Shown here in pieces: positions 1 to 47,736 of a stretch of DNA of 47,736 nucleotides. Positions within the stretch are counted from its first letter, which is position 1; the number at the start of each line of letters is the position of its first letter. Under the pieces are notes generated by a model that saw only the letters and a program-made list of their open reading frames with translations, was not told where the DNA came from and ran no database searches. The DNA is from a virus (taxonomy: Duplodnaviria > Heunggongvirae > Uroviricota > Caudoviricetes): the IMG/VR virus record IMGVR_UViG_2778261460_000004; one strand, 5' to 3'. The position numbers and the translations under genes were made by a program.

Positions 1-22
1 TAACTATTTGATAATTAATAAA

Positions 23-1318
23 TTAATTTTGCGCCACCTCGTTTTGGGGCATGGTTGGGGCAAACTCGCTTAGCTGTGTATTTAGCAGGGCTACCTGTGC
101 ATTATTGTTTTCAGACATCCATTTCCCGTATACCTGAAACACCATTTGCGCATCTGCATGTCCCATCTGGTTTGCTATGAATGCCGGGTTGGCACCGGCT
201 GTCAGCGACCAGCAGGCATAAGTATGTCTCGACTGATATGATTTGCGGTGGCGGAGTCCGGCACGTTTTATCGCTGCGTCCCACATCTGCCTTATTGAGT
301 CAACGGTAAAATGGTCACCATAATTTTTTACTCTCGCTGACACTTCAGGTTGAAAAACAAAGGTGCATTTTTGTTTTTCTGTTCTGCCGAACTCTCTGAG
401 GTGAACGTCAATAATATGTTCTTTGCTCAGCCTCGTTAGTGTCATCTGACTCCTGAGAGCGTCGATTGCAGGCTTGATAAGGTAAATTACCCGATTGGTA
501 CCAGCCTGTGTTTTCGGTACCGTAAAACGATCTTTTGCTAAATTTCTCCTGATCATCATTGTTCCATTTTTCAGATCTATGTCCTCCCACCCAAGCGCAC
601 ACAGTTCACCTGGGCGAATGCCTGTATAAACAGAAACACACCATAAATTTTTGGCCTGCTGATTTCTGCAGGCGTCGATAAGACGGATAAATTCCTCCCG
701 TGAAAGAGGATCAGGAATGGTTCTTGATTCCTTTAATGGCGAGATCCCCTTAAACGGATTATCTGCCAGGTAACCGTTATCAACACCAAACTGGAACACG
801 GCGTAAAGATTTGTCATGTAATTATTTACGGTGACAGCCGATCTCCCCGGTTGCGTAACAATATAATTACTTTTGGGGATCTGGTATCCAGTAAGTAACT
901 CTTTACGTACCGCCAGCAATTTTTCTTTATTAATCGACGAGGCAAGATTTTTTTCACCGATTATGCTCAGAATATTTTTGATGACGGCACGGTACGTGTT
1001 GAGTGACGTTTTTGCGACTTCCGTTTCTTTCAGTGCCAGAAATTTTTCAGCCAGTTCCTTTATGGTTAAATCTTGTCGGGCCTCACCAAATTTTTCCAGA
1101 TTGTGTGAGGAGGGAAACTGTTTTGCATAGTCGAAAACGCCGGTTTTTATTGCATAACAAACAGAGGCGCGCAGCTCACCTGCAATGCGCCTGTTTTTTG
1201 TCGTGTCAGGAACCCCCAGATTTTCCCTGACTCTTACACCTTTATAAACAAACCAGATACGTAATTTCCCTCCATGGTTTTCCACGCCTGTCGGATATTT
1301 CATTTTAGCTTCTCTCAT
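23..1318 (-). CDS. Tyrosine recombinase / phage integrase
   Basis: 431-aa ORF with C-terminal catalytic region (R...HxxR...Y, ending ...RHTYACWSLTAGANPAFIANQMGHADAQMVFQVYGKWM) typical of phage integrases; located at prophage end next to an excisionase. True start may be the internal Met (MKYPTGV...). My label-based reading suggested a 1-nt inconsistency near 1259-1261; track coordinates are used. Confidence 0.85.
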   Translation of the reverse strand: MREAKMKYPTGVENHGGKLRIWFVYKGVRVRENLGVPDTTKNRRIAGELRASVCYAIKTGVFDYAKQFPSSHNLEKFGEARQDLTIKELAEKFLALKETEVAKTSLNTYRAVIKNILSIIGEKNLASSINKEKLLAVRKELLTGYQIPKSNYIVTQPGRSAVTVNNYMTNLYAVFQFGVDNGYLADNPFKGISPLKESRTIPDPLSREEFIRLIDACRNQQAKNLWCVSVYTGIRPGELCALGWEDIDLKNGTMMIRRNLAKDRFTVPKTQAGTNRVIYLIKPAIDALRSQMTLTRLSKEHIIDVHLREFGRTEKQKCTFVFQPEVSARVKNYGDHFTVDSIRQMWDAAIKRAGLRHRKSYQSRHTYACWSLTAGANPAFIANQMGHADAQMVFQVYGKWMSENNNAQVALLNTQLSEFAPTMPQNEVAQN

Positions 1319-1337
1319 TGGTTAGTATTGTTTTTAG

Positions 1338-1589
1338 TCAAGTAAGATGACGTCTTGGTCTTGCTGATGCCTGACGTTCAATCCAGCGATCAATTTCTTC
1401 CAGGTTGTAAAAGCATGGGCTGTTATCCCATGGCATACCGTCATGGGCTACATGCTTATATTCCCTTCCTTCCATAAACGATTTTTCCCTGGCTTTTTTT
1501 AGCGTTCCCTTTTTTATTCCTTTCAGCGCAATTAGCTGTTCTTCGGATACCCATTTACCGGGAGAGACAATCATGATTACTTCGCTCAT
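1338..1589 (-). CDS. Excisionase-like protein (Xis)
   Basis: 83-aa basic protein immediately upstream of int on same strand; resembles Rac-type excisionase (recalled from memory). Confidence 0.7.
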   Translation of the reverse strand: MSEVIMIVSPGKWVSEEQLIALKGIKKGTLKKAREKSFMEGREYKHVAHDGMPWDNSPCFYNLEEIDRWIERQASARPRRHLT

Positions 1590-1658
1590 CGCTTTTATCT
1601 CTTACTTCAGATGAGCGCCGGTTGCAGAATACCAGTTACAACCGGCGATGGTTGAACA

Positions 1659-4139
1659 TTAAAAATCAGCCTGACTCGGGATCAGTTTTTGTATCGTAGC
1701 TGTAACGTATTTTGCCTGGTGACGGGCGTCATCCAGTGCATTGTGGCGCACGCCTTCGAATGGAATAACGGTTCTGGCATCAAAGTCGATTGTTTTTCCC
1801 AGCTCAACGATTGTGCGTACATCGCGATCGTTGTAGTAGCGCCACGGGCAGGGGATGTCCAGACGTTCGTATGAGGTGCGCAAAATTGCGTTATCGAAAG
1901 TCGCACCATTACCCCATACCTGAACGAATTTTTCATCTGAGTATTCGTTGATGAACTCCCGAAACTGCGAAAGGGCATCCTTCAGTTTTACCTGGTCTGT
2001 TAAAATGGCAGCTCTGGCTTCACTGGACTGCTTCAGCCACCATTCGATGGTTCCACCGTCAGGAACAGCCCCTGTATTCATTGCGTCAGTCAGACTGATA
2101 ACGATATAAAATACTGGCCCGATTTCCCCTGTTTGTGGGTCGAAGAAAACCGCACCAATAACCACGATGGGCGCATTGGTGTTGGTTCCCATTGTTTCAA
2201 GGTCGATCATCAGGTGGTACCACACTCTGCTGGTGGATGTGATAACGTGATGACCGTTCACCGCAATTAAGGAATCTGCCGTCTCGCCAGTTTCATTATC
2301 GCTGGCGTGGTCCTGAGCGCTGCCAGCATTCTCCTTGTGTGGATGTTCAGCGCCTTCCATTTCCTCCGGATCATTTTCCTGAACTTCAACCTGATTCTCT
2401 TCATCGAATGTTTCCTGGTATGTTGCGTCGCCCATCACCGCACCACAATCAGGGCAGTTGCCGCCACCGAGCTGACCGCAGGCGGTGCAGACTTTTTCCG
2501 CTTCCTGTTGCGCTACCGGTTCGGATTGTTTCGTTTCTGGTTCGTTTTGTAACGCATTTGGGCTGTTTTGTTCCGCTTTTGGGTCGTTCTGTTCCGATTC
2601 TTGCTGGTTCTGGTTCACAGAATCGCGGGTTTCAATCCCCTTCACCCATTTCGGATCATTCGGGTCGCTAATCCCTGCAACAAATTCTCCGCGAGAGGCA
2701 GCAAGCAACTTATCGGCGTCAGGCTGGCTGATATTGGCTGCCTGCATAATTTTGTTTACTTCGTCAGCGGTAACTTTTACCGGCTCCGGTTGTGCGGTCG
2801 TGTCAGATGCACCAGTATTTTGTTGTGAACCTGAGTATGTGCCGTTTTTGCGGGCAAAATATTCTTCTTTCGTGATTTCAGTAGCCCCTGCAGCCAGCGC
2901 CTTATTCAGACCAGAAAGTTTGTTTGCACGACCATATTTTTCGCCATCCTTATCGGTGAAAAGGAAGTAGAACGGCCCCTCACGCTCTACAGATGGTTCA
3001 GTTTCCAGCGTGCTTTCATTTTTTTGGGTATCAGATACTTCAGTTTCCACTGCATCAGTTTGTGCTGCTGACGGCTGGAGAATATCAGTAGTGTTCTGGT
3101 CTGTTTCTTCATCCTCAAACACGCCCTTTGTCGCCAGGTATTCAGTGATGTATTTGTTCAGTGCCACGGGATCTTTGTGAATGTCGATCGGACGCTCACG
3201 GACAAGGCCAAAAATAGTCTGACGGTCGTAGCGAACGGCATCGGGTTGTTTGCGCATTGATGCGGAAATGCGCTTCCAGTCTTCGCGATCTTTGTCGATA
3301 ACTTCATTTTTTGCCCAACGATGGATGCTGCCGTCAATGTTTCCGGCATTAATATCGCCAGGCCACAGAGCGTAGGCCAGTTCTTCATCCAGCGTTTTCC
3401 ATGTCTGCTTGTATTCGCGACGAATGGCGGTAGTGGCGGGGTTGATTTTTCCTGCTGAGTTTTCAGTGTGCTGCCGGTTGACTCTGGCGCGGGCAAGATC
3501 AACAACAGACGTGTATTTCCCGGTTTCTTTGCGTTCGGCTTCGCGACGTTTTTTCCAGGTGCGTAATTCTGTCTGGATCTCAGGCCATTTTGCGCCCGGC
3601 TTACATTTATGTTTAACCCACCCGATGGCGAACAGCTTTAGTTCTGAATACATGACGTTAACTTCAGGCATTTTCATCAGTGCCTCAACGATATGCCCGT
3701 CGAATGTTGCCATGTCCTCCTGCAACAATTCCTGTGCACTAATCACCATATCAACGGTGATGTTTTCACATGTACCGAACTTAACCAGGACCGCGTTCTG
3801 TACTTCAAGGGACAGCTTGTCAAAATTGACGTTCATCGGATCGGATTCTGGTTCGACCGGAACAAAGGAAGCGCCTTCCTCATCCCAGCGGTTTTCCAGC
3901 ATATATTCGGTATCCCAGGAGTCGATGGCAGGGCGGGGCATGCCGGGTTTATCCTCGCAGACAAGAAATTTATAAGCGCAGTCCTGAGCAGCCGGATATT
4001 GCTCCAGGAATTGCCAGGTAAATTTGGCACGGGCGCGGCGTTCGTCGCCGGCTTCAATGGCAGTGGCTACAGCGACTGCACCTTCTTCCTTTATTGCCTG
4101 TTCGTCCGGAATGGCGGCGCAAATAAAGACTTTACTCAT
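1659..4139 (-). CDS. Large prophage exonuclease with C-terminal DnaQ-like DEDDh 3'-5' exonuclease domain (exodeoxyribonuclease VIII-like / YdfE-like)
   Basis: 826 aa. C-terminal motifs LMIDLETMG (Exo I, D-x-E), [12 protein letters not shown] (Exo II) and [13 protein letters not shown] (Exo III, H-x4-D). Central Cys cluster [16 protein letters not shown] (zinc-ribbon-like) and Gln/Glu-rich low-complexity linker. No RecT/Bet partner seen. Confidence 0.7.
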
Positions 4140-4219
4140 TTTGTTTTAACCTCATTACAGATTTAAGGGTGAACAAATCCCTGCCATTGCTGGCATATAA
4201 AAATGAAACCGGATATTAA

Positions 4220-4423
4220 TTACGGTGCTGTTTTAAGTCCTGCCGGGATTTCGTTATTGTCCATGTGAATAACTTTATCGACCGGATAGCAGTTACCGGG
4301 AATTTTTTGTTCCGCTGCGGCAGCCATGCATTCTTTCATTGAGTCATGTATGCCAATAACAAGATCGACTGGTTCGCCTGTATTAAGAAAAACTGTCAGA
4401 ACGAGTGCAAATGCTGTATTCAT
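4220..4423 (-). CDS. ydfD: YdfD-like small protein (reported lysis protein of Qin)
   Basis: 67-aa product from internal Met (MNTAFALVLTVFLNTGEPVDL...KIPGNCYPVDKVIH...), hydrophobic N-terminus; start overlaps dicB stop (ATGA); synteny dicF-dicB-ydfD as in Qin. Identity from memory, moderate. Confidence 0.55.
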   Translation of the reverse strand: MNTAFALVLTVFLNTGEPVDLVIGIHDSMKECMAAAAEQKIPGNCYPVDKVIHMDNNEIPAGLKTAP

Positions 4424-4608
4424 TGCCAGCGTCCTTTTTGCATCAGGCGTAAACGGGCCAGCATTGAAAGAATGCATATTTTATTTAATAACTCCCGTTC
4501 GTGTTTTCTCTTATTAATGGCATCTTCAGTAAATGCAGGGTTACTGATTCTGACACCAATTTCAAAACAACCTTCAGACGTATTGACGTTTGGTAATAAC
4601 GTTTCCAT
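4420..4608 (-). CDS. dicB: Cell division inhibitor DicB (MinC-activating)
   Basis: 62-aa product METLLPNVNTSEGCFEIGVRISNPAFTEDAINKRKHERELLNKICILSMLARLRLMQKGRWQ, near-identical to recalled K-12 DicB; directly downstream of the DicF sequence. Confidence 0.85.
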   Translation of the reverse strand: METLLPNVNTSEGCFEIGVRISNPAFTEDAINKRKHERELLNKICILSMLARLRLMQKGRWQ

Positions 4609-4777
4609 TATCGCGTCCTCAACAATGAATTTTGTGATGCGGTGCCTGGTGCCTCCAGGTGACGTTAACCAGTTAACAATTAACGCCGGATGCAGAGAAT
4701 CCACCCATAACACTGTTTTTGGTTTTAACTGTTCCGCGTGCGCTTAGCCGCATTCACCGCATCACAAAATTCACTTT

Positions 4778-4836
4778 AAAAAGGGCGGCAGAGCAGTCAC
4801 GAAGTAAAACTGATACCGCCAAACGTCACCAGAAAA
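4778..4836 (-). ncRNA. dicF: DicF small regulatory RNA (ftsZ-targeting sRNA) with 3' terminator-like hairpin
   Basis: Reverse complement of 4784-4836 reads TTTTCTGGTGACGTTTGGCGGTATCAGTTTTACTTCGTGACTGCTCTGCCGCCC followed by a T-run, matching the recalled 53-nt DicF with about 1 mismatch; position between ydfA-type genes and dicB matches the known dicB operon. Confidence 0.75.
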
Positions 4837-5171
4837 TTGATAACAGAGGGCGTTGCAGCGGGGTTGTCACTTAAGCGTATGGTCAACCTGACAACCCGGT
4901 GTCCTCAACGGGGAAGGGATAACCCCGCCATACTTACCGCCGCGCTATTTCGCGGATTGCCACAACCGGAAGCGCACGGTCGACGAAAATTTAACGACAG
5001 ACCATTTATGAACTAACAGCCTCGCCGTGCGCTTTCGCGTTATGCCCTGACTTTTCAGGGAAAATTAACCAGTGGTAAACTGGTGCTGCCGGATGCTCAC
5101 CCGTGTCCGGCGCACGCACTCCACCTAACCCGTGGAGAACTCCTTAATTACCAACCCATCAGGAGGGGGAA

Positions 5172-5393
5172 ATGACTAGTAAAAATGTAAATATCCAGTT
5201 TAACCATGATGTTTCTCCTGCTGGACTTGCGGATGAACTCACTGCTATAAAAACGGCAATTATGCTACTTGCGGCTAAGTTGCCAGCAGCATCACAACCA
5301 TCAGATATTTGTGACTCATTACGTAAGATGAATTCAACAAAATGCAACGAGATGGCATCACTTATTGAAATAGCTATTGATTTTAATGATTAA
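5172..5393 (+). CDS. Hypothetical 73-aa protein, oriented against the early-left operon
   Basis: ATG preceded by strong SD (AGGAGGGGGAAATG); convergent with and overlapping by 11 nt the 3' end of the 124-aa minus-strand gene; no recognisable motifs. Confidence 0.4.
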   Translation: MTSKNVNIQFNHDVSPAGLADELTAIKTAIMLLAAKLPAASQPSDICDSLRKMNSTKCNEMASLIEIAIDFND

Positions 5394-5757
5394 TCGAAAT
5401 CTCATGGCTAACTGTAACACTCCCGTCTGTGGCGGGATGCTTTAAATCACAGGAATTAATGCTTCTTGTTGCGAAGTAATTTTCAAGGGGGTTCATTCGA
5501 ATCCCTTTCTGTTTCATTAACAAGCCAAATCCCTTATCAATGATGTCCATTAATTCCAGGAAGTCTTTTTTATGTAAATCCTGGTTATCAGAGAGTTGCT
5601 TCTCTTCGTACAGTCCGATAAAGGCACGACGCACGTTACCGGATATATTATCGATGGTTTCTTTTTCTACGGTACTCAGGTCAAGAGTCGCCAATTGAGA
5701 ATGAACTATATTCGCTGCCATTTCCTGGAATGGCATTGGTAAATCTTTAAATTCCAT
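5383..5757 (-). CDS. Hypothetical 124-aa protein in dicB operon (position of ydfB/ydfC)
   Basis: Likely start at internal Met (MEFKDLPMPFQ...) with GAGG 6 nt upstream; 12 nt downstream of ydfA stop; no recognised family. Confidence 0.5.
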   Translation of the reverse strand: MEFKDLPMPFQEMAANIVHSQLATLDLSTVEKETIDNISGNVRRAFIGLYEEKQLSDNQDLHKKDFLELMDIIDKGFGLLMKQKGIRMNPLENYFATRSINSCDLKHPATDGSVTVSHEISINH

Positions 5758-5768
5758 CGTCAACCTCA

Positions 5769-5921
5769 TCAGTCAGTATTTCTGGCTAACCAGCGACGCG
5801 CGCCAGCTTCGGTTTTAAACGTTTTGCTTTTGGTATACGTCATCGCCGTGAACGTGCCGTCTTGGTTTGGAAACACGCCGTATACCAGAGACTCGTTGTT
5901 GCCAAGATCGATAGTATCCAT
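5769..5921 (-). CDS. ydfA: YdfA-like small protein (first gene of dicB operon)
   Basis: 50-aa product MDTIDLGNNESLVYGVFPNQDGTFTAMTYTKSKTFKTEAGARRWLARNTD matches recalled K-12 YdfA; track ORF extends upstream to 5999. Confidence 0.65.
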   Translation of the reverse strand: MDTIDLGNNESLVYGVFPNQDGTFTAMTYTKSKTFKTEAGARRWLARNTD

Positions 5922-6103
5922 GCTGACCTCATTTCCCCTTAACGCCGGGGTGGCGGAACAAAAACCTGCTGCATAGTTAAAGTTGAACCCTGCCGTCATG
6001 TTCTTACGCCTCGGGCTGGCTACTTAACCCCTGACCACTGCCTGGTAACTCGAAGTATTGCCCTGCATTCTGTGGGGCGGGGTGGGTTGGTATGAAAAGA
6101 AGG

Positions 6104-6141
6104 ATACCCATAGGTATTTAAAAAGTAAATACCCATGGGTA
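6104..6141. promoter_or_regulatory. Putative left operator sites (OL-like) between repressor gene and ydfA
   Basis: Two palindromes ATACCCATAGGTAT (6104-6117) and TACCCATGGGTA (6130-6141) flanked by A/T runs; share ATACCC-N3/4-GGT core with the sites in the divergent promoter region. Confidence 0.45.
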
Positions 6142-6183
6142 ACTTTTTGCGGTGTCTTAACTGGTGACTAGTTGTTTGGTGAG

Positions 6184-6603
6184 CTATGATGCGTTTTGTG
6201 CTTTCTTTTTACGGATTTCTTCGTAGATCATATTGTAATACTGTTTTTTCTCTTCAAGAGTTTTTAATAAGTTATCCGCTTCACTTTCTGGCAGTTCGTC
6301 TAAGAGATCTAAAAAAATACGTTGTCGTGGCGTTAGAACCCTTGTTTCATAACTGGAGGCTGTGTTCGTTGATGATGAAACGATACCATCCATCCATCCC
6401 CGGGGTAACCCAAAGGACTCTTCGATAATCTCCACCATATCATCAGCGATCCGTTTTTTTCCCTTTTTCCCCTCTGGGTACAACATTCTTGATACATAAG
6501 AAGGCTCGCGCCCGATCTTTCTGGCCACGTTAACCGCTTTACCATCGCATTTCTCATCACGAATTTTGATGAGTTGCTGTCGTCTAAATTCATATTTGTC
6601 CAT
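6184..6603 (-). CDS. Prophage repressor, DicA/RacR-family HTH protein (cI analogue)
   Basis: 139 aa; N-terminal HTH-like segment (GKAVNVARKIGREPSYVSRML); C-terminal LPESEADNLL motif reminiscent of DicA; divergent from Cro-like gene across an operator-rich intergenic region. Confidence 0.7.
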   Translation of the reverse strand: MDKYEFRRQQLIKIRDEKCDGKAVNVARKIGREPSYVSRMLYPEGKKGKKRIADDMVEIIEESFGLPRGWMDGIVSSSTNTASSYETRVLTPRQRIFLDLLDELPESEADNLLKTLEEKKQYYNMIYEEIRKKKAQNAS

Positions 6604-6631
6604 AGGTAAATAATAGATGCGATTACTGCAA

Positions 6632-6678
6632 GGTAAACAACCTGCGGGTATTGACTTTTGTTTACCTGCGGGTATTCT
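6632..6678. promoter_or_regulatory. Divergent promoter/operator region of the immunity switch (OR-like)
   Basis: 13-mer ACCTGCGGGTATT repeated at 6640-6652 and 6664-6676; inverted repeat GGTAAACA/TGTTTACC (6632-6639, 6658-6665); TTGACT hexamer at 6651-6656. Confidence 0.5.
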
Positions 6679-6703
6679 TTGCTGTGTTTACTAAGGAGTA
6701 GCT

Positions 6704-6985
6704 ATGGAAGAATTAAGAATATTTCTCAATTCTCTTTCGTCAGATGAACAGCGTATGTTTGCATGCGAGTGTGGTACCAGCATCGGTTATCTAAGAAAGG
6801 CATTGAGTAAAGGTCAAGTGTTAGGGGCATCGTTATGTGTCCTTATTGAGCGAGCCAGTAATGGTGAAGTTACACGTCAGCAACTAAGGCCTTTTGATTG
6901 GATGAATATTTGGCCCGAGCTGGAAGATACCAAAATGTTAACACAACCACTTTCTAGGAGCTTGATTCATGAAAATCAAGCATGA
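6704..6985 (+). CDS. Cro/YdaS-like HTH regulator
   Basis: 93 aa, first gene rightward of the repressor; SD AAGGAG 6 nt upstream of ATG; resembles Rac YdaS (from memory). Confidence 0.6.
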   Translation: MEELRIFLNSLSSDEQRMFACECGTSIGYLRKALSKGQVLGASLCVLIERASNGEVTRQQLRPFDWMNIWPELEDTKMLTQPLSRSLIHENQA

Positions 6986-7394
6986 ACACATCCGCATGGC
7001 GATGAATGCCTGGGCGCATCCGGACGGTGAAAAAGTTCCGGCAGCTGAAATAACCAGGGCTTATTTTGAACTGGGTATGACGTTCCCAGAACTGTATGAC
7101 GACAGCCATCCGGAAGCCCTGGCTCGCAATACCCAGAAAATTTTCCGCTGGGTAGAGAAAGACACCCCTGATGCAGTTGAAAAAATTCAGGCGTTGTTAC
7201 CAGCTATCGAAAAAGCAATGCCACCTCTGCTGGTGGCCCGAATGCGCAGCCATAGCTCAGCCTATTTTCGGGAACTAGTGGAGACGCGGGAACGACTGGT
7301 GAGAGACGCTGATGATTTTGTCGCAGTGGCGATCGCTGGTTTCAACCAGATGAATCGTGGTGGCCCTGCAGGAAATATTGTGGCTGTGCATTGA
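6969..7394 (+). CDS. YdaT-like (CII-like) protein
   Basis: 141 aa starting MKIKHEHIRMAMNAW..., overlapping Cro-like gene end; matches recalled Rac YdaT. Confidence 0.6.
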   Translation: MKIKHEHIRMAMNAWAHPDGEKVPAAEITRAYFELGMTFPELYDDSHPEALARNTQKIFRWVEKDTPDAVEKIQALLPAIEKAMPPLLVARMRSHSSAYFRELVETRERLVRDADDFVAVAIAGFNQMNRGGPAGNIVAVH

Positions 7395-7465
7395 CTCGCA
7401 ATATTCATACCGGATCACTTCCGGCAATTTGTGAGTAAAAAGATTCGGTATCAAAAGAGGTGAGT

Positions 7466-8536
7466 ATGGCTAACGCCTGGCTCAGATTATGGCATGACAT
7501 GCCAAATGACCCTAAGTGGCGAACAATTGCCAGGGTGTCAGGGCAGCCAATTGCAACAGTGATGGCAGTGTATATCCACCTCCTGGTGAGCGCGTCACGA
7601 AATGTCACGCGAGGTCACATTGATGTCACGACAGAAGATTTGGCAAGTGCGCTCGACGTGACAGAAGAGGTAATTGATTCAATTTTGCAGACGATGCAGG
7701 GGCGGGTACTTGATGGTGATTTAATCACTGGATGGGAAAAACGCCAGGTGCTTAAAGAGGACAACGGCAATATTTCGCAAACCGCAAAATCTCCTGCAGA
7801 GCGCAAGAGGGCGCAGCGAGAGAGGGAAAGAAAGCGGGAACAAAATGGCGATTGTCACGGCGCGTCACGAAATGTCACGCACATGTCACGACGAGTCACG
7901 ACAGATAAAGATACAGATAAAGATACAGATCAAGAAGATCAAAACACTATGGTCCATGGCGTAAAAAACGCCACGAACCAGGCAGGGGATGTTCAGACCG
8001 TCAATCTTGGTCAGCCAGCAGGCACGACACCGGAAGCCGATTCAGCGTATGCGCTGAAAGCCGATTCGGGCGCTGTGCAGCAGGTGATGACCGCAAGGGC
8101 GGAGCAATCACACCAACTGCAGCAGTCTGAAGCCGATTCCGCCATTCAGCGGGAAGCCGATCGGGTAGTCCCGGAAAACACCGGGCAGTCTGTGGGACGA
8201 GTGGATTATCCGGATGTGTTCGAACAGGTCTGGCGGGAGTACCCGTTGCGTGCTGGGGCAAACCCGAAGAAATCCGCTTTCAGTGCCTGGAAGGCCAGAT
8301 TACGCGAGGGGGTGCCACCAGAGGCCATGCTGGATGGCGTGAGGCGTTACGCAAGATACTTGGCGGCTACCGGGAAAACGGGAACGGAATTTGTTCAGCG
8401 AGCGACGACGTTTTTTGGACCGGACCGGAATTTTGAGAACCCCTGGTTGCTCCCGGTAAGCGGCACGAACAACCAGCGTTGTGTGAATCATATTTCTGAA
8501 CCGGATAACGAAATTCCGCCGGGCTTCAGGGGGTAA
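7466..8536 (+). CDS. Replication initiation protein (O-like / YdaU-like) containing the origin iterons
   Basis: About 356 aa from ATG at 7466 (track ORF from GTG 7460); SD AAAGAGGTGAG; two GTCACG iteron clusters lie inside the coding sequence and encode repeated peptides SASRNVTRGHIDVTT / GASRNVTHMSRRVTT. Confidence 0.6.
   Translation: MANAWLRLWHDMPNDPKWRTIARVSGQPIATVMAVYIHLLVSASRNVTRGHIDVTTEDLASALDVTEEVIDSILQTMQGRVLDGDLITGWEKRQVLKEDNGNISQTAKSPAERKRAQRERERKREQNGDCHGASRNVTHMSRRVTTDKDTDKDTDQEDQNTMVHGVKNATNQAGDVQTVNLGQPAGTTPEADSAYALKADSGAVQQVMTARAEQSHQLQQSEADSAIQREADRVVPENTGQSVGRVDYPDVFEQVWREYPLRAGANPKKSAFSAWKARLREGVPPEAMLDGVRRYARYLAATGKTGTEFVQRATTFFGPDRNFENPWLLPVSGTNNQRCVNHISEPDNEIPPGFRG
7588..7637. 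repeat. Iteron cluster 1 (GTCACG-type repeats), candidate ori element
   Basis: gagcgcgtcacgaaatgtcacgcgaggtcacattgatgtcacgacag: four or five (C/T)GTCAC(G/A) copies. Confidence 0.5.
7851..7945. repeat. Iteron cluster 2 plus GATAAAGATACA tandem repeat, candidate ori element
   Basis: attgtcacggcgcgtcacgaaatgtcacgcacatgtcacgacgagtcacgacag followed by gataaagatacagataaagatacagatcaagaagatcaaaac; 21-mer GCGCGTCACGAAATGTCACGC shared with cluster 1. Confidence 0.5.
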
Positions 8537-8576
8537 GTGTTAATTTCTGGTCATGAGGTAATTTTCAGGAGGGCTT

Positions 8577-8999
8577 GTGGCAAAAGTTTTTACACAAGAA
8601 GAGCGGGAAAAAATTAAAGGGCAGGTTCTTGAACTCGTACGCCAGAGTGGGCGCGAGACGTTACGACAACTGGAAGCTAAAACTGGGGCAACAAGATATC
8701 TGATGAGCGTTCTGGCCAGAGAGCTGGTTGCCAGTGGCGATGTATACAATTCTGGCTACGGGTTATTCCCGTCTGAACAGGCTCGGAAAGACTGGCAAAA
8801 TGCCCGCAAAAAATTATCGAGGGCAAAGCTGAAGAAACCGGTTGTGGTTGATCCGGACCTTATCTGGTCATTACCTGACGGAGAAATACGTCGCTACGAC
8901 AGTCGCCTAAACATAATCTGTCGCGAGTGCCGGAAGAGCGAAGTTATGCAGCGCATATTGTCGTTTTATCAGGGGGATGTTCGGTATTTATTGAAGTGA
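8577..8999 (+). CDS. Hypothetical 140-aa protein downstream of replication initiator
   Basis: GTG/ATG start after SD-like GGAGGG; C-terminal CRECRK motif; no helicase-loader (P/DnaC) features recognised. Confidence 0.4.
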   Translation: MAKVFTQEEREKIKGQVLELVRQSGRETLRQLEAKTGATRYLMSVLARELVASGDVYNSGYGLFPSEQARKDWQNARKKLSRAKLKKPVVVDPDLIWSLPDGEIRRYDSRLNIICRECRKSEVMQRILSFYQGDVRYLLK

Positions 9000-9072
9000 C
9001 GAGATTAAAGTGCATTAGTTCAGATGCAAATTGACATTTTGTGGCACAGGGTAGAGCTAGCGTGGTTGTCCG

Positions 9073-9092
9073 CTTTGTGCCAAGAGCAGACG
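9073..9092. repeat. Direct repeat copy 1 flanking transporter/DUF2254 module
   Basis: CTTTGTGCCAAGAGCAGACG; near-identical 20-mer at 12744-12763. Confidence 0.5.
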
Positions 9093-9333
9093 CTGGTAAT
9101 TCGTGCCTAATATACTTCACTTAACTTATATCCCAGCTTTGATACAGATCATACAAATTAAATGCCCCAGTAATTGGCAGGCTGAGTAACTTAAAACTCC
9201 TTAGAATATAGGATGATTTGTATCGGCACTCATTCCACCATGCATTCCGATTAATCCCGCATAGCCAGTTGAACTTTGCTACTCTGTGAGAGGTAGTACC
9301 TTCTATCCAGTGCGGATTTAATTAATGGAATAA

Positions 9334-11337
9334 ATGATTATGAGTGAAAATGATACAACCCCAAAGAAGTCTACAAGCCAGATTAACAAAGCGGTATTCT
9401 TTACATCTGCTTTGCTAATTTTCCTTCTTGTCGCCTTTGCCGCCGTATTCCCGGATGTCGCCGACAAAAATTTTAAACTACTTCAGCAACAAATCTTCAC
9501 GAATGCCAGCTGGTTCTACATACTTGCTGTGGCCCTGATTTTACTGAGCGTCACGTTCCTTGGACTCTCACGTTACGGTGATATAAAGCTGGGCCCAGAC
9601 CATGCGCAGCCTGATTTCAGCTACCACTCCTGGTTCGCGATGCTTTTTTCGGCAGGGATGGGGATCGGCCTGATGTTCTTTGGCGTTGCCGAACCTGTGA
9701 TGCATTATCTTTCGCCACCTGTCGGCACTCCAGAGACCGTTGCGGCAGCGAAGGAAGCCATGCGCCTGACGTTCTTCCACTGGGGTCTGCACGCATGGGC
9801 AATTTATGCCATCGTGGCGCTGATTCTGGCCTTTTTCAGTTACCGTCACGGTCTGCCTTTAACGCTGCGTTCTGCGCTCTATCCCATTATCGGCGATCGC
9901 ATTTACGGGCCTATAGGCCACGCGGTTGATATCTTCGCCGTGATAGGCACTGTCTTTGGCGTTGCAACATCGCTGGGTTACGGTGTATTGCAGGTGAATG
10001 CCGGTTTGAACCATCTTTTCGGCGTGCCCATCAATGAAACGGTACAGGTCATTTTGATCGTGGTCATCACGGGGTTAGCGACGATTTCGGTGGTGTCCGG
10101 CCTGGACAAGGGAATACGCATCCTGTCTGAGCTTAATCTGGGCCTGGCGGTGTTGCTCCTGGCGCTGGTCTTGTGCCTGGGTCCCACTGTGCTTCTGCTG
10201 AAGTCATTTGTGGAAAATACGGGTGGTTATCTGTCGGAACTGGTGAGTAAAACGTTCAACCTTTACGCGTATGAACCCAAGTCGAGCAACTGGCTGGGGG
10301 GCTGGACATTATTATACTGGGGATGGTGGCTTTCATGGTCGCCGTTTGTAGGTATGTTCATTGCACGCGTTTCCCGCGGCAGGACAATTCGTGAGTTCGT
10401 GACTGGCGTGTTGTTTGTTCCCGCCGGCTTTACGCTCATGTGGATGACGGTGTTTGGAAACAGCGCCATCTATCTCATCATGAACCAGGGCGCCACTGAC
10501 CTCGCCAATACCGTTCAGCAGGATGTTGCGCTTGCCCTGTTTAATTTCCTGGAGCATTTCCCGTTCTCTTCCGTGCTGTCATTCATTGCAATGGCGATGG
10601 TCATCGTCTTCTTTGTAACGTCTGCTGATTCGGGGGCAATGGTTGTGGATACTCTGGCATCAGGTGGGGTGGCAAACACGCCCGTCTGGCAGCGAATTTT
10701 CTGGGCATCGCTCATGGGCGTTGTTGCTATTGCCCTGCTGATCGCAGGGGGGCTGAGTGCGTTGCAAACCGTAACGATAGCGAGTGCATTGCCCTTCTCA
10801 GTTATCTTATTAATATCCATATACGGACTGTTAAAAGCCCTGCGTCGGGATTTGACCAAGCGTGAAAGCCTTAGCATGGCGACTATTGCTCCTACGGCTG
10901 CACGTAACCCAATTCCCTGGCAGAGAAGGTTACGCAATATCGCGTATTTGCCGAAGCGCTCTCTTGTGAAACGTTTTATGGACGACATTATCCAACCCGC
11001 CATGACGCTGGTTCAGGAGGAACTTAACAAGCAGGGAACGATAAGCCACATCAGTGACGCCGCCGAGGATCGTATTCGCCTTGAAGTCGATTTGGGCAAC
11101 GAGCTGAATTATATATATGAAGTGAGGCTTCGCGGGTATAACTCACCGACCTTCGCGCTCGCTGCGCTGGATAATGATGAGCAGCAGAGTGAACAACATC
11201 GATATTATCGCGCTGAAGTCTATCTCAAAGAGGGCGGCCAAAATTATGATGTAATGGGCTGGAATCAGGAACAGCTGATTAATGACATACTGGACCAGTA
11301 CGAAAAACACCTGCACTTCCTGCATCTGGTTCGTTAA
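9334..11337 (+). CDS. BCCT-family transporter (BetT-like choline/glycine betaine transporter)
   Basis: 667 aa; multiple TM segments; BCCT signature WTLLYWGWWLSWSPFVGMFIARVSRGRTIREF; long cytoplasmic C-terminal extension as in BetT. Confidence 0.85.
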   Translation: MIMSENDTTPKKSTSQINKAVFFTSALLIFLLVAFAAVFPDVADKNFKLLQQQIFTNASWFYILAVALILLSVTFLGLSRYGDIKLGPDHAQPDFSYHSWFAMLFSAGMGIGLMFFGVAEPVMHYLSPPVGTPETVAAAKEAMRLTFFHWGLHAWAIYAIVALILAFFSYRHGLPLTLRSALYPIIGDRIYGPIGHAVDIFAVIGTVFGVATSLGYGVLQVNAGLNHLFGVPINETVQVILIVVITGLATISVVSGLDKGIRILSELNLGLAVLLLALVLCLGPTVLLLKSFVENTGGYLSELVSKTFNLYAYEPKSSNWLGGWTLLYWGWWLSWSPFVGMFIARVSRGRTIREFVTGVLFVPAGFTLMWMTVFGNSAIYLIMNQGATDLANTVQQDVALALFNFLEHFPFSSVLSFIAMAMVIVFFVTSADSGAMVVDTLASGGVANTPVWQRIFWASLMGVVAIALLIAGGLSALQTVTIASALPFSVILLISIYGLLKALRRDLTKRESLSMATIAPTAARNPIPWQRRLRNIAYLPKRSLVKRFMDDIIQPAMTLVQEELNKQGTISHISDAAEDRIRLEVDLGNELNYIYEVRLRGYNSPTFALAALDNDEQQSEQHRYYRAEVYLKEGGQNYDVMGWNQEQLINDILDQYEKHLHFLHLVR

Positions 11338-11385
11338 CAGCAACATGCCGCCACAGAGGCGGCATTTATTTATCCCGGCTGCAAT

Positions 11386-12678
11386 ATGAGGGAATGCAGA
11401 ATGATTTCACGCTGGAAATGGATGCTGAAGCAGACATTTAAAAAACTATGGTTCAGGGCAACGTTATTCGCAATTGTCGCAATAATAACGGCCCTTTTAT
11501 CAATTCTTTTTAAATCAATGATACCTGAGTCGGTTTCCGTGAAGGTTGGTGCGGAAGCAGTCGATAACATTCTGAACATACTGGCATCGAGTATGCTGGC
11601 CGTGACCACATTTTCGCTGAGCATCATGGTCACAGCCTACGGTTCAGCCACTACTAATGTGACTCCCAGAGCTACTCGTTTAGTTGTTGAAGACGTCACC
11701 ACACAAAATGTACTGGCCACCTTCATCGGTTCTTTTCTCTTCAGTCTGGTAGGGATTATTGCCCTCAATATGGGAGCTTATGGAGAAAGGGGGAGAGTCA
11801 TTTTATTCATTGTAACACTGGTTGTCATTGCCTTAATCCTCATCACATTGCTTCGCTGGATACAGCATTTGACCTCTCTGGGGAGGGTTGGTGAGACAAC
11901 GGCAAAAGTAGAACAGGCGGCCATCGAAACATTTATTGCGAGAGCAAGAAATCCCTGTCTCGGCGGATATCCATGGCTTGAGAACAATGAACAGCCGAAA
12001 GGAACGGTTGCAGTTTATCCGAAAAAGATTGGCTATGTTGAATATGTTGATATGGTGAAACTCAGCAAGCTGCTGACCAATGATCCCCGTCATGTATACC
12101 TCGTGGCGCAGCCGGGCAGTTTCATACATCCGTCCACGCCAGTTTTGTACCTGAGTCAGGGCCAGGAGTCATCAATCAGCACCGATTTACTTGAGACGAT
12201 TATTGTCTCGGATGTACGTTCATTTGCTCAGGACCCCCGATTTTGTCTTAGCGTCATGGCCGAAATAGCCTGCCGAGCCCTTTCCCCCGCAGTGAACGAT
12301 CCTGGAACCGCCATTGATGTCATTGGCAGAGGTGTACGTATACTTTCCGCTTACGCGCAGAATAAATCTGATGAAATAGAAGTGAAATATCCTTCTGTAC
12401 ATGTTGCACCACTTCAGAATAACGATCTACTTGAAGACTTTTTCTCACCTGTTGCGCGCGATGGTGCCAGTATGAGGGAAATTCAGATAAGGGTACTTAA
12501 AGGACTGTCGATGCTGAGTAAGGGTTGGCCTGGAATTTTTGCTGAAGCCGCACAAACCCTAGCATTTGAAACATTAGAGCATGCTACTCGTGCTGACCAT
12601 ATAGATTCTGACAGATATCTAATAAAATCAATTTATTATAATTTATTTAGTGGCGAAGATTCTAATAAAAAACCATAG
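11386..12678 (+). CDS. Membrane protein with N-terminal TM helices and large soluble domain (DUF2254-like)
   Basis: 430 aa; about 4-5 hydrophobic helices in first 170 aa; about 50 bp downstream of the BCCT gene on same strand. Family assignment from memory, moderate. Confidence 0.55.
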   Translation: MRECRMISRWKWMLKQTFKKLWFRATLFAIVAIITALLSILFKSMIPESVSVKVGAEAVDNILNILASSMLAVTTFSLSIMVTAYGSATTNVTPRATRLVVEDVTTQNVLATFIGSFLFSLVGIIALNMGAYGERGRVILFIVTLVVIALILITLLRWIQHLTSLGRVGETTAKVEQAAIETFIARARNPCLGGYPWLENNEQPKGTVAVYPKKIGYVEYVDMVKLSKLLTNDPRHVYLVAQPGSFIHPSTPVLYLSQGQESSISTDLLETIIVSDVRSFAQDPRFCLSVMAEIACRALSPAVNDPGTAIDVIGRGVRILSAYAQNKSDEIEVKYPSVHVAPLQNNDLLEDFFSPVARDGASMREIQIRVLKGLSMLSKGWPGIFAEAAQTLAFETLEHATRADHIDSDRYLIKSIYYNLFSGEDSNKKP

Positions 12679-12743
12679 TTGCGGAGCAAGCGATACGGTT
12701 GTTGGCAAGTCAAGGGCAAAGCATTCGCGTGAGAGTGGGCGTC

Positions 12744-12763
12744 TGCTTTGTGCCAAAAGCTGA
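12744..12763. repeat. Direct repeat copy 2 flanking transporter/DUF2254 module
   Basis: CTTTGTGCCAAAAGCTGACG (18/20 identical to 9073-9092). Confidence 0.5.
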
Positions 12764-12850
12764 CGTTTGTGGTTCTTGAAACATATCTTATAATGCGGCC
12801 AGTTTTTGTTGACCACTGCACTCCTTAATTATGTATGTAGAAGATAAATA

Positions 12851-13189
12851 ATGAAAAGACTGCTGATATTGATCCTTCTGGGTTTTTCCTGTGTATCACA
12901 AGCCAAGTCAGTAATGCGTTGTGAGGGCGACAAAGCGGTTGTCTTCGACAAAGAACGGGCAACTATTGATTATGAGGGGCGTGTTTTTGAGAATGCATAC
13001 CAGAGAACGTTGAGTGGGATGGTCATAATCGCTGGCACTGACGATCTAGGCTATGAAGGTGAATTGTTGTTTTCGAAAGTCAAAGGCGTTGGCGCATGGA
13101 GCTTCAATATCAGCGAAAGCGAGGAAATGTCCCCTCCAGAAGCTAAGTCACGGAAAACGATTTTATCTATAGATTGCACTCCGCAGTAG
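12851..13189 (+). CDS. Small secreted/periplasmic protein (signal peptide)
   Basis: 112 aa; N-terminal MKRLLILILLGFSCVSQA looks like a Sec signal peptide; two Cys in mature part; AT-rich gene. Confidence 0.5.
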   Translation: MKRLLILILLGFSCVSQAKSVMRCEGDKAVVFDKERATIDYEGRVFENAYQRTLSGMVIIAGTDDLGYEGELLFSKVKGVGAWSFNISESEEMSPPEAKSRKTILSIDCTPQ

Positions 13190-13473
13190 GATGGAAGAAG
13201 CGGGTGTTACTATTGAAAAACCACATGTTCGCTCCTCGCTCAAAGCTGCCTGTCATGCTTGCTTAAAAAACAGGCTTAACGTAGGATATTTTCCGTTTTC
13301 CAAGCGGACCCCATAAGTGGCGCATTAGGCACAAGTGGTTGAGGGGATGGGAAGCCATAACGGAAAATGATTTTGACAGTGACAACGCAGCTTTCAGTTA
13401 TGCATATGACCACTTTTTAAAAAGTGATTTCTCAAAAAATAGAAATAAATAACAAATTTTCTAATGGTGTCAA

Positions 13474-14532
13474 ATGGAAAGTATCGCGCTATACAACTGG
13501 GCTACAAGTGTTTTGTCTTCTATTACAGAAGATTTGAATGAACATTACTATAAAGAAATTAATGGCAGTCTCGCTTTACAATTTGAAACTACAGATATTG
13601 TGAACGCTAGAGCTTTAGTTTACTCAGAGCGTGATGAACCACCAAGGCATGCTATATCAATCACATATAAATTAATCCGATCATTATATGATGATGCTGC
13701 TGCTTTTGTAGATTATGTTCACTCTGGTAAAGATGATGAAGTTTATGATATGTGGTTTAATGGGCAAACCAACTTTAGCACTTTAAGAAATGAGTGGGAT
13801 AAAACTAATTTCACTAAAAACATTTTTCTAGCAGGTTTGACATGGGTTTTTTTTCATGAGTTAGGACACTTAACTCAGGGCCATTTATTTATAAGGAACA
13901 GGTATAGTTCCGAAATTAATGTAATGTCTGAAATTCACTTAAATAATTTATCATCAGACAATAACGATGCATCTGCCATTTGGCACGCAACGGAACTTGC
14001 AGCCGATTATTTTTCCACATACATGTGTGTAATAGAAATTGTTCGACAACTTGCCATTAATGAAGATTGCGAATTGGCAATTTGCTTTTTGACATGTGGT
14101 ATATCATTAATGTTACATCGTTTTCAAGGCGAAAAACTTTATGAGGTTCAAACAGAACCAGTTGGTACACATCCTAGGCCATTCGTAAGGCTTGAAATGA
14201 TCGTGCCTTTAATTTTTGAAATACTTTCTATTCCAAACACAGATCAACGTCGTAGTTATGTGCTTGCAGGTGGTGAATCGGCCAACAGGGTTGGACTTTT
14301 CTGGATAAGAAAGACTGGAATAATGGAGGGTATTCCTGAACATTATCTTATCGAAGGTACATTGAACCGGCCTGGAGTTGTTGAGTATTTGAGGCATATC
14401 ATTTTTATTTGGGATAGCATTTCATCTGAAATCTCTGAGATGTTCACTTTTGGCACAAAAAAAATGCTTCTTAACTTCACGAATGTACTTCGGACTACAC
14501 CGGATTTGAATGATGATACACAGGAAAAATAA
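13474..14532 (+). CDS. Putative cytoplasmic zinc metallopeptidase-like protein (HExxH motif)
   Basis: 352 aa; motif VFFHELGHLTQGH at residues 126-138 (HExxH plus downstream His); no signal peptide; AT-rich, atypical composition for the host. Confidence 0.5.
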   Translation: MESIALYNWATSVLSSITEDLNEHYYKEINGSLALQFETTDIVNARALVYSERDEPPRHAISITYKLIRSLYDDAAAFVDYVHSGKDDEVYDMWFNGQTNFSTLRNEWDKTNFTKNIFLAGLTWVFFHELGHLTQGHLFIRNRYSSEINVMSEIHLNNLSSDNNDASAIWHATELAADYFSTYMCVIEIVRQLAINEDCELAICFLTCGISLMLHRFQGEKLYEVQTEPVGTHPRPFVRLEMIVPLIFEILSIPNTDQRRSYVLAGGESANRVGLFWIRKTGIMEGIPEHYLIEGTLNRPGVVEYLRHIIFIWDSISSEISEMFTFGTKKMLLNFTNVLRTTPDLNDDTQEK

Positions 14533-15044
14533 TGCTGATCAGTGTTAATTAACAATTCGCATAATATAGGGGGGCTGTACCGGAACCGCCAGAAATTTCT
14601 GGCGCAGTGAATTAGTCGAATTTTGAAGCATGTTTGGCATGTGCTGACGTGTACGTTTATGGTGCCGTGAGTGAGAATTTATCCGTACCAGCTATGTGAG
14701 ACGCTGCGGTCAGTGATTTTTCGTTCCAAACGGCCATTTCTTTACTGTCCGGTTGACGGCGGTCTTACGTACAGGCAGACAACCGCAAACATTATGCGTC
14801 ACGGAAATTTCTGCGGTTCTGGCGTACAACCCCAAATTAACGTCCGCTCATCGCTCAAAGCGGACTAGAAGGTTAGCTTGCGTCGGACTTGGCGTATTTA
14901 AAGAAGTACTGGTGGTGACTGGTTGTTGTGTTCCATTTCTACAGAACAAAATCACAGAAACTATACCCAATAGTTGTATCTCATCAATGATGAGACAGCC
15001 TCATATTTATCAGGACTGGTGTACGTCCAATACAGGAGGTTGTC

Positions 15045-15134
15045 GTGCTGGTTCTCAAATGTGCGCTGGCTATTGCAGCTGTAATGGCAATTTATTGTCT
15101 TGCTGTTGTTCTTATGGATCGCCTTTCTGATTGA
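15045..15134 (+). CDS. Small hydrophobic peptide (29 aa), type-I-toxin-like
   Basis: GTG start 5 nt after AGGAGG; product MLVLKCALAIAAVMAIYCLAVVLMDRLSD (single predicted TM helix); below the ORF-track size cutoff. Confidence 0.3.
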   Translation: MLVLKCALAIAAVMAIYCLAVVLMDRLSD

Positions 15135-15345
15135 TTTTATATTGGCGAGGTAACGGGAGTTAAGTAGAATGGCTGCGGGTGCTTGAGGCTATCTGTCTCA
15201 GGCATGAACACCAAAGGCAGATAGAGAAAAGCCCCAGTTAACATTACGCGTCCTGCAAGACGCTTAACATTAATCTGAGGCTCAATCTATGAACGGCAAA
15301 TCTAGGTTAGCCTCTTACGTGCCGAAAGGCAAGGAGAAGCAGGCT

Positions 15346-15501
15346 ATGAAGCAGCAAAAGGCGATGTTAATCGCCCTGATCGTCATCTGTTTAACCGTCA
15401 TAGTGACGGCACTGGTAACGAGGAAAGACCTCTGCGAGGTACGAATCCGAACCGGCCAGACGGAGGTCGCTGTCTTCACAGCTTACGAACCTGAGGAGTA
15501 A
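15346..15501 (+). CDS. hokD: Hok-family type I toxin HokD (RelF)
   Basis: 51-aa product MKQQKAMLIALIVICLTVIVTALVTRKDLCEVRIRTGQTEVAVFTAYEPEE matches recalled HokD; in-frame upstream extension (from 15289) may correspond to a mok-like frame; antisense Sok-like RNA expected upstream but not delimited. Confidence 0.85.
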   Translation: MKQQKAMLIALIVICLTVIVTALVTRKDLCEVRIRTGQTEVAVFTAYEPEE

Positions 15502-15667
15502 GAGACCAGGCGGGGGAGAATCCCTCGCCACCTCTGATGTGTCAGGCATCCTCAACGCACCCGCACTTAACCCGCTTCGGCGGGTTTTGTTTTTTCCTAG
15601 CATTCTGGTTTACAATTCGCACGCCAGCCTGAACAACTGGCACCTGCTGCGCCAGCAGAGACAACCG

Positions 15668-15946
15668 ATGGCGCACGATACCAAATTACACAATTCTGAT
15701 GATTCTGCCGTCTTTGCCAGCAGGCACGGGCGGCGTTCCCGCACTTTCAAATCTGACTGGTTCCAGCATCCCCCATGCACTGAAGAACAGGCCGAGTGGC
15801 TAATTCAGTGCTACCGCAGACACGGATACGAGATTAAGAAAGCCCTCAGCCTCGATTATCGTCACTGGATAATCTCCGTCAGGCTTCCTTACTCCGAACG
15901 CCCACCGCGTCCGTCCCGCACATTCCAGCAACGCATCTGGAGGTAA
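15668..15946 (+). CDS. Rem-like small protein
   Basis: 92-aa product from internal Met (MAHDTKLHNSDD...); position between hokD and ydfU as in Qin. Confidence 0.45.
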   Translation: MAHDTKLHNSDDSAVFASRHGRRSRTFKSDWFQHPPCTEEQAEWLIQCYRRHGYEIKKALSLDYRHWIISVRLPYSERPPRPSRTFQQRIWR

Positions 15947-15947
15947 C

Positions 15948-17003
15948 GTGCGGGTATTACTTCGACCTGTTCTGGTACCGGAACTCGGGCTGGTGATCGT
16001 TAAGCCGGGCCGGGAATCCATGCCGGTATTCCACAATACCCGGGTACTGGTGGAGCCGGAACCGAAAAGCATGCGTAATCTGCCGTCCGGGGTCGTTCCT
16101 GCCGTTCGCCAGCCGCTAGTGGAAGACAAAACATTGCTGCCGTTTTTCAGTAACGCACGGGTGATTCGTGCTGCTGGTGGTGCTGGTGCATTGTCTGACT
16201 GGCTGTTGCGCCATATTAAATCCTGCCAGTGGCCTCATGGTGATTACCATCACAGCGAAACCGTCATACATCGTTACGGTGCTGGCGCGATGGTGTTGTG
16301 CTGGCACTGTGACAACCAGTTGCGTGACCAGTCCTCCGAATCACTTGAGCAACTTGCTCATCAAAACCTGTCAGCATGGATGATTGACGTCATACGCCAT
16401 GCAATGAATGGCACGCAGGAGCGGGAGTTATCGCTGGCTGAATTATCCTGGTGGGCGGTCTGCAATCAAGTGGCGGACGCGCTTCCGGAGGCAGTATTAC
16501 GTCGTTCTTTGGGGTTACGTGCGGAAAAAATCCGCTCCTTGTACCGCGAAAGCGACATCGTACCGGGAGAGCAGACCGCCACCAGCATACTGAAGCAGCG
16601 CACAAAAAATCTTGCGCCGCTGCCTCACGCCCACCAGCAAAACCCGCCACAGGAAAAGACGGTGGTCAGCATTGCCGTTGATCCGGAGTCACCGGCTCAG
16701 TATCTCCAGCGCCAGAAACCACAACGGGAAGAGATGCCTGTATACACGCGCTGGGTAAAAACGCAGAAATGCATGACGTGCGGTAATCAGGCAGATGATC
16801 CGCATCACATCATTGGTCATGGACTGGGAGGGATGGGAACAAAGGCTGATGATTTGTTTGTTATTCCGCTGTGCCGTAAATGTCATAACGAACTGCACGC
16901 CGGGGTAAAAGATTTTGAAGAAAAACACGGCAGCCAGCTGTTGTTGCTGATTCGTTTTTTAATGCACGCGAGAAATTCGGGTGTCCTGAAGTGGAAAGCA
17001 TGA
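15948..17003 (+). CDS. ydfU: YdfU-like DUF968 protein with HNH-like Cys/His cluster
   Basis: 351 aa; C-terminal CMTCGNQADDPHHIIGHGLGGMGTKADDLFVIPLCRKCHNELH motif; nin-region position upstream of rusA and Q. Confidence 0.75.
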   Translation: MRVLLRPVLVPELGLVIVKPGRESMPVFHNTRVLVEPEPKSMRNLPSGVVPAVRQPLVEDKTLLPFFSNARVIRAAGGAGALSDWLLRHIKSCQWPHGDYHHSETVIHRYGAGAMVLCWHCDNQLRDQSSESLEQLAHQNLSAWMIDVIRHAMNGTQERELSLAELSWWAVCNQVADALPEAVLRRSLGLRAEKIRSLYRESDIVPGEQTATSILKQRTKNLAPLPHAHQQNPPQEKTVVSIAVDPESPAQYLQRQKPQREEMPVYTRWVKTQKCMTCGNQADDPHHIIGHGLGGMGTKADDLFVIPLCRKCHNELHAGVKDFEEKHGSQLLLLIRFLMHARNSGVLKWKA

Positions 17004-17369
17004 ATGACTGAACGCATAGAATTTGTTTTGCCTTACCCGCCGACGGTGAACACCTACTGGCGACGTCGTGGCAGTACATATTTTGTATCAAAAGCCGGTG
17101 AGCGTTATCGCCGTGATGTGGCGCTCATTGTTCGCCAGCAGCGACTGAAATTGAACCTGTCCGGAAGGCTGGCAATAAAAATTATTGCAGAGCCACCGGA
17201 TAAACGTCGTCGTGACCTGGACAATATCCTGAAAGCACCACTGGATGCGCTGACGCATGCCGGACTTCTCATAGACGACGAGCAGTTTGATGAAATCAAT
17301 ATTGTGCGCGGTCAGCGCGTTCCTGGGGGGCGGCTGGGCGTGAAGATTTACAAAATTGAGAGTGAGTGA
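17004..17369 (+). CDS. rusA: Holliday junction resolvase RusA
   Basis: 121 aa; RusA-like motifs PPTVNTYW and RRRDLDNILKAPLDALTHAGLLIDDEQ. Confidence 0.85.
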   Translation: MTERIEFVLPYPPTVNTYWRRRGSTYFVSKAGERYRRDVALIVRQQRLKLNLSGRLAIKIIAEPPDKRRRDLDNILKAPLDALTHAGLLIDDEQFDEINIVRGQRVPGGRLGVKIYKIESE

Positions 17370-17920
17370 TCGTAAATATGATATACCCGGAAATTACAGG
17401 CAAAAGCGGCGAGCATTTACGTCTTAAACCGCTGGAAGCCGTCTGGATCCAGGGGAAATTACGGATGTGGGGGCGTTGGTCGTATATAGGTGGTGGCAAA
17501 ACAGGAAATATGTTCAATCAGTTGCTGGCATCCAAAAAACTGACAAAAACCGCGATCAATGAAGCCCTGCGTAGAATCAGGGAGTCAGGGATTGATAAAC
17601 CAGAGCTGGAAGCATTCTTGCGAGAGATGATCGCTGGCAGACAGAAGAGCTGGTTGTCTCACTGTACTGATGCAGAGGCGTTACGCATTGATGGGGTGAT
17701 AAGTAAAGCGCTTGCACGTTATCCTGGATTGATTGATATCCTGCGGCAAAGGTACGAAGGGCGGGGGATGAGTAAACGCAAAATGGCTGAATTGTTGAAT
17801 GAGGTTCACCCTGAGTGGTGCTATGCAACATGCCGCAATCGTATAGATATGTGGCTGAGAATAGCTGAGTTTATTCTGTATCCACTGATGCGAGATGCAT
17901 TTTCTTTTACTGACGCTTAG
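17366..17920 (+). CDS. Late gene antiterminator Q (phage 21/Qin QuuQ type)
   Basis: 184 aa directly upstream of a promoter-plus-terminator region and the late/lysis genes; overlaps rusA stop. Confidence 0.7.
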   Translation: MIVNMIYPEITGKSGEHLRLKPLEAVWIQGKLRMWGRWSYIGGGKTGNMFNQLLASKKLTKTAINEALRRIRESGIDKPELEAFLREMIAGRQKSWLSHCTDAEALRIDGVISKALARYPGLIDILRQRYEGRGMSKRKMAELLNEVHPEWCYATCRNRIDMWLRIAEFILYPLMRDAFSFTDA

Positions 17921-18083
17921 AATCTGGAGGGCGTTTGTTGTTGCACGAAGAGGATTTTTGGCTGGTGGTAAGGTTTATGCAGTTTTAAAAAAAACTTGTA
18001 TTTTTAGCCATAAACTGTTTCAATCCAGCTACGCTTCGCAAAGCTGTACCGCGAGGCGAATAGCAGACATGGACACCTGAAAG
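17921..18083 (+). promoter_or_regulatory. Putative late promoter pR' and Q-utilisation region
   Basis: Intergenic AT-rich segment between Q and a strong intrinsic terminator, as in lambdoid pR'-qut-tR' arrangement; exact -35/-10 not assigned. Confidence 0.4.
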
Positions 18084-18108
18084 AACCCGCTTTATGCGGG
18101 TTTTTTTA
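18084..18108 (+). terminator. Rho-independent terminator (tR'-like)
   Basis: AACCCGC-TTTAT-GCGGGTT hairpin followed by TTTTTTT. Confidence 0.65.
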
Positions 18109-18230
18109 TGCCTGAAAAACGGCACAGAACATTAAACGCGCTGGTAGTTGTGAATACTGGTCTTTCAGCTTGCTGGCTTTTTCGACAAGAGGTATTGGTA
18201 TGTCACGTTAACCGGAAAAGGGAAAAAGGC

Positions 18231-18428
18231 ATGCTAAAACAGCAGGATATGACCGAAACCGCCAGAGTGGTGTTTAATGAATTAAGCGTCACCGAACCGG
18301 CGACCGTCGGGGAAATTGCGCAGAATACTTACCTTTCACGCGAACGCTGCCAGTTAATACTGACTCAGCTTGTTATGGCGGGGCTGGCAGATTATCAGTT
18401 CGGTTGTTACAGACGCCTTCCGCAGTGA
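18231..18428 (+). CDS. Small hypothetical protein upstream of methyltransferase (possible winged-helix regulator)
   Basis: 65-aa product from internal ATG (MLKQQDMTETARVVFNELSVTEPATVGEIAQNTYLSRERCQLILTQLVMAGLADY...); the track ORF start at 18108 lies inside the terminator T-run and is unlikely to be used. Confidence 0.35.
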   Translation: MLKQQDMTETARVVFNELSVTEPATVGEIAQNTYLSRERCQLILTQLVMAGLADYQFGCYRRLPQ

Positions 18429-18578
18429 GGGCTTTTTAATTTGTGGTAATGGGCGGCTGGTGGGTGTTAGCGGCACCTGCCAGCCATCTGCTCATGCGTT
18501 AGGGTCACAAGCAAACCTCAGGCCCATCTGCTTTGCGCAAAAGCGGTATGAGCCTATCAGAGAAGTGCTTATTGATCT

Positions 18579-19628
18579 ATGGCCAATACTGTAAAAATAT
18601 CCAGTTGTGAGTTAATCAACGCTGATTGCCTGGAATTTATCCAGACCTTACCGGAAAATTCTGTCGATCTGATAGTCACAGACCCGCCATACTTTAAAGT
18701 GAAGCCCGAGGGCTGGGATAACCAGTGGAAGGGCGATGATGATTACCTGAAATGGCTGGACCAGTGTCTGGCGCAGTTCTGGCGGGTACTGAAGCCTGCC
18801 GGAAGTCTTTACCTGTTCTGTGGTCATCGCCTGGCATCTGACACCGAAATCATGATGCGTGAACGCTTTAATGTGCTGAACCACATTATCTGGGCGAAGC
18901 CGTCCGGACGCTGGAACGGGTGCAATAAGGAAAGTCTGCGGGCGTATTTTCCGGCAACAGAGCGCATTCTGTTTGCAGAACATTATCAGGGACCGTATCG
19001 CCCGAAAGATGATGGCTATGTGGAGCAGGGGCGCGAGCTAAAACAGCACGTCATGGCCCCGCTGATTTCTTACTTTCGTGATGCGCGTAAATCACTGGGA
19101 ATAACGTCAAAACAGATAGCGGAAGCCACCGGAAAGAAAAACATGGCTTCGCACTGGTTTGGTACCAGTCAGTGGCAGTTACCGAACGAGGGTGATTACA
19201 ACAAATTGCAGGCGTTGTTTGCGCGTGTTGCGGCAGAAAAACATCAGCGCGGGGAACTGGAAAAGCCACACCACCAGCTGGTCAGCACATACAGTGAGCT
19301 GAACTGGCAGTATACGGAACTGCTGAGTGAATATAAAAATTTGCGGCGGTATTTCGGTGTGACGGCGCAGGTTCCGTACACCGATGTCTGGACGCATAAA
19401 CCGGTGCAGTACTATCCAGGGAAACATCCGTGCGAAAAACCGGCAGAAATGCTGCAGCAGATAATCAACGCGAGCAGTCGTCCGGGAGACCTGGTTGCAG
19501 ATTTTTTTATGGGTTCAGGTTCAACGGTAAAAGCGGCGATGGCACTGGGGCGTTGTGCGATTGGTGTTGAGCTGGAGACCGGACGTTTTGAACAGACAGT
19601 CAGGGAAGTTCAGGATTTAATCGTTTGA
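18579..19628 (+). CDS. DNA methyltransferase, beta-class (DPPY motif IV before FxGxG motif I), N6-adenine or N4-cytosine; orphan
   Basis: 349 aa; LIVTDPPYF near N-terminus and DFFMGSGST near C-terminus; no restriction endonuclease gene adjacent. Confidence 0.85.
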   Translation: MANTVKISSCELINADCLEFIQTLPENSVDLIVTDPPYFKVKPEGWDNQWKGDDDYLKWLDQCLAQFWRVLKPAGSLYLFCGHRLASDTEIMMRERFNVLNHIIWAKPSGRWNGCNKESLRAYFPATERILFAEHYQGPYRPKDDGYVEQGRELKQHVMAPLISYFRDARKSLGITSKQIAEATGKKNMASHWFGTSQWQLPNEGDYNKLQALFARVAAEKHQRGELEKPHHQLVSTYSELNWQYTELLSEYKNLRRYFGVTAQVPYTDVWTHKPVQYYPGKHPCEKPAEMLQQIINASSRPGDLVADFFMGSGSTVKAAMALGRCAIGVELETGRFEQTVREVQDLIV

Positions 19629-19677
19629 AACGGATGAGATTGCAGAATTAATTACGCACCATTATTATTCTGCTCCC

Positions 19678-19753
19678 GGCCCTTTAGCTCAGTGGTGAGA
19701 GCGAGCGACTCATAATCGCCAGGTCGCTGGTTCAAATCCAGCAAGGGCCACCA
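19678..19753 (+). tRNA. tRNA-Ile2-like (anticodon CAU; ileX/ileZ-like), could formally be Met
   Basis: 76 nt GGCCCTTTAGCTCAGTGG...CTCATAA anticodon loop...TTCAAATCC...AAGGGCCACCA; one mismatch in anticodon stem. Confidence 0.8.
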
Positions 19754-19754
19754 A

Positions 19755-19831
19755 TCGCCACTAGCTCATCAGGAAAGAGCGTCAACCCTTTAAGTTGAGT
19801 GTGCGAGGTTCGAGTCCCCGGTGGCGGTCCA
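19755..19831 (+). tRNA. tRNA-like gene, atypical (anticodon loop CCUUUAA, possibly Lys-UUU or a degenerate Arg tRNA)
   Basis: Acceptor stem TCGCCAC/GTGGCGG, T-loop TTCGAGT, 3' CCA present; C at position 33 and one T-stem mismatch make the assignment uncertain. Confidence 0.5.
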
Positions 19832-19833
19832 GT

Positions 19834-19909
<76 letters not shown>

Positions 19910-19912
19910 TAT

Positions 19913-19987
<75 letters not shown>

Positions 19988-20279
19988 GTTAGAGTCTTTC
20001 AGTCTGCGATGATGGGAAATCCCGGAGTGACTGAAAGACGTTTAGGTTATGAATGATCGCCTTTTTTTGCAAAATTGCTGTGCAGAAATACTAACCTTCG
20101 GGCAGGCGATCATTCATAAGCACTCTGCTTTTATTCCGATTAACTGTGGGTGGTTTGTTGGATAGAGTGCTTTCCTTACTGTATATATCGTTTCGCCCGC
20201 TTTTGCGGTTTTTTCTTTTTAAATCCCTTTCATTTCTCAGTGTAAAACTACGCCATCCGTTATTTGCGGAGGTGAGGCT

Positions 20280-20495
20280 ATGAAATCCATGGACAAAATT
20301 TCAACGGGCATTGCCTACGGCACCTCCGCAGGCAGTGCTGGCTACTGGTTTTTACAGTGGCTTGATCAAGTTAGTCCGTCACAGTGGGCTGCGATTGGTG
20401 TACTGGGGAGTCTGATTCTGGGCTTCCTGACTTATCTGACAAATCTGTACTTCAAAATCAGAGAAGACAAGCGTAAGGCTGCACGGGGAGAGTAA
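20280..20495 (+). CDS. Pinholin (S21/EssQ type) with dual start
   Basis: 71 aa [71 protein letters not shown] matches recalled phage 21 S pinholin. Confidence 0.9.
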
Positions 20496-20499
20496 TTCA

Positions 20500-20844
20500 A
20501 TGACTCAAAACTATGAAGTGATTGTGAAAGGGATCCGCAATTTTGAGAATAAAGTTACGGTAACTTTAGCGTTACGGGACAAAAAACGCTTTGACGGTGA
20601 AATTTTTGACCTGGACATCTCGCTGGACCGTGTTGAAGGTGCCGCGCTGGAGTTTTATGAGGCAGCAGCCAGAAGGAGCATCAGACAGGTCTTCCTGGAT
20701 GTTGCTGCCGGGTTATGTGAAGGGAGTGAGCAGTCGCCGGAAAAGCGCCCCGTAATTTTAGAGGCGCATAATGTGTGGATAACCTACAAAGGAAAGCTAC
20801 CGGGAAGAATTACTGGTTCTCTGAAGACTCCACCGAAATGGTAA
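20500..20844 (+). CDS. YdfR-like protein (DUF1327-like) inserted between holin and endolysin
   Basis: 114 aa starting 5 nt after holin stop; synteny essQ-ydfR-rrrQ as in Qin; function unknown. Confidence 0.55.
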   Translation: MTQNYEVIVKGIRNFENKVTVTLALRDKKRFDGEIFDLDISLDRVEGAALEFYEAAARRSIRQVFLDVAAGLCEGSEQSPEKRPVILEAHNVWITYKGKLPGRITGSLKTPPKW

Positions 20845-21082
20845 TTTTACCAGCATATTTTTCTTCCAGTAATGCCGCCAGCCACTTGAAAGAATTTTGT
20901 TGTTCCTGGGACCATTTGGGGTTGCGTGACTCAAGCAGAAGCGATGCCAGTGTTGGTTTCATTTGTTCTTTGGGAATTGAGAAAGCCAGATATGAAAATG
21001 CAACAGTGAGGGCATTTACATCATCCCGAAGCCTGGAAATGCAGTCGAGCAACTCCTGTAGAGAAATGGTGTTATTGTCCAT
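20810..21082 (-). CDS. Hypothetical 90-aa protein, antisense-oriented inside lysis cassette
   Basis: ATG preceded by AAGAGGA at 6-nt spacing on minus strand; divergent from endolysin across a 105-bp region; overlaps ydfR-like 3' end by 35 nt. Confidence 0.4.
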   Translation of the reverse strand: MDNNTISLQELLDCISRLRDDVNALTVAFSYLAFSIPKEQMKPTLASLLLESRNPKWSQEQQNSFKWLAALLEEKYAGKITISVESSENQ

Positions 21083-21187
21083 AAATAATCCTCTTGATTG
21101 TCTTTACCTTTTCCCCGCCTGATTCAACAGGCCGGGACAGATAAACATATCCAGGGTTCAGAAACCGATAAATCCTGATAAATATCC

Positions 21188-21721
21188 ATGAACGCAAAAA
21201 TCAAATACGGCCTGTCAGCGGTCGTTCTGGCGCTGATTGGAGCAGGCGCATCTGCTCCTCAAATACTTGACCAGTTTCTGGATGAAAAAGAGGGTAACCA
21301 CACTACGGCATACCGCGATGGTTCCGGTATATGGACCATCTGTCGTGGTGCCACAATGGTGGATGATAAGCCCGTCATACCGGGAATGAAGCTGTCGAAG
21401 GAAAAATGCGACCAGGTTAACGCTATTGAACGTGATAAGGCGCTGGCATGGGTGGAGCGCAATATTAAAGTACCTCTGACCGAACCACAGAAAGCGGGTA
21501 TAGCGTCATTTTGTCCCTATAACATTGGCCCCGGTAAGTGTTTCCCGTCGACGTTTTATAAGCGGCTGAATGCCGGTGATCGTAAAGGTGCCTGCGAGGC
21601 GATTCGCTGGTGGATTAAGGACAGGGGGCGCGATTGCCGCATTCGTTTAAATAACTGTTATGGTCAGGTTATTCGTCGTGACCAGGAAAGCGCATTAGCC
21701 TGTTGGGGGATAGAGCAGTGA
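21188..21721 (+). CDS. SAR endolysin (T4-lysozyme-type, RrrQ-like)
   Basis: 177 aa; hydrophobic Gly/Ala-rich N-terminal SAR segment ([15 protein letters not shown]); lysozyme catalytic region [20 protein letters not shown]. Confidence 0.9.
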
Positions 21722-22185
21722 GCAGAGTTGCCGCGATTATTTATGCTCTGGTTATCTGCATCATCGTCTGCCTGTCGTGGGCGGTCAATCATTACCGTGA
21801 TAACGCCATCGCCTATAAAGAACAGCGTGATAAAAAAGTCAGTGAGCTGAAGCAGGCGACCGCCACCATTACTGACATGCAGCAGCGCCAGCGTGCTGCT
21901 GATGCACTTGATGCTAAATACACGAAGGAGTTAGCTGATGCGAAAGCTGAAAATGATGCTCTTCGGCGCAAGCTTGATAATGGTGGTCGGGTGTTCGTCA
22001 AAGGGAAATGCCCTGTGCCATCCTCAGCCGAAACCTCCAGCGCCTCCGGCATGGGCAATGATGCCACCGTCGAACTCTCTCCAGTTGCTGGACGAAACGT
22101 TCTCGGTATCCGGGACGGAATCATCAGCGATCAAACAGCACTGAGAACGCTTCAGGAATACATCAGGACGCAATGCCTTCGATGA
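21718..22185 (+). CDS. Spanin inner-membrane subunit Rz
   Basis: GTG start overlapping endolysin stop; N-terminal TM ([27 protein letters not shown]), coiled-coil body; track ORF begins earlier at an alternative start. Confidence 0.8.
21938..22144 (+). CDS. Spanin outer-membrane lipoprotein Rz1, embedded in +1 frame of Rz
   Basis: 68 aa with lipobox (LIMVVGCSS) and Pro-rich segment [16 protein letters not shown]. Confidence 0.7.
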
Positions 22186-22359
22186 TAGCGATAATTTTAC
22201 TTATCATTCTTCACATCTGGCTCTGTAGACAGGGTGGTGAACACTTCTGGAGTGAATCCAGATTAAACATCTCATTGCTGATGCTTGATATTGAGCATAT
22301 TGCGCGCGGTAAGGGGCTGCGTTGAGATAAGAGCCAGTCATTACAAATACCAGGATTTA

Positions 22360-22385
22360 GCCTCGCATTCGCGGGGCTTTTTATT
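22360..22385 (+). terminator. Rho-independent terminator-like hairpin after lysis genes
   Basis: GCCTCGC-ATTC-GCGGGGC followed by TTTTTATT; a second hairpin AAAGCCACT...AGTGGCTTT lies at about 22402-22428. Confidence 0.45.
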
Positions 22386-22676
22386 GCCATTACAAAAGCC
22401 ACTTCCTACAGAGTGGCTTTGATAATGGTTTATACCCTACACGGGATAACTTAACTGATATCCCTTTTAAAGGATAAAGGTATTCAAGCCTGACACATCA
22501 TGCGCTGTATCGTCGCCGTATTCCCGTATTAACAGAGACCGTAGCCCGACGGGGAACTCCTTCTGCGCGAGTGTGCGGGAATAATCAAAAACGATGCACA
22601 CCGGGGTTACCGGGTACACATATTTCATCATGCCAGCGAGTCCGGTTCTGGCGCGGAAGAAACCGGATGTTATTAT

Positions 22677-23102
22677 TTAGTGCGGAAATATTTGTGTAGT
22701 GTTCTGAATGTTCTCAGTAAAGAGTAATGAATTATCAAAGGTATAGTAATACCTTTTGTTTTCGTGGATATTTGTAATCCATCTGAAAACCCCTGCTGTA
22801 GCAAGATTTTTCCTGTATTCGTAAAATGATAACTCTCCTGATTTGAATCCTTTTAATGTGGCTTCTATAAGGCATTTATTTTTTGAAAATCTTACATTTA
22901 CAACCTTACCCTGTCCTTTTATTAAAACCGTATTATCGTTTTCAAGAACAAGATGAATATTCTCTGTGGCTAAATAGTAAATGTAATGTGAGACATTGTG
23001 ACGTTTTAGTTCAGAATAAAACCAGTGATAGTTTAAATTATTTCGCACTTTATCAAATATTTGTTTAAAAATGACTACCTGATCCATAGATAAACCTTCC
23101 AT
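22677..23102 (-). CDS. Hypothetical AT-rich 141-aa protein between Rz and cos (moron position)
   Basis: Strongly AT-rich codon usage unlike flanking phage genes; Tyr/Asn/Lys-rich; no signal peptide or lipobox, so not Bor. Confidence 0.45.
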
Positions 23103-23144
23103 ATGATATGAGAGCGCGTAGTTTGCAAGATCGTTTTTATCGTT

Positions 23145-23378
23145 TCAATCTGGTCTGACCTGTTTTCTGAGCAATTCAGTAATGTCACTCTTTTCTTTGT
23201 TTGCTTCAGGCGAAACTCTTTTTTCTGAGCACAGTCTCCGGCGGCAGGCTTCAATGACCCAGGCTGAGAAATTCCCGGACCCTTTTTGAACAAGAGCGAT
23301 GTTAATTTGTTCAATCATTTGGTTAGGAAAGCGGATGTTGCGGGTTGTTGTTCTGCGGGTTCTGTTCTTCGTTGACAT
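23145..23378 (-). CDS. YlcI-like ribbon-helix-helix protein (DUF3950-like)
   Basis: 77 aa MSTKNRTRRTTTRNIRFPNQMIEQINIALVQKGSGNFSAWVIEACRRRL... matches recalled DLP12 YlcI. Confidence 0.6.
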   Translation of the reverse strand: MSTKNRTRRTTTRNIRFPNQMIEQINIALVQKGSGNFSAWVIEACRRRLCSEKRVSPEANKEKSDITELLRKQVRPD

Positions 23379-23577
23379 GAGGTTGCCCTGTATTCAGTGT
23401 CGCTGATTTGTATTGTCTGAAGTTGTTTTTACGTTAAGTTGATGCAGATCAATTAATACGATACCTGCGTCATAATTGATTATTTGACGTGGTTTGATGG
23501 CCTCCACGCACGTTGTGATATGTAGATGATAATCATTATCACTTTACGGGTCCTTTCCGGTGATCCGACAGGTTACG

Positions 23578-23760
23578 GGGCGGCGACCTCGCGGGTTTTC
23601 GCTATTTATGAAAAATTTCCGGTTTAAGGCGTTTCCGTTCTTCTTCGTCATAACTTAATGTTTTTATTTAAAATACCCTCTGAAAAGAAAGGAAACGACA
23701 GGTGCTGAAAGCGAGCTTTTTGGCCTCTGTCGTTTCCTTTCTCTGTTTTTGTCCGTGGAA
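23578..23760 (+). other. Lambda-type cos site (cosN 12-nt cohesive end at 23578-23589, followed by cosB)
   Basis: GGGCGGCGACCTCGCGGGTTTTCGCTATTTATGAAAA... matches the recalled lambda left end; sequence just upstream (...CCGACAGGTTACG) matches the lambda right end. Confidence 0.85.
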
Positions 23761-23766
23761 TGAACA

Positions 23767-24286
23767 ATGGAAGTCAACAAAAAGCAGCTGGCTGACATTT
23801 TCGGTGCGAGTATCCGTACCATTCAGAACTGGCAGGAACAGGGAATGCCCGTTCTGCGAGGCGGTGGCAAGGGTAATGAGGTGCTTTATGATTCTGCCGC
23901 CGTTATAAAATGGTATGCCGAAAGGGATGCTGAAATTGAGAACGAAAAGCTGCGCCGGGAGGTTGAAGAACTGCGGCAGGCCAGCGAGGCAGATCTCCAG
24001 CCAGGGACTATTGAGTACGAACGCCATCGACTTACGCGTGCGCAGGCCGACGCACAGGAACTGAAGAATGCCAGAGACTCCGCTGAAGTGGTGGAAACCG
24101 CATTCTGTACTTTCGTGCTGTCGCGGATCGCAGGTGAAATTGCCAGTATTCTCGACGGGATCCCCCTGTCGGTGCAGCGGCGTTTTCCGGAACTGGAAAA
24201 CCGACATGTTGATTTCCTGAAACGGGATATCATCAAAGCCATGAACAAAGCAGCCGCGCTGGATGAACTGATACCGGGGTTGCTGA

Positions 24287-24312
<26 letters not shown>
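23767..24312 (+). CDS. nu1: Terminase small subunit Nu1
   Basis: 181 aa, MEVNKKQLADIFGASIRTIQNWQEQGMPV... near-identical to lambda Nu1. Confidence 0.95.
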
Positions 24313-27993
<3,681 letters not shown>

Positions 27994-28013
<20 letters not shown>

Positions 28014-29313
28014 TCTCCCGCATATTGCCAGCATGGCCTTTAATGAGCCGCTGATGCTTGAACCCGCCTATGCGCGGGTTTTCTTTTGTGCGCTTGCAGG
28101 CCAGCTTGGGATCAGCCGCCTGACAGATGCGGTGTCCGGTGACAGCCTGACTGCCCCGGAGGCACCCGCGACGCTGGCGTTATCCGGTGATGATGACGGA
28201 CCACGACAGGCCCGCAGTTATCAGGTCATGAACGGCATCGCCGTGCTGCCGGTTTCCGGCACGCTGGTCAGCCGGACGCGGGCGCTGCAGCCGTACTCGG
28301 GGATGACCGGTTACAACGGCATTATCGCCCGTCTGCAACAGGCTGCCAGCGACCCGATGGTGGACGGCATTCTGCTCGATATGGATACGCCCGGCGGGAT
28401 GGTGGCGGGGGCATTTGACTGCGCTGACATCATCGCCCGTGTGCGTGACATAAAACCGGTATGGGCGCTTGCCAACGACATGAACTGCAGTGCAGGTCAG
28501 TTGCTTGCCAGTGCCGCTTCCCGGCGCCTGGTCACGCAGACCGCCCGGACAGGCTCCATCGGCGTCATGATGGCTCACAGCAATTACGGCGCTGCGCTGG
28601 AGAAACAGGGCGTGGAAATCACGCTGATTTACAGCGGCAGCCATAAGGTGGATGGCAACCCCTACAGCCATCTTCCGAATGGCGTCCGGGAAACACTGCA
28701 GTCCCGGATGGATGCAACCCGCCAGATGTTTGCGCAGAAAGTGTCGGCATATACCGGCCTGTCCGTGCAGGCTGTGCTGGATACCGAGGCTGCAGTGTAC
28801 AGCGGTCAGGAGGCCATTGATGCCGGACTGGCTGATGAACTTGTTAACAGTACCGATGCGATCACCGTCATGCGTGATGCACTGGATACACGTAAATCCC
28901 GTCTCTCAGGAGGGCGAATGACCAAAGAGACTCAATCAACAACTGTTTCAGCCACTGCTTCGCAGGCTGACGTTACTGACGTGGTGCCAGCGACGGAGGG
29001 CGAAAACACCAGCGCGGCGCAGCCGGACGTGAACGTGCAGATCACCGCTGCGGTTGCGGTAGAAAACAGCCGCATTATGGGGATCCTCAACTGTGAGGAG
29101 GCTCACGGACGCGAAGAACAGGCACGCGTGCTGGCCGAAACCCCCGGTATGACCGTGGAAACGGCCCGCCGCATTCTGGCCGCAGCACCACAGAGTGCAC
29201 AGGCGCGCAGTGATACTGCGCTGGATCGTCTGATGCAGGGGGCACCGGCACCGCTGGCTGCAGGTAACCCGGCATCTGATGCCGTTAACGATTTGCTGAA
29301 CACACCAGTGTAA
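27994..29313 (+). CDS. C: Head maturation protease C (with nested scaffold Nu3 in-frame at C-terminal part)
   Basis: GTG start at 27994 (VTAELRNLPHIASMAFNEPLM...), in frame with longer track ORF from 27859; matches lambda gpC. Confidence 0.9.
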
Positions 29314-29322
29314 GGGATGTTT

Positions 29323-29655
29323 ATGACGAGCAAAGAAACCTTTACCCATTACCAGCCGCTGGGCAACAGTGACCCGGCTCATACCGCAACCGCGCCCGGC
29401 GGATTGAGTGCGAAAACGCCTGCAATGACCCCGCTGATGCCGGACACCTCCACCCGTAAGCTGGTTGCGTGGGATGGCACCACCGACGGTGCTGCCGTTG
29501 GCATTCTTGCGGTTGCTGCTGATCAGACCAGCACCACGCTGACGTTCTACAAGTCCGGCACGTTCCGTTATGAGGATGTGCTCTGGCCGGAGGCTGCCAG
29601 CGACGAGACGAAAAAACGGACCGCGTTTGCCGGAACGGCAATCAGCATCGTTTAA
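29323..29655 (+). CDS. D: Capsid decoration protein D
   Basis: 110 aa [12 protein letters not shown]...; matches lambda gpD. Confidence 0.9.
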
Positions 29656-29709
29656 CCTGACCCTTCATCACTAAAGGCCGCCTGTGCGGCTTTTTTACGG
29701 GATTTTTTT

Positions 29710-30735
29710 ATGTCGATGTACACAACCGCCCAGCTGCTGGCGGCAAATGAGAAGAAATTTAAGTTTGATCCGCTGTTTCTGCGTCTCTTTTTCCGTGAGA
29801 GCTATCCCTTCACCACGGAGAAAGTCTATCTCTCACAAATTCCGGGACTGGTAAACATGGCGCTGTACGTTTCGCCGATTGTTTCCGGTGAGGTTATCCG
29901 TTCCCGTGGCGGCTCCACCTCTGAATTTACGCCGGGATATGTCAAGCCGAAGCATGAAGTGAATCCGCAGATGACCCTGCGTCGCCTGCCGGATGAAGAT
30001 CCGCAGAATCTGGCGGACCCGGCTTACCGCCGCCGTCGCATCATCATGCAGAACATGCGTGACGAAGAGCTGGCCATTGCTCAGGTCGAAGAGATGCAGG
30101 CAGTTTCTGCCGTGCTTAAGGGCAAATACACCATGACCGGTGAAGCCTTCGATCCGGTTGAGGTGGATATGGGCCGCAGTGAGGAGAATAACATCACGCA
30201 GTCCGGCGGCACGGAGTGGAGCAAGCGTGACAAGTCCACGTATGACCCGACCGACGATATCGAAGCCTACGCGCTGAACGCCAGCGGTGTGGTGAATATC
30301 ATCGTGTTCGATCCGAAAGGCTGGGCGCTGTTCCGTTCCTTCAAAGCCGTCAGGGAGAAGCTGGATACCCGTCGTGGCTCTAATTCCGAGCTGGAGACAG
30401 CGGTGAAAGACCTGGGTAAAGCGGTGTCCTATAAGGGGATGTATGGCGATGTGGCCATCGTCGTGTATTCCGGACAGTACGTGGAAAACGGCGTCAAAAA
30501 GAACTTCCTGCCGGACAACACGATGGTGCTGGGGAACACTCAGGCACGCGGTCTGCGCACCTATGGCTGCATTCAGGATGCGGACGCACAGCGCGAAGGC
30601 ATTAACGCCTCTGCCCGTTACCCGAAAAACTGGGTGACCACCGGCGATCCGGCGCGTGAGTTCACCATGATTCAGTCAGCACCGCTGATGCTGCTGGCTG
30701 ACCCTGATGAGTTCGTGTCCGTACAACTGGCGTAA
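29710..30735 (+). CDS. E: Major capsid protein E
   Basis: 341 aa, matches lambda gpE. Confidence 0.95.
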   Translation: MSMYTTAQLLAANEKKFKFDPLFLRLFFRESYPFTTEKVYLSQIPGLVNMALYVSPIVSGEVIRSRGGSTSEFTPGYVKPKHEVNPQMTLRRLPDEDPQNLADPAYRRRRIIMQNMRDEELAIAQVEEMQAVSAVLKGKYTMTGEAFDPVEVDMGRSEENNITQSGGTEWSKRDKSTYDPTDDIEAYALNASGVVNIIVFDPKGWALFRSFKAVREKLDTRRGSNSELETAVKDLGKAVSYKGMYGDVAIVVYSGQYVENGVKKNFLPDNTMVLGNTQARGLRTYGCIQDADAQREGINASARYPKNWVTTGDPAREFTMIQSAPLMLLADPDEFVSVQLA

Positions 30736-30776
30736 TCGTGGCCCTTCGGGGCCATTTTCTCTCTGTGGAGGAGTTC

Positions 30777-31175
30777 ATGACGAAAGATGAGCTGATTGCC
30801 CGTCTTCAGGAGCTGGGTGAGCAACTGAACCGCGATGTCAGTTTGACGGGAACGAAAGAAGAACTGGCGCTCCGTGTGGCAGAGCTGGAAGAGGAGCTTG
30901 ATGACACGGATGAAACTGCCGGTCAGGACACCCCTCTCAGCCGGGAAAATGTGCTGACCGGACATGAAAATGAGGTGGGATCAGCGCAGCCGGATACCGT
31001 GATTCTGGATACGTCTGAACTGGTCACGGTCGTGGCACTGGTGAAGCTGCATACTGATGCACTTCACGCCACGCGGGATGAACCTGTGGCATTTGTGCTG
31101 CCGGGAACGGCGTTTCGTGTCTCTGCCGGTGTGGCAGCCGAAATGACAGAGCGCGGCCTGGCCAGAATGCAATAA
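30777..31175 (+). CDS. FI: DNA packaging protein FI
   Basis: 132 aa from internal ATG (MTKDELIARLQ...), matches lambda gpFI. Confidence 0.9.
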   Translation: MTKDELIARLQELGEQLNRDVSLTGTKEELALRVAELEEELDDTDETAGQDTPLSRENVLTGHENEVGSAQPDTVILDTSELVTVVALVKLHTDALHATRDEPVAFVLPGTAFRVSAGVAAEMTERGLARMQ

Positions 31176-31186
31176 CGGGAGGCGCT

Positions 31187-31540
31187 GTGGCTGATTTCGA
31201 TAACCTGTTCGATGTTGCCATTGCCCGCGCCGATGAAACGATACGCGGGTACATGGGAACGTCAGCCACCATTACATCCGGTGAGCAGTCCGGCGCAGTA
31301 ATACGTGGTGTTTTTGATGACCCTGAAAATATCAGCTATGCCGGACAGGGCGTGCGCGTTGAAGGCTCCAGCCCGTCCCTGTTTGTCCGGACTGATGAGG
31401 TGCGGCAGCTGCGGCGTGGAGACACGCTGACCATCGGTGAGGAAAATTTCTGGGTAGATCGGGTTTCGCCGGATGATGGCGGAAGTTGTCATCTCTGGCT
31501 TGGGCGTGGCGTGCCGCCTGCCGTTAACCGTCGCCGCTGA
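31187..31540 (+). CDS. FII: Head-tail connector FII
   Basis: 117 aa, matches lambda gpFII. Confidence 0.9.
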   Translation: MADFDNLFDVAIARADETIRGYMGTSATITSGEQSGAVIRGVFDDPENISYAGQGVRVEGSSPSLFVRTDEVRQLRRGDTLTIGEENFWVDRVSPDDGGSCHLWLGRGVPPAVNRRR

Positions 31541-31551
31541 AAGGGGGATGT

Positions 31552-32130
31552 ATGGCCATAAAAGGTCTTGAGCAGGCCGTTGAAAACCTCAGCCGTATCA
31601 GCAAAACGGCGGTGCCTGGTGCCGCCGCAATGGCCATTAACCGCGTTGCGTCATCCGCGATATCGCAGTCTGCGTCACAGGTTGCCCGTGAGACAAAGGT
31701 ACGCCGGAAACTGGTAAAGGAAAGGGCCAGGCTGAAAAGGGCCACGGTCAAAAATCCGCAGGCCAGAATCAGGGTTAACCGGGGGGATTTGCCCGTAATC
31801 AAGCTGGGTAATGCGCGGGTTGTCCTGTCCCGCCGCAGGCGTCGTAAAAAGGGGCAGCGTTCATCCCTGAAAGGTGGCGGCAGCGTGCTTGTGGTGGGAA
31901 ACCGTCGTATTCCCGGCGCGTTTATTCAGCAACTGAAAAATGGCCGGTGGCATGTCATGCAGCGTGTGGCCGGGAAAAACCGTTACCCCATTGATGTGGT
32001 GAAAATCCCGATGGCGGTGCCGCTGACCACGGCGTTTAAACAGAATATTGAGCGGATACGGCGTGAGCGTCTTCCGAAAGAGCTGGGCTATGCGCTGCAG
32101 CATCAACTGAGAATGGTAATAAAGCGATGA
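31552..32130 (+). CDS. Z: Tail completion protein Z
   Basis: 192 aa, matches lambda gpZ. Confidence 0.9.
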   Translation: MAIKGLEQAVENLSRISKTAVPGAAAMAINRVASSAISQSASQVARETKVRRKLVKERARLKRATVKNPQARIRVNRGDLPVIKLGNARVVLSRRRRRKKGQRSSLKGGGSVLVVGNRRIPGAFIQQLKNGRWHVMQRVAGKNRYPIDVVKIPMAVPLTTAFKQNIERIRRERLPKELGYALQHQLRMVIKR

Positions 32131-32522
32131 AACATACTGAACTCCGTGCAGCCGTACTGGATGCACTGGAGAAGCATGACACCGGGGCGACGTTTTTTGA
32201 TGGTCGCCCCGCTGTTTTTGATGAGGCGGATTTTCCGGCAGTTGCCGTTTATCTCACCGGCGCTGAATACACGGGCGAAGAGCTGGACAGCGATACCTGG
32301 CAGGCGGAGCTGCATATCGAAGTTTTCCTGCCTGCTCAGGTGCCGGATTCAGAGCTGGATGCGTGGATGGAGTCCCGGATTTATCCGGTGATGAGCGATA
32401 TCCCGGCACTGTCAGATTTGATCACCAGTATGGTGGCCAGCGGCTATGACTACCGGCGCGACGATGATGCGGGCCTGTGGAGTTCAGCCGATCTGACTTA
32501 TGTCATTACCTATGAAATGTGA
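32127..32522 (+). CDS. U: Tail terminator protein U
   Basis: 131 aa, matches lambda gpU. Confidence 0.9.
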
Positions 32523-32529
32523 GGACGCT

Positions 32530-33270
32530 ATGCCTGTACCAAATCCTACAATGCCGGTGAAAGGTGCCGGGACCACCCTGTGGGTTTATAAGGGGAGCGG
32601 TGACCCTTATGCGAATCCGCTTTCAGACGTTGACTGGTCGCGTCTGGCAAAAGTTAAAGACCTGACGCCCGGCGAACTGACCGCTGAGTCCTATGACGAC
32701 AGCTATCTCGATGATGAAGATGCAGACTGGACTGCGACCGGGCAGGGGCAGAAATCTGCCGGAGATACCAGCTTCACGCTGGCGTGGATGCCCGGAGAGC
32801 AGGGGCAGCAGGCGCTGCTGGCGTGGTTTAATGAAGGCGATACCCGTGCCTATAAAATCCGCTTCCCGAACGGCACGGTCGATGTGTTCCGTGGCTGGGT
32901 CAGCAGTATCGGTAAGGCGGTGACGGCGAAGGAAGTGATCACCCGCACGGTGAAAGTCACCAATGTGGGACGTCCGTCGATGGCAGAAGATCGCAGCACG
33001 GTAACAGCGGCAACCGGCATGACCGTGACGCCTGCCAGCACCTCGGTGGTGAAAGGGCAGAGCACCACGCTGACCGTGGCCTTCCAGCCGGAGGGCGTAA
33101 CCGACAAGAGCTTTCGTGCGGTGTCTGCGGATAAAACAAAAGCCACCGTGTCGGTCAGTGGTATGACCATCACCGTGAACGGCGTTGCTGCAGGCAAGGT
33201 CAACATTCCGGTTGTATCCGGTAATGGTGAACTTGCTGCGGTTGCAGAAATCACCGTCACCGACAGTTAA
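32530..33270 (+). CDS. V: Major tail tube protein V
   Basis: 246 aa from ATG at 32530 ([20 protein letters not shown]...), with C-terminal Ig-like domain; matches lambda gpV. Confidence 0.9.
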
Positions 33271-33285
33271 TCCGGAGAGTCAGCG

Positions 33286-33708
33286 ATGTTCCTGAAAACC
33301 GAATCATTTGAACATAACGGCGTGACCGTCACGCTTTCTGAACTGTCAGCCCTGCAGCGTATTGAGCATCTTGCCTGGTTGAAAGAGCAGGAAAAAAAGG
33401 CTGAATCCAGTGGCAACCTGCAGGTGTCTGTAGAGGAGCTTATCAGAGGCGGGGCTTTTCTGGTGGCGATGTCTCTGTGGCATAGCCATCCGCAGAAGAC
33501 AAAGATGCCGTCCATGAATGAAGCCGTTAAACAAATTGAGCAGGAAGTGCTTACCACCTGGCCCACAGAGGCAATTGCTCATGCTGAAAATGTGGTAATG
33601 CGTCTGTCCGGTATGTCTGAGTTTGTGGTGAATAATGCCCCTGAACAGGCAGAGGACGCCGGGCCTGCAGAGCCTGTTTCTGCGGGAAAGTGTTCGACGG
33701 TGAGCTGA
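33286..33708 (+). CDS. G: Tail assembly chaperone G
   Basis: 140 aa, matches lambda gpG. Confidence 0.9.
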   Translation: MFLKTESFEHNGVTVTLSELSALQRIEHLAWLKEQEKKAESSGNLQVSVEELIRGGAFLVAMSLWHSHPQKTKMPSMNEAVKQIEQEVLTTWPTEAIAHAENVVMRLSGMSEFVVNNAPEQAEDAGPAEPVSAGKCSTVS

Positions 33709-34124
33709 GTTTTGCCCTGAAACTGGCGCGTGAGATGGGGCGACCCGACTGGCGCGCCATGCTTGCCGGGATGTCATCCACGGAGTATGCCGACTGGCAC
33801 CGCTTTTACAGTACCCATTATTTTCATGATGTTCTGCTGGATATGCACTTTTCCGGGCTGACGTACACCGTACTCAGCCTGTTTTTCAGCGATCCGGATA
33901 TGCATCCGCTGGATTTCAGTCTGCTGAACCGGCGCGAGGCTGACGAAGAGCCTGAAGATGATGTGCTGATGCAGAAAGCGGCAGGGCTTGCCGGAGGCGT
34001 CCGCTTTGGCCCGGACGGGAATGAAGTTATCCCCGCTTCCCCGGATGTGGCGGACATGACGGAGGATGACGTAATGCTGATGACAGTATCAGAAGGGATC
34101 GCAGGAGGAGTCCGGTATGGCTGA
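33690..34124 (+). CDS. T: Tail assembly protein T, expressed as G-T fusion by programmed -1 frameshift
   Basis: Slippery heptamer GGGAAAG at 33684-33690 near G 3' end; -1 frame ORF continues to 34124, as in lambda gpGT. Confidence 0.85.
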   Translation: MFDGELSFALKLAREMGRPDWRAMLAGMSSTEYADWHRFYSTHYFHDVLLDMHFSGLTYTVLSLFFSDPDMHPLDFSLLNRREADEEPEDDVLMQKAAGLAGGVRFGPDGNEVIPASPDVADMTEDDVMLMTVSEGIAGGVRYG

Positions 34125-36696
34125 ACCGGTAGGCGATCTGGTCGTTGATTTAAGTCTGGATGCGGCCAGATTTGACGAGCAGATGGCCAGAGTCAGGCGT
34201 CATTTTTCCGGTACGGAAAGTGATGCGAAAAAAACAGCGGCAGTCGTTGAACAGTCGCTGAGCCGACAGGCGCTGGCTGCACAGAAAGCGGGGATTTCCG
34301 TCGGGCAGTATAAAGCCGCCATGCGTATGCTGCCTGCACAGTTCACCGACGTGGCCACGCAGCTTGCAGGCGGGCAGAGTCCGTGGCTGATCCTGCTGCA
34401 ACAGGGTGGTCAGGTTAAGGACTCCTTCGGCGGGATGATCCCCATGTTCAGGGGGCTTGCCGGTGCGATCACCCTGCCGATGGTGGGGGCCACCTCGCTG
34501 GCGGTGGCGACCGGTGCGCTGGCGTATGCCTGGTATCAGGGCAACTCAACCCTGTCCGATTTCAACAAAACGCTGGTCCTTTCCGGCAATCAGGCGGGAC
34601 TGACGGCAGATCGTATTCTGGCCCTGTCCAGAGCCGGGCAGGCGGCAGGGCTGACGTTTAACCAGACCAGCGAGTCACTGACGGCGCTGGTGAATGCCGG
34701 TGTGCGTGGTGGTGAGCAGTTTGAGGCGATCAGCCAGAGTGTGGCGCGTTTCTCCTCTGCATCCGGCGTGGAGGTGGACAAGGTCGCTGAAGCCTTCGGG
34801 AAGCTGACCACAGACCCGACGTCGGGACTGACAGCGATGGCACGTCAGTTCCATAACGTGACGGCGGAGCAGATTGCGTATGTTGCTCAGTTGCAGCGTT
34901 CCGGAGATGAAGCCGGGGCATTGCAGGCGGCGAACGAGGCCGCAACGAAAGGGTTTGATGACCAGACCCGCCGCCTGAAAGAGAACATGGACACGCTGGA
35001 GACCTGGGCAGACAGGACAGCACGGGCATTCAAATCCATGTGGGATTCGGTGCTGGATATTGGTCGCCCGGACACTGCCCAGGGAATGCTGGAGAAAGCA
35101 GAAAAGGCTTTTGATGAGGCGGACAAAAAATGGCAGTGGTATCAGAGCCGGAGCCACCGGCGCGGTAAAACCTCAGCATTTCTTGCCAATCTCCGGGGAG
35201 CATGGGAGGACAGAGCGAATGCGCAACTTGGGCTTTCAGCCGCCACGTTGCAGGCCGATCTTGAAAAGGCCAGAGAGATGGCAGCAAAGGACTGGGCCGA
35301 GTCTGAGGCATCACGGCTGAAATATACCGAAGAGGCGCAGAAGGCTTACGAACGCCTGCAGACGCCGCTGGAGAAATATACCGCCCGTCAGGAAGAACTG
35401 AACAAGGCACTGAAAGACGGGAAAATCCTGCAGGCAGATTACAACACGCTGATGGCGGCGGCGAAAAAGGATTATGAAGCGACGCTGAAAAAGCCGAAAC
35501 AGTCCGGCGTGAAAGTGTCTGCGGGCGATCGTCAGGAAGACAGTGCTCATGCTGCCCTGCTGACGCTTCAGGCTGAACTCCGGACGCTGGAGAAGCATGC
35601 CGGAGCAAATGAGAAAATCAGCCAGCAGCGCCGGGATTTGTGGAAGGCGGAGAGTCAGTTCGCGGTACTGGAGGAGGCGGCGCAACGTCGCCAGCTGTCC
35701 GCACAGGAGAAATCCCTGCTGGCGCATAAAGATGAGACGCTGGAGTACAAACGCCAGCTGGCTGCACTTGGCGACAAGGTTACGTATCAGGAGCGCCTGA
35801 ACGCGCTGGCGCAGCAGGCGGATAAGTTCGCACAGCAACAACGGGCAAAACGGGCAGCCATTGAGGCGAAAAACCGGGGGCTTACTGACCGGCAGGCAGC
35901 GCGGGAAGCCACAGAACAGCGCCTGAAGGAACAGTATGGCGATAATTCGCTGGCGCTGAATAACGTCATGTCAGAGCAGAAAAAGACCTGGGCGGCTGAA
36001 GACCAGCTTCGCGGGAGCTGGATGGCAGGCCTCAGGTCCGGCTGGAGTGAGTGGGAAGAGAGCGCCACGGACAGTATGTCGCAGGTTAAAAGTGCAGCCA
36101 CGCAGACCTTTGATGGTATTGCGCAGAATATGGCGGCGATGCTGACCGGCAGTGAGCAGAACTGGCGCAGCTTCACCCGTTCCGTGCTGTCCATGATGAC
36201 AGAAATTCTGCTTAAGCAGGCAATGGTGGGGATTGTCGGGAGTATCGGTAGCGCCATTGGCGGGGCTGTTGGTGGCGGCGCATCCGCATCAGGCGGTACA
36301 GCCATTCAGGCAGCTGCGGCGAAATTCCATTTTGCAACCGGAGGATTTACGGGAACCGGCGGCAAATATGAGCCAGCGGGGATTGTTCACCGTGGTGAAT
36401 TTGTCTTCACGAAGGAGGCAACCAGCCGAATTGGTGTCGGCAACCTGTACCGCCTGATGCGGGGCTATGCGGAAGGTGGTTATGTGGGCGGTGCCGGAAG
36501 TCCGGCGCAGATGCGGCGGGCTGAAGGCATTAATTTTAATCAGAACAATCACGTGGTGATTCAGAACGACGGTACGAATGGTCTGCCAGGTCCACAGATG
36601 ATGAAGGCAGTGTATGACATGGCCCGCAAAGGTGCCCGTGATGAAATTCAGACACAGATGCGTGATGGTGGCCTGTTCTCCGGAGGTGGACGATGA
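34117..36696 (+). CDS. H: Tail tape measure protein H
   Basis: 859 aa, largely collinear with lambda gpH. Confidence 0.95.
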   Translation: MAEPVGDLVVDLSLDAARFDEQMARVRRHFSGTESDAKKTAAVVEQSLSRQALAAQKAGISVGQYKAAMRMLPAQFTDVATQLAGGQSPWLILLQQGGQVKDSFGGMIPMFRGLAGAITLPMVGATSLAVATGALAYAWYQGNSTLSDFNKTLVLSGNQAGLTADRILALSRAGQAAGLTFNQTSESLTALVNAGVRGGEQFEAISQSVARFSSASGVEVDKVAEAFGKLTTDPTSGLTAMARQFHNVTAEQIAYVAQLQRSGDEAGALQAANEAATKGFDDQTRRLKENMDTLETWADRTARAFKSMWDSVLDIGRPDTAQGMLEKAEKAFDEADKKWQWYQSRSHRRGKTSAFLANLRGAWEDRANAQLGLSAATLQADLEKAREMAAKDWAESEASRLKYTEEAQKAYERLQTPLEKYTARQEELNKALKDGKILQADYNTLMAAAKKDYEATLKKPKQSGVKVSAGDRQEDSAHAALLTLQAELRTLEKHAGANEKISQQRRDLWKAESQFAVLEEAAQRRQLSAQEKSLLAHKDETLEYKRQLAALGDKVTYQERLNALAQQADKFAQQQRAKRAAIEAKNRGLTDRQAAREATEQRLKEQYGDNSLALNNVMSEQKKTWAAEDQLRGSWMAGLRSGWSEWEESATDSMSQVKSAATQTFDGIAQNMAAMLTGSEQNWRSFTRSVLSMMTEILLKQAMVGIVGSIGSAIGGAVGGGASASGGTAIQAAAAKFHFATGGFTGTGGKYEPAGIVHRGEFVFTKEATSRIGVGNLYRLMRGYAEGGYVGGAGSPAQMRRAEGINFNQNNHVVIQNDGTNGLPGPQMMKAVYDMARKGARDEIQTQMRDGGLFSGGGR

Positions 36697-37022
36697 AAAC
36701 CTTCCGCTGGAAAGTGAAACCCGGTATGGATGTGGCTTCGGCCCCTTCTGTAAGAAAGGTGCGCTTTGGTGATGGCTATTCCCAGCGAGCGCCTGCCGGG
36801 CTGAATGCCAACCTGAAAACGTACAGCGTGACGCTTTCTGTTCCCCGTTGGGAGGCCACGGCGCTGGAGTCGTTTCTGGCTGAGCACGGGGGCTGGAAAG
36901 CCTTTCTGTGGACGCCGCCTTATGAGTGGCGGCAGATAAAGGTGACCTGCGCAAAATGGTCGTCGCGGGTCAGTATGCTGCGTGTTGAGTTCAGCGCAGA
37001 GTTTGAACAGGTGGTGAACTGA
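36693..37022 (+). CDS. M: Tail tip protein M
   Basis: 109 aa, matches lambda gpM. Confidence 0.9.
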   Translation: MKTFRWKVKPGMDVASAPSVRKVRFGDGYSQRAPAGLNANLKTYSVTLSVPRWEATALESFLAEHGGWKAFLWTPPYEWRQIKVTCAKWSSRVSMLRVEFSAEFEQVVN

Positions 37023-37720
37023 TGCAGGATATCCGGCAGGAAACACTGAATGAATGCACCCGTGCGGAGCAGTCGGCCAGCGTGGTGCTCTGGGAAATCG
37101 ACCTGACAGAGGTCGGTGGAGAACGTTATTTTTTCTGTAATGAGCAGAACGAAAAAGGTGAGCCGGTCACCTGGCAGGGGCGACAGTATCAGCCGTATCC
37201 CATTCAGGGGAGTGGTTTTGAACTGAATGGCAAAGGCACCAGTACGCGCCCCACACTGACGGTTTCTAACCTGTACGGTATGGTCACCGGGATGGCGGAA
37301 GATCTGCAGAGTCTGGTCGGTGGAACGGTGGTCCGGCGTAAGGTTTACGCCCGTTTTCTGGATGCGGTGAACTTCGTCAACGGAAACAGTGGCGCCGATC
37401 CGGAGCAGGAGGTGATCAGCCGCTGGCGCATTGAGCAGTGCAGCGAACTGAGCGCGGTGAGTGCCTCTTTTGTACTGTCCACGCCGACGGAAACGGATGG
37501 CGCTGTTTTTCCGGGACGTATCATGCTGGCCAACACCTGCACCTGGACCTATCGCGGCGATGAGTGCGGTTATAGCGGTCCGGCGGTCGCGGATGAATAT
37601 GACCAGCCGACGTCCGATATCACGAAGGATAAATGCAGCAAATGCCTGAGTGGCTGTAAGTTTCGCAATAATGTCGGCAACTTTGGCAGCTTCCTTTCCA
37701 TTAACAAACTTTCGCAGTAA
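37022..37720 (+). CDS. L: Tail tip protein L
   Basis: 232 aa, matches lambda gpL. Confidence 0.9.
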   Translation: MQDIRQETLNECTRAEQSASVVLWEIDLTEVGGERYFFCNEQNEKGEPVTWQGRQYQPYPIQGSGFELNGKGTSTRPTLTVSNLYGMVTGMAEDLQSLVGGTVVRRKVYARFLDAVNFVNGNSGADPEQEVISRWRIEQCSELSAVSASFVLSTPTETDGAVFPGRIMLANTCTWTYRGDECGYSGPAVADEYDQPTSDITKDKCSKCLSGCKFRNNVGNFGSFLSINKLSQ

Positions 37721-37725
37721 ATCCC

Positions 37726-38469
37726 ATGACAGAGACAGAATCAGCGATTCTGGCGCACGCCCGGCGATGTGCGCCAGCGGAGTCGTGCGGCTTCGTGGTG
37801 AGAACGCCGGAGGAGGAAAGATATTTTCCCTGCGTGAATATCTCCGGTGAGCCGGAGGCGTATTTCCGTATGTCGCCGGAGGACTGGCTGAGTGCAGAAA
37901 TGCAGGGAGAGATTGTGGCGCTGGTCCACAGCCACCCCGGTGGTCTGCCCTGGCTGAGTGAGGCCGACCGGCGGCTGCAGGTACAGAGTGATTTGCCGTG
38001 GTGGCTGGTCTGCCGGGGGGCGATTCATAAATTCCGCTGTGTGCCGCATCTCACCGGGCGACGCTTTGAGCACGGGGTGACGGACTGTTACACGCTGTTC
38101 CGGGACGCTTACCATCTGGCGGGGATTGAGATGCCGGATTTTCATCGTGAGGATGACTGGTGGCGTAACGGCCAGAATCTCTATCTTGACAATATGGAGG
38201 CGACTGGTTTTTACCGTGTCGCACTGACAGAGGCGCAGCCGGGCGATGTGCTGCTGTGCTGCTTTGGTTCATCGGTGCCGAATCATGCCGCCATTTACTG
38301 TGGTGATGGCGAGCTGCTGCACCATATTCCTGAACAACTGAGCAAACGAGAGAGGTACACCGACAAATGGCAGCGACGCACACACTCCCTCTGGCGTCAC
38401 CGGGCATGGCGCGCATCTGCCTTTACGGGGATTTACAACGATTTGGCCGCCGCATCGACCTTCGTGTGA
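37726..38469 (+). CDS. K: Tail tip assembly protein K (JAB/MPN and NlpC/P60-like)
   Basis: 247-aa ORF with HSHPGG JAMM motif; lambda gpK is often annotated from a downstream Met. Confidence 0.85.
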   Translation: MTETESAILAHARRCAPAESCGFVVRTPEEERYFPCVNISGEPEAYFRMSPEDWLSAEMQGEIVALVHSHPGGLPWLSEADRRLQVQSDLPWWLVCRGAIHKFRCVPHLTGRRFEHGVTDCYTLFRDAYHLAGIEMPDFHREDDWWRNGQNLYLDNMEATGFYRVALTEAQPGDVLLCCFGSSVPNHAAIYCGDGELLHHIPEQLSKRERYTDKWQRRTHSLWRHRAWRASAFTGIYNDLAAASTFV

Positions 38470-39008
38470 AAACGGGGGCTGAAGCCATCCGGGCGCTGGC
38501 CACACAGCTCCCGGCGTTTCGTCAGAAACTGAGCGATGGCTGGTATCAGATACGGATTGCCGGGCGTGATACAGGTGAAAACGAATTATCAGCCCGTCTG
38601 AATGAGCCGCTGGCAAATGGTGCCGTGATCCATATCGTGCCGCGTCTGGCGGGTGCTAAAAGTGGCGGTGTGTTTCAGGCTGTGCTGGGGGCGGCTGTTA
38701 TGGCGGTTGCTATATGGATGCCGGGGGTAGGAATTATGGCGAGTAATCTGCTGTTTTCTCTCGGTGCCAGTATGACGCTTGGCGGTGTTGCACAGATGCT
38801 GGCCCCTAAACCCAAAACCCCCCGCACACAGACAACGGATAACGGCAAACAGAACACCTATTTTTCTTCACTGGATAATATGGTTGCCCAGGGCAATGTC
38901 CTGCCCGTTCTGTACGGTGAAATGCGTGTGGGGTCGCGGGTGGTATCTCAGGAGATCAGCACGGCAGACGAAGGGGATGGTGGTCAGGTTGTGGTGATTG
39001 GTCGCTGA
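38367..39008 (+). CDS. I: Tail tip assembly protein I
   Basis: 213 aa MAATHTLPLASPGMARICLYGDLQRFGRR..., matches lambda gpI with a shorter central region. Confidence 0.85.
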   Translation: MAATHTLPLASPGMARICLYGDLQRFGRRIDLRVKTGAEAIRALATQLPAFRQKLSDGWYQIRIAGRDTGENELSARLNEPLANGAVIHIVPRLAGAKSGGVFQAVLGAAVMAVAIWMPGVGIMASNLLFSLGASMTLGGVAQMLAPKPKTPRTQTTDNGKQNTYFSSLDNMVAQGNVLPVLYGEMRVGSRVVSQEISTADEGDGGQVVVIGR

Positions 39009-39068
39009 TGAAAAACGTTTTATGTGAAACCGCCTCCGGGCGGTTTTGTCGTTTATGGAGCGTGAGGA

Positions 39069-42000
39069 ATGGGTAAAGGCAGCAGTAAGGGGCATACTCC
39101 GCGCGAAGCGAAGGACAACCTGAAGTCCACGCAGTTGCTGAGTGTGATCGATGCCATCAGCGAAGGGCCGGTTGAAGGTCCGGTGGATGGATTAAAAAGC
39201 GTGCTGCTGAACAGTACGCCGGTGCTGGACAGTGAGGGGAATACCAATATATCCGGCGTCACGGTGGTGTTCCGGGCCGGTGAGCAGGAGCAGACACCGC
39301 CGGAGGGATTTGAATCCTCCGGCTCCGAGACGGTGCTCGGTACAGAAGTGAAATATGACACGCCGATCACCCGGACCATCACGTCGGCAAACATTGACCG
39401 TCTGCGTTTTACTTTCGGCGTGCAGGCACTGGTGGAAACCACCTCAAAGGGGGACAGGAATCCATCGGAAGTCCGCCTGCTGGTTCAGATCCAGCGTAAT
39501 GGTGGCTGGGTGACGGAAAAAGACATCACCATTAAGGGCAAAACCACCTCGCAGTATCTGGCCTCGGTGGTGGTGGGTAACCTGCCGCCGCGCCCGTTCA
39601 ATATCCGGATGCGCAGGATGACGCCGGACAGCACCACAGACCAGCTGCAGAACAAAACGCTCTGGTCGTCATACACCGAAATCATCGATGTGAAACAGGG
39701 CTACCCGAACACGGCACTGGTCGGCGTGCAGGTGGATTCGGAGCAGTTCGGCAGCCAGCAGGTGAGCCGTAATTATCATCTGCGCGGGCGCATTCTGCAG
39801 GTGCCGTCGAACTATAACCCGCAGACGCGGCAATACAGCGGTATCTGGGACGGAACGTTTAAACCGGCATACAGCAACAACATGGCCTGGTGTATGTGGG
39901 ATATGCTGACCCATCCGCGCTACGGCATGGGGAAACGTCTTGGTGCAGCGGATGTAGATAAATGGGCGCTGTATGTCATCGGCCAGTACTGCGACCAGTC
40001 GGTGCCGGACGGCTTTGGCGGCACGGAGCCGCGCATCACCTGTAATGCGTACCTGACCACACAGCGCAAGGCGTGGGATGTGCTCAGTGATTTCTGCTCG
40101 GCGATGCGCTGTATGCCGGTATGGAACGGGCAGACGCTGACGTTCGTGCAGGACCGACCATCAGATAAGGTGTGGACCTATAACCGCAGTAATGTGGTGA
40201 TGCCGGATGATGGCGCGCCGTTCCGCTACAGCTTCAGCGCCCTGAAGGACCGCCATAATGCCGTTGAGGTGAACTGGATTGACCCGAACAACGGCTGGGA
40301 GACGGCGACAGAGCTTGTTGAAGATACGCAGGCCATTGCCCGTTACGGTCGTAACGTCACGAAGATGGATGCCTTTGGCTGTACCAGCCGGGGGCAGGCG
40401 CACCGCGCCGGGCTGTGGCTGATTAAAACGGAACTGCTGGAAACGCAGACCGTGGACTTCAGCGTGGGTGCGGAAGGGCTTCGCCATGTACCGGGGGATG
40501 TCATTGAAATCTGCGATGATGACTATGCGGGTATCAGCATCGGCGGGCGCGTGCTGGCGGTGAACAGCCAGACCCGGACGCTGACGCTCGACCGTGAAAT
40601 CACGCTGCCATCCTCCGGTACCACGCTGATAAGCCTGGTTGACGGAAGTGGCAATCCGGTCAGCGTGGAGGTTCAGTCCGTCACCGACGGCGTGAAGGTG
40701 AAAGTGAGCCGTGTTCCTGACGGCGTTGCCGGATACAGCGTGTGGGGGCTGAAGCTGCCGACGCTGCGCCAGCGCCTGTTCCGCTGTGTGAGTATCCGTG
40801 AGAACGACGACGGCACGTATGCCATCACTGCCGTGCAGCATGTGCCGGAAAAAGAGGCCATCGTGGATAACGGAGCGCACTTTGACGGCGACCAGAGCGG
40901 CACGGTGAATGGTGTCACGCCGCCAGCGGTGCAGCACCTGACCGCAGAAGTCACCGCAGACAGTGGGGAGTATCAGGTGCTGGCGCGCTGGGACACGCCG
41001 AAGGTGGTGAAGGGTGTGAGCTTTATGCTTCGCCTGACCGTGGCCGCCGATGACGGCAGTGAGCGGCTGGTCAGCACGGCCCGGACGACGGAAACCACTT
41101 ACCGCTTCACACAACTGGCGCTGGGGAACTACAGGCTGACAGTCCGGGCGGTAAATGCATGGGGACAGCAGGGCGATCCGGCGTCGGTATCGTTCCGGAT
41201 CGCCGCACCGGCAGCGCCGTCGCGGATTGAGCTGACGCCGGGCTATTTTCAGATAACCGCCACGCCGCATCTTGCCGTTTATGATCCGACGGTACAGTTT
41301 GAGTTCTGGTTCTCGGAAAAGCGGATTGCGGATATCAGGCAGGTTGAAACCACAGCCCGCTATCTTGGTACGGGGCTGTACTGGATAGCTGCCAGTATCA
41401 ATATCAAACCGGGCCATGATTATTACTTTTATATCCGCAGTGTGAACACCGTTGGCAAATCGGCATTCGTGGAGGCCGTCGGTCGGGCGAGCGATGATGC
41501 GGAAGGTTACCTGGATTTTTTCAAAGGCAAGATAACCGAATCCCATCTCGGCAAGGAGCTGCTGGAAAAAGTCGACCTGACGGAAGATAACGCCAGCAGA
41601 CTGGATCAGTTTTCGAAAGAGTGGAAAGACGCCAACGATAAATGGAATGCCATGTGGGGCGTCAAAATTGAGCAGACCGAAGACGGTAAGCATTATGTCG
41701 CGGGACTTGGCCTCAGCATGGAGGACACGGAGGAAGGCAAACTGAGCCAGTTCCTGGTTGCCGCTAACCGTATCGCGTTTATTGATCCGTCTAATGGCAA
41801 CACAAGACCAATGTTTGTTGGTCAGGGCGATCAGATATTCATGAACGACGTGTTCCTGAAACGCCTGACGGCTCCGACCATTACCAGCGGCGGTAATCCT
41901 CCGGCATTTTCCCTGACACCGGACGGGCGGCTGACGGCGAAAAATGCCGATATCAGCGGTAACGTGAATGCGAACTCCGGGACGCTCAACAACGTCACGA

Positions 42001-42461
42001 TTAATGAGAGCTGTACTATTAAGGGGATGCTTGATGCTAACCAGGTGCGTGGTGATTTTGTAAAAACGACAGGGCATCGATTTCCGCACCCCGGAGAATA
42101 CCCACAGGGTTCACTTACCGTTCATATTAAGGACGATCATGCCTTTGACAGGCAGATTATAATTCAACCAATCATGTACGGTGCACCACCATATTTTAGT
42201 AAAAATGATGGCGCTAATATCTACGATACCTGCAGATTAATTGTGCGCAAAAATGGCAATGTAATCTATGACAAATCCACTAGTGGTTCGAAAAGGACAA
42301 CAGTCGTGTACAGCAATATCATTGATATGCCAGTGGGGGACGGAGATGTAATATTAACATTTGAAGTTCAGTCGAGCGGCAGTGGAGAGCCCAGAACATG
42401 GATCAGTGATTTAATGGTCTCGGTAACGAAAAAAGCCGCATCCGGTATCAGTATCAGTTGA
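39069..42461 (+). CDS. J: Central tail fibre / host specificity protein J
   Basis: 1130 aa, lambda gpJ-like for about the first 990 aa; C-terminal about 140 aa (receptor-binding region) differs from my recollection of lambda J. Confidence 0.9.
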
Positions 42462-42530
42462 AATTTTTATAACCCCAATACGGGCGCCAGAAATGGCGCC
42501 TTTTTTATTGCAGAAAAGCGAGAGGTAATT

Positions 42531-43130
42531 ATGCGTAAAGTTTGTGCAGCCATTTTGTCCGCAGCCATCTGTCTGGCCGTATCCGGTGCGCCTGCATGGG
42601 CGTCTGAACATCAGTCCACACTGAGCGCAGGGTATCTTCATGCCCGTACGAACGCTCCCGGCAGCGATAATCTGAACGGGATTAACGTGAAATACCGTTA
42701 TGAGTTTACGGACACGCTGGGGCTGATTACGTCCTTCAGTTATGCCAATGCTGAGGATGAGCAAAAAACGCACTACAGCGATACCCGCTGGCATGAAGAT
42801 TCCGTGCGTAACCGCTGGTTCAGCGTGATGGCAGGGCCGTCTGTGCGCGTGAATGAATGGTTCAGCGCGTATGCGATGGCGGGTATGGCTTACAGCCGTG
42901 TGTCGACCTTCTCCGGGGATTATCTCCGCATAACTGACAACAAGGGGAAAACGCACGATGTGCTGACCGGAAGTGATGACGGTCGCCACAGCAACACGTC
43001 TCTGGCGTGGGGAGCTGGCGTGCAGTTTAACCCGACCGAATCCGTGGCCATTGATATTGCTTATGAAGGCTCCGGCAGTGGTGACTGGCGCACTGCCGGT
43101 TTCATCGTGGGTGTCGGTTATAAGTTCTGA
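42531..43130 (+). CDS. lom: Outer membrane protein Lom (Ail/Lom family)
   Basis: 199 aa with signal peptide and beta-barrel pattern ending ...GFIVGVGYKF. Confidence 0.85.
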   Translation: MRKVCAAILSAAICLAVSGAPAWASEHQSTLSAGYLHARTNAPGSDNLNGINVKYRYEFTDTLGLITSFSYANAEDEQKTHYSDTRWHEDSVRNRWFSVMAGPSVRVNEWFSAYAMAGMAYSRVSTFSGDYLRITDNKGKTHDVLTGSDDGRHSNTSLAWGAGVQFNPTESVAIDIAYEGSGSGDWRTAGFIVGVGYKF

Positions 43131-43194
43131 TTAGCCAGGTAACACAGTGTTATGACAGCCCGCCGGTTCAGGCGGGCTTTTTTGTGGGGGGAAT

Positions 43195-45660
43195 ATGGCA
43201 GTACGGATTTCAGGTGTACTGAAAGATGGCGCAGGTAAGCCGATACAAAACTGCACCATTCAGCTAAAGGCCAGGCGCAACAGCACCACGGTGGTGGTGA
43301 ACACAGTGGCCTCAGAAAACCCGGATGAAGCCGGGCGTTACAGCATGGACGTTGAGTACGGTCAGTACAGCGTTATTCTGTTGGTGGAAGGATTCCCGCC
43401 GTCACATGCCGGGATCATCACCGTGTATGAAGATTCCCAACCCGGTACGCTGAATGATTTTCTCGGTGCCATGACGGAGGATGATGCCCGTCCTGAGGCA
43501 CTGCGCCGTTTTGAACTGATGGTGGAAGAGGTGGCGCGTAACGCGTCCGCAGTGGCACAGAACACGGCAGCCGCGAAGAAGTCAGCCAGCGATGCCAGCA
43601 CATCAGCCCGTGAGGCGGCAACCCATGCGACTGATGCTGCAGACTCAGCACGCGCAGCCAGAACGTCAGCCGGACAGGCCGCGACGTCGGCTCAGGAGGC
43701 TTTTTCCAGCGCAGGAACGGCATCAGCAAAGGCCACTGAAGCATCAAAAAGTGCTGCCGCAGCAGAGTCCTCAAAAAGCGCGGCGGCCACCAGTGCCGGT
43801 GCCGCGAAAACGTCAGAAACGAATGCTGCAGCGTCACAACAATCAGCAGCCACTTCTGCATCCACCGCGACTACGAAAGCGACAGAAGCTGCCACCTCAG
43901 CCCGGGATGCGTCGGCTTCAAAAGAGGCGGCAAAATCATCAGAAACGAACGCATCCTCGAGCGCCAGTAGTGCAGCCTCCTCGGCAACGGCGGCAGGAAA
44001 TTCCGCGAAGGCTGCAAAAACGTCCGAGACGAACGCTAAGTCTTCTGAAACGGCAGCGGAACAGAGTGCCTCCGCAGCAGCAGACTCAAAAACAGCGGCT
44101 GCATCATCTGCCAGTGCCGCGTCAACAAGTGCCGCGCAGGCATCAGCCAGTGCCACCGCCGCCGGAAAATCGGCAGAAAGTGCTGCATCATCCGCTTCAA
44201 CAGCCACAACGAATGCTGGCGAAGCCACTGAGCAGGCCACGGCAGCAGCGAGGTCTGCTTCCGCAGCGAAGACATCCGAGACGAACGCGAAAGCGTCGGA
44301 AACCCGTGCAGAATCCTCAAAAACGGCAGCGGCATCGTCCGCCAGTTCGGCGGCGTCATCGGCATCATCGGCATCTGCTTCAAAAGATGAGGCGACCAGA
44401 CAGGCGTCAGCAGCGAAGGGCAGCGCCACGACGGCATCCACGAAGGCGACAGAGGCAGCTGGCAGTGCGACAACTGCATCCCGGAGTAAAAGTGCGGCTG
44501 AATCAGCTGCAACCCGCGCGGAAGCTGCGGCTACACGGGCAGAGGATATAGCCTCTGCTGTGGCTCTTGAAGATGCGAGCACGACAAAAAAGGGAGTTGT
44601 AAAGCTCAGTAATAGTACTGACAGCACGTCACAAACAGAGGCAGCAACACCCCTGGCCGTCAAAAACGTAATGGATGCACTGAATGAAGTTTCATCTGCC
44701 ATTGGGGATGATCCGCAATTTGCGACAACAGTAATGAATGCGCTGGCAGGAAAGCAACCATTAAACGACATACTGTCATCATTGGCCGCCCTGGTTACAA
44801 CCGGGAACAAACTGGCCTATTTCAGCAGTAAAAATGTCATGTCGCTGGCGGATTTTTCAGCAACTGGTCGTTCGCTGATTAGCTGCGGTACAGAGTAAGA
44901 GGTTCTGGATTATCTGGGAATAAAAAGCACCGCCACACTGGAGGTACAGAAAGATATTTTCGACCGGGCTGATGGTGTACTGGCTTTGCCTGGTGCATTC
45001 GGATTTGGGGCATTAACTTCTGTGACGCAGTATTTTAGTGCCGGTAATGGGCCGTCAGAGTTTGCAGCCTGGTGTGTGCAGACCCCCCCTGGGCGGTATC
45101 GTGTGGAACAACGTTCAGGTTCGGATATTAATCCCATTATCCCGGATATTGTTTTTACCGGAATACTGGAAATCAAAGTCCCGGACAGAGTATCCGACCC
45201 GGATGATCATAAGAGAAAAGGAAAGCTGCTGACCTTTTACGGTCAGTATGGCGATGTGTATAAGACCATGCTTAAGCCAGGTTCTACCACCCCATCACTG
45301 GAAACCTGGAAGAATGGTTATATGAACAAAAGCGGACTTGCCGGGTTGCTAGGAAATGATACTGCTGAACCAGAAACTGGCAGTCTTATTCTGGCGGCGT
45401 ATTACGGGACATCAGACAGTGATAACAGTAGAACACTGCAGAGAGGAGCAATTTATCCGGGATCACGACTGGCACACGTAGAGTTGGCAGCTGATGCGGC
45501 CATCGGTGCAGGTGTTAAAGGTACTGCTCCTGTCTGCTATGTGCGAGGGTTATCATTTTCACACTCGCTACCGGGAGCATACAGATCGCTATCTGGCTCA
45601 CAAGGGGCGAGAGTTGACAGCAGCAAGGCTATTGTTGGAATGTTTGTCCGTATCGGGTGA
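43195..45660 (+). pseudogene. stf: Side tail fibre gene stf interrupted by an in-frame TAA (44896-44898); N-terminal ORF 43195-44898 (567 aa), C-terminal remainder 44899-45660 open in the same frame
   Basis: No other stop codon in frame for 254 codons after the TAA; downstream part lacks an ATG/SD (track start is TTG); N-terminal part is an Ala/Ser/Thr-rich repeat shaft. Confidence 0.6.
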
Positions 45661-45666
45661 TAGAAG

Positions 45667-46233
45667 ATGAAAATAAAAGATATAAAAAACCCTCAAAGTC
45701 TGGAAAGTGGGGCGATAGATTGTGAGGTATTATTTTTCAGCATGGACGAATATTTGCCTTATACAGCGACACAGGAAGACACAACCAGGACTGGCCGGCA
45801 AATCTGGCAGGAACTGCAAAGCGGCAAATGGGGCAAAATCGCCCCGTTCACCATCACGCCGGAACTTATTACGGCAGCGAAGGATGCCAAAAAGCGGGAA
45901 ATCGAGGCCTGGCGTGCAGAACAGGAGGCGAAGCCGTTCACGTTCGAATGGAACGGTCGCACCTGGAACGGTGGCCCCGACTCGATGGCGCGATTGTATC
46001 CGGCGGTGATGGCATCGAAGTCTGATACAGCACGTGACGTTACGGTGTGGGGCGATGCTGATAATCAGCAGGTGAAACTGTCGATGCCGGAACTGGAAGA
46101 GCTGGCGGCAGCAATGGCGCTGACACAGGTCGAGCGCAATGACGAGATTTATCGTCGTCAGCGTGAGATGAAGGAAGAACTGAATAATCTTGATGATTTA
46201 CGCTCAATCCGAGCGTTTGACGTTACGCAATAA
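45667..46233 (+). CDS. tfa: Tail fibre assembly protein Tfa
   Basis: 188 aa; typical Tfa position and size immediately after stf. Confidence 0.8.
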   Translation: MKIKDIKNPQSLESGAIDCEVLFFSMDEYLPYTATQEDTTRTGRQIWQELQSGKWGKIAPFTITPELITAAKDAKKREIEAWRAEQEAKPFTFEWNGRTWNGGPDSMARLYPAVMASKSDTARDVTVWGDADNQQVKLSMPELEELAAAMALTQVERNDEIYRRQREMKEELNNLDDLRSIRAFDVTQ

Positions 46234-46452
46234 AAAAACACTGATATGCCAGCCCCTTGTAAAAATATTGAACAGGGACGCTTTGAGATGAATTGGATTT
46301 ACATGGGGCACCTTGGGGCATATATGGGACATAAAAAGGCCTCAGACAAACAGCAAAATCGAGTTCAGGAGTTTTTAGAAAAAATACAACCATCTGAAAA
46401 AACTTAGAAAACGACCAAAAATCCACAGGATGGCAAAAAATATCTATGAATT

Positions 46453-47736
46453 ATGGATTTCCAGTTATATTCGCTCGGCGCAGCGTTAGTGTTTCATGAA
46501 ATATTTTTTCCTGAATCATCAACGGCAATGGCGTTAATTTTGGCAATGGGAACCTACGGTGCAGGTTATGTGGCGCGTATTGTCGGAGCATTTATTTTCG
46601 GCAAAATGGGCGACAGAATAGGGCGTAAAAAAGTGCTCTTTATTACCATCACCATGATGGGGATCTGTACCACCTTAATTGGTGTGTTACCGACCTATGC
46701 ACAGATTGGTGTTTTTGCCCCCATCTTGCTGGTGACGCTGCGTATTATTCAGGGGTTGGGTGCAGGTGCGGAAATTTCCGGTGCCGGTACGATGCTGGCG
46801 GAATATGCACCAAAAGGTAAGCGCGGAATTATCTCCTCATTTGTAGCTATGGGAACTAACTGCGGAACCTTGAGCGCAACGGCAATCTGGGCCTTTATGT
46901 TCTTCATTCTCAGTAAAGAGGAACTGCTGGCGTGGGGATGGCGTATACCGTTCCTGGCGAGCGTTGTCGTGATGGTCTTTGCTATCTGGTTACGTATGAA
47001 TCTGAAAGAAAGCCCGGTCTTTGAGAAGGTTAATGACAGCAACCAACCCACAGCAAAACCTGCACCTGCTGGTAGCATGTTCCAGAGCAAATCCTTCTGG
47101 CTGGCAACAGGGCTGCGTTTTGGTCAGGCGGGTAACTCCGGGTTAATTCAGACTTTCCTTGCAGGCTATTTAGTGCAGACGTTATTGTTTAACAAAGCAA
47201 TTCCAACAGATGCATTGATGATTAGTTCGATTCTCGGCTTTATGACCATTCCGTTCCTTGGTTGGTTATCCGATAAAATTGGTCGCCGGATCCCGTATAT
47301 TATTATGAATACCTCCGCGATTGTGCTGGCATGGCCAATGCTTTCTATCATTGTAGATAAAAGCTATGCCCCGAGCACCATTATGGTTGCACTGATTGTG
47401 ATTCATAACTGTGCGGTGCTGGGATTATTTGCTCTGGAAAACATTACCATGGCAGAAATGTTCGGCTGTAAAAACCGCTTTACCCGGATGGCTATTTCTA
47501 AAGAAATTGGTGGTCTTATCGCTTCCGGTTTTGGTCCTATCCTGGCGGGTATTTTCTGCACCATGACGGAATCCTGGTATCCGATCGCCATTATGATCAT
47601 GGCATATTCAGTGATTGGTTTAATCTCTGCGCTGAAAATGCCAGAGGTGAAAGACCGTGATTTAAGTGCGCTGGAAGACGCTGCGGAAGATCAACCGCGT
47701 GTTGTAAGAGCTGCGCAACCTTCCAGAAGTCTGTAA
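46453..47736 (+). CDS. ydfJ: MFS transporter YdfJ (metabolite:H+ symporter family), 5'-truncated by prophage insertion
   Basis: 427 aa with GKMGDRIGRKK loop motif; begins inside the first TM helices of a normal MFS protein; matches recalled K-12 YdfJ, which is annotated as interrupted by Qin. Confidence 0.8.
   Translation: MDFQLYSLGAALVFHEIFFPESSTAMALILAMGTYGAGYVARIVGAFIFGKMGDRIGRKKVLFITITMMGICTTLIGVLPTYAQIGVFAPILLVTLRIIQGLGAGAEISGAGTMLAEYAPKGKRGIISSFVAMGTNCGTLSATAIWAFMFFILSKEELLAWGWRIPFLASVVVMVFAIWLRMNLKESPVFEKVNDSNQPTAKPAPAGSMFQSKSFWLATGLRFGQAGNSGLIQTFLAGYLVQTLLFNKAIPTDALMISSILGFMTIPFLGWLSDKIGRRIPYIIMNTSAIVLAWPMLSIIVDKSYAPSTIMVALIVIHNCAVLGLFALENITMAEMFGCKNRFTRMAISKEIGGLIASGFGPILAGIFCTMTESWYPIAIMIMAYSVIGLISALKMPEVKDRDLSALEDAAEDQPRVVRAAQPSRSL

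Follow-up and report, generated by a model that had tools for sequence, protein, structure and literature searches.

What does a large DEDDh exonuclease do at the end of a phage early operon when no annealing protein is encoded beside it? The question is raised by a gene for a protein of 826 amino acids in a 47,736-nt stretch of prophage DNA (IMG/VR record IMGVR_UViG_2778261460_000004, Caudoviricetes), which was analysed as a whole and is called the window here. The gene starts with ATG, with GAGG 10 nt upstream, and lies in a leftward operon, among the following elements:

23..1318, minus strand: gene beyond xis (RefSeq annotation of matching genomes)
1338..1589, minus strand: excisionase gene xis, directly downstream of the exonuclease gene (Pfam DUF1233, PHROG 539)
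1659..4139, minus strand: YdfE-type exonuclease gene, complete, 826 aa (stop codon at 1659-1661)
4220..4713, minus strand: genes for a YdfD-like protein (DUF1482) and DicB, upstream in the operon (Pfam, NCBIfam, PHROGs)
4783..4834, minus strand: DicF sRNA, same leftward operon (Rfam RF00039, 75 bits)

A first-pass annotation had presented this gene as an oddity, but it turns out to be one of the commonest prophage genes of E. coli. The protein is collinear over its full length with PHROG 2082 (residues 1-826 to 1-823 of 823; 1717 bits in a PHROGs profile search), and its database homologs, which reach 98% identity, have the domains PF27430 (YdfE_N), PF27432 (YdfE_C) and PF16473 (Rv2179c-like). 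Counting as present any copy with at least 80% of the gene length, we found it in 3504 of 5426 complete E. coli genomes (~65%), often in multiple copies. It also occurs in plaque-forming phages (HannyBb), and phage Evi carries it as well. A K-12-like strain keeps only the first 767 nt, beside an IS2 element, a fragment that we take to be ydfE of the K-12 Qin prophage. The K-12-like copy is truncated, whereas the window carries the E. coli prophage gene ydfE intact, as judged by its sequence. The window protein is an ordinary member of the YdfE family, without any difference of substance, and the operon order is identical too (ydfA-like, dicF, dicB, ydfD-like, then the exonuclease gene). The family itself is not new, being already catalogued under YdfE_N/YdfE_C and PHROG 2082; in a literature search, we found no functional study of ydfE and no paper that assigns it a function. 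What this analysis adds is the anatomy of the protein: its domains, its RecE-like linker and the exchange of its effectors. Its parts are encoded as follows:

3525..4139, minus strand: scaffold domain A, aa 1-205; alpha/beta followed by a helical sub-domain (AF2 pLDDT ~90; PHROG 5943)
3120..3422, minus strand: scaffold domain B, aa 240-340; helical (AF2 pLDDT ~88), distantly similar to the middle region of RecE
2835..2978, minus strand: scaffold domain C, aa 388-435; small beta-hairpin/helix module (AF2 pLDDT ~85)
2277..2720, minus strand: linker block shared with RecE, aa 474-621
2445..2489, minus strand: Cys4 knuckle, aa 551-565 (C551-x2-C554-x7-C562-x2-C565)
1698..2216, minus strand: DEDDh 3′-5′ exonuclease domain, aa 642-814, by model and fold match (Pfam PF16473; D646, E648, D749, H799, D804)

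The proposal of a DnaQ-like DEDDh exonuclease at the C-terminus, behind a long N-terminal region, is confirmed: residues 642-814 match Pfam PF16473 with E=3.2e-68 and 229 bits (cut-off 27). In an alignment of 57 diverse homologs, D646 and H799 are invariant, and E648, D749 and D804 nearly so. The domain is modelled with a pLDDT of ~97 and adopts the RNase H-like DnaQ fold; its best Foldseek match is T4 DexA (8kel, E=5.8e-12), followed at ~1e-6 by RNase T, oligoribonuclease (Orn) and REXO2, with ERI also among the neighbours. T4 DexA is also the sole PDB match by sequence (E=1e-8), and the catalytic motifs of the two proteins align in that search, which did not recover Rv2179c with the window protein as the query. 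The founder of PF16473 is Rv2179c of Mycobacterium tuberculosis, and the window domain scores far above the gathering score of that family. Rv2179c is an exoribonuclease and a small stand-alone cellular enzyme; Pfam describes PF16473 as a 3′-5′ exoribonuclease domain, and NCBI names the homologs 3′-5′ exoribonuclease. DexA, in turn, is a DNA exonuclease with a preference for single-stranded DNA (PMC12153337). The likeness to DexA (PDB 8KEL, 8KEN) comprises the DEDDh fold and the catalytic residues, although identity is only 24-30%, the equivalent of W152 is not conserved, and DexA is a stand-alone protein of 227 aa, whereas the window domain is the C-terminal quarter of 826 aa. By homology, the window nuclease is predicted to act with 3′-5′ polarity.

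The three scaffold domains gave no Foldseek match at E<=0.001 in either PDB or BFVD. We also considered whether the N-terminal region hides an annealing protein; the AF2 domains showed no Rad52-, RecT- or Erf-like match in either collection, and this candidate was rejected as unsupported. Domain B shares 23% identity with RecE residues 311-367 (BLASTP) and partially matches NCBIfam PRK09709. The motif GPFYF...GRANK...EEY.ARK of domain C is kept across fusions to DEDDh nucleases, PD-(D/E)XK nucleases and annealases (alignment; loci L007-L011). The linker block is rich in Q, E and N and varies in length, with indels at aa 521-548 among the homologs, and the linker contains the motif EEMEGAEHP; the model, which covers aa 540-621 of the block, shows mostly disorder (pLDDT <50), save for moderate confidence at the Cys4 knuckle (pLDDT ~60-76). 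Over its 148 residues, Cys4 included, the block is 76% identical to residues 471-611 of the Rac-SA53 RecE (BLASTP), and the nucleotide identity to Rac-SA53 recE is 86.9%. The cysteine cluster noticed in the first-pass annotation is present, but it is not peculiar to this protein: it does not vary among 13 close homologs, persists amid flanking substitutions in eight of the representatives of clusters at 50% identity, and is found in the Rac-SA53 RecE as well. It belongs to a linker module common to RecE and is no special feature of the window protein.

Is the window protein then simply a RecE? Full-length homology to RecE, which would have spoken against the original description, is not what we found. 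NCBIfam PRK09709 gives 272 bits against a cut-off of 1269, matched only at model positions 243-603, and the 76% identity is confined to aa 474-621. The window protein has no Pfam match to a PD-(D/E)XK domain (DUF3799/PDDEXK), lacks the N-terminal Exonuc_VIII domain PF06630 that RecE carries (Pfam), and shows no significant BLASTP alignment with the RecE C-terminus (best E=0.035 over 30 residues). Both proteins place a disordered linker between a long N-terminal region without an assigned function and a C-terminal nuclease (PMC11611040); both share the linker with its Cys4 cluster and a distantly similar middle region, and both genes stand in the early-left operon just before xis-int. In contrast, the RecE nuclease is of the PD-(D/E)XK type and works 5′-3′, while that of the window protein is DEDDh and 3′-5′ by homology; moreover, recE is followed by recT in Rac and the window gene is not. 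RecE homology is confined to the non-catalytic middle and linker, and the PD-(D/E)XK nuclease has given way to the DEDDh domain.

Exchange of C-terminal domains is seen in other combinations, too. Three proteins (P0124, P0125 and P0134) combine PF06630, the N-terminal domain of RecE, with the same DEDDh domain. In P0138, YdfE_N/YdfE_C is joined to a PD-(D/E)XK nuclease, and an overlapping RecT gene follows, the product of which shares 39% identity with the RecT of Rac (E=1e-61). An annealase of the Rad52/Rad22 family is the fusion partner of this scaffold in Erwinia, Pantoea and phage ZF40. This third C-terminal type is identified by homologs at ~1e-59, which NCBI names Rad52/Rad22 and which carry PF04098; a profile search against PDB sequences found nothing, and the comparison with an approximate sequence of human RAD52 was weak (hhalign E=0.019, probability 2.4%).

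The annealing partner reported missing is indeed absent from the ORFs scanned. Neither RecT, Bet, Erf, Sak, Sak4 nor Rad52 was recognised in the early region (Pfam, NCBIfam, PHROGs), no annealing protein was found elsewhere among the scanned early, nin and lysis ORFs (PHROGs, Pfam), and no anti-RecBCD protein was recognised in the prophage. The place that recT has after recE in the gene order of Rac is occupied by xis, and the exonuclease gene closes the early-left series ahead of xis-int in the window, in phage HannyBb and at three other loci. Phage Evi differs in having an unnamed 252-bp ORF and a mobile-element gene after it; Evi and HannyBb likewise have no annealing-protein gene. Set beside the two-component recombinases Red and RecET, the window locus has no gene for an annealing protein, and its nuclease is 3′-5′ by homology, not a 5′-3′ exonuclease of double-stranded DNA.

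Nor is the missing partner an accident of this one locus. A search for related loci with the domain A alignment returned nine, and the association between nuclease type and recT was followed at eight scaffold-bearing loci. The only RecT gene lies next to the only PD-(D/E)XK nuclease (one locus of eight); at the four DEDDh loci (the window, L014, L016 and L017), xis or int comes next and there is no recT; the three annealase-fusion loci (L007, L009 and L010) had none when scanned with Rac RecT. The DEDDh fusion also occurs in Rac-type operons with kilR and ydaE, which lack dicB and DUF1482.

The prophage has a further feature that bears on recombination:

2229..2236, plus strand: Chi site GCTGGTGG inside the exonuclease gene, at a near-equivalent place in HannyBb and Evi (561-577 nt from the 3′ end of the gene)

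There are nine Chi sites in the window where 1.7 are expected, all located between 2.2 and 21.6 kb; Evi has 13 in 32 kb and HannyBb 7. Over the whole prophage, Chi density (one per 5.2 kb) does not exceed the average for E. coli, and the sites could therefore reflect amelioration of a resident prophage. The survey of lambdoid phages by Zheng, Casjens, Davidson, Amundsen and Smith (2025, PMC12315714) defines a class that has no Rec module and is rich in Chi, a member of which, phage LLS, grows better with RecBCD; the window prophage matches that class. The same survey notes DnaQ-type nuclease genes near int, which its authors explicitly do not count as members of the Rec module. It contains no analysis of the DnaQ-type proteins or their scaffold, and the window gene is likened to them by type and position.

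The explanation that we tentatively favour, and which has a reasonable chance of being right, is that of an exonuclease that needs no partner and works on the 3′ ends of DNA in lytic growth, a modular phage protein of the pL operon built on a RecE-like chassis. The folded scaffold A, B and C (YdfE_N, YdfE_C) would be tethered to an exonuclease of the DexA/Rv2179c family by some 200 residues, largely disordered and acidic, that include the small Cys4 knuckle. The enzyme would be an Mg2+-dependent DEDDh nuclease of 3′-to-5′ polarity, and it may have originated as the DEDDh version of the chassis, with a 3′-to-5′ exonuclease in place of the PD-(D/E)XK nuclease plus recT of Rac. Made in lytic growth, it would process the 3′ ends of DNA with no annealing protein from the phage, in one of two ways. 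It could trim 3′ tails, turning phage ends into substrates for host recombination by RecBCD, Chi and RecA; alternatively, it could resect 3′ strands and expose 5′ cohesive ends that anneal by themselves, much as XthA does during in vivo cloning in E. coli, a precedent for joining by a 3′-5′ exonuclease without an annealase (PMC6379578). We infer that the substrate is DNA and not RNA, that expression is confined to lytic growth, and that the role lies in recombination or concatemer formation. A bolder and rather doubtful extension is that the N-terminal scaffold of YdfE and RecE serves as a general recombination hub, which would bring interchangeable C-terminal effectors (a 5′-3′ nuclease with RecT, a Rad52-type annealase, or a 3′-5′ nuclease) to one and the same target, located at the replisome or at the ends of phage DNA; the DEDDh version would then provide an annealase-independent route of 3′ resection to concatemers or recombination in the most common class of lambdoid prophages in E. 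coli.

Several observations count against a partner-independent DNA exonuclease of lytic growth. The family founder, Rv2179c, is an exoribonuclease, and the NCBI naming follows suit; the association of nuclease type with recT comes from only eight loci, and Chi density is not above the E. coli average. Moreover, 3′-5′ DNA exonucleases usually inhibit homologous recombination and do not promote it (Lovett 2011, as cited in PMC12315714).

The family ties just mentioned allow for an exoribonuclease acting on RNA, for instance on host or phage transcripts or on sRNA 3′ ends. The Pfam description and the NCBI name point that way, as do the structural neighbours that come after DexA (RNase T, oligoribonuclease, ERI) and the location in the dicBF operon. 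We consider this improbable: DexA, a DNA exonuclease, is the closest characterised relative in both sequence and fold, and the same scaffold and linker are found with a RecE-type DNA nuclease or a Rad52-type DNA annealase. The dicBF context is not required, since the DEDDh fusion occurs in Rac-type operons without dicB and DUF1482. DexA kinship could equally suggest prophage defence or superinfection exclusion: EcD, an E. coli DexA homologue and the HREX enzyme, digests T4 DNA and protects cells (PMC12153337), the window domain is of the same family, and the gene is extremely common in prophages. A DexA-like domain would here degrade incoming modified (5hmC-type) phage DNA and spare that of the host, for which we see only a small chance. 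EcD is a different protein, the termini encoded by its primers (MIDTET... and ...TIPETYD) being unlike the window protein, and identity with it was rejected; the position of W152, which recognises 5hmC in DexA, is Y, C or H in the family of the window protein; and the equivalent of the tetramer residue D90, the absence of which defines the EcD type, is present here as D (D169 lies outside the alignment obtained). PADLOC gave no match, and a known defence system was rejected. The gene also lies downstream of dicF and dicB, which are toxic on overexpression according to a preprint (10.1101/2023.04.14.536235), and a consensus scan, itself weak evidence, found no promoter-like site between DicB and the exonuclease start.

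Counter-defence seems a still slighter prospect. The protein would remove nucleic-acid components or signals of immunity (e.g., retron msDNA, or 3′ ends of DNA or RNA on which defence systems rely), or it would curb recombination or degradation by the host at the ends of phage DNA. The early expression suggested by the operon position is in favour, Rac RecE is reported to interact with retron-based defence by degrading msDNA, and the usual inhibition of homologous recombination by 3′-5′ exonucleases fits restraint at phage ends; in opposition, there is no recognisable inhibitor domain, and the scaffold is without a match in PDB or BFVD. Anti-restriction, one of the roles proposed in the first-pass annotation, is favoured by no result of this analysis. 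The least probable of the functions considered is scavenging of nucleotides, by which fragments of host DNA would be degraded to feed phage replication. It is one of the two roles of DexA (PMC12153337), and the homology to DexA speaks for it, but a scaffold of 640 aa common to recombination proteins is not needed for scavenging, and no endonuclease of host DNA that could supply ends was seen among the window ORFs scanned. Temperate lambdoid phages are not known to degrade the chromosome of their host.

Ever since the first description of RecE, its N-terminal region has lacked an assigned function (PMC11611040), and the finding of one chassis with three DNA-end effectors offers a concrete handle on it. 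Should the enzyme prove to join ends through 3′ resection, it could also be useful in practice for assembling DNA in vivo. The ydfE gene occupies the usual site of the lambdoid recombination module in phages without a recognisable annealing protein or RecBCD inhibitor, and the function of the YdfE-type exonuclease would help explain how such “Rec-less”, Chi-rich phages handle their DNA ends.

The window is a lambdoid prophage, in which the exonuclease gene is the final gene of the leftward early operon, arranged as ydfA-like (DUF1391), DicF, DicB, YdfD-like (DUF1482), exonuclease, xis, int. The relevant features are:

23-1318, minus strand: integrase (int)
1338-1589, minus strand: excisionase (xis)
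1659-4139, minus strand: exonuclease ORF of 826 aa; the ribosome-binding site, GAGG, is 10 nt 5′ of the ATG
2277-2720, minus strand: disordered linker with short motifs (aa 474-621 of the exonuclease protein)
2445-2489, minus strand: Cys4 cluster, C551-x2-C554-x7-C562-x2-C565
4420-4608, minus strand: DicB cell-division inhibitor, upstream of the exonuclease gene in the same operon
4783-4834, minus strand: DicF sRNA (Rfam, 75 bits), likewise upstream in the operon
6184-6603, minus strand: DicA-like repressor, followed by rightward cro/cII/O-like genes

No promoter-like site was seen between DicB and the exonuclease gene; expression of the latter is therefore probably confined to lytic development. 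The listed 97-aa DicB ORF is too long: the 62-aa family profile matches its residues 36-97. Beyond the cro/cII/O-like genes follow the nin region with RusA and Q, four tRNA genes and the lysis genes; the terminase starts near 23.8 kb and the tail fibres extend to ~46 kb. The nin-region genes (15948-17920, plus strand) encode an HNH/DUF968-type nuclease (PHROG 96), a RusA resolvase and a Q-like antiterminator, followed by a 349-aa DNA methyltransferase (18579-19628, plus strand); the tRNA cluster (Met-CAT, Lys-TTT, Thr-TGT, Gly-TCC; 19678-19987, plus strand) lies between the methyltransferase gene and the lysis genes. Two membrane-protein genes are carried as cargo after the replication genes (9334-12678, plus strand), for a BCCT betaine/carnitine/choline transporter (667 aa) and a DUF2254 protein (430 aa). 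A hok/sok-type toxin-antitoxin locus (15177-15501, plus strand; Rfam sok, 110 bits) overlaps a 70-aa ORF. A possible defence cargo gene is the 352-aa ORF at 13474-14532 (plus strand), which matches no Pfam or PHROG family and which PADLOC matched only weakly to Lit (E = 1.5e-5).

The C-terminus of the exonuclease protein (aa 642-814) matches the Pfam family Rv2179c-like (PF16473; E = 3.2e-68), and the catalytic residues D646, E648, D749, H799 and D804 show no or almost no variation across 57 diverse homologs. The first-pass annotation of this ORF as a DEDDh exonuclease with an internal Cys4 cluster is thus borne out on both counts. In an AF2 model of aa 540-826, the exonuclease domain is near-perfect (pLDDT ~97) and the Cys4 knuckle moderately confident (pLDDT 60-76), surrounded by disordered linker. 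A Foldseek search with the exonuclease domain returned T4 exonuclease A (DexA; 8kel) at the top (E = 5.8e-12), with RNase T, oligoribonuclease and REXO2 ranking behind it; DexA is also the sole PDB sequence match to the protein. The N-terminal scaffold (aa 1-460) was modelled from a 19-sequence alignment of distant relatives, and AF2 predicted three confident domains with disordered stretches between them:

aa 1-205: scaffold domain A (pLDDT ~90)
aa 240-340: scaffold domain B (pLDDT ~88)
aa 388-435: scaffold domain C (pLDDT ~85)

Foldseek searches of the scaffold against the PDB and BFVD gave no match at E ≤ 0.001, which leaves the scaffold, as modelled, matching no solved fold in the PDB. Nor did these searches point to an annealing domain of Rad52, RecT or Erf type hidden there.

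The linker has a relative in RecE. In a BLASTP comparison with Rac-SA53 RecE (1048 aa), aa 474-621 are 76% identical, Cys4 knuckle and acidic stretch included, while similarity in domain B is faint and none was found in the nuclease domain; the linker DNA is 86.9% identical to Rac-SA53 recE (database match H40). The NCBIfam RecE model matched at positions 243-603 only and scored 272 bits, where the cut-off is 1269. Judged by this identity, the Cys4 cluster is part of a linker module common to the exonuclease protein and RecE. It is not universal, being kept by eight 50%-identity cluster representatives and by Rac-SA53 RecE. Most non-Escherichia relatives have, in its place, the short motif G-x-G-[IRM]-F-[SD]-x-x-[GS]-L-[MFA], then [ND]VQMEE; in Escherichia linkers, the knuckle replaces the first motif and the second reads EEMEGAEHP (aligned with P0133, P0140, P0141, P0148, P0156 and the Erwinia locus L007). 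These conserved motifs look like docking motifs for some partner.

Searching 1.84 billion cluster representatives, we identified 11,878 relatives. The majority are stand-alone exonucleases of ~185 aa that share 45-50% identity with the C-terminal domain. Among the large relatives, three proteins (P0124, P0125, P0134) join the RecE N-terminal domain (PF06630) to the same DEDDh domain, and P0138 joins YdfE_N/YdfE_C to a PD-(D/E)XK domain (DUF3799). In a third group, scaffold domain A is retained together with B, C or both, and the C-terminal end is formed by a 277-aa domain labelled "exonuclease" by PHROGs 2489 and 7838; the group includes proteins of Erwinia (L007), Pantoea (L009, L010), Pseudescherichia (L011) and Pectobacterium phage ZF40 (gp07), as well as P0137, P0143, P0146 and P0262. 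The fusions of L007, L009, L010, L011 and ZF40 are ~720-760 aa long; two of them are located at:

L007:6701-8974: Erwinia
L013:3684-5849: Pectobacterium phage ZF40 gp07

The 277-aa domain bears the Rad52 signature KKSLTDAIKKALSLLGFSADVWLGLYD, and its top Pfam match is Rad52_Rad22, below threshold (E = 0.003). A profile search with the domain found stand-alone Pseudomonas homologs (~1e-59; 40-45% identical across most of the domain), named "Rad52/Rad22 family DNA repair protein" at NCBI, several with PF04098. From the signature and these homologs we conclude that it is a putative Rad52/Rad22-family annealase; the PHROG and deposited "exonuclease" labels appear to be a mislabel.

Gene order varies with the effector. 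The stop of the PD-(D/E)XK form P0138 (L015:768-4354) overlaps the start of the next gene, which encodes a RecT homolog (E = 1e-61, with 39% identity to the RecT of Rac); this is the sole inspected scaffold-bearing locus with an annealing-protein gene. In the loci joining the RecE N-terminus to DEDDh (L014, L016, L017), xis or int is directly next, without RecT, one of them in a Rac-type kilR-ydaE context. In the window and in phage HannyBb, xis and int come after the exonuclease gene, and in phage Evi a 252-bp ORF and a mobile-element gene do; no annealing protein was found in any of these three. The annealase fusions have a Sipho_Gp157 gene next (two loci checked, L007 and ZF40). The absence of an annealing partner noted at first pass holds: the scanned ORFs of the early, nin and lysis regions yielded no match to an annealing-protein or anti-RecBCD family, and xis-int directly follow. 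The pattern, consistent in a small sample, suggests that the DEDDh domain takes the place of RecE nuclease plus RecT, the lack of a partner being a property of the architecture and not an accident of the locus.

The window contains nine Chi sites where shuffles predict 1.7, and six of the nine are on the plus strand; a caveat is that the overall density (1 per 5.2 kb) is not above the E. coli average:

2229, 7229, 16173, 16579, 16631, 17961, 18456, 19271, 21606: Chi sites

They are confined to 2.2-21.6 kb (early, nin, lysis half), which is the right arm on the linear phage map; the head and tail genes (23.7-46 kb) contain none. Evi has 13 in 32 kb, 10 on one strand; HannyBb has seven, like the window's all outside structural genes. 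The Chi inside the exonuclease gene (2229) recurs at a near-equivalent position in both phages. Lambdoid phages without a Rec module form a Chi-rich class, of which phage LLS grows better with RecBCD; DnaQ-type nuclease genes near int were called "sporadic" and excluded from the Rec-module genes (Zheng et al. 2025, PMC12315714). The window prophage, Chi-enriched and with no annealing or anti-RecBCD protein detected, fits this class.

A chassis that in relatives carries a RecE-type nuclease with RecT or a Rad52-type annealase would here carry a DEDDh exonuclease, acting on DNA 3′-5′ during lytic growth and processing 3′ ends without a phage annealase; taken jointly, we rate this proposal slightly below an even chance. 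Blunting of 3′ tails could let RecBCD load and act at Chi sites; in another variant, 3′-strand resection would produce 5′ cohesive ends that anneal, as XthA does in RecA-independent in vivo cloning (PMC6379578). The full-length form of RecE boosts linear-linear recombination, unlike its nuclease domain alone, according to the part of PMC11611040 that cites Fu et al. 2012, which suggests, by analogy, that N-terminal regions of RecE/YdfE-type proteins deal with DNA ends. The protein might instead be an exoribonuclease, a scavenging nuclease or a counter-defence nuclease, all of which stand as rivals to end processing. A defence enzyme like that of HREX is a weakened alternative: EcD, the E. coli DexA homologue of HREX, is a different protein, PADLOC gave no match, the operon is probably repressed, and DexA W152 is replaced by Y, C or H, with the D90 equivalent kept.

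The first-pass reading was right about a DEDDh exonuclease without an annealing partner, and in its interpretation partly so; the gene itself is already catalogued and extremely common, and no discovery in itself. Its closest database homologs are E. coli proteins, 98% identical, labelled "exonuclease" or "3′-5′ exoribonuclease", and PHROG 2082 matches it end to end. Of 5426 complete E. coli genomes, 3504 carry it at ≥80% coverage, with up to 10 matching places per genome, and it is also present in the INPHARED records of Evi, mEp460_ev081, Tritos, HannyBb (from bird faeces) and PPompW prophages. The N-terminal families YdfE_N (PF27430) and YdfE_C (PF27432) postdate the Pfam copy used for our own scan and were seen in the homologs' precomputed annotation. 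A K-12-like laboratory strain (database match H51) retains the first 767 nt of the gene only, then IS2, which we take to be the Qin pseudogene ydfE; we found no functional study of ydfE in the literature. The useful leads are the pattern of a chassis with swappable effectors, the apparently mislabelled annealase fusions, and the tie to Rec-less, Chi-rich phages.

What the first reader, a model, noticed from the sequence alone, without database searches (positions are those of the whole stretch)
4778..5769. Qin-type dicB operon with DicF sRNA, plus two unassigned genes (124 aa and an opposite-strand 73 aa)
DicF and dicB are recognisable, placing a cell-division-inhibiting module under immunity control in an otherwise Rac/lambda-like phage. 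The slot that holds ydfB/ydfC in K-12 is occupied by a 124-aa protein I do not recognise. A 73-aa gene with a strong SD is encoded on the opposite strand, overlapping its 3' end. Convergent overlapping small genes next to a regulatory RNA could form a toxin-antitoxin or exclusion pair.
Basis: partly seen in the sequence, partly recalled or inferred. Interest (0 to 1): 0.5.

Follow-up and report, generated by a model that had tools for sequence, protein, structure and literature searches.

The report
Antisense small gene in dicBF operon
A prophage operon that makes the cell-division inhibitors DicF and DicB carries, on the opposite strand, a genuine 73-codon gene of unknown function; it sits where the related Rac prophage keeps its superinfection-exclusion gene sieB, and it is not a toxin-antitoxin partner of the neighbouring 124-codon gene.

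Summary
DicF (4783-4834, minus strand), dicB (4420-4608, just outside the stated coordinates), a 124-aa gene (5383-5757, minus) and a convergent 73-aa gene (5172-5393, plus; AGGAGG five bases before the ATG; 11-nt 3' overlap) are all present. The 124-aa protein is unrelated to YdfB or YdfC and in other prophages follows an intact ydfC.

The 73-aa ORF is a real gene (dN/dS 0.11-0.18). It belongs to a small family in Escherichia, Salmonella and Yersinia prophages. In nine independent contexts with readable neighbours the family gene lies one to four genes downstream of the repressor, antisense to the early-left operon, overlapping the 3' end of whichever small gene is there. Rac sieB has the same position and orientation, but there is no SieB homology and the protein looks soluble, acidic and helical.

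The toxin-antitoxin reading is not supported. The 124-aa gene is in 723 of 5,426 complete E. coli genomes and the 73-aa gene in 88. The 73-aa family has three unrelated partner types. The slot holds other unrelated small ORFs, three of them behind the same leader and ribosome-binding site.

Most likely it is a prophage accessory gene silenced by convergent transcription on induction. Its function is unknown and no promoter was found. Moderate interest.

The parts
4220..4423 (-). ydfD-like gene (DUF1482), 4-nt overlap with the dicB stop codon
   Evidence: Pfam DUF1482 at 1e-22 and phrog_1092 from residue 19 of the 85-aa ORF; same arrangement as K-12 dicB-ydfD.
4420..4608 (-). dicB, cell-division inhibitor (62 aa, METLLPN...)
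   Evidence: Pfam DicB 126 bits; NCBIfam NF049927 129 bits against a cut-off of 100.
4783..4834 (-). DicF sRNA with its terminator hairpin and U-run
   Evidence: Rfam RF00039 75.2 bits, full model 1-52.
4835..5087 (-). Structured untranslated spacer of the DicF precursor transcript, conserved in about 4,500 E. coli genomes
   Evidence: Alignment with K-12 Qin and other loci shows long invariant runs. Flank conservation is seen in 4,473 of 5,426 genomes. The operon-sense fold of 4778-5175 has z = -2.7. DicF is processed from the polycistronic transcript (PMC5069750).
5088..5137 (-). Conserved two-hairpin element (H1 5088-5111 GCCGGA..TCCGGC; H2 5119-5137 CTCCAC..GTGGAG) between the cassette and the spacer
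   Evidence: Present in E. coli, Salmonella and Yersinia loci and in K-12 Qin. RNAalifold keeps H1 in 11 of 11 sequences on the minus strand, with two G.U pairs that would be A.C mismatches on the plus strand. H2 is recovered only on the minus strand, and 7 of the 14 predicted pairs show compensatory changes.
5161..5166 (+). Shine-Dalgarno AGGAGG of the 73-aa gene, 5 nt before the ATG; part of a leader shared by three of the alternative ORFs of this slot
   Evidence: Read from the sequence. The same leader and SD precede the unrelated 91-aa (L011) and 77-aa (L013) ORFs.
5172..5393 (+). 73-aa gene: acidic, soluble, predicted three-helix protein of an uncharacterised family (phrog_7249), antisense to the early-left operon
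   Evidence: dN/dS 0.11-0.18. Family defined. Model pLDDT 67 with helices 16-36, 43-52 and 56-72. pI 4.8, no transmembrane segment. Conserved position and orientation in nine contexts.
5383..5757 (-). 124-aa early-left gene (phrog_6937): conserved N-domain (aa 1-55), a helix (60-83) and a predicted disordered tail (92-124)
   Evidence: PHROG hits show the N-domain shared with phrog_1363, 2151, 9419 and 33007. 226 homologues include 106/109-, 133- and 135-aa C-terminal variants. Model pLDDT 63. pN/pS about 0.3-0.4, with synonymous divergence rising from 0.06-0.11 in the N-domain to 0.45-0.6 in the tail.
5485..5518 (+). Terminator-like hairpin plus T-rich tail about 90 nt after the 73-aa stop codon, inside the 124-aa coding sequence
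   Evidence: Scan hit in the window and at the same place in L007 and L011 with a better T-run. The stem is weakened in L010, which has no plus-strand ORF (-6.2 vs -11.2 kcal/mol).
5769..5921 (-). ydfA (DUF1391), 94% identical to K-12 YdfA
   Evidence: Pfam DUF1391 at 1e-28; BLASTP against K-12 YdfA.
6184..6603 (-). Repressor-like gene of the immunity region (139 aa), divergent from a YdaS/Cro-like gene at 6704-6985
   Evidence: phrog_5736 'transcriptional regulator' at 4e-70; weak match to the DicA C-terminus (23.9 bits against a cut-off of 101).

Best explanation
The region is the promoter-proximal part of a Qin/Rac-type early-left operon on the minus strand. The order is repressor, ydfA, the 124-aa gene, a structured spacer, DicF, dicB, a ydfD-like gene and a RecE-like exonuclease. 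Embedded in it on the opposite strand is a separate accessory gene ('moron') encoding a small, acidic, soluble helical protein of 73 aa. It occupies a polymorphic slot that in related prophages is empty or holds other, unrelated small ORFs, three of them behind the same leader and ribosome-binding site. The slot corresponds in position and orientation to sieB in Rac. Inferred mechanism: while the repressor keeps the early-left promoter off, the plus-strand gene can be expressed and its protein acts on a host or phage protein, most plausibly for exclusion or host modulation. On induction the early-left transcript must read antisense through the whole 73-aa gene to reach DicF and dicB, so convergent transcription and antisense pairing would shut the accessory gene off. 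The 124-aa gene is an ordinary, modular early-left gene whose 3' end happens to abut the slot; it is not a cognate partner. Shown: gene reality, family, conserved position and orientation, independence from the 124-aa gene, and slot polymorphism. Inferred: expression in the lysogen, silencing by convergent transcription, and the exclusion-type function.
For: Coding: dN/dS 0.11-0.18, lost in the other frames. Family: the exhaustive HMMER search finds 71-88-aa relatives at 31-40% identity sharing a conserved core motif. Conserved architecture: in nine independent contexts with readable neighbours the family gene lies 1-4 genes downstream of the repressor, antisense to the left operon, with a 4-83-nt convergent 3' overlap. 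These contexts are the window, L001, L007-9, Salmonella L004/5, Yersinia L014, E. coli L015/16, L017/18, Salmonella L019/20 and L021/22; Salmonella phage 118970_sal3 (L025) adds a tenth. Not tied to a backbone: nearly the same 73-aa gene sits behind four different repressor types and in front of dicB or kilR. Rac has the same layout: racR, ydaG, ydaF (DUF1391), then sieB (convergent, 4-nt overlap), the KilS sRNA and kilR. Slot polymorphism: the unrelated 73-, 91- and 77-aa ORFs start right after the same leader and SD; a 57-aa ORF has its own SD; K-12 and L010 are empty. Genome counts for the 77-, 91-, 73- and 74-aa ORFs are 650, 198, 88 and 7. A plus-strand terminator-like hairpin follows the ORF. 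Genes antisense to lytic genes are typical prophage accessory loci (PMC7067206). DicF is processed from the polycistronic operon transcript, so that transcript must cross the 73-aa gene (PMC5069750).
Against: No sigma-70 consensus promoter was found upstream of the plus-strand ORF in the spacer of any of the four loci scanned. The only candidates are a weak TTTTCA-N17/18-TAAACT read by eye and consensus-like sites upstream of DicF (4583-4611 and 4673-4700). There are no expression data. No homology or fold match gives a function, and both models have only moderate confidence. Unlike SieB, the protein is not a membrane protein, so the analogy is positional only. The leader hairpins fit the operon-sense strand better than the plus strand, so the shared leader may not be a dedicated 5' UTR. 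The terminator/ORF correlation rests on a single lineage without an ORF.
Confidence: 0.6

Rival explanations
1. The 124-aa and 73-aa genes form a cognate toxin-antitoxin or exclusion pair, with the convergent overlap coupling their expression.
For: They overlap convergently by 11 nt and move together as one roughly 600-bp insert in 88 E. coli genomes, placed after ydfA or after ydfC. The variable region exchanged between prophages comprises the plus-strand ORF plus the C-terminal part of the minus-strand ORF.
Against: The full-length 124-aa gene is in 723 genomes and the 73-aa gene in 88. L010 has the 124-aa gene directly abutting the spacer. The 73-aa family is paired with three unrelated neighbour types. 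There are no toxin, antitoxin or defence model hits. Known type II systems are co-directional operons. Neither protein is hydrophobic.
Confidence: 0.08
2. What matters is mainly the plus-strand transcription itself. A convergent transcript acts as an insulator or antisense RNA that blocks leaky early-left read-through into the toxic DicF, dicB or kil genes in lysogens. If it starts upstream of DicF, it would be a fully complementary anti-DicF RNA. The encoded protein would be secondary.
For: The slot lies between the promoter-proximal genes and the division inhibitors both here and in Rac (DicF/dicB, KilS/kilR) and in L007-9 (kilR). Unrelated ORFs fill the same slot in the same orientation behind the same leader. 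The only consensus-like plus-strand promoter sites lie upstream of DicF, at 4583-4611 and 4673-4700. DicF overproduction is highly toxic (PMC5069750).
Against: Strong purifying selection on the protein sequence over saturated synonymous divergence shows that the protein itself is functional. Family members also occur in prophages with no recognised division inhibitor downstream (L014, L015, L021). K-12 Qin and L010 keep DicF and dicB with an empty slot. The promoter sites are weak consensus matches at the frequency expected by chance.
Confidence: 0.12
3. The 73-aa protein is a regulator of the lysis-lysogeny decision (for example a modulator of the repressor, of Cro/YdaS-YdaT, or of a host protease) rather than an exclusion factor. 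It would be placed next to the immunity region for that reason.
For: It is always within 1-4 genes of the repressor. It is small, acidic and helical, like many protein-binding modulators. zf-C4_ClpX-type small proteins are frequent neighbours.
Against: Nearly identical 73-aa genes sit behind four unrelated repressor types, which argues against a repressor-specific partner. The slot is empty or holds unrelated ORFs in otherwise similar prophages. It occurs in only 88 of about 4,500 genomes that carry the flanks, so it is dispensable for the switch.
Confidence: 0.15
4. The 73-aa ORF is a chance open frame on the antisense strand of the operon's untranslated or C-terminal region.
For: It is a short ORF with few database relatives in the indexed search (8 clusters), and no promoter was found.
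Against: dN/dS 0.11-0.18 with an intact frame at 64-74% identity. The SD is conserved across genera. Full-length relatives exist at 31-40% identity in Yersinia, Salmonella and E. coli.
Confidence: 0.03

Closest known systems
sieB of the Rac prophage (E. coli K-12), with the lambda and P22 sieB genes
   Same: Same slot and orientation. In Rac the order is racR, ydaG, ydaF (DUF1391), then sieB convergent with a 4-nt 3' overlap, then a spacer with the sRNA KilS, then the division inhibitor kilR. In the window the order is repressor, ydfA (DUF1391), the 124-aa gene, then the 73-aa gene convergent with an 11-nt overlap, then a spacer with DicF, then dicB. From my own knowledge, sieB of P22 and lambda is expressed from its own promoter in lysogens.
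   Different: No sequence relationship: Pfam SieB matches Rac SieB at 1.5e-31 but not the 73-aa protein, and hhalign probability is 0.1%. SieB has 162-192 aa and, from my own knowledge, is a membrane protein. The 73-aa protein is acidic, with no transmembrane segment. The leaders are unrelated.
dicBF operon of the Qin prophage (ydfA-ydfB-ydfC-dicF-dicB-ydfD)
   Same: ydfA, the long structured spacer, DicF, dicB and a ydfD-like gene are present in the same order and at high identity. DicF should arise by processing of the polycistronic transcript.
   Different: ydfB and ydfC are absent. A 124-aa gene and the antisense 73-aa gene lie between ydfA and the spacer. The repressor is not DicA (23.9 bits against a cut-off of 101). 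The module sits in an apparently complete Rac-like phage with a RecE-like exonuclease.
Prophage accessory ('moron') loci encoded antisense to lytic genes
   Same: Orientation against the lytic operon, presence/absence polymorphism between otherwise similar prophages, its own SD and a terminator-like hairpin.
   Different: No promoter has been identified. The insert is unusually minimal and shares its leader and SD with two of the alternative ORFs, so it behaves like an exchangeable allele of a fixed slot rather than a free-standing promoter-gene-terminator unit.
Type I and type II toxin-antitoxin systems
   Same: Two small genes with overlapping convergent transcripts next to a regulatory RNA; antisense overlap is the hallmark of type I systems.
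   Different: No hydrophobic toxin, no homology to any toxin or antitoxin, independent distribution of the two genes, and non-conserved partners.

Membership tests
Qin-type dicBF operon | DicF sRNA present, with its terminator hairpin | tested here: met
   Rfam RF00039 75.2 bits against a gathering score of 48, full length, 4783-4834 minus.
Qin-type dicBF operon | dicB downstream of DicF, followed by ydfD (DUF1482) | tested here: met
   Pfam DicB 126 bits; NCBIfam 129 bits against a cut-off of 100; DUF1482 at 1e-22.
Qin-type dicBF operon | ydfA, ydfB and ydfC upstream of the spacer | tested here: not met
   Only ydfA is present (94% identical to K-12). No similarity of any window ORF to YdfB or YdfC. 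The 124-aa gene follows ydfA directly.
Qin-type dicBF operon | Control by the DicA/DicC immunity pair | tested here: not met
   The repressor-like protein scores 23.9 bits against the NCBIfam DicA cut-off of 101. Its best match is phrog_5736. The Cro-side genes are YdaS/YdaT-like.
SieB superinfection-exclusion family (PF14163) | Sequence membership in PF14163 | tested here: not met
   No Pfam hit for the 73-aa protein or any member of alignment A4. hhalign against Rac SieB gives probability 0.1%. Rac SieB itself hits at 1.5e-31.
SieB superinfection-exclusion family (PF14163) | Position in the early-left region, transcribed against the left operon, convergent with the gene after the repressor block | tested here: met
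   Compare (Rac) with (window; family contexts).
SieB superinfection-exclusion family (PF14163) | Membrane protein that aborts superinfecting phage growth | tested here: not met
   The highest 19-residue Kyte-Doolittle mean is 1.33, pI is 4.8, and the model is a three-helix soluble protein. The exclusion phenotype is not testable with these tools.
Type II toxin-antitoxin system | Co-directional two-gene operon whose members co-occur obligatorily | tested here: not met
   The genes are convergent. The 124-aa gene is in 723 genomes and the 73-aa gene in 88. L010 lacks the 73-aa gene. The 73-aa family has three unrelated neighbour types.
Type II toxin-antitoxin system | Homology to a known toxin or antitoxin fold or family | tested here: not met
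   No Pfam, NCBIfam or PADLOC hits above noise. No PDB sequence or Foldseek match.
Type I toxin-antitoxin system | Small hydrophobic membrane toxin plus an overlapping antisense RNA | tested here: not met
   Neither protein has a hydrophobic segment. An antisense overlap exists, but no separate antitoxin RNA is recognised by Rfam.
Prophage moron (independent accessory transcription unit) | Present or absent between otherwise collinear prophages; orientation against the lytic genes | tested here: met
   The flanks occur in 4,473 genomes and the 73-aa gene in 88. There are empty slots (K-12, L010) and alternative ORFs.
Prophage moron (independent accessory transcription unit) | Own promoter and terminator | tested here: inconclusive
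   A terminator-like hairpin lies 90 nt downstream. No consensus promoter was found in the spacer in four loci.
PHROG 7249 and PHROG 6937 (unknown function) | Full-length profile match | tested here: met
   phrog_7249 at 8.7e-46 over 1-73 of 73; phrog_6937 at 2.3e-79 over 1-124 of 124.

The most novel reading that the evidence does not exclude
The slot between the promoter-proximal early-left genes and the division-inhibitor module of Rac/Qin-like prophages is a fixed expression site: a shared leader and ribosome-binding site on one side and convergent transcription as an off-switch on the other. It holds interchangeable, mutually unrelated lysogen-expressed exclusion or defence genes (sieB in Rac; the 73/74-, 77-, 91- and 57-aa ORFs elsewhere). 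On this reading the 73-aa family would be a new small, soluble anti-phage or exclusion protein. A more speculative variant: its mRNA starts upstream of DicF and doubles as an anti-DicF antisense RNA, so a toxic sRNA would be held in check by an mRNA.
Probability: 0.25. Interest if true: 0.6.

Novelty: new member of a known kind. Interest (0 to 1): 0.35.

Why it matters
If the 73-aa family and the other occupants of this slot are expressed in lysogens, the slot would be an easily searched source of very small, uncharacterised prophage accessory or anti-phage proteins. The alternative ORFs occur in roughly 900 of 5,426 complete E. coli genomes, including O157:H7 (the 77-aa ORF alone is in 650). 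The locus would also be a clean natural example of convergent transcription switching an accessory gene off when the lytic operon fires, right next to DicF, whose biogenesis requires that same read-through. Separately, the conserved two-hairpin RNA element in the operon transcript is an untested candidate for a processing, stabilising or antitermination signal in phages of this type, in which no N homologue was seen in the loci examined here. None of this changes current understanding of DicF or DicB.

Tried and rejected
- **ydfB-ydfC fusion or variant:** BLASTP of the 124-aa protein against K-12 and phage YdfB/YdfC found no similarity, so this idea was rejected. ydfC also co-occurs upstream of the 124-aa gene in L007, L010 and L011.
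- **Family assignment:** Pfam, NCBIfam, PADLOC and PHROG scans of both proteins, of all members of alignment A4 and of the alternative slot ORFs gave only unknown-function PHROGs.
- **Solved structures by sequence:** PDB profile searches with A2, A3 and A4 found nothing below E = 0.1.
- **Fold search:** AlphaFold models (pLDDT 63 and 67) searched with Foldseek against PDB and BFVD gave nothing better than E = 2.7. The afdb50 library was unavailable.
- **SieB relationship:** hhalign of the 73-aa family against Rac SieB found none.
- **Shared partner:** hhalign of the 124-aa C-domain against the recurrent 57-63-aa partner found none, so the idea of one conserved protein partner was dropped.
- **Promoters:** scans of the spacer in the window, L007, L011 and L017 found no consensus site. 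A weak TTTTCA-N17/18-TAAACT just upstream of H1 was seen only by eye and is not claimed.
- **Other RNA families:** a permissive Rfam scan of 4700-5800 found only DicF.
- **SD and the insert:** I first thought the SD belonged to the insert. One search showed that the leader and SD are shared by three of the alternative ORFs and that the variable part starts at the ATG.
- **Literature:** nothing was found on these proteins. The UTI89 filamentation screen covered a K-12-type dicBF locus without this cassette.
Full report
**What is there.** Rfam finds a full-length DicF at 4783-4834 on the minus strand (75.2 bits against a gathering score of 48). The minus strand carries, reading leftwards:
- a repressor-like gene at 6184-6603 (phrog_5736; not DicA, 23.9 bits against a cut-off of 101);
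- ydfA/DUF1391 at 5769-5921, 94% identical to K-12 YdfA;
- a 124-aa gene at 5383-5757;
- a roughly 340-nt untranslated spacer;
- DicF;
- dicB at 4420-4608 (Pfam 126 bits, NCBIfam 129 bits against a cut-off of 100);
- a ydfD-like DUF1482 gene at 4220-4423;
- a RecE-like exonuclease at 1659-4139.

On the plus strand a 73-aa ORF runs from 5172 to 5393. AGGAGG lies five bases before its ATG, and its last 11 nt overlap the 3' end of the 124-aa gene. The only corrections are that dicB lies just outside the stated coordinates and that the mechanical ORF is 128 aa, although every homologue starts at MEFKDLP.

**Are the two unassigned ORFs real genes?** Both match full-length PHROG families of unknown function (phrog_6937 and phrog_7249), and PGAP annotates both as hypothetical proteins in a 96%-identical prophage.
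- **73-aa ORF.** I compared it with homologues that are 92% (E. coli L007), 74% (Salmonella L004) and 64% (metagenome L006) identical. dN/dS is 0.11-0.18 while dS is saturated at about 1.5. Differences by codon position are 17/7/33, and the signal disappears in the other five frames. It is a protein-coding gene under purifying selection.
- **124-aa gene.** Selection is weaker (pN/pS about 0.3-0.4). Synonymous divergence climbs from 0.06-0.11 in the N-terminal 55 codons to 0.45-0.6 in the last 33, which is the signature of mosaic recombination inside the gene.

**Is the 124-aa protein a YdfB/YdfC variant?** No. It shows no similarity to K-12 or phage YdfB or YdfC. In other prophages it follows an intact ydfC (L007) or ydfB and ydfC (L010, L011), so it is an additional gene. 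In the window, ydfB and ydfC are simply missing.

The protein is modular. Residues 1-55 also match phrog_1363, 2151, 9419 and 33007. Database relatives include 106/109-, 133- and 135-aa forms that share only this N-domain. The N-domain is widespread in Stx phages. The AlphaFold model (pLDDT 63) shows three helices and a disordered tail.

**Do the two genes form a pair?** The distribution says no.
- Among 5,426 complete E. coli genomes the conserved flanks occur in 4,473, the full-length 124-aa gene in 723, its N-domain in 1,357, and the 73-aa gene in only 88.
- In O157:H7 strain Z1723 (L010) the 124-aa gene, with the same ISINH tail, abuts the DicF spacer with no plus-strand ORF.
- Conversely, the 73-aa family has unrelated neighbours elsewhere. 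One is a free-standing 57-63-aa protein (ELKHVIALLLEDAKRL...EPNAGTEARIW) in Salmonella L005 and in E. coli L015 and L017. Others are zf-C4_ClpX-type small proteins in Yersinia L014, Salmonella L019 and L021.
- Profile-profile comparison finds no relationship between the 124-aa C-domain and the 57-63-aa protein.
- Neither protein hits any toxin, antitoxin or defence model, and neither is hydrophobic.

**What the 73-aa gene is.** The indexed search found only eight clusters. An exhaustive HMMER search of 1.8 billion representatives then revealed a family of 71-88-aa proteins, 31-40% identical, with the core (D/E)ELxAIKxAxxLxxAK(I/L)P...SL...(E/Q)LAxLI.

I looked at every context I could fetch: the window; L001; L007-9; Salmonella L004/5; Yersinia L014; E. 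coli L015/16; L017/18 (a ydfA-ydfB-ydfC...dicB backbone); Salmonella L019/20; L021/22; and Salmonella phage 118970_sal3. A further locus, L006, is cut off by the contig end. In all of the readable contexts:
- the gene lies one to four genes downstream of the CI-like repressor;
- it is oriented against the early-left operon;
- its 3' end overlaps the last small left-operon gene by 4-83 nt.

Position and orientation are conserved; the neighbour is not. Nearly the same 73-aa gene is found behind four different repressor types and in front of either dicB or kilR, so it is not tied to an immunity specificity.

The predicted protein is acidic (pI 4.8) and soluble, with three helices (pLDDT 67). No Pfam, PDB or Foldseek match gives a function.

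**The slot.** Unrelated plus-strand ORFs occupy the same place in related prophages: 91 aa in L011, 77 aa in O157:H7 L013 and 57 aa in L012. The 73-, 91- and 77-aa ORFs all begin immediately after the same leader and ribosome-binding site (...CCAACCCTCAGGAGGGTGAAATG). The 57-aa ORF has its own SD. K-12 Qin keeps the leader but lacks the SD and ORF.

| Plus-strand ORF | Complete E. coli genomes (of 5,426) |
|---|---|
| 77 aa | 650 |
| 91 aa | 198 |
| 73 aa | 88 |
| 74 aa (distant member of the 73-aa family) | 7 |

The exchangeable unit therefore runs from the ATG of the plus-strand ORF to somewhere inside the minus-strand gene. This explains the variable C-termini of that gene.

A plus-strand terminator-like hairpin lies about 90 nt past the 73-aa stop codon, inside the 124-aa coding sequence. 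It is present in the window, L007 and L011, and its stem is weakened in L010, which lacks a plus-strand ORF. That correlation rests on one lineage.

**Closest known analogue.** K-12 Rac has the same architecture: racR, ydaG, ydaF (DUF1391), then sieB convergent with a 4-nt overlap, then a spacer with the sRNA KilS, then kilR, an FtsZ inhibitor. The 73-aa gene sits where sieB sits, next to an sRNA and division-inhibitor module. There is no homology, SieB-type proteins are larger, and the leaders differ. Genes antisense to lytic genes are regarded as typical prophage accessory loci (PMC7067206).

**Likely mechanism.** DicF's 5' end is made by RNase E processing of the polycistronic operon transcript (PMC5069750). 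The early-left transcript must therefore run antisense through the whole 73-aa gene to reach DicF and dicB. I infer the following:
- the 73-aa gene is an accessory gene that can be expressed while the repressor silences the left operon;
- it is shut off by convergent transcription and antisense pairing on induction;
- its product acts by binding a host or phage protein, most plausibly for exclusion or host modulation.

This is inference, and the main weakness is that no consensus promoter was found upstream of the ORF in any of four loci.

**The leader element.** Two hairpins (H1 5088-5111, H2 5119-5137) lie between the SD and the spacer. They are conserved from E. coli to Salmonella and Yersinia, and they are present in K-12 even without a plus-strand ORF. 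RNAalifold in both orientations gives these results:
- H1 pairs in all 11 sequences on the operon-sense strand, using two G.U pairs that would be A.C mismatches on the plus strand.
- H2 is recovered only on the operon-sense strand.
- Across H1 and H2, 7 of the 14 predicted pairs show compensatory changes.

The structure therefore more likely acts in the early-left RNA (processing, stabilisation or antitermination) than as a 5' UTR of the plus-strand gene. Rfam has no family for it. The whole operon-sense spacer is unusually stable (z = -2.7).

**Verdict.** The toxin-antitoxin pair interpretation is not supported. The 73-aa gene is a genuine member of an uncharacterised small-protein family with a strikingly conserved antisense position, best described as a new occupant of the sieB-type accessory slot of Rac/Qin-like prophages. 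This is ordinary mosaic prophage biology with a modestly interesting twist, and its function remains open.

Noticed in passing
window 5088-5137 (also L004, L006, L014, L019, K-12 Qin L003): Two consecutive hairpins conserved across Escherichia, Salmonella and Yersinia prophages. Their compensatory changes and G.U pairs fit the operon-sense (minus) strand only. No Rfam family covers them. They could be a processing, stabilising or put-like antitermination signal of the early-left transcript.
   Followed up: partly
L011 2244-2519, L013 1995-2228, L012 2004-2177: Three other unrelated small plus-strand ORFs (91, 77 and 57 aa) occupy the same slot. The 91- and 77-aa ORFs start after the same leader and SD as the 73-aa gene. 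The 77-aa ORF is in 650 and the 91-aa ORF in 198 of 5,426 complete E. coli genomes. None hits any family. Their coding status was not tested.
   Followed up: partly
L005 861-1034, L015 4188-4379, L017 3655-3834; C-terminal half of P0100 and L012 2258-2659: A 57-63-aa protein (ELKHVIALLLEDAKRL..EPNAGTEARIW) exists free-standing and also fused behind the MEFKDLP N-domain (the 133-aa variant). It is the convergent neighbour of the 73-aa family in three independent contexts.
   Followed up: partly
window 5383-5757; Stx phages (for example ArgO145, P13374, TL-2011c): The 55-residue N-domain (MEFKDLP...GNVRRAFIGLYEEK) of the 124-aa protein is a widespread early-left module fused to many different C-termini (phrog_1363, 2151, 9419, 33007). 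In Salmonella L004 a similar motif ends a 129-aa protein.
   Followed up: partly
window 15177-15351 (+): Full-length sok antitoxin RNA (Rfam RF01794, 110 bits), implying a hok/sok-type type I toxin-antitoxin locus elsewhere in this phage.
   Followed up: no
window 19678-19984 (+): A cluster of four tRNA genes (Rfam tRNA, 40-74 bits).
   Followed up: no
window 6105-6141 and 6630-6680: A long palindrome (TACCCATGGGTATTTAC...TACCTATGGGTA) lies between the repressor gene and ydfA, and a direct repeat of ACCTGCGGGTAT lies between the repressor-like and Cro-like genes. These are candidate left and right operators.
   Followed up: no
window 5068-5084 (-): A window-specific hairpin, ACCAGT-TTACC-ACTGGT followed by TAATTTTCCC, lies in the DicF spacer. 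K-12 and the other loci have a different sequence there. It may be a chance match to the terminator pattern.
   Followed up: no
L019 480-947 and L021 3410-3916: In two Salmonella-type loci a further plus-strand gene lies upstream of the 73-aa family gene: a 155-aa protein with two hydrophobic segments and a 168-aa protein. This suggests a two-gene accessory unit. Neither has a family hit.
   Followed up: partly
L001 4496-4974: In the closest E. coli prophage (96% identical over the region) a relBE toxin-antitoxin pair is inserted between ydfA and the repressor. It is absent from the window.
   Followed up: no
P0126-P0128: Some genomes carry chimeric ORFs that end with the last 24 residues of the 73-aa protein, fused to sequence antisense to the DicF region. 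This indicates deletions that remove the spacer and the 5' half of the 73-aa gene.
   Followed up: no

What the first reader, a model, noticed from the sequence alone, without database searches (positions are those of the whole stretch)
6104..6678. Immunity-region operator architecture: ATACCC-N3/4-GGT palindromes on both sides of the repressor gene
Four related sites occur: two in the divergent repressor/cro promoter region (ACCTGCGGGTATT twice, 24 bp apart) and two palindromes between the repressor 3' end and ydfA (ATACCCATAGGTAT, TACCCATGGGTA). This implies one repressor controls both the Cro-side promoter and the leftward dicB/exonuclease operon, analogous to lambda OR/OL, and defines the immunity specificity of this phage.
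Basis: seen in the sequence. Interest (0 to 1): 0.3.

Follow-up and report, generated by a model that had tools for sequence, protein, structure and literature searches.

The report
Prophage repressor operators flanking its gene
The four repeated sites are real and are most likely the binding sites through which a prophage repressor shuts off the promoters on both sides of its own gene, which is an ordinary lambda-type immunity switch, but one whose operator sequence had not been written down although the same switch occurs across many Proteobacteria.

Summary
ATACCCNNNGGT occurs four times in the 47.7-kb window, all inside 6104-6675, against 0.25 expected. The sites are 14-bp palindromes with consensus (A/T)TACC(C/T)nn(G/A)GGTA(T/A).

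Two sites (OL2 6129-6142, OL1 6104-6117) sit on a leftward promoter for the ydfA-DicF-dicB-exonuclease operon. Two more (OR2 6638-6651, OR1 6662-6675) sit on the cro promoter.

The comparative evidence is strong:
- In 43 loci from other Gamma- and Betaproteobacteria that encode the same repressor N-terminal domain, 38 carry the motif at fixed distances (-67/-42/-27) from the repressor ATG.
- 27 of them carry a 25-bp-spaced pair on a promoter downstream of the repressor gene.
- The 5 loci with an altered recognition helix lack the motif.
- A phage with the same flanks and the same repressor C-terminus, but another N-terminal domain, has a different motif in the same slots.

The window repressor is a chimera. 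It joins the DNA-binding domain of mEp043-type, S24-bearing CI repressors to a short DicA/Tritos-like tail.

This is a new member of a known kind, of modest interest.

The parts
6104..6117 (.). OL1: operator palindrome ATACCCATAGGTAT. It overlaps the spacer and -10 of the predicted leftward promoter PL.
   Evidence: Exact motif match; scores 11/12. It is the perfect palindrome ATACCCATGGGTAT in other E. coli genomes. An equivalent site overlaps the -10 in 27 related loci and in phage mEp043.
6129..6142 (.). OL2: operator palindrome ATACCCATGGGTAA, abutting the -35 of PL, 25 bp centre to centre from OL1.
   Evidence: 12/12. A pair spaced 24-26 bp lies downstream of the repressor gene in 27 of 43 loci, against 0.01 in shuffles.
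6101..6129 (-). Predicted PL (analogue of dicBp): -35 TTTACT (6129->6124), 17-nt spacer, -10 TATCCT (6106->6101). The start would be near 6093, and the promoter drives the ydfA-like/DicF/dicB/exonuclease operon.
   Evidence: Read from the sequence. At 8/12 it falls just under the scan threshold, so one search did not list it. Its geometry matches PR in the window and the downstream promoter/operator module of 27 related loci: the last T of O2 plus TGACn forms the -35, and GGTA(T/A)nnT forms the -10. In mEp043 the depositors annotated a putative PL at exactly this position. The homology shared with other phages ends at 6087/6096, right at the predicted start.
6105..6141 (-). 16-bp hairpin formed by OL2 and OL1 in RNA read through from the repressor gene, followed by UCCUUCUUUU. 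It is a possible terminator for that transcript.
   Evidence: Terminator-like hit. The 101-nt stretch 6085-6185 that holds it folds at -24.1 kcal/mol, z = -4.7. The T-run is not conserved in most related loci, so this role is uncertain.
6184..6603 (-). Repressor gene (139 aa). Residues 1-73 are an Xre-type helix-turn-helix domain shared with mEp043-type S24 CI repressors. Residues 77-87 are a linker. Residues 89-139 are a helical tail shared with DicA/Tritos-type short repressors.
6623..6636 (.). OR3: weak third operator (TTACTGCAAGGTAA on the + strand, TTACCTTGCAGTAA on the repressor strand). It overlaps the -35 and spacer of PRM, and its centre lies about 27 bp from the repressor ATG.
   Evidence: It scores 9/12, which is noise level on its own. 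However, a site at this exact distance is present in about 35 of 43 loci, and sister E. coli genomes have TTACCTTGCGGTAA at 10/12.
6638..6651 (.). OR2: operator (CAACCTGCGGGTAT on the + strand). It abuts the PRM -35 and overlaps the first base of the PR -35. Its centre lies about 42 bp from the repressor ATG.
   Evidence: The half nearer the repressor gene is degenerate throughout the family.
6662..6675 (.). OR1: operator (TTACCTGCGGGTAT on the + strand). It overlaps the spacer and -10 of PR. Its centre lies about 66 bp from the repressor ATG.
   Evidence: 11/12.
6651..6678 (+). PR: TTGACT, 16-nt spacer, TATTCT. This is the promoter of the cro-like/ydaT/replication operon.
   Evidence: Promoter scan. 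The motif GGGTATTGAC is conserved in related loci.
6610..6637 (-). PRM: TTTACC, 16-nt spacer, TATTAT. The -10 ends 6 nt before the repressor ATG and there is no Shine-Dalgarno sequence, so the mRNA is probably leaderless.
   Evidence: Promoter scan. A TAnAAT-like hexamer 6-7 nt before the ATG, with no gaps in the upstream alignment, is seen across the family. Leaderless cI and paaR2 are precedents (PMC8630535).
6704..6985 (+). cro-like gene (93 aa, YdaS-like, phrog_35). It is 73% identical to mEp043 Cro.
1659..5999 (-). Leftward operon presumed to be under PL: ydfA-like DUF1391 (5769-5923/5999), a 128-aa ORF (5383-5769), DicF sRNA (4783-4834), dicB (4420-4608), ydfD-like DUF1482 (4220-4477) and an exonuclease (1659-4139).
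   Evidence: In Qin the dicBF transcript starts upstream of ydfA (PMC10448788).

Best explanation
The sites are the operators of a lambda-type immunity switch. The 139-aa repressor (6184-6603, minus strand) would bind as a dimer, through an Xre-type helix-turn-helix whose recognition helix reads (P)SYVSRM, to 14-bp palindromes (A/T)TACC(C/T)nn(G/A)GGTA(T/A).

On the right, OR1 (6662-6675) covers the -10 of PR and OR2 (6638-6651) touches its -35. Occupancy therefore blocks transcription of cro-like, ydaT and the replication genes. OR2 is centred about 42 bp upstream of the repressor ATG and start site, next to the PRM -35, where a bound repressor could stimulate PRM. OR3 (6623-6636) lies over the PRM -35 and spacer, where it could shut PRM at high repressor level or be used by Cro.

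On the left, OL2 (6129-6142) and OL1 (6104-6117) sit on PL (TTTACT-N17-TATCCT) in the same geometry. They would silence the ydfA-DicF-dicB-exonuclease operon. The Cro-like protein very probably uses the same sites.

Shown here: the sites exist, they are non-random, they have a fixed geometry relative to promoter-like hexamers, and they co-vary with the repressor's DNA-binding domain. Inferred: actual binding, promoter activity, activation from OR2, the leaderless mRNA and the order of site occupancy.
For: - There are four exact ATACCCNNNGGT matches, all here, against 0.25 expected.
- PR and PRM are predicted at the sites. PL has geometry identical to PR.
- The repressor N-terminal domain is shared at 65-80% identity with 221-242-aa S24 CI repressors from many genera.
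- In 43 loci encoding this domain there are 76 motif hits within 90 bp upstream of the repressor start, in 38 loci, against 0.39 in shuffles. 27 loci have a pair spaced 24-26 bp downstream, against 0.01.
- The sites sit at fixed offsets of -67, -42 and -27 from the ATG.
- The downstream pairs carry TTGACn/TAnnnT hexamers in register.
- All 38 loci with a (P/A/D/Q)SYVxRM recognition helix have the motif. The 5 loci with a changed helix have none.
- The Klebsiella loci keep the motif without an adjacent cro homologue.
- The mosaic junctions with phages Tritos and 640R1 fall at 6087/6096 and 6957/6964, so both site clusters lie in immunity-specific DNA.
- Tritos has the same repressor tail but another N-terminal domain, and carries a different motif ((A)TGTACTnnnnGTWCA, 24-bp pairs) in the same two slots.
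- Within E. coli, the substitutions seen in the sites fall at the central bases or at positions 6 and 9, which are variable across the family.
- mEp043 has three OR sites and a depositor-annotated putative PL on its OL pair.
- The AF2 model has pLDDT 87 and an HTH N-terminal domain that resembles phage repressors and C-proteins.
- Experimental precedents for the layout exist: DicA/dicBp/dicCp in Qin (PMC10448788) and PaaR2/YdaS with OR, OL and a leaderless repressor in CP-933P (PMC8630535).
Against: - No binding, footprint, transcription-start or reporter data exist for this repressor or any homologue I could find.
- PL matches the consensus at only 8/12 and was not called by the promoter scan.
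- OR3 and OR2 score 9/12, which by score alone is noise level in this window. Their support is positional conservation only.
- Only two left-hand sites were found, against three at lambda OL.
- The Cro-like protein co-occurs with the motif in most loci, so part of the signal could belong to Cro.
- Structural matches to solved repressors are weak (best E about 1e-3).
Confidence: 0.85

Rival explanations
1. The left-hand pair is primarily an intrinsic terminator for the repressor transcript. The two arms pair into a 16-bp hairpin followed by a U-rich run, which would stop read-through from PRM into the toxic dicF/dicB operon. On this reading the pair is not an operator pair. A weaker version, that it has this role in addition to being an operator, is compatible with the best explanation.
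For: - The scan reports a terminator-like hit at 6141->6105 with a tail of TCCTTCTTTT.
- The 101-nt stretch 6085-6185 that holds the hairpin folds at -24.1 kcal/mol, z = -4.7, and no shuffle folds as well.
- There is no other G+C-rich hairpin between the repressor stop (6184) and ydfA.
- The stem extends 3 bp beyond the 14-mers (I1).
Against: - Each arm is itself a palindrome matching the OR sites, which a terminator does not need.
- Any two neighbouring copies of a palindrome will pair, so the hairpin is an automatic by-product.
- The same pairs occur 600-2200 bp beyond the repressor stop in many loci, and after a separate terminator in mEp043.
- A T-run after OL1 is seen only in the window and two Klebsiella loci. 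It is absent from about ten loci where the pair lies within 150 bp of the stop.
- The stem has only 5 G-C pairs and the U-tract is interrupted.
Confidence: 0.08
2. The sites are recognised only by the Cro-like (YdaS-family) protein, or by another factor. The 139-aa protein would then not be the protein that reads them.
For: - A homologous Cro-like protein accompanies the motif in most loci and is 73% identical to mEp043 Cro.
- The 139-aa protein has no Pfam DNA-binding domain hit and is annotated 'hypothetical' in RefSeq.
Against: - The Klebsiella loci L005-L010 keep the motif on both sides of the repressor gene without an adjacent cro homologue.
- Presence of the motif tracks the repressor's recognition helix exactly: 38 of 38 with it, 5 of 5 without it.
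- The protein models confidently as an HTH domain.
- In every studied lambdoid switch CI and Cro share operators (PMC8630535, PMC10448788), so Cro binding would not exclude repressor binding.
Confidence: 0.05
3. The repeats are chance similarities, or remnants of a duplication, with no regulatory role.
For: OR2 and OR3 score no better than many random 14-mers in the window.
Against: - 0 of 100 shuffles give four matches.
- The motif has conserved positions in 38 distant loci whose flanking DNA is unrelated.
- Within E. coli the observed substitutions fall at the centre or at positions 6 and 9, not in the outer half-site bases.
Confidence: 0.01

Closest known systems
Bacteriophage lambda OR/OL switch (CI, Cro, PR, PRM, PL)
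   Same: - The repressor and cro genes are divergent.
- Palindromic operators overlap the -35/-10 of PR and PL on both sides of the repressor gene.
- OR1-OR2 spacing is 24 bp here; in lambda it is 24 bp, from general knowledge of lambda.
- An operator sits next to the PRM -35 at about -42.
- The repressor mRNA is probably leaderless.
   Different: - The operator sequence is unrelated: 14-bp TTACCnnnnGGTAA against lambda's 17-bp sites.
- OR2 and OR3 abut (15 bp centre to centre, against 23 bp in lambda).
- Only two OL sites were found.
- OL-OR separation is about 0.53 kb, against about 2.4 kb in lambda.
- The repressor has no S24 autocleavage domain.
- There is no N gene; the leftward operon is ydfA-DicF-dicB.
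Qin prophage DicA / DicC / dicBp of E. coli K-12 (PMC10448788; PMC3441716)
   Same: - The gene order is the same: short repressor, then a promoter upstream of ydfA driving ydfA-...-DicF-dicB-ydfD, with a divergent cro-like gene.
- The repressor is short and lacks the RecA-cleavage domain.
- Operators are reported at both dicCp and dicBp.
- The C-terminal tail is weakly DicA-like (NF007257, E = 2.8e-5).
   Different: - The DNA-binding domain is different: there is no HTH_3/DicA N-terminal match, and the NCBIfam score of 23.9 is far below the 101-bit cut-off.
- The operator sequence, and therefore the immunity, is presumably different.
- The right-hand operon is ydaS/ydaT-like.
CP-933P switch: PaaR2 / YdaS / YdaT with OR, OL and PL933P (PMC8630535; PMC9986795)
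   Same: - It has a YdaS-like Cro and a YdaT next to it.
- Footprinted operators lie in the divergent region, and a second operator set lies at a PL-like promoter beyond the repressor operon.
- The repressor gene is leaderless.
   Different: - The operators there are 18-bp repeats with the consensus half-site GTTTAGTAA.
- The repressor operon carries a toxin-antitoxin pair.
- There are four evenly spaced repeats, against three sites spaced 24 and 15 bp here.
Phage mEp043 cI/cro (NC_019706; genus Aguilavirus)
   Same: - The repressor N-terminal domain is the same: 76% identity over residues 1-72, and 65% over the 86-residue alignment.
- The Cro is the same (73%).
- The operator motif is the same, with three OR sites and an OL pair on the annotated putative PL.
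   Different: - mEp043 cI is 228 aa with an S24 peptidase domain.
- An extra gene lies between cI and PL, and the N antiterminator lies downstream.
- Its operators are not annotated in the record, and I found no paper describing them.
Salmonella phage SPC32H Rep (PDB 5d50/5d4z), a short repressor controlled by an antirepressor
   Same: It is the best structural match to the AF2 model (E about 1e-3). It also combines an HTH N-terminal domain with a short helical C-terminal part and has no S24 domain.
   Different: Sequence identity is low (16-22%) and the overall TM-score is low (0.44-0.47). No antirepressor was looked for in the window.

Membership tests
Lambdoid immunity region (CI/Cro bistable switch with OR and OL) | Divergently transcribed repressor and cro-like genes separated by a short regulatory region | tested here: met
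   The repressor is at 6184-6603 (-) and the cro-like gene at 6704-6985 (+), with a 100-bp gap. They match phrog_5736 (transcriptional regulator) and phrog_35 (transcriptional repressor). The cro-like protein has a weak YdaS hit and YdaT lies downstream.
Lambdoid immunity region (CI/Cro bistable switch with OR and OL) | Several copies of one palindromic operator overlapping the -35/-10 hexamers of the two divergent promoters | tested here: met
   OR1, OR2 and OR3 lie on PR and PRM. The promoters are predictions only.
Lambdoid immunity region (CI/Cro bistable switch with OR and OL) | The same operator repeated at a second early promoter on the far side of the repressor gene (OL/PL) | tested here: met
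   OL1 and OL2 lie on TTTACT-N17-TATCCT. The same module is found in 27 related loci and at mEp043's annotated PL.
Lambdoid immunity region (CI/Cro bistable switch with OR and OL) | The operator sequence is specific to the repressor's DNA-binding domain and is exchanged together with it (an immunity module) | tested here: met
   The motif follows the N-terminal domain whatever the C-terminal domain and is lost when the recognition helix changes. Tritos has the same flanks and tail but another N-terminal domain and another motif.
Lambdoid immunity region (CI/Cro bistable switch with OR and OL) | Three operators at each of OR and OL | tested here: inconclusive
   OR has three sites, the third of them weak. 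At OL only two sites reach 9/12 or more.
Lambdoid immunity region (CI/Cro bistable switch with OR and OL) | Repressor and Cro demonstrably bind the operators and repress PR/PL | not testable with these tools
   This needs EMSA, footprinting, ChIP or reporter fusions. No published data were found.
LexA/S24-type autocleavable CI repressors (Peptidase_S24, PF00717) | C-terminal S24 peptidase domain with an Ala-Gly cleavage site | tested here: not met
   The window protein has no Pfam hit. It ends at residue 139 with a helical tail, whereas homologues with the same N-terminal domain carry PF00717.
DicA subfamily (NCBIfam NF007257) | Full-length match above the curated cut-off (101 bits) | tested here: not met
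   The score is only 23.9 bits, restricted to residues 86-136, the C-terminal tail.
Xre / lambda-repressor-like helix-turn-helix fold | Four-to-five-helix bundle with a helix-turn-helix; structural similarity to solved members | tested here: met
   The AF2 model has pLDDT 87 with helices at 3-18, 23-30, 34-40 and 54-63. Foldseek finds C.Esp1396I at TM 0.71 (normalised to the target), rmsd 2.7 A over 74 columns, and SPC32H Rep at E = 1e-3. E-values are weak and there is no Pfam HTH hit.

The most novel reading that the evidence does not exclude
The window shows one instance of an apparently undescribed but very widespread immunity-switch family. The family comprises a DNA-binding domain with no Pfam model (MDKYE...REPSYVSRMLYPEGKKGKKRIADDM...LPRGWMDG), a matching YdaS-like Cro, and TTACCnnnnGGTAA operators held at invariant distances (-67/-42/-27) from a leaderless repressor start. 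It runs from E. coli to Neisseria, Xanthomonas and Burkholderiales. OR2 and OR3 abut at 15 bp, on opposite helix faces, which implies cooperativity rules different from lambda's. In E. coli the S24 autocleavage domain has been replaced by a DicA/Tritos-type tail. That change would convert an SOS-inducible immunity into an antirepressor-dependent or non-inducible one while keeping the same operators. It also predicts that about 15% of complete E. coli genomes are immune to mEp043-type phages through a cryptic prophage.
Probability: 0.45. Interest if true: 0.45.

Novelty: new member of a known kind. Interest (0 to 1): 0.3.

Why it matters
It assigns a concrete operator sequence, promoters and a regulatory logic to a protein that RefSeq mostly calls 'hypothetical'. 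That protein sits in 822 of 5426 complete E. coli genomes and guards toxic prophage genes: dicB, DicF and the ydaS/ydaT-like genes.

It also yields predictions that are cheap to test. One is which phages these lysogens should be immune to, namely those of mEp043 type. Another is that induction should not follow RecA-mediated cleavage.

The family-wide operator consensus and its fixed geometry can be used to annotate immunity regions in many Proteobacteria. Conceptually it adds nothing beyond the lambda, Qin and CP-933P paradigms.

Tried and rejected
- Literature searches for the RefSeq accession, for mEp043 and for six operator strings found no description of these operators.
- A PDB sequence search with the repressor gave only spurious hits such as the ADAR Z-alpha domain. 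Pfam gave nothing for the repressor.
- I first thought the prophage was cut off by host betT at 9334. The same BCCT-transporter layout occurs in another E. coli genome, so this may be cargo. I did not pursue it.
- A fourth OR-side match over the repressor start codon (6596-6609, 9/12) was rejected as noise. Its score is at background level and the position is not conserved in other loci.
- The pattern TACC-N5-GGTA gave only scattered hits, so the N4 core spacing is the correct one.
- A conserved T-run after OL1 in related loci, which would support the terminator idea, was looked for and not found.
- My crude cro ORF finder picked wrong TTG frames in several loci, for example L019 and L045. For mEp043 the annotated cro was used instead.
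- The CP-933P operators (GTTTAGTAA) and the YdaT site (TTGATTN6AATCAA) do not resemble this motif (PMC8630535, PMC9986795).
Full report
**Observation.** The region was read directly.
- ATACCCATAGGTAT lies at 6104-6117 and ATACCCATGGGTAA at 6129-6142. Both are in the 184-bp gap between the stop of a 139-aa minus-strand ORF (6184-6603) and a DUF1391/ydfA-like gene (5769-5999, probable start 5923).
- ACCTGCGGGTATT occurs at 6640-6652 and again at 6664-6676. These lie in the 100-bp gap between that ORF's start and a plus-strand 93-aa YdaS-like gene (6704-6985).
- The common pattern ATACCCNNNGGT has exactly four matches in 47.7 kb, all here, against 0.25 expected. None of 100 shuffles reached four.

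**Anatomy of the sites.**
- Written as 14-mers, the sites are near-palindromes with consensus (A/T)TACC(C/T)nn(G/A)GGTA(T/A). They are OL1 6104-6117, OL2 6129-6142, OR2 6638-6651 and OR1 6662-6675.
- The promoter scan finds PR (TTGACT-16-TATTCT, 6651-6678, +) and a leftward promoter, PRM (TTTACC-16-TATTAT, 6637-6610, -).
- OR1 covers the PR spacer and -10. OR2 ends on the first base of the PR -35 and abuts the PRM -35.
- The PRM -10 ends six bases before the repressor ATG and there is no Shine-Dalgarno sequence. The repressor mRNA would therefore be leaderless, as for lambda cI and CP-933P paaR2 (PMC8630535).
- On the minus strand, the left pair aligns base for base with the PR module:
  - ACCCATGGGTAT-TTACT-N17-TATCCT (left pair)
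  - ACCTGCGGGTAT-TGACT-N16-TATTCT (PR)
- This gives a PL candidate with -35 at 6129->6124 and -10 at 6106->6101. At 8/12 it falls just below the scan's threshold.
- A third right-hand site at 6623-6636 (TTACCTTGCAGTAA on the repressor strand) lies over the PRM -35. It scores only 9/12 here, but 10/12 (TTACCTTGCGGTAA) in other E. coli genomes.

**What the genes are.**
- The leftward operon holds the ydfA-like gene, a 128-aa ORF, DicF sRNA (4783-4834, Rfam 75 bits), dicB (4420-4608), a ydfD-like DUF1482 gene, an 826-aa exonuclease, xis and int.
- The rightward operon holds the cro-like gene, ydaT, a replication initiator and a DUF977 gene.
- This is the Rac/Qin/CP-933P type of lambdoid prophage.
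- The immunity segment 6090-6720 is present in 822 of 5426 complete E. coli genomes. The repressor is nearly always annotated 'hypothetical protein'.

**The repressor is a chimera.**
- It has no Pfam hit.
- Its residues 1-73 are 65-80% identical to the N-termini of 221-242-aa S24/LexA-family CI repressors of Salmonella, Klebsiella, Edwardsiella, Pantoea, Aeromonas and others, and of coliphage mEp043 cI.
- Its tail (residues 89-139) is about 75% identical to the tail of the 139-aa CI of phage Tritos, whose N-terminal domain is different. The tail is also weakly DicA-like.
- An AlphaFold model (pLDDT 87) shows a helix-turn-helix bundle, a disordered linker (77-87) and a helical hairpin.
- Foldseek places the model among Xre-type repressors and C-proteins. 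The top hit is the antirepressor-controlled Rep of Salmonella phage SPC32H.

**Comparative test of the operator assignment.** A scan of one genome per species returned 43 loci that encode this N-terminal domain, from Enterobacterales to Neisseria, Xanthomonas, Burkholderiales and Nitrosomonas.
- *OR side.* Scoring 14-mers against WTACCCNNGGGTAW at 10/12 or better gives 76 hits within 90 bp upstream of the repressor start, in 38 loci, against 0.39 in shuffles.
- *Fixed positions.* The upstream sequences align without gaps. Sites fall at about -67, -42 and -27 from the ATG. A GGGTATTGAC stretch forms the PR -35, and a TAnAAT-like hexamer lies 6-7 nt before the ATG.
- *OL side.* 27 loci have a pair 24-26 bp apart downstream of the repressor gene, against 0.01 in shuffles. 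The pairs lie 42-250 bp or 600-2200 bp beyond the stop, the larger distances presumably leaving room for extra genes (in mEp043 one small gene lies between cI and PL). They always sit in register with a TTGACn -35 and a TA(T/A)nnT -10.
- *mEp043.* In mEp043 the depositors had annotated a 'putative PL' exactly on this pair, and three sites are visible at OR.
- *Recognition helix.* All 38 motif-positive loci have the helix (P/A/D/Q)SYVxRM. The five motif-negative loci have SYVNRI, ASISHM, ATISHL, AYVYQL or GQVSQW.
- *Without Cro.* The Klebsiella loci keep the motif on both sides of the repressor gene although no cro homologue is adjacent.

**Mosaic boundaries.**
- Against phages Tritos and vB_EcoS-640R1, homology runs up to window 6087/6096 and resumes at 6957/6964. 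Inside that interval only the repressor tail (6185-6300) matches, at 76%.
- Both operator clusters therefore lie in immunity-specific DNA. The left junction falls at the predicted PL start.
- Tritos carries its own motif, (A)TGTACTnnnnGTWCA, as 24-bp-spaced pairs in the same two slots.
- This natural domain swap is the strongest argument that the sites are read by the repressor's N-terminal domain and that they define immunity.

**Variation within E. coli.** Among the three diverged E. coli copies aligned here, the substitutions inside the 14-mers fall at the two central bases or at positions 6 and 9, which also vary across the family. The TACC/GGTA cores are unchanged apart from the window's own OR3 base.

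**Rivals.**
- *Terminator.* The left pair is reported as a terminator-like hairpin with 16 pairs and a tail of TCCTTCTTTT. The 101-nt stretch around it folds at -24.1 kcal/mol, z = -4.7.
  - Two adjacent copies of one palindrome must pair, so the hairpin is partly automatic.
  - The T-run is not conserved in the ten or so related loci where the pair is close to the repressor stop.
  - mEp043 has a separate terminator upstream of its pair.
  - I therefore regard termination, or a repressor roadblock, of PRM read-through as a possible extra role and not as the explanation.
- *Cro-only binding.* This is disfavoured by the Klebsiella loci and by the helix/motif co-variation. Shared use of the sites by Cro is expected.
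- *Chance.* Chance is excluded.

**Comparison with known systems.**
- The logic is that of lambda OR/OL. The gene layout is that of Qin, where DicA represses dicBp upstream of ydfA and also dicCp (PMC10448788). It also matches CP-933P, where PaaR2 and YdaS footprint OR and regulate a PL-like promoter (PMC8630535).
- The differences are the operator sequence, the abutting OR2-OR3 (15 bp), only two detectable OL sites, and a repressor that joins an mEp043-type DNA-binding domain to a short tail without S24.
- I found no paper describing these operators. Subscription literature was not searchable.

**Verdict.** This is a new member, in the sense of a new immunity specificity, of a very well-known kind of system. 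The assignment is well supported by comparative genomics but has not been tested experimentally. Interest is modest.

Noticed in passing
window 6184-6603 (-): The repressor is a natural chimera. Residues 1-73 match mEp043-type S24 CI repressors and residues 89-139 match the tail of phage Tritos CI and, weakly, DicA. The S24 autocleavage domain of its relatives is absent, so induction is probably not by RecA-mediated cleavage.
   Followed up: yes
window 4783-4834 (-) and 4420-4608 (-): DicF sRNA (Rfam RF00039, 75 bits) and dicB lie in the leftward operon. dicB is hidden inside a longer listed 97-aa GTG ORF (4420-4713).
   Followed up: partly
window 9334-11337 (+): A BCCT/BetT-like transporter gene follows directly after the prophage DUF977 gene. 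The same layout, followed by DUF2254 and an S1 peptidase, is seen in E. coli JNEC-KY178, where the prophage sits next to rspB. This is either prophage cargo or the edge of a truncated prophage.
   Followed up: partly
window 6596-6609: A further 9/12 motif match (TTGTCCATAGGTAA) overlaps the repressor start codon. Its score is at background level and the position is not conserved in other loci.
   Followed up: partly
window 5924-6093 (-): The roughly 170-nt leader between the predicted PL start and the ydfA-like start is C-rich on the transcribed strand (CCAACCCACCCCGCCCC...). It is about 93% conserved with phages that carry other immunity regions. Its function is unknown; a Rho-loading or processing site is possible.
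   Followed up: no
L046 (phage Tritos) 1809-1853 and 2374-2412: Tritos has its own operator motif, (A)TGTACTnnnnGTWCA, as 24-bp-spaced pairs in the OL and OR slots. Its annotated cro start, 7 bp from the CI start, looks too early.
   Followed up: partly
L045 (mEp043) 3552-3577: Upstream of the mEp043 OL pair lies a long-spaced palindrome, TTACCTG-N10-CAGGTAA, built from the same half-sites. It may be a third OL element with unusual spacing.
   Followed up: no
L005-L010 (Klebsiella spp.), around 2900-4000: 233-aa S24 repressors with the same N-terminal domain carry sites at -67 and -27 (none at -42), with one or two more sites about 210-280 bp beyond the repressor stop, but no adjacent cro homologue. 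This may be a different kind of element, such as a satellite or a lone repressor.
   Followed up: partly
window 6969-6985: The ydaT-like gene (6969-7394) overlaps the end of the cro-like gene by 17 nt. The mosaic junction with other phages (6957/6964) falls just there, so the last ~20 residues of the 93-aa Cro-like protein, which extend past the ~76-aa Cro homologues, end inside ydaT-flank sequence.
   Followed up: no

What the first reader, a model, noticed from the sequence alone, without database searches (positions are those of the whole stretch)
7588..7945. Replication origin embedded in the initiator gene: two GTCACG iteron clusters and an AT-rich tandem repeat
Two clusters share the 21-mer GCGCGTCACGAAATGTCACGC and contain 4-5 iterons each; the second is followed by the GATAAAGATACA tandem repeat. 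All of this is inside the O-like/YdaU-like ORF, mirroring lambda ori inside gene O. It suggests a functional theta-replication origin and an intact, inducible replication module.
Basis: partly seen in the sequence, partly recalled or inferred. Interest (0 to 1): 0.35.

Follow-up and report, generated by a model that had tools for sequence, protein, structure and literature searches.

The report
Phage replication origin inside initiator gene
Inside the replication-initiator gene of an E. coli lambda-like prophage lie two arrays of short GTCACG repeats followed by an easily melted AT-rich stretch, and comparison with about 40 distant relatives shows that the DNA itself is under selection, so this is almost certainly the phage's replication origin: a familiar design in a family that has not been studied experimentally.

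Summary
Nine of the window's 36 GTCACG hexamers lie in 7594-7900. They form two arrays with 10/10/11-bp spacing, and the second abuts a 12-bp tandem repeat. The repeats act at the DNA level:
- They fall in all three codon phases.
- In 24 homologues averaging 65% nucleotide identity, from hosts of 34-69% GC, synonymous sites inside the hexamers are nearly frozen (0.95 vs 0.53, p=4e-8).
- More distant homologues keep the same two-array + AT-rich layout with a different core (GTAACG or CGAACGC), and both arrays always switch together.
- The 36 nt after the last repeat are about 71% AT and 77% purine whatever the host GC.

The host gene encodes a winged-helix domain, a basic helix, a disordered linker and a DnaT-like C-terminal domain. 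It is neither a lambda O nor a YdaU homologue. Only the N-terminal domain travels with the repeats. Phage Tritos, which is viable, carries an identical origin region and no helicase-loader gene beside the initiator.

The best reading is a lambda-ori/SPP1-oriL-type theta origin: iterons, unwinding element, and possibly a hairpin. Binding and origin activity were not tested. I found no description of it in the papers searched, and I class it as a new member of a known kind.

The parts
7466..8536 (+). Initiator gene (356 aa). PGAP calls it 'hypothetical protein'; other annotators call it 'phage replisome organizer', 'DnaT-like ssDNA-binding domain protein' or 'primosomal protein I'.
   Evidence: ORF listing; RefSeq annotation at the same coordinates; full-length match to phrog_3729 'replication initiation protein', E=2.7e-256; source names.
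7466..7750 (+). Codes for the N-terminal winged helix-turn-helix domain (aa 1-95).
7590..7632 (+). Iteron array 1: GTCACG at 7594, 7604 and 7625, and GTCACA at 7614. Spacing is 10/10/11 bp. It encodes the end of helix 3 and the loop before the HTH (aa 43-55, ASRNVTRGHIDVT).
   Evidence: The same ORF offsets (129/139/149/160) recur in about 25 homologues. Synonymous sites are frozen.
7657..7662 (-). Inverted iteron copy (CGTGAC on the + strand, codons D-V-T), 33 bp after array 1.
   Evidence: It sits at offset 193(-) in most GTCAC-class loci. The Val codon is GTG in 21/21 but GTT in the GTAACG-class locus L029.
7793..7855 (+). Codes for the conserved basic helix (aa 110-130, AERKRAQRERERKREQ). 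It is a candidate specificity determinant.
   Evidence: Predicted helix 110-130. R113, K114, R115, Q117, R118 and R120 are invariant or nearly so. Sequence differences between iteron classes concentrate here. The role is inferred.
7853..7900 (+). Iteron array 2: five GTCACG at 7854, 7864, 7874, 7885 and 7895. It encodes the start of the disordered linker (CHGASRNVTHMSRRVT).
   Evidence: It is conserved at ORF offsets of about 389-430, with 3-5 copies, in homologues. Allelic point changes fall in the spacers, not the cores.
7901..7945 (+). AT-rich (71%), purine-rich (73% on the top strand) tract, including the tandem repeat ACAGATAAAGAT x2.9. It is the putative DNA unwinding element and encodes TDKDTDKDTDQEDQ.
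   Evidence: TRF. It is the least stable 40-mer in the ORF. The equivalent 36 nt in 40 loci average 71% AT and 77% purine irrespective of host AT content of 31-67%, Wilcoxon p=3.6e-8. Copy number is polymorphic.
7950..7980 (.). Imperfect palindrome (13-nt arms, 5-nt loop) immediately right of the AT-rich tract. It is a possible third origin element.
   Evidence: Inverted repeat I19; hairpin in the ssDNA fold; flagged as terminator-like on the minus strand. Across the family, hairpins downstream of the AT tract are only modestly enriched (stem 5.83 vs 5.08, p=2.6e-4). Support is weak.
8072..8536 (+). Codes for the helical C-terminal domain (aa 203-356). The family's C-terminal region matches the DnaT C-domain, and the window protein ends in the DnaT-like tail VNHISEPDNEIPPGFRG.
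   Evidence: Family profile against PDB: DnaT 6aep_A E=8.4e-9, 9zbt_D E=6.4e-8. NCBIfam DnaT aligned to aa 333-356, below cut-off. PF17948 on close relatives. The same C-domain is joined to a different N-domain in Stx phage 75/02.

Best explanation
The segment 7590-7980 is the replication origin of this Qin-type lambdoid prophage, written into the coding sequence of its own initiator.

The initiator has four parts: a winged-helix N-domain, a basic helix, a disordered linker and a DnaT-like C-domain. The proposed mechanism runs as follows.
1. The initiator binds the short GTCACG iterons. Their 10-11 bp spacing puts successive sites on one face of the helix, in two arrays 260 bp apart.
2. Oligomerisation on array 2, probably reinforced by looping to array 1, strains the adjoining AT- and purine-rich tract (7901-7945) until it melts.
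3. The DnaT-like C-domain then binds the exposed single strand and brings in host DnaB-DnaC, because the module encodes no helicase loader of its own. Theta replication follows.

Shown here:
- The repeats are real and phased, and they are constrained as DNA.
- The iterons-then-AT-tract architecture is conserved.
- The core co-varies between the two arrays.
- The N-domain is the only gene segment that always accompanies the repeats.

Inferred:
- Who binds the repeats.
- The looping, the melting and the helicase-loading route.
For: **Clustering and phasing.** The hexamers cluster far beyond chance and are in helical phase.

**Not a protein repeat.** Codon phases are 3,1,2,1 and 2,3,1,3,1.

**Selection on the DNA.** In 24 GTCAC-class homologues (mean 65% nt identity), conserved residues inside hexamers use one codon with mean major-codon frequency 0.946. 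Examples are Val GTC 24/24, Thr ACG 24/24 and Ser TCA 23/24. Outside the hexamers the frequency is 0.531; Mann-Whitney p=3.7e-8.

**Conserved positions.** The same ORF offsets, 129/139/149/160(+), 193(-) and about 389/399/409, recur in E. coli, Pseudomonas, Aeromonas, Bordetella, Acidovorax, Chromobacterium and others.

**Co-variation.**
- Of 45 loci, 26 use GTCAC, 6 GTAAC and 10 CGAACGC.
- The commonest 5-mer of array 1 recurs 2-6 times in array 2, against a background of 0.03-0.6.

**Linkage.** Only the N-domain is shared by all 41 iteron-bearing loci. The repressor, cro-like, YdaT-like, DUF977 and window-type C-domain genes are each present in 5 or fewer.

**Unwinding element.** The 36 nt after the last iteron are 71% AT and 77% purine in 40 loci, even in hosts of 69% GC. 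In the window this is the least stable stretch of the ORF.

**Protein.** The N-domain is a winged helix of DnaD-NTD/replisome-organizer type. The C-domain is DnaT-like.

**Viability.** Phage Tritos has an identical origin region, and no loader gene is annotated beside its initiator. It is induced and plaques on K-12.

**Precedents.** SPP1 oriL sits within gene 38 as AB boxes plus a DUE (PMC5737612). Ori-lambda sits within gene O (PMC6022878 abstract).
Against: - There is no direct evidence of binding, melting or autonomous replication for any member of this family. I found no paper on it.
- The AT tract is only about 70% AT and about 45 bp long.
- The wHTH recognition helix is acidic. DnaD-type N-domains are often oligomerisation modules rather than DNA readers, so the reading head is uncertain.
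- Three low-GC homologues (L031, L034, L046) keep the AT repeat but show no clear iteron arrays.
- Homologues are phylogenetically related, so counts of loci are not independent events.
- The role of array 1 is open: origin enhancer, autoregulation or copy control.
Confidence: 0.8

Rival explanations
1. The arrays are genuine initiator-binding sites, but they act mainly as control elements rather than as the site where replication starts. They could repress the gene by blocking transcription, or control copy number by 'handcuffing'. The true origin would then lie elsewhere. Alternatively, only array 2 plus the AT tract is the origin and array 1 is purely regulatory.
For: - The two arrays are 260 bp apart and flank the DNA-binding-domain coding region. 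This recalls P1 incC/incA and P4 ori/crr (my knowledge).
- Array 1 has no adjacent AT tract.
- L039 and L055 show only array 2.
Against: - Array 2 is always immediately followed by an AT- and purine-rich tract kept against host GC. That is the signature of an unwinding element, not of an operator.
- No other GTCAC cluster exists in the 47.7-kb window.
- No DnaA box with one mismatch or fewer lies in 7300-8700.
- No other GTCAC cluster or repeat array that could mark a second origin was seen in the window, but I did not search for other kinds of origin.
Confidence: 0.1
2. The repeats are sites for some other factor, such as a host protein, a neighbouring phage regulator, or a recombination or packaging function. 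They would not be sites for the initiator.
For: - No binding data exist.
- The recognition helix of the wHTH is acidic.
Against: - Iteron classes differ between elements living in the same host genus. Pseudomonas loci L012, L027, L030 and phi1 use GTCAC, whereas L035 uses CGAACGC.
- Neighbouring genes are not conserved with the repeats: 5 or fewer of 41 loci share any of them.
- The terminase and cos region lies far away in the window.
Confidence: 0.05
3. The repeats are only a by-product of a repeated or low-complexity protein segment (SRNVT ... SRNVT, DKDKDK) and have no function as DNA.
For: - The 21-mer duplication is in frame, 270 nt apart, and encodes ASRNVT twice.
- S-R-x-V-T is invariant at the protein level.
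Against: - The hexamers occupy all three codon phases.
- Synonymous positions are frozen only inside the hexamers.
- Array 2 and the AT tract encode a predicted disordered linker with pLDDT below 50. Its amino-acid sequence and length otherwise vary.
- AT-rich codons (GAT, AAA) are kept in hosts of 60-69% GC.
- The core changes class in both arrays together.
Confidence: 0.03

Closest known systems
Bacteriophage lambda ori within gene O (O/P system)
   Same: - The origin is embedded in the initiator's own coding sequence. It overlaps the end of the N-terminal DNA-binding region and the flexible linker.
- The order is iterons, then an AT-rich tract with purine/pyrimidine strand bias, then a palindrome.
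- The gene occupies the same map position, after the cII-like gene in the rightward early operon of a lambdoid phage. The lambda anatomy is from my own knowledge and PMC6022878.
   Different: - The initiator is not homologous to O. There is no Phage_rep_O hit.
- The iterons have 6-7-bp cores every 10-11 bp, without internal dyad symmetry. Lambda has four ~19-bp iterons.
- There are two arrays 260 bp apart instead of one.
- There is no P-type helicase loader. The C-domain is DnaT-like.
Bacillus phage SPP1 G38P / oriL and the 'phage replisome organizer' (Pfam PF09681) initiators of Firmicute phages
   Same: - The origin lies within the organizer gene. It consists of repeated boxes bound by the organizer plus an adjacent AT-rich DUE (PMC5737612).
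- The N-domain has a DnaD-NTD-like winged-helix fold. It aligns end to end with PF09681.
- NCBI names relatives 'phage replisome organizer'.
   Different: - The PF09681 score is below the gathering threshold (16 vs 23.3 bits).
- SPP1 uses a second, distant binding region (oriR) and its own loader and helicase (G39P/G40P).
- Here the second array is 260 bp away, and no loader or helicase is encoded next to the gene.
E. coli DnaT (primosomal protein I) of the PriA-PriB-DnaT restart primosome
   Same: - The C-terminal region of the family matches the DnaT C-domain (E=8e-9).
- The window protein ends with the same tail as DnaT, SEPDxxIPPGFRG.
   Different: - There is no DnaT N-terminal domain.
- The C-domain is fused to an origin-binding-type winged helix.
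- The function at a duplex origin, rather than at stalled forks, is inferred only.
Satellite phage P4 ori/crr and iteron plasmids (P1 incC/incA, pPS10/R6K type)
   Same: - Several short direct repeats lie in two separated clusters that are presumably bound by one initiator.
- Helical phasing and an adjacent AT-rich region are shared (my knowledge of P4 type I iterons TGTTCACC, and of P1).
   Different: - The initiator families are unrelated (P4 alpha primase-helicase; Rep_3 WH1-WH2).
- Plasmid iterons are 17-22 bp long at about 22-bp spacing.
- Here both clusters lie inside the initiator ORF.

Membership tests
Iteron-type theta origin (general) | An array of several direct repeats of one motif, in helical register. 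| tested here: met
   There are 4+1 and 5 copies at 10/10/11(/10) bp spacing. None of 300 shuffles reach 5 copies per 60 bp.
Iteron-type theta origin (general) | An AT-rich DNA unwinding element adjacent to the repeats. | tested here: met
   7901-7945 is 71% AT and the least stable 40-mer of the ORF. It is conserved at 71% AT in 40 loci regardless of host GC.
Iteron-type theta origin (general) | The repeats are constrained as DNA and co-evolve with the cognate initiator. | tested here: met
   Synonymous-site test p=3.7e-8. Three iteron classes switch in both arrays together. Only the N-domain is linked to the repeats.
Iteron-type theta origin (general) | The initiator binds the repeats, and the fragment supports autonomous replication in cis. 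| not testable with these tools
   This needs EMSA or footprinting and a plasmid replication assay. The only indirect support is the viability of phage Tritos, which has an identical origin region.
Lambda O / ori-lambda | The initiator belongs to the O family (Pfam Phage_rep_O). | tested here: not met
   No such hit even at E<=10 on the N-terminal half.
Lambda O / ori-lambda | The origin lies inside the initiator gene as iterons, then an AT-rich tract, then a palindrome. | tested here: met
   7853-7900, 7901-7945 and 7950-7980. The palindrome is only weakly supported across the family.
Lambda O / ori-lambda | A cognate P-type helicase loader is encoded immediately downstream. | tested here: not met
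   The next gene is DUF977/Ren-like. The same holds in Tritos and Evi.
Phage replisome organizer (PF09681, SPP1 G38P type) | An N-terminal domain that matches PF09681 above threshold. | tested here: inconclusive
DnaT-like ssDNA-binding domain proteins (PF17948 / DnaT C-domain) | A C-terminal three-helix DnaT domain and tail. | tested here: met
   The family profile hits DnaT chains at E=8.4e-9 and 6.4e-8. The window protein alone aligns to the DnaT tail, aa 333-356, below the NCBIfam cut-off. It gave no Pfam hit of its own. PF17948 is recorded on relatives that are 85% identical in the N-terminal 159 residues.
Rac YdaU (DUF1376) | Presence of the DUF1376 domain. | tested here: not met
   There is no DUF1376 hit. 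Only the flanking genes resemble Rac ydaS/ydaT.

The most novel reading that the evidence does not exclude
The module would be a one-gene replicon of a kind not yet described.
- Its initiator carries a bipartite origin: two phased arrays of 6-7-bp iterons that loop about 260 bp of its own coding DNA.
- Specificity would be read by a short basic helix that has diversified into at least three mutually exclusive iteron classes (GTCACG, GTAACG, CGAACGC).
- Host DnaB would be loaded by mimicking DnaT through the C-terminal domain and tail, bypassing any phage P/DnaC-type loader.
- Array 1 is overprinted on the loop next to the initiator's HTH, so site and protein would change through the same nucleotides.
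Probability: 0.3. Interest if true: 0.55.

Novelty: new member of a known kind. Interest (0 to 1): 0.4.

Why it matters
- **Prevalence.** The origin region (431 bp) is present in 2036 of 5426 complete E. coli genomes. PGAP labels the gene 'hypothetical protein' in most hits listed, including all 20 top ones, and some phage records leave it unannotated.
- **Experimental handle.** Recognising it gives a defined cis element and initiator for a very common family of E. coli, Pseudomonas and Aeromonas temperate phages.
- **Specificity groups.** The family has natural specificity classes that should behave as incompatibility or immunity groups for replication.
- **Annotation caveat.** The invariant 'CHxxSRxVT...DKDKD' protein motif is the translation of DNA sites, not a protein feature.
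- **Helicase loading.** The DnaT-like C-domain in a loader-less module raises a testable question about how a phage origin recruits the host helicase.

Tried and rejected
**Searches that gave nothing**
- Literature searches for the motif, for iterons in replisome-organizer or lambdoid prophages, for DnaT plus replisome organizer, for phage D3 and for 'initiator-solo' found no description of this family.
- The search was swamped by 'macrophage' hits. The Pf-5 paper concerns an unrelated ICE oriV.
- No DnaA box with one mismatch or fewer lies in 7300-8700.
- No Rfam family matches 6000-9400.
- Promoter- and terminator-like sites in 6000-9400 are at or below shuffle expectation. The only one inside the element is the 7950-7980 hairpin.

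**Leads examined and set aside**
- A small GTCAC group at about 11602-11700 in the cargo gene is within chance. Three per 60 bp occurs in a third of shuffles, and the copies are unphased.
- Plasmid search: the N-domain occurs on a few large E. coli plasmids or mis-filed chromosomes, and on two 50.9-kb circular P. aeruginosa 'plasmids' that are phage genomes. This is suggestive of episomal circles but is no proof of origin function.
- Residues specific to each iteron class point to the basic helix. The comparison is confounded by phylogeny, so I keep it only as a lead.

**Correction to an assumption**
- I first assumed the window was colinear with strain AR_452. It is not: the window is 89% identical left of 5156 and differs at 12765-14841. 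I therefore used that annotation only where coordinates and sequence agree.
Full report
**1. The observation**

- The 21-mer GCGCGTCACGAAATGTCACGC occurs at 7590-7610 and again at 7860-7880.
- Array 1 has GTCACG at 7594, 7604 and 7625, the variant GTCACA at 7614, and one inverted copy at 7657-7662.
- Array 2 has five exact copies at 7854, 7864, 7874, 7885 and 7895.
- Start-to-start spacings are 10/10/11 and 10/10/11/10 bp, about one helical turn.
- Tandem Repeats Finder reports ACAGATAAAGAT x2.9 at 7901-7935.
- An imperfect palindrome with 13-nt arms follows at 7950-7980.

The clustering is not chance.
- The window has 36 GTCACG against 22.0 +/- 4.5 in shuffles.
- Nine of them lie in 307 bp, where about 0.14 are expected. 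My Poisson estimate is about 5e-14.
- Five GTCAC within 60 bp was never reached in 300 shuffles. Nothing elsewhere in the window exceeds three.

**2. Context**

The window is an apparently complete Qin-type lambdoid prophage next to rspB. Its gene order runs as follows:
- integrase, excisionase, a large 3'-5' exonuclease protein, ydfD, dicB, ydfABC;
- a repressor (6184-6603, minus strand), a Cro-like gene (6704-6985) and a YdaT/cII-like gene (6969-7394);
- the ORF 7466-8536, then a DUF977/Ren-like gene (8577-8999);
- a cargo block, hokD, RusA and Q;
- lysis genes, terminase, and head and tail genes.

The window is colinear with E. coli AR_452 only in parts. The 1.2-kb replication segment occurs in 2928 of 5426 complete E. 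coli genomes, and the 431-bp repeat region in 2036. PGAP calls the gene 'hypothetical protein' in most of the hits listed, including all 20 top ones.

**3. The protein**
- PHROGs places it full length in phrog_3729, 'replication initiation protein'.
- Pfam finds nothing above threshold. The N-terminal 145 residues align end to end with PF09681 (phage replisome organizer N-domain) at E=0.012. There is no Phage_rep_O or DUF1376 hit.
- AlphaFold2 with 82 homologues predicts four parts:
  - a confident winged helix-turn-helix at aa 1-95;
  - a basic helix at aa 110-130;
  - a disordered linker at aa 133-206;
  - a helical C-domain.
- A profile of the family hits the C-domain of E. coli DnaT at E=8e-9. 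The window protein ends ...VNHISEPDNEIPPGFRG, almost the DnaT tail.

Mapped on this structure:
- array 1 encodes the end of helix 3 and the loop preceding the HTH;
- array 2 and the AT-rich repeat encode the beginning of the disordered linker.

**4. Is it a DNA element or a protein repeat?**

Four independent lines say DNA.

(a) The hexamers fall in codon phases 3,1,2,1 and 2,3,1,3,1. The invariant protein strings 'SRNVTRGH..VT' and 'CH..SR.VT' are simply the translation of GTCACG every 10 bp.

(b) I collected 52 homologous loci, one per species, from genome contigs. I added Pseudomonas phage phi1 and Aeromonas phage pAEv1818.
- In about 25 of them GTCAC sits at identical ORF offsets: 129, 139, 149, 160 (+), 193 (-) and about 389/399/409.
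- The hosts range from 34% to 69% GC.
- In a codon alignment of 24 such sequences (mean 65% nt identity to the window), conserved degenerate residues inside the hexamers use essentially one codon. Examples are Val GTC 24/24, Thr ACG 24/24, Ser TCA 23/24 and Gly GGT 24/24, giving a mean major-codon frequency of 0.946.
- Outside the hexamers the frequency is 0.531. Mann-Whitney p=3.7e-8.

(c) More distant homologues keep the same layout but with another core. The layout is an array at about offset 130, an array at about offset 390, then (GATAAA)n or (CAGATA)n.
- Of 45 loci classified, 26 use GTCAC, 6 use GTAAC(G) and 10 use CGAACGC.
- Within each locus the two arrays use the same core. The commonest 5-mer picked from array 1 alone recurs 2-6 times in array 2, against 0.03-0.6 expected from the flanks.
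- In the GTAACG-class Enterobacter locus, even the inverted copy has followed through a synonymous Val change, GTG to GTT.

(d) The 36 nt after the last iteron average 71% AT and 77% purine on the coding strand in 40 loci.
- This is independent of locus AT content (31-67%).
- The Wilcoxon test against the N-terminal coding region gives p=3.6e-8.
- GAT and AAA codons are retained even in hosts of 60-69% GC.
- In the window this tract is the least stable 40-mer of the ORF.
- Among near-identical E. coli copies, point differences hit the spacers, not the cores. The 12-bp unit varies in copy number.

**5. Who reads the repeats?**
- The iteron class differs between elements of the same host genus. 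Pseudomonas has both GTCAC and CGAACGC, so a host factor is unlikely.
- Of the window's early genes, only the initiator N-domain is present in all 41 iteron-bearing loci. The repressor, Cro-like, YdaT-like and DUF977 genes, and even the window-type C-domain, are each found in 5 or fewer.
- C-domains and downstream partners are modular:
  - a primase-helicase in phi1;
  - a DnaC-like loader in pAEv1818;
  - nothing in the window, Tritos or Evi.
- Stx phage 75/02 has the same C-domain joined to another N-domain, with other repeats (GGGGCTTC) and a (CAGGAA)n linker, followed by a DnaC-like loader.
- The parsimonious reader is therefore the N-terminal part of the initiator.
- Which surface reads the DNA is open. 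The wHTH is nearly identical across iteron classes, whereas the basic helix differs by class: AERKRxQRERE, AERAKxWRExxK and xRVKx[YF]REK. That comparison is phylogenetically confounded, so it is a lead only.

**6. Mechanism proposed**

Shown:
- phased, DNA-constrained iterons;
- an adjacent conserved AT- and purine-rich tract;
- linkage to a wHTH plus basic-helix domain;
- a DnaT-like C-domain;
- no loader gene.

Inferred:
- Initiator molecules line up on one face of the helix on array 2, and probably bridge to array 1, 260 bp (about 25 turns) upstream.
- The strain melts 7901-7945.
- The DnaT-like domain binds the exposed strand and recruits host DnaB-DnaC.
- Replication then proceeds in theta mode.

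The 7950-7980 hairpin may be a third element, as in ori-lambda. Family-wide support for it is modest (stem 5.83 vs 5.08 nt, p=2.6e-4). Array 1 could instead, or also, serve autoregulation or copy control. That is the main rival, at about 0.1.

**7. Functional support from a real phage**

Phage Tritos is prophage 3 of AIEC strain LF82.
- It carries the same gene at 98.4% nt identity.
- Both arrays and the AT tract are identical.
- It has the same gene order with no loader.
- It is spontaneously induced, yields about 2.8e6 genomes/mL and forms plaques on MG1655 hsdR- (PMC9928086).

This shows the module suffices for phage replication in K-12. It does not map the origin.

**8. Comparison with what is known**

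It works like ori-lambda inside gene O, and like SPP1 oriL inside gene 38 (AB boxes plus a DUE bound by the replisome organizer G38P; PMC5737612).
- It is not a member of the O family.
- Membership of PF09681 is sub-threshold.
- The C-domain is a DnaT relative.
- The short 10-11-bp-phased cores and the two separated arrays recall P4 ori/crr more than lambda (my knowledge).
- Among 50,697 phage records only 25 encode this N-domain, and none is a model phage.
- I found no paper describing the repeats. The searchable library is limited, so this is weak negative evidence.

**9. Verdict**
- It is a new, widespread and under-annotated member of a well-known kind of element.
- Interest is moderate at 0.4. 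The design is expected for a lambdoid phage. The co-varying iteron classes, the overprinting on the initiator's own DNA-binding domain, and the DnaT-like, loader-less arrangement give clear experiments.

Noticed in passing
window 8462-8533 (aa 333-356): The initiator ends ...RCVNHISEPDNEIPPGFRG, nearly identical to the extreme C-terminal tail of E. coli DnaT (...RDVNTVSEPDSQIPPGFRG). Unrelated C-domains in the family also keep 'SxPDxxIPxGFxG'. This suggests a shared host docking peptide.
   Followed up: partly
window 8536-9334; L137 (Tritos) 7137-7600; L139 (Evi) 4137-4624: No P-, DnaC- or DnaB-type gene follows the initiator in the window, Tritos or Evi; only a DUF977/Ren-like (LygF) gene does. 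Relatives have a DnaC-like loader (pAEv1818, Stx 75/02) or a primase-helicase (phi1).
   Followed up: partly
L002 2490-3389 (Pseudomonas phage phi1 KT887557); L140 5001-5890 (CP137943.1): The initiator ORF is not annotated in the phi1 GenBank record.
   Followed up: no
L048 3001-3620 (Serratia MAG), L054 3001-3620 (Pantoea sp.): The same N-terminal domain is fused to a different C-terminus ('YVYYV...GISRNPWAR', possibly GIY-YIG/T5orf172-like). These loci have no iteron arrays and no AT-rich repeat, so the domain may have been recruited to another function.
   Followed up: no
L111, L121, L128, L131 (ORF offset ~436-480) vs window 7901-7945; L006 3110-3190: The 12-bp unit ACAGATAAAGAT varies in copy number: 4 of 80 IMG/VR E. 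coli copies have one extra unit. E. albertii has six iterons in array 1 (+21 bp, in frame). Iteron and AT-repeat number evolve by in-frame slippage.
   Followed up: partly
L031, L034, L046 (Ventosimonas/Entomomonas MAGs, ~34% GC): These homologues keep the (GATAAA)n tract, up to 8-9 copies in L046. They show no obvious iteron arrays, at most a single GAACGC next to the AT tract. They may use degenerate sites or a different mode.
   Followed up: no
window 9334-15600: A cargo block (BCCT-family transporter, DUF2254 protein and further genes) sits between the replication module and the hokD/Q region. It is only partly shared with strain AR_452: the window differs at 12765-14841, and its left arm is only 89% identical.
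   Followed up: partly
L004 2080-2105, 2331-2342, 2359-2388 (Shigella phage 75/02 Stx): An initiator with the same DnaT-like C-domain but a different N-domain carries different short repeats (GGGGCTTC x2 direct plus one inverted) and a (CAGGAA/CAAGAA)n linker. This suggests that the N-domain and its origin are exchanged together as one cassette.
   Followed up: partly

What the first reader, a model, noticed from the sequence alone, without database searches (positions are those of the whole stretch)
9073..12763. Transporter/DUF2254 cargo module bounded by near-identical 20-bp direct repeats
A BCCT (BetT-like) osmolyte transporter and a large membrane protein are carried inside the prophage. 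The pair is flanked by CTTTGTGCCAAGAGCAGACG (9073-9092) and CTTTGTGCCAAAAGCTGACG (12744-12763), consistent with a module acquired by site-specific or short-homology recombination, or with a shared regulatory element. The GC content here is host-like, unlike the AT-rich islet that follows. The K-12 Rac prophage is known to carry a transporter cargo gene (trkG); a betT-like gene in a prophage would be lysogenic conversion affecting osmotolerance.
Basis: seen in the sequence. Interest (0 to 1): 0.5.

Follow-up and report, generated by a model that had tools for sequence, protein, structure and literature searches.

The report
Palindromic sites bounding swappable prophage cargo
The two repeats are copies of a conserved 24-bp palindromic site that marks where cargo gene cassettes are exchanged between unrelated temperate phages and plasmids of enterobacteria, which makes an unresolved mechanism of cargo swapping open to experiment.

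Summary
Each is the core of a 24-bp imperfect palindrome: 9-bp arms GTCyGCTTT/ArAGCnGAC around an invariant 6-nt spacer GTGCCA ("L" site; 9068-9091 and 12741-12764). A sister "R" site with spacer TCGCTC lies at 14842-14865. Together they delimit two cassettes in the DUF977(lygF)-hok/sok cargo hotspot of a Qin/Tritos-type lambdoid prophage: A (BCCT/BetT-like + DUF2254) and B (ORF112 + ORF352).

The same sites flank cargo at the Z/fun hotspot of P2-like phages, including P2's own fun(Z), and form integron-like arrays on enterobacterial plasmids. Cassette B occurs at 99.6% identity in a P2-like prophage, and identity starts and stops at the site edges. Wherever one cassette has different neighbours, the outer arm follows the neighbour and the inner arm follows the cassette, so crossovers fall in the spacer.

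P4 satellites lack the sites (0/80 loci), against 46/80 P2 and 58/80 lygF loci. No recombinase was identified. Inverted repeats flanking fun(Z) were linked to site-specific recombination in 2004, so this is an extension, not a first description. The same hairpin is a REP-like repeat in soil Alphaproteobacteria.

The parts
8577..8999 (+). DUF977 (lygF) gene, the last backbone gene before the cargo hotspot
   Evidence: PF06163, E=2e-28. Annotated as DUF977/LygF in relatives.
9000..9067 (+). Outer flank of the left site. About 60 nt are homologous between lambdoid and P2 backbones. It contains an inverted partial copy of the site (TGGCACAGGG, 9042-9051).
   Evidence: Alignment A1. In the extended RNA fold this stretch pairs with CTTTGTGCCA.
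9068..9091 (+). L site H1: GTCCGCTTT-GTGCCA-AGAGCAGAC.
   Evidence: Phage matches end here. The 5' arm GTCCGCTTT is found in 31/31 sites that follow lygF.
9092..12740 (+). Cassette A: BCCT/BetT-like transporter (9334-11337), canonical terminator (11345-11365), DUF2254 membrane protein (11386-12678)
   Evidence: Present at 99.9% identity in 321 E. coli genomes and in 10/80 unbiased lygF loci.
12741..12764 (+). L site H2: GTCTGCTTT-GTGCCA-AAAGCTGAC. It is a hybrid site: the 5' arm travels with cassette A and the 3' arm with cassette B.
   Evidence: The 5' arm GTCTGCTTT occurs in 9/9 sites after cassette A, with 5 different downstream partners. The 3' arm AAAGCTGAC is identical in the P2-like copy of cassette B.
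12765..14841 (+). Cassette B: ORF112 (12851-13189) and AT-rich ORF352 (13474-14532, weak Lit-like hit)
   Evidence: Window 12741-14866 matches other E. coli genomes at 99.3-99.6%; the one examined, strain KE55, carries it in a P2-like prophage between the tail fiber assembly and sheath genes. PADLOC Lit, E=1.5e-5.
14842..14865 (+). R site H3: GTCCGCTCA-TCGCTC-AAAGCGGAC, the right end of the cassette array
   Evidence: The 3' arm AAAGCGGAC is found in 29/29 sites that precede the hok-side backbone. The third homology block begins here.
15177..15501 (+). sok RNA (15177-15351) and the hok/mok ORF (15289-15501), the first backbone module after the hotspot
   Evidence: Rfam RF01794, 110 bits. hokD annotated in relatives.

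Best explanation
The two repeats are L-type copies of a 24-bp recombination site: 9-bp inverted arms around an invariant asymmetric 6-nt spacer, GTGCCA. With an R-type sister site (spacer TCGCTC) they bound cargo cassettes in the lygF-hok hotspot of this Qin/Tritos-type prophage. Shown: cassettes with these ends occur in unrelated backbones, and the junctions always lie within the central part of the site that contains the spacer. The outer arm belongs to whatever lies outside, and the inner arm belongs to the cassette. Inferred: exchange is conservative and site-specific. L pairs with L and R with R, because the spacers differ. A double exchange then swaps a cassette between two co-resident elements, as in recombinase-mediated cassette exchange with heterospecific sites. 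A single L x L exchange stacks a cassette in front of another, which gives the L-A-L-B-R order seen here. The enzyme is unidentified and is not encoded in or beside the cassettes, so it would act in trans. It could be a host or phage factor, or a universal enzyme that acts on the hairpin or cruciform. The BCCT/DUF2254 pair is ordinary passenger cargo of this system.
For: The sites are real and specific: none expected by chance in the window, and 0 sites in 893 kb of P4-type loci against 46/80 P2 and 58/80 lygF loci. Mosaic breakpoints coincide with the sites. Cassette B lies in a P2-like prophage at 99.6% identity, bounded by the same L and R. Phage P2's own fun(Z) is bracketed by L and a degenerate R. 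Arm-flank linkage: 31/31, 22/27 and 9/9 for L 5' arms, and 29/29 and 22/24 for R 3' arms, each with 5-19 different partners. In 8 L and 8 R cases where one cassette has different partners, the outer arm follows the partner and the inner arm follows the cassette. This was reproduced in protein-anchored sets (4 L and 3 R cassette ends shared between P2 and lambdoid loci). Contiguous identity between the P2-type and lambdoid-type L sites compared is only about 7 nt, centred on the spacer. By established knowledge, that is too short for RecA- or RecT-type homologous recombination. The spacer is the most conserved part of the site, and the variable stem positions do not covary. This fits a protein-recognised core site better than a structure-selected hairpin. 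The grammar is strict: same strand, L...R order, and an R-18 nt-L junction in 11/16 stacked cases. Plasmid arrays show the same grammar. Prior proposal: Nilsson et al. 2004, as summarised in PMC8987985.
Against: No recombinase was found. No protein family recurs next to the sites, no integrase is annotated within 50 kb of the Pantoea array, and the window has only the prophage's own integrase. No precise A-less allele exists in 5426 E. coli genomes, and no circular intermediate was seen. The diagnostic positions only bracket the crossover to positions 9-16 (L) or 9-21 (R). Identity is also highest there, so microhomology-guided joining would give the same map. The same hairpin is a high-copy REP-like repeat in Alphaproteobacteria, next to ordinary chromosomal genes. 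That points to a more general property than a dedicated phage recombination system.
Confidence: 0.55

Rival explanations
1. There is no dedicated enzyme. The palindromes are just the only sequence shared by otherwise unrelated cassettes. Junctions form there by short-homology or microhomology recombination (RecET/Red-type annealing, RecA-independent template switching at a stalled hairpin, or centre-break and rejoin of a cruciform).
For: Lambdoid carriers encode RecE/RecT-type functions (Rac-type relatives; RecT, exonuclease and Gam beside the Pantoea array; a RecE-like gene in the window). Identity between sites peaks at the spacer, so guided joining would map there too. No recombinase was found.
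Against: Perfect identity between the recombining sites compared is about 7 nt. All informative junctions at both ends of each shared cassette fall in the same central interval with no loss or gain of bases. The spacer is more strongly conserved than the stem, and L and R keep distinct spacers in a fixed order. Plain homology use does not predict this. No RecT-type recombinase was seen in the P2-type loci examined, and the window has no RecT homologue.
Confidence: 0.27
2. The sites are REP-like selfish or structural hairpins (mRNA 3' stabilisers, insulators, or targets of a RAYT-type transposase) that settle between genes. Their coincidence with cassette borders is then secondary.
For: In soil Alphaproteobacteria and Nitrosomonadaceae the same stem and loop occur many times per genome. 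They form BIME-like clusters with three loop classes and conserved ~21-nt linkers, beside ordinary paralogous genes. The hairpins are stable enough to form (-10 to -14 kcal/mol).
Against: In E. coli the hairpin is low-copy (median 1 per genome). In the phage loci examined it lies at cargo-hotspot borders. The two arms of one hairpin have different histories, which a hairpin that moves as a unit would not show. There is no GTAG-type 5' tetranucleotide, and no RAYT or TnpA was seen near any site. There is no stem covariation.
Confidence: 0.12
3. The repeats are a shared regulatory element: an operator, or a terminator or insulator for the cargo genes.
For: The site is palindromic, as operators are. 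H3 on the minus strand passes a loose terminator scan.
Against: H1 and H2 are not called as terminators, and a canonical terminator lies elsewhere in the cassette (11345-11365). The P2 record places the V-operon terminator away from its L site. The sites flank functionally unrelated cargo in either orientation. No Rfam family matches.
Confidence: 0.04

Closest known systems
Inverted repeats flanking fun(Z) at the Z/fun locus of P2-like coliphages (Nilsson, Karlsson & Haggard-Ljungquist 2004, Mol Biol Evol 21:1; known here only through the summary in PMC8987985)
   Same: It is very probably the same sites. P2's fun(Z) is bracketed by an L and a degenerate R. P2-like prophages carry L...R around diverse cargo. 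Site-specific exchange with bacterial genomes was already proposed.
   Different: Here the sites are in a lambdoid prophage's early region, between DUF977 and hok. Two L sites in direct orientation bound the module, and cassettes are stacked. As far as I could read, the following are not in that description: crossover mapping to the spacer, absence from P4, the plasmid arrays and the alphaproteobacterial copies. The original paper could not be read.
Integron gene cassettes and attC sites (including CALINs)
   Same: Arrays of small cassettes are separated by imperfectly palindromic sites (Pantoea plasmid). The hybrid sites show that the crossover lies inside the site. The R-linker-L composite could in principle fold into a two-stem structure with a central bubble, but this is only an idea.
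   Different: There is no IntI. The R''/R' boxes are not met (only AAC...GTT). The crossover is in the hairpin spacer, not at G|TT. Cassettes often hold several genes in either orientation with their own terminators. A screen of 10,705 phage genomes with IntegronFinder and HattCI reported only 17 CALINs, and that paper's main text mentions no P2-like, Peduovirus or lambdoid phage.
pdif (Xer) modules of Acinetobacter plasmids
   Same: Discrete cargo modules are bounded by short recombination sites in roughly inverted orientation. The modules are shuffled between replicons, and no recombinase is encoded in the module.
   Different: The sites bear no resemblance to dif or pdif: a 9-6-9 palindrome with identical arms, against an 11-6-11 site with distinct XerC and XerD arms. 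This comparison rests on my knowledge of dif. Xer involvement is untested.
REP/BIME repeats and their role as recombination join-points
   Same: They are short imperfect palindromes. In Alphaproteobacteria they are high-copy and intergenic, in mosaic clusters with conserved linkers.
   Different: In E. coli the hairpin is low-copy and confined to mobile-element hotspots. There is no GTAG motif and no associated RAYT was seen.
Cargo hotspots of P2-like phages and P4 satellites (Rousset et al. 2022, PMC9122126; Moura de Sousa et al. 2026, PMC13586616)
   Same: One of the two phage loci is the same (the P2 G-FI hotspot). The turnover is equally rapid, and P2 cargo is likewise shared with other prophages and plasmids but not with P4.
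   Different: The main texts of those papers do not mention hairpins, palindromes, stem-loops or terminators. The 2026 paper says the recombination processes still need to be elucidated. The L/R sites, present in P2 and lambdoid hotspots and absent from P4, offer a concrete candidate.

Membership tests
P2 Z/fun-type repeat-bounded cargo locus | Cargo flanked by inverted repeats of the kind that flank fun(Z) in P2 | tested here: met
   P2 reference: L GTCCACTCTGTGCCAAAAGCGGAC and R TTCCGCTTCTCGCTCAAAGGAAAC bracket fun(Z). The window has L at 9068 and 12741 and R at 14842. By my own base-by-base comparison, L matches the reverse complement of R at 20/24 positions.
P2 Z/fun-type repeat-bounded cargo locus | The same cargo is found in different genomic contexts, with breakpoints at the repeats | tested here: met
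   Cassette B lies in a P2-like prophage at 99.6% identity over window 12741-14866. There are 16 further cassette ends with two or more partners.
P2 Z/fun-type repeat-bounded cargo locus | Exchange is catalysed by a site-specific recombinase | not testable with these tools
   No candidate enzyme was found. This needs genetics.
Integron cassette / attC | An integron integrase (IntI) with attI at the head of the array | tested here: not met
   Probing with K-12 Rac/Qin recombination proteins found only the prophage integrase in the window (23-1318). None is annotated within 50 kb of the Pantoea array.
Integron cassette / attC | R''/R' boxes RYYYAAC ... GTTRRRY, with crossover at G|TT | tested here: not met
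   Only AAC and GTT are conserved next to the sites. The crossover maps to the hairpin spacer.
Integron cassette / attC | Arrays of cassettes separated by palindromic sites | tested here: met
   LRLR-type orders with R-18-L junctions. At least 9 cassettes on the Pantoea plasmid.
pdif / Xer module | 28-bp dif-like site with distinct XerC and XerD arms around a 6-bp centre | tested here: not met
   The site is 9-6-9 with identical inverted arms GTCCGCTTT/AAAGCGGAC. There is no similarity to the E. coli dif sequence, which I recalled from memory.
REP / BIME | High-copy intergenic palindromes spread over the chromosome | tested here: inconclusive
   Not met in E. coli: 2990/5426 genomes, median 1 place, maximum 6. 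Met in soil Alphaproteobacteria: up to 16 per 8 kb.
REP / BIME | A cognate RAYT transposase and a conserved 5' GTAG-type tetranucleotide | tested here: not met
   No transposase appears among the recurrent neighbours. Copies in the high-GC (mostly alphaproteobacterial) loci typically have AT on each side, and enterobacterial copies have AAC/GTT on the cassette side.
Intrinsic terminator | G+C-rich stem followed directly by a T-run | tested here: not met
   H1 and H2 are not called. Only H3 on the minus strand passes, and weakly. A canonical terminator lies at 11345-11365.
IS200/IS605-type element (subterminal hairpins, Y1 TnpA) | The hairpins move intact with the element, and tnpA is present in autonomous copies | tested here: not met
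   The two arms of one hairpin segregate with different flanks. No ORF family recurred among the 72 cassettes listed, and most were not annotated.
BCCT transporter, BetT subfamily (cargo) | Full-length match above the curated cutoffs | tested here: met
   PF02028, 661.7 bits. NF007399, 752 bits against a cutoff of 695. Substrate and physiological role were not tested.

The most novel reading that the evidence does not exclude
L and R are the sites of an unnamed, integron-like cassette system that serves the whole enterobacterial mobile gene pool: P2-like phages, Rac/Qin-type lambdoid prophages and more than 2000 mostly conjugative plasmids. It uses heterospecific 9-6-9 palindromes and a trans-acting factor that is not encoded with the cassettes. 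That factor may be a universal host enzyme acting on the hairpin or cruciform, which would also explain why the same hairpin is a REP-like repeat in Alpha- and Betaproteobacteria. It would be the missing mechanism behind the rapid swapping of defence and cargo loci between phages, and it would explain why P4 satellites stay outside that exchange.
Probability: 0.35. Interest if true: 0.88.

Novelty: new variant of a known kind. Interest (0 to 1): 0.7.

Why it matters
Two recent studies document very fast turnover of cargo and defence genes at P2-type and P4-type hotspots. The 2026 study also reports sharing of near-identical systems between unrelated mobile elements, and says the recombination processes still need to be elucidated (PMC9122126, PMC13586616). 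A defined 24-bp site with a mapped crossover interval turns that question into simple experiments. The site is present in the two phage families that share cassettes and absent from the satellite family that does not. If confirmed, the sites would allow three things: cargo cassettes could be delimited automatically in prophages and plasmids, exchange networks could be predicted, and the sites might serve as a natural cassette-exchange tool. For this window specifically, it shows that the BetT-like transporter and DUF2254 pair is one interchangeable passenger among dozens, not a special adaptation of this phage.

Tried and rejected
- **Terminator or regulatory reading:** rejected. The consensus scan does not call H1 or H2, a canonical terminator lies elsewhere, and the P2 record annotates its terminator elsewhere.
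- **Known RNA family:** none found in the window or in hairpin-rich loci. Only one sub-threshold ar35 match turned up, at a position where no hairpin had been catalogued.
- **Third inverted copy at 14446-14460, inside ORF352:** this is only the loop core without the stems, so I treat it as chance.
- **Structure-based selection:** there is no covariation at the variable stem positions in the phage copies or in the copies from the high-GC (mostly alphaproteobacterial) loci.
- **A mobility gene inside cassettes:** 72 distinct cassettes share no common gene. The inner inverted-repeat motif (GGGGAGCAGGTCA) occurs in about 20 of the 72 and is not tied to any ORF.
- **Recurrent neighbouring enzyme:** none found among 51 unassigned viral loci or 67 high-GC loci.
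- **Cassette inversion between L and R:** the two ~445-aa genes in Tritos and strain H3 are unrelated, and opposite-strand sites are rare.
- **Empty site retaining one hybrid hairpin:** the only empty P2-type site found (Yersinia phage P37) has neither hairpin. E. coli A20 has L plus a truncated R around 230 nt of non-coding DNA.
- **Precise A-less alleles:** absent.
- **BCCT cassette in a P2 backbone:** only its first 163 nt were seen there, next to a contig end.
- **trkG in K-12 Rac bounded by the same sites:** no.
- **Literature by sequence string:** no relevant paper.
- **Nilsson 2004 and Odegrip 2006:** neither paper is held.


Full report
**Observation**

The 20-mer CTTTGTGCCAAGAGCAGACG lies at 9073-9092. 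Its only other match in the window at up to 3 mismatches is at 12746-12765, with 2 mismatches. None of 100 shuffles gave any match. The similarity extends to 47 nt at 77% identity.

Each copy is the core of a 24-bp imperfect palindrome. The first is GTCCGCTTT-GTGCCA-AGAGCAGAC at 9068-9091, and the second is GTCTGCTTT-GTGCCA-AAAGCTGAC at 12741-12764. A third, related palindrome, GTCCGCTCA-TCGCTC-AAAGCGGAC, lies at 14842-14865. I call the GTGCCA type L and the TCGCTC type R. L matches the reverse complement of R at about 20 of 24 positions.

The first is a BCCT transporter of the BetT subfamily (752 bits against a cutoff of 695). The second is a DUF2254 membrane protein. The GC contrast with the following AT-rich stretch is also real.

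**Context**

The window is a Qin/Tritos-type lambdoid prophage. It has an integrase at 23-1318, a RecE-like exonuclease, DicB and DicF. It also has a replisome organizer (7460-8536), DUF977/lygF (8577-8999), hok/sok (15177-15501), DUF968 and a tRNA cluster.

In relatives, the stretch between DUF977 and hok holds different cargo each time:
- a 445-aa gene in phage Tritos;
- a regulator plus an acetyltransferase in phage Evi;
- BCCT-DUF2254 followed by LysR/ChaC/MFS in many Rac- and Qin-type prophages.

The three sites divide the window's hotspot into two cassettes. Cassette A (9092-12740) holds BCCT and DUF2254. Cassette B (12765-14841) holds ORF112 and ORF352. ORF352 is AT-rich and has only a weak Lit-like hit.

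**The sites are mosaic breakpoints**

- In 321 complete E. coli genomes, the 99.9% match to the window stops at 12764, at the right-hand edge of the second L.
- In cargo-free phages the match stops at about 9091, at the right-hand edge of the first L.
- Window 12741-14866 recurs at 99.3-99.6% identity in other genomes. A third block starts at about 14840.
- No complete genome has the window's A+B combination.
- In strain KE55, cassette B sits in a P2-like prophage between the tail fiber assembly and tail sheath genes, the classical Z/fun hotspot. It is bounded by the same L and R, and identity to the window begins and ends at the outer bases of the sites.

**Generality**

A pattern scan of viral contigs returned more than 120 stretches. 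Marker mapping shows two recurrent contexts. One is lygF-L-cargo-R-hok. The other is P2 tfa-L-cargo-R-sheath. Many further contexts appear as well.

Phage P2 itself has an L and a degenerate R around fun(Z). Its record annotates neither site and places the V-operon terminator elsewhere.

Protein-anchored samples, which are not biased by hairpin selection, give these counts:

| Anchor | Loci with L and/or R |
|---|---|
| P4 psu | 0 of 80 (893 kb) |
| P2 sheath | 46 of 80 |
| lambdoid lygF | 58 of 80 |

In E. coli the L hairpin occurs in 2990 of 5426 genomes. The median is one place and the maximum six, and no match in the sampled rows had the hairpin itself annotated. It is also on 2071 plasmids, mainly conjugative ones from Klebsiella, Enterobacter and Pantoea. 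On a Pantoea agglomerans megaplasmid it forms an array of nine or more cassettes, mostly of one or two genes, with R-(14-18 nt)-L junctions.

**Anatomy and grammar**

Among 238 catalogued sites, the spacer is the best-conserved part. Stem positions 4/21, 8/17 and 9/16 vary without covariation: observed pairing equals the expectation under independence.

Nearly all sites in a locus share one strand. The order is L...R in 49 loci, with LRLR, LLR and similar orders in others. The R-to-L gap is exactly 18 nt in 11 of 16 stacked cases. Cassettes are 0.3-5.8 kb, hold one to six genes in either orientation, and are nearly all different.

About 60 nt upstream of L is homologous between the lambdoid and P2 backbones. 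A subset of cassettes carries an inner inverted repeat. An empty P2-type site in Yersinia phage P37 has no hairpin at all.

**Where the crossover falls**

- L sites after lygF always have the 5' arm GTCCGCTTT (31/31), with 12 different downstream partners.
- L sites after P2 tfa mostly have GTCCGCTCT (22/27, 19 partners).
- L sites after cassette A always have GTCTGCTTT (9/9, 5 partners).
- R sites before the hok side always end AAAGCGGAC (29/29). R sites before the P2 sheath gene end AAAGCAGAC (22/24).

In eight L and eight R cases the same cassette has different outer partners. In these the outer arm follows the partner and the inner arm follows the cassette, apart from small variation in a few cases. 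The unbiased sets reproduce this.

The exchange therefore lies between positions 9 and 16 in L, and between 9 and 21 in R. That interval is the invariant spacer and its edges. Under a uniform-crossover model this outcome is unlikely, at roughly 1e-3 to 1e-5. That figure is only indicative, because identity also peaks in that interval. Contiguous identity between the P2-type and lambdoid-type L sites compared is only about 7 nt.

**Mechanism**

The best-supported reading is conservative exchange at a core-type site. L recombines with L and R with R. Double exchange swaps cassettes, and single L x L exchange stacks them, which would give the L-A-L-B-R order here.

What is shown: the sites exist, they are specific, they sit on breakpoints, and the junction interval is mapped. 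What is inferred: the site-specific nature of the reaction and the existence of a trans-acting factor. I found no candidate enzyme. I also found no precise A-less allele.

The main rival is microhomology- or hairpin-guided recombination without a dedicated enzyme. A second rival treats the sites as REP-like hairpins. This rival gains weight from an unexpected result. The same hairpin is abundant in soil Alphaproteobacteria and Nitrosomonadaceae. There it forms BIME-like clusters with three loop classes, beside ordinary chromosomal genes. The terminator, operator and known-RNA readings are not supported.

**Prior knowledge**

Benler and Koonin (PMC8987985) summarise Nilsson et al. [quoted passage not shown] The original paper is not held. 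The P2 part is therefore very probably already described.

The main texts of recent hotspot papers do not mention hairpins, palindromes, stem-loops or terminators, and the 2026 paper says the recombination processes still need to be elucidated. That paper also reports that P2 and P4 almost never exchange cargo, while P2 shares it with other prophages and plasmids. The absence of L/R from P4 fits that report. A phage-wide attC screen did not report these loci.

As far as I could establish, the following are new:
- the lambdoid lygF-hok context;
- direct L-L bounding and stacking of cassettes;
- the crossover map;
- the contrast with P4;
- the plasmid arrays;
- the alphaproteobacterial copies.

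**Verdict**

The regulatory alternative, the trkG parallel (K-12 Rac has no such site) and simple insertion of the module are not supported. The finding is a new variant of a known kind. It is of fairly high interest because it gives a concrete, testable handle on how cargo cassettes move among phages and plasmids.

Noticed in passing
L130-L249 (for example L143, L162, L193): In soil Alphaproteobacteria (Hyphomicrobiales, Xanthobacteraceae, Pseudolabrys) and Nitrosomonadaceae, the same stem GTCCGCTTT/AAAGCGGAC is a high-copy intergenic hairpin. It has three loop classes (GTGCCA, GGGTCA, ACCCCCR). Copies often sit in ordered clusters about 21 nt apart, frequently just past the 3' end of ABC-type substrate-binding genes that end ...ADEVIE. 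No Rfam family matched in the three such loci tested, and no paper in the library contains the sequence.
   Followed up: partly
L497/L498 (Pantoea agglomerans plasmid NZ_CP034475.1, about 126-145 kb): An integron-like array of nine or more cassettes (ars operon, SulP+USP, GNAT, DUF2268, LysE, SDR, GNAT, DUF6886 and others) is separated by R-(14-18 nt)-L junctions. It lies beside a lambdoid-like early region (RecT, exonuclease, Gam, XRE, YdaS, replication protein P), but the sites are on the opposite strand. No integrase is annotated within 50 kb.
   Followed up: partly
L496 (Klebsiella pneumoniae plasmid NZ_CP031818.1): The L hairpin is on 2071 of 72,556 plasmids, 1223 of them from Klebsiella. 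In this plasmid it lies next to relBE-hok, with the same flank as in K-12 Qin, and an R-18-L junction lies 3.7 kb away.
   Followed up: partly
L495 15982-16005 and 16973-16996 (E. coli K-12 MG1655 1645981-1646004 and 1646972-1646995): K-12 Qin has a degenerate L and a degenerate R (4 mismatches each) that bracket flxA. The L lies inside the annotated ydfV ORF, and the unit is inverted relative to the phage backbone orientation. K-12 Rac has no site.
   Followed up: partly
many loci, for example L016, L018, L064, L090 (20-60 nt inside L and R): About 20 of 72 cassettes carry an inner terminal inverted repeat. Next to L it reads ...GTGAATCAACGGGGAGCAGGTCA..., and its reverse complement lies next to R. 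It is not tied to any gene family, and its meaning is unknown. Cassettes A and B of the window lack it.
   Followed up: partly
window 11345-11365: A canonical bidirectional intrinsic terminator (ATGCCGCCACAGAGGCGGCAT followed by a T-run) lies between BCCT and DUF2254. The two cargo genes may therefore be separate transcription units.
   Followed up: no
one search hits H1-H11 (for example NZ_CM184335.1, NZ_AP038228.1, NZ_CP100883.1): In several E. coli genomes cassette A is interrupted by an insertion sequence (IS100, ISVsa5 or IS903B). In some of these records DUF2254 is annotated as two fragments.
   Followed up: no
window 8033-8065 and 8129-8161: A 33-nt direct repeat (76% identity, 96 nt apart) lies inside the replisome-organizer gene. 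It may be origin iterons, as in lambdoid O genes.
   Followed up: no
window 19678-19987: Four tRNA genes (Met-CAT, Lys-TTT, Thr-TGT, Gly-TCC) are packed in 310 nt downstream of the DUF968 region. Relatives carry Thr and Gly only (L005).
   Followed up: no
window 4783-4834 (minus strand) and 15177-15351 (plus strand): DicF sRNA (75 bits) and the sok antitoxin RNA (110 bits) are present. Both are typical of Qin-type prophages.
   Followed up: no
L126 (Yersinia phage P37, MT239398.1) 1739-1873: This P2-like phage has an empty G-FI interval. It has neither L, R nor their about 60-nt outer flanks, only the terminator that precedes the sheath gene. The whole site-bearing unit is therefore either an insertion in the P2 lineage or a clean deletion here.
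   Followed up: partly

Follow-up and report, generated by a model that had tools for sequence, protein, structure and literature searches.

The short type I toxins of Escherichia coli (TisB, Ibs, Ldr, ShoB, DinQ and ZorO) are 18-35 aa long, consist of one hydrophobic helix and are often omitted by annotators. They have long, processed 5′ leaders and mapped antisense or divergent sRNAs, and they are poorly translated in growing cells. The inner membrane also holds small regulatory proteins such as MgrB, AcrZ, KdpF, MgtS and PmrR; annotation routinely overlooks small membrane proteins, several of which are now known as regulators of transporters, sensor kinases or cell lysis. For the small prophage gene considered here, a relative with published expression data is XECs145, a 34 codon gene of E. 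coli O157:H7 Sakai, whose product is predicted to be an inner-membrane protein with one transmembrane helix (Huecker et al., 2017; PMC5597208). In LB it shows an RNA RPKM of 79.1, a Ribo-seq RPKM of 346.1, a ribosomal coverage value of 4.35 and 99 % coverage, and in BHI the corresponding RNA, Ribo-seq and ribosomal coverage values are 121.3, 150.1 and 1.14 (PMC5597208). We note that the reads counted for XECs145 may map to several prophage copies at once and that the frame given by the authors is longer, at 54 aa (PMC5597208).

The DNA analysed is a stretch of 47,736 nt of a virus of the class Caudoviricetes (IMG/VR record IMGVR_UViG_2778261460_000004; hereafter the window), and it is a Qin-like lambdoid prophage. 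After DicF RNA the gene order is a DUF977 gene, cargo, the small ORF/hokD region, a rem-like frame, DUF968, RusA, a Q-type antiterminator and a tRNA cluster; the cargo includes a BCCT transporter, a DUF2254 protein and a 352 aa protein with an HExxH motif and a weak match to Lit. The small ORF lies directly upstream of hok/sok, between the replication module and the DUF968/RusA/Q genes, and the features of this region are listed in Table 1.

Table 1. Features of the small ORF/hokD region and of its setting, in window coordinates
Feature	Position	Strand	Remarks
DicF RNA	4783..4834		
Conserved block, left part	14846..14978	.	Common to main-lineage copies
Hairpin	14846..14869		Coincides with recombination junction to variable cargo
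Promoter-like site TTGATG-16-TATAGT	14987->14960	-	Points away from small ORF
Predicted small-gene promoter	14979..15007	+	-35 position 14979..14984, 17 nt spacer, -10 CATATT at 15002..15007
Perfect 15 nt palindrome CTCATCAATGATGAG	14980..14994	.	Overwrites -35
Shine-Dalgarno AGGAGG	15034..15039	+	5 nt spacer to GTG
29 codon gene	15045..15134	+	GTG start; predicted single-pass membrane peptide
Promoter-like site TTAACT-18-TAAAAT	15163->15134	-	Points into small ORF
hok promoter TTGGCG-17-TAGAAT	15142..15170	+	Sigma-70-like; starts 8 nt past small-gene stop
hok mRNA leader	15177..15351	+	Rfam RF01794 'sok', 110 bits (gathering score 59), model positions 1-157 of 157
mok-like 70 codon frame	15289..15501	+	In-frame N-terminal extension containing hokD; PHROG 251 match, 2.8e-33
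hokD	15346..15501	+	51 aa Hok/Gef type I toxin; Pfam HOK_GEF (PF01848), 1.2e-23
Intrinsic terminator of hok transcript	15569..15596	+	Stem AACCCGC..GCGGGTT then T-run; 15569..15586 in the terminator search; conserved in K-12

The original prediction, made from the sequence, held that hokD is intact and that the relBE pair preceding it in K-12 is absent, and both statements are borne out. The Pfam match to HOK_GEF is strong (Table 1) and the hokD sequence is identical to that of K-12; the matching genomes carry an annotated hokD (WP_000813254.1). The ORF is accompanied by a promoter, a terminator and, as judged by Rfam, a complete leader and sok region, so that the window hokD appears to belong to a full hok/sok system. 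By the same Rfam match, the start of which (15177) is taken as the hok mRNA start, the leader is the region with the mok start and the antisense target of Sok, and the 70 codon frame that contains hokD is labelled 'MokW-like' in phage records. Alignment with K-12 Qin, a check proposed with the prediction, finds identity starting only at 15332, about 14-15 nt before the hok ATG. The K-12 hokD is without the leader region and has the relE stop codon 71 nt in front of it. Since identity to K-12 begins only there, we take the window to hold a complete hok/sok locus and K-12 a truncated one, and the alignment indicates that in K-12 relBE has taken the place of all the DNA upstream of this point, hok promoter, leader and sok region included. 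The window arrangement is likely to be the complete state and the K-12 relBE-hokD arrangement the derived one, and the wording by which the small ORF stands 'instead of' relBE probably reverses the history.

The small gene encodes the peptide MLVLKCALAIAAVMAIYCLAVVLMDRLSD, and its stop codon lies 211 nt before the hok ATG, in agreement with the single-helix peptide ORF with a consensus Shine-Dalgarno sequence that was foreseen about 200 bp upstream of hokD. At 29 aa, with a GRAVY of 1.81 and 19 uncharged residues in a row (6-24), the product is a small, predicted membrane peptide of the hydrophobic kind found in type I toxin-antitoxin systems. The same gene appears as ECB_01533 of E. coli B REL606 (ACT39199.1), as WP_000960667.1 (hypothetical protein) and, in a Prokka annotation of pWR100, as CP037924_00134. 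Entries of the ECB_01533/WP_000960667.1 type, called 'membrane protein' or 'hypothetical protein' in E. coli and Shigella, are 29 aa long, 83-100 % identical and located upstream of hokD in Qin-like prophages; they show allelic differences only from the window gene, and they carry no function. The expectation that standard pipelines would leave the ORF unannotated is right in that PGAP places no feature at it in 39 of 40 sampled genomes, and the current RefSeq annotation of REL606 omits it too, but it is not quite right in that the gene had already been deposited under these three identifiers. An antisense ORF that RAST called across the gene on pWR100 was discarded, its frame being closed in the window.

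The block 14840..15180 is present at a coverage of at least 80 % in 1683 of 5426 complete E. coli genomes, its copies being mostly 90-99 % identical. We gathered 216 complete copies of the ORF from IMG/VR contigs, metagenomes, genomes, phages and plasmids, among which there are no frameshifts or premature stops; 214 keep the exact 29 codon frame and in the other two the stop codon has changed to Cys. Disruption of the frame in close homologues, on which the original prediction could have foundered, is thus not seen. Of the 44 distinct single-site variants 23 are synonymous, where 30 % would be expected to be so (binomial P=0.0016), and each of the 21 replacements is conservative (A/V/T, V/I/L, M/V/I/T, D/E/N, R/H, L/F, S/T and C/F/G); that stop codons are missing among the observed variants is unsurprising by itself (P=0.66). 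Nucleotide diversity in the main lineage is 0.010, 0.019 and 0.074 at the first, second and third codon positions respectively, and ~0.05 in the flanking non-coding DNA. In alignments of lineages whose flanks are unrelated, the core that stays conserved is exactly the promoter, leader, Shine-Dalgarno sequence and ORF, with the ORF as the best-conserved segment. The Shine-Dalgarno sequence is retained as AGGAGG, GGGAGG or AGGAGA across all lineages, and the start codon alternates between GTG and ATG among copies. Taken as a record of selection, these patterns of variation indicate that the ORF is a genuine, selectively maintained gene.

A promoter of its own is predicted for the small gene. The motif TTGAA(T/G)-17-CATATT is found in 115 of 132 copies, with spacers and upstream DNA that differ between at least four lineages and the Shigella virulence plasmid pINV, and one more lineage has TTGCTG at the same distance. 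This points to a conserved sigma-70 promoter that would drive the gene, with a predicted transcription start near 15014 and a 5′ leader of ~31 nt. The window departs from the consensus in that its -35 is TCTCAT rather than TTGAAT/G, a form shared by 13 of the 132 copies. Here the perfect palindrome CTCATCAATGATGAG differs from the quasi-palindrome TGAATCAATGATGAG by a change of three adjacent bases, TGA to CTC. A three-base change that completes a palindrome is the signature expected of a template-switch event, by which CTCATCAATGATGAG may well have arisen, and in replacing the -35 it has probably weakened the small-gene promoter of the window. No terminator is found between the small-ORF stop codon and the hok promoter, and the small-gene transcript should therefore run on into hok, where the hok terminator would also stop this read-through.

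To the left of the promoter, the segment 14846..14978 has a diversity of 0.057, like neutral DNA, and is wholly missing from other lineages; homology of the block to other genomes begins near 14840. We considered whether the hairpin at this edge (Table 1) could be the terminator of a leftward sRNA transcribed from the TATAGT box, and rejected this because it is without a T-run, its left arm is not maintained and it is absent in other lineages. Short direct repeats shared between 14741..14800 and the hok leader are chance-level matches.

The 29 aa form is carried by E. coli B/BL21/REL606, C, ATCC 8739 and LF82 and by the inducible phages Tritos and mEp460. Its downstream neighbour is hok/sok in 106 of the 119 copies with enough flanking sequence; the other 13 have an opposite-strand DUF1971 gene instead of hok, and homology ends ~15 nt past the stop codon. 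An intact version, 79 % identical and with an ATG start, is present on 135 of 135 sampled Shigella/EIEC plasmids. This pINV copy keeps the promoter and Shine-Dalgarno motifs and has a pN/pS of 0.25 relative to its closest prophage copy; it lies 199-288 nt upstream of the icsP transcription start and is followed by ~90 nt of hok promoter and leader remnant and then by the AT-rich icsP promoter.

A 34 aa homologue, MSDDISLVMEGALAVIAVVGVYCLVVFLMERLGN, came to light through two weak tblastn hits. It is 54 % identical and 79 % similar to the 29 aa peptide over 28 residues without gaps. The two genes share 63 % nucleotide identity, with pS 0.64, pN 0.27 and dN/dS ~0.23, and 9 of the 15 residues identical between the branches are encoded by different codons. 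Entries for the 34 aa form (WP_001278460.1 and WP_001278450.1) are equivalent to XECs145 of O157:H7 Sakai. The 34 aa form occurs in 674 genomes (median, three copies per genome), and PGAP calls it a hypothetical protein; it lies ~245 nt upstream of hok in prophages of O157:H7, O145, O111 and other STEC, and adjoins hok in all four copies examined. Matches of the O157 type to the 29 aa block span the hok promoter only. The 19-residue uncharged stretch occupies the same register in the 29 aa, 34 aa and pINV versions, and alignments show a hydrophobic core with conserved ALA...YCL...LM(D/E)R in proteins of 29-34 aa.

A phmmer search with the 30 aa window translation against 1.84 billion representatives returned nine matches, all at least 86 % identical, with none outside Escherichia/Shigella and no larger ancestral gene. 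A protein database search with the 40 aa read-through variant recovered its own cluster only, and a degenerate DNA pattern, run against a single genome of each species, gave hits in Escherichia, Shigella and a few contigs of gut MAGs and nowhere else. These comparisons indicate that the 29 and 34 aa branches are one small family confined to Escherichia/Shigella. Synteny places the ancestral site of the family directly upstream of hok/sok, in the interval that separates the replication genes from the Q antiterminator gene in lambdoid prophages of the Qin/mEp460 type; since the pINV copy still precedes a hok-leader remnant, the linkage to hok would be ancestral.

ECB_01533 was equated with the 29 aa gene by its coordinates, with the help of locus L139 and of a SNP whose annotation, -19/+193, sets it between hokD and ECB_01533. 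In Ribo-seq data from E. coli B lines of the long-term evolution experiment, its mean normalized footprint count is 4.7, that of hokD 39.8 and that of silent prophage neighbours ~0.5, and one sample has 3 reads, or 3.0 TPM (PMC9645810). We regard these footprints as a weak positive signal of translation; hokD in the same data has much RNA and few footprints (PMC9645810). For the pINV copy, a dRNA-seq map of strain M90T places icsP starts at 90709 and 90726 and, under that condition, none near the predicted start at ~91027 (PMC7132871), so the conserved promoter motif is not seen firing there. Phage Tritos of LF82 encodes the identical peptide behind a canonical promoter, and the gene is unannotated there. 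In the Tritos lysogen the HokD transcript is 3792-fold over the prophage background, and no other prophage transcript comes near hok mRNA in abundance (PMC9928086).

The small ORF had been likened to type I toxins, as possibly one of two hok-like peptides in tandem. Pfam returned no family for the 29 aa peptide at E≤10 (the HokD control gave 1.2e-23), BLASTP against HokD gave no alignment at E≤100, and no family of NCBIfam, PHROGs or PADLOC, type I toxin families included, is matched; a tandem of hok-like peptides is not supported. Rfam finds nothing over or beside the ORF except the hok leader, and no sRNA, and the hok-type mRNA architecture of overlapping mok frame, Sok target and 5′/3′ end pairing was not found around it. 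A single-sequence fold pairs the Shine-Dalgarno sequence with the 3′ end of the ORF, but no better than in shuffles (z=-1.07); in an alignment fold of 20 diverse copies none of the 24 predicted pairs is compensatory, and complementarity and repeats in the small-gene region reach chance length only. The short predicted leader and the ribosomal coverage of XECs145 in LB do not fit a transcript whose long or structured leader keeps ribosomes away during growth. A search for a minus-strand antisense promoter, as had been suggested, yields a candidate pointing into the ORF that is not conserved, its -10 TAAAAT being TGAAAT, TGTAAT or similar in most homologues, with loss of the critical second base. 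The TATAGT promoter on the same strand would start to the left of the transcription start of the ORF, and the two transcripts would therefore not overlap.

A new type I toxin, in which the peptide would damage the inner membrane, its synthesis would be blocked by an antisense or divergent small RNA and the locus would be a tandem of two type I systems, accordingly has much to explain, and we think it unlikely. Its size, hydrophobicity and single helix do fit, it neighbours a bona fide type I system, and the window has two promoter-like sites on the minus strand; moreover, the promoter-down TCTCAT form (13/132) and the weak GTG start (214/216) could reflect selection against expression. Set against these are the lack of a toxin family in Pfam, NCBIfam or PADLOC, the lost antisense -10, the non-overlapping divergent transcript, and a short leader with neither compensatory pairs, a fold better than shuffled sequence, nor complementarity beyond chance. 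Moreover, growing cells translate the 34 aa homologue efficiently, as would not be expected of a repressed toxin; hokD in E. coli B, by contrast, combines high RNA with few footprints, as noted above. On the sequence, then, we consider the type I toxin reading of the small gene unsupported. It is far less probable still that the frame has no function, the DNA being conserved as a promoter region, a recombination boundary or young prophage DNA in which the open frame is incidental. Many of the copies, being so nearly identical, are not independent observations, the absence of stop codons carries no weight by itself, and no M90T start was seen for the pINV copy; but the third-position bias and synonymous excess, the peak of conservation at the ORF among lineages with unrelated flanks, the conservation of the 34 aa homologue as protein and not as DNA, and the Ribo-seq support for its translation all speak for a coding function.

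We favour, as probable on balance, a prophage-encoded single-pass inner-membrane protein that acts on a membrane partner and is not an antisense-held toxin. In the 29 aa branch, a sigma-70 promoter, a short leader, a strong Shine-Dalgarno sequence and the ORF would then make up a cassette complete in itself, which marks the right-hand edge of a cargo hot spot (in the window the BCCT transporter, the DUF2254 protein and the Lit-like protease). The micro-protein would be expressed in the lysogen, translated harmlessly for the cell and inserted into the membrane, where, by analogy, it may contact a larger host or phage membrane protein helix-to-helix and so modulate it. Partner modulation is favoured because the ALA, YCL and LM(D/E)R boundary and the regular small-residue spacing, kept in both branches, look like helix packing and not like a generic pore-former. 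The small gene also appears to be independent of hok, since it is intact where hok has been replaced (the DUF1971 context) or deleted (pINV), and, as it stays under constraint once hok is gone, its constant position is better explained by shared descent in a mosaic region than by a functional link. The 106 of 119 copies of the 29 aa form and four of four of the 34 aa form that lie beside hok nevertheless keep a functional link among the rivals. An accessory of the prophage hok/sok, acting by read-through into hok, by modulating Hok insertion or activity, or with Hok in phage exclusion or prophage maintenance, would account for the position of two branches at 54 % identity directly upstream of hok, for the lack of a terminator before a hok promoter 8 nt past the ORF stop codon and for the hok-leader remnant that the pINV copy still precedes; it would also suit the rank of hok mRNA at the top of the prophage transcripts in the LF82 lysogen with the identical peptide (PMC9928086). 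Many hokD-type loci, however, are without the small gene, as in the O157-type matches confined to the hok promoter, and common descent explains the adjacency equally well. Moreover, hok/sok loci of plasmids and of other chromosomal sites function with no such gene (parB of R1), and the small gene stays intact and constrained after hok loss, both on pINV and in the DUF1971 context. We judge an accessory role improbable.

It was already known that the 29 aa gene is deposited as a hypothetical protein and that its 34 aa relative is reported as a translated novel ORF. The union of the two forms in one family, the tie to prophage hok/sok, the conserved private promoter and the copy in the icsP upstream region of pINV appear undescribed: a full-text search for the peptide strings found no paper among those covered, the peptide is absent from the supplements of the 'Cryptic Bacterial Microproteome', and a 2026 preprint surveying Hok does not discuss the upstream ORF. 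A broader proposal, that the micro-protein works from the lysogen as a partner of the prophage hok/sok or as a stand-alone membrane effector (a second toxin, a Hok modulator, or a superinfection exclusion or phage defence factor), seems to us doubtful though not far-fetched. If it were true, the small gene and hok in tandem would be an overlooked two-peptide membrane module in about 40 % of E. coli genomes, and each Shigella virulence plasmid would carry a relic of it in the control region of icsP. The icsP upstream region that contains the pINV copy is a model for H-NS silencing and VirB anti-silencing, and a function for the small gene would bear on prophage-host interplay and on the reading of hok/sok loci, among which the relBE-hokD arrangement of K-12 is clarified as a truncated state. 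There is also a case for PGAP to call the 29 aa form, as it already does the 34 aa form.

Compared with described systems, the product of the small gene resembles Hok/Gef proteins and their hok/sok/mok loci in being a small, prophage-borne peptide with an N-terminal membrane helix, and it adjoins a true member of that family; it differs in that the periplasmic C-terminal domain of Hok, with its conserved Cys, is absent, and there is no sequence similarity. With the TisB, Ibs and Ldr type of toxin it shares size, a helix and missed annotation, but the leader, sRNA and low translation of those toxins are not found here. XECs145 shares the hydrophobic core of 19 residues and the YCL...LM(D/E)R motif and lies directly upstream of a prophage hok; it is distinguished by an acidic N-terminal extension of five residues and an ATG start, by its place in a co-directional phage gene array without the TTGAAT-CATATT promoter, and by a different spacer, with a GGGAATTCCC palindrome, before the hok promoter. 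MgrB, AcrZ, KdpF, MgtS and PmrR have no sequence relationship to the 29 aa protein and belong to the chromosomal core, whereas this gene is phage-borne; it is nevertheless like them in size, in its single helix and, probably, in constitutive translation without toxicity, and the conserved spacing of its small residues (A7/A11/A15 and A9/A12) would suit helix packing as in MgrB-type proteins.

An intact, ATG-initiated copy of the 29-aa gene was found on all 135 of the sampled Shigella/EIEC virulence plasmids (pINV), where it is accompanied in every case by a short remnant of hok promoter and leader sequence. In pWR100 the icsP P1 transcription start lies at 90709, placing the small gene (Prokka name CP037924_00134) 199-288 nt upstream and within the region that has been used for studies of H-NS silencing and VirB anti-silencing; no transcription start site has been reported for the pINV 29-aa gene itself.

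Features of the window and of related loci
Feature	Location	Strand	Remarks
pINV copy of the 29-aa gene	L140 (pINV locus of pWR100) 3501..3590 = NZ_CP037924.1 90908..90997	minus	
Perfect palindrome CTCATCAATGATGAG	window 14980..14994		takes the place of the -35 in the promoter of the small gene
mok-like frame of the hokD locus	window 15289..15501		same reading frame as hok
25-aa hydrophobic ORF MSRPDAFAGVAIAIAFLVYVICRWG	L222 (O157-type prophage) 2370..2447		directly upstream of the 34-aa gene
27-aa version MNWPEAFAITGVAMAIAFLVYVICRWG	L221 (O157-type prophage) about 2363..2446		directly upstream of the 34-aa gene
Near-perfect palindrome CCGTATGGGAATTCCCATATCGG	L222 2590..2612		O157-type loci, in the spacer that separates the hok promoter from the 34-aa gene
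352-aa low-GC protein	window 13474..14532		HELGH metalloprotease motif
BCCT (betaine/carnitine/choline) transporter and DUF2254 membrane protein	window 9334..12678		prophage cargo
DicF sRNA	window 4783..4834	minus	Rfam, 75 bits
Four tRNA genes	window 19678..19984		downstream of a Q-like gene

The palindrome at the promoter of the small gene in the window differs at three adjacent bases from the common quasi-palindrome TGAATCAATGATGAG, and the perfect form is shared by 13 of 132 copies. The change resembles a 'palindrome correction' by template switching and at the same time generates a leftward promoter-like site, TTGATG-16-TATAGT. Farther downstream, the mok-like frame opens at an ATG at 15289 and, together with hok, would encode a putative N-terminally extended product of 70 aa, a frame annotated as 'MokW-like' in phage records.

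The O157-type prophages, which carry the 34-aa homologue, contain a further tiny ORF that shares an ATGA overlap with the stop codon of the gene before it and has only weak PHROG matches. The near-perfect palindrome of these loci has no T-run and is missing from the 29-aa branch; it could serve to bind a protein or, in RNA, form a hairpin. Annotation of the two forms also differs. ECB_01533, the small gene of E. coli B REL606, is present in the original GenBank record, and the RefSeq re-annotation has a numbering gap between ECB_RS08105 and ECB_RS08095 exactly at its position; the gene seems to have been lost through the annotation pipeline; the 34-aa homologue, by contrast, bears late locus tags in O157 genomes (e.g. 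ECH74115_RS32895).

The DicF sRNA and the tRNA cluster confirm that the backbone of the window is that of a Qin/STEC-type lambdoid prophage. The transporter and DUF2254 genes are flanked by a DUF977 gene and by the gene for the 352-aa protein, which has no Pfam match and a weak PADLOC match (E=1.5e-5) to the phage-exclusion protease Lit. This Lit-like gene is located in a cargo hot spot that is occupied in other prophages by RES-domain, Lit, ParA-like, QueH or DUF4145 genes.
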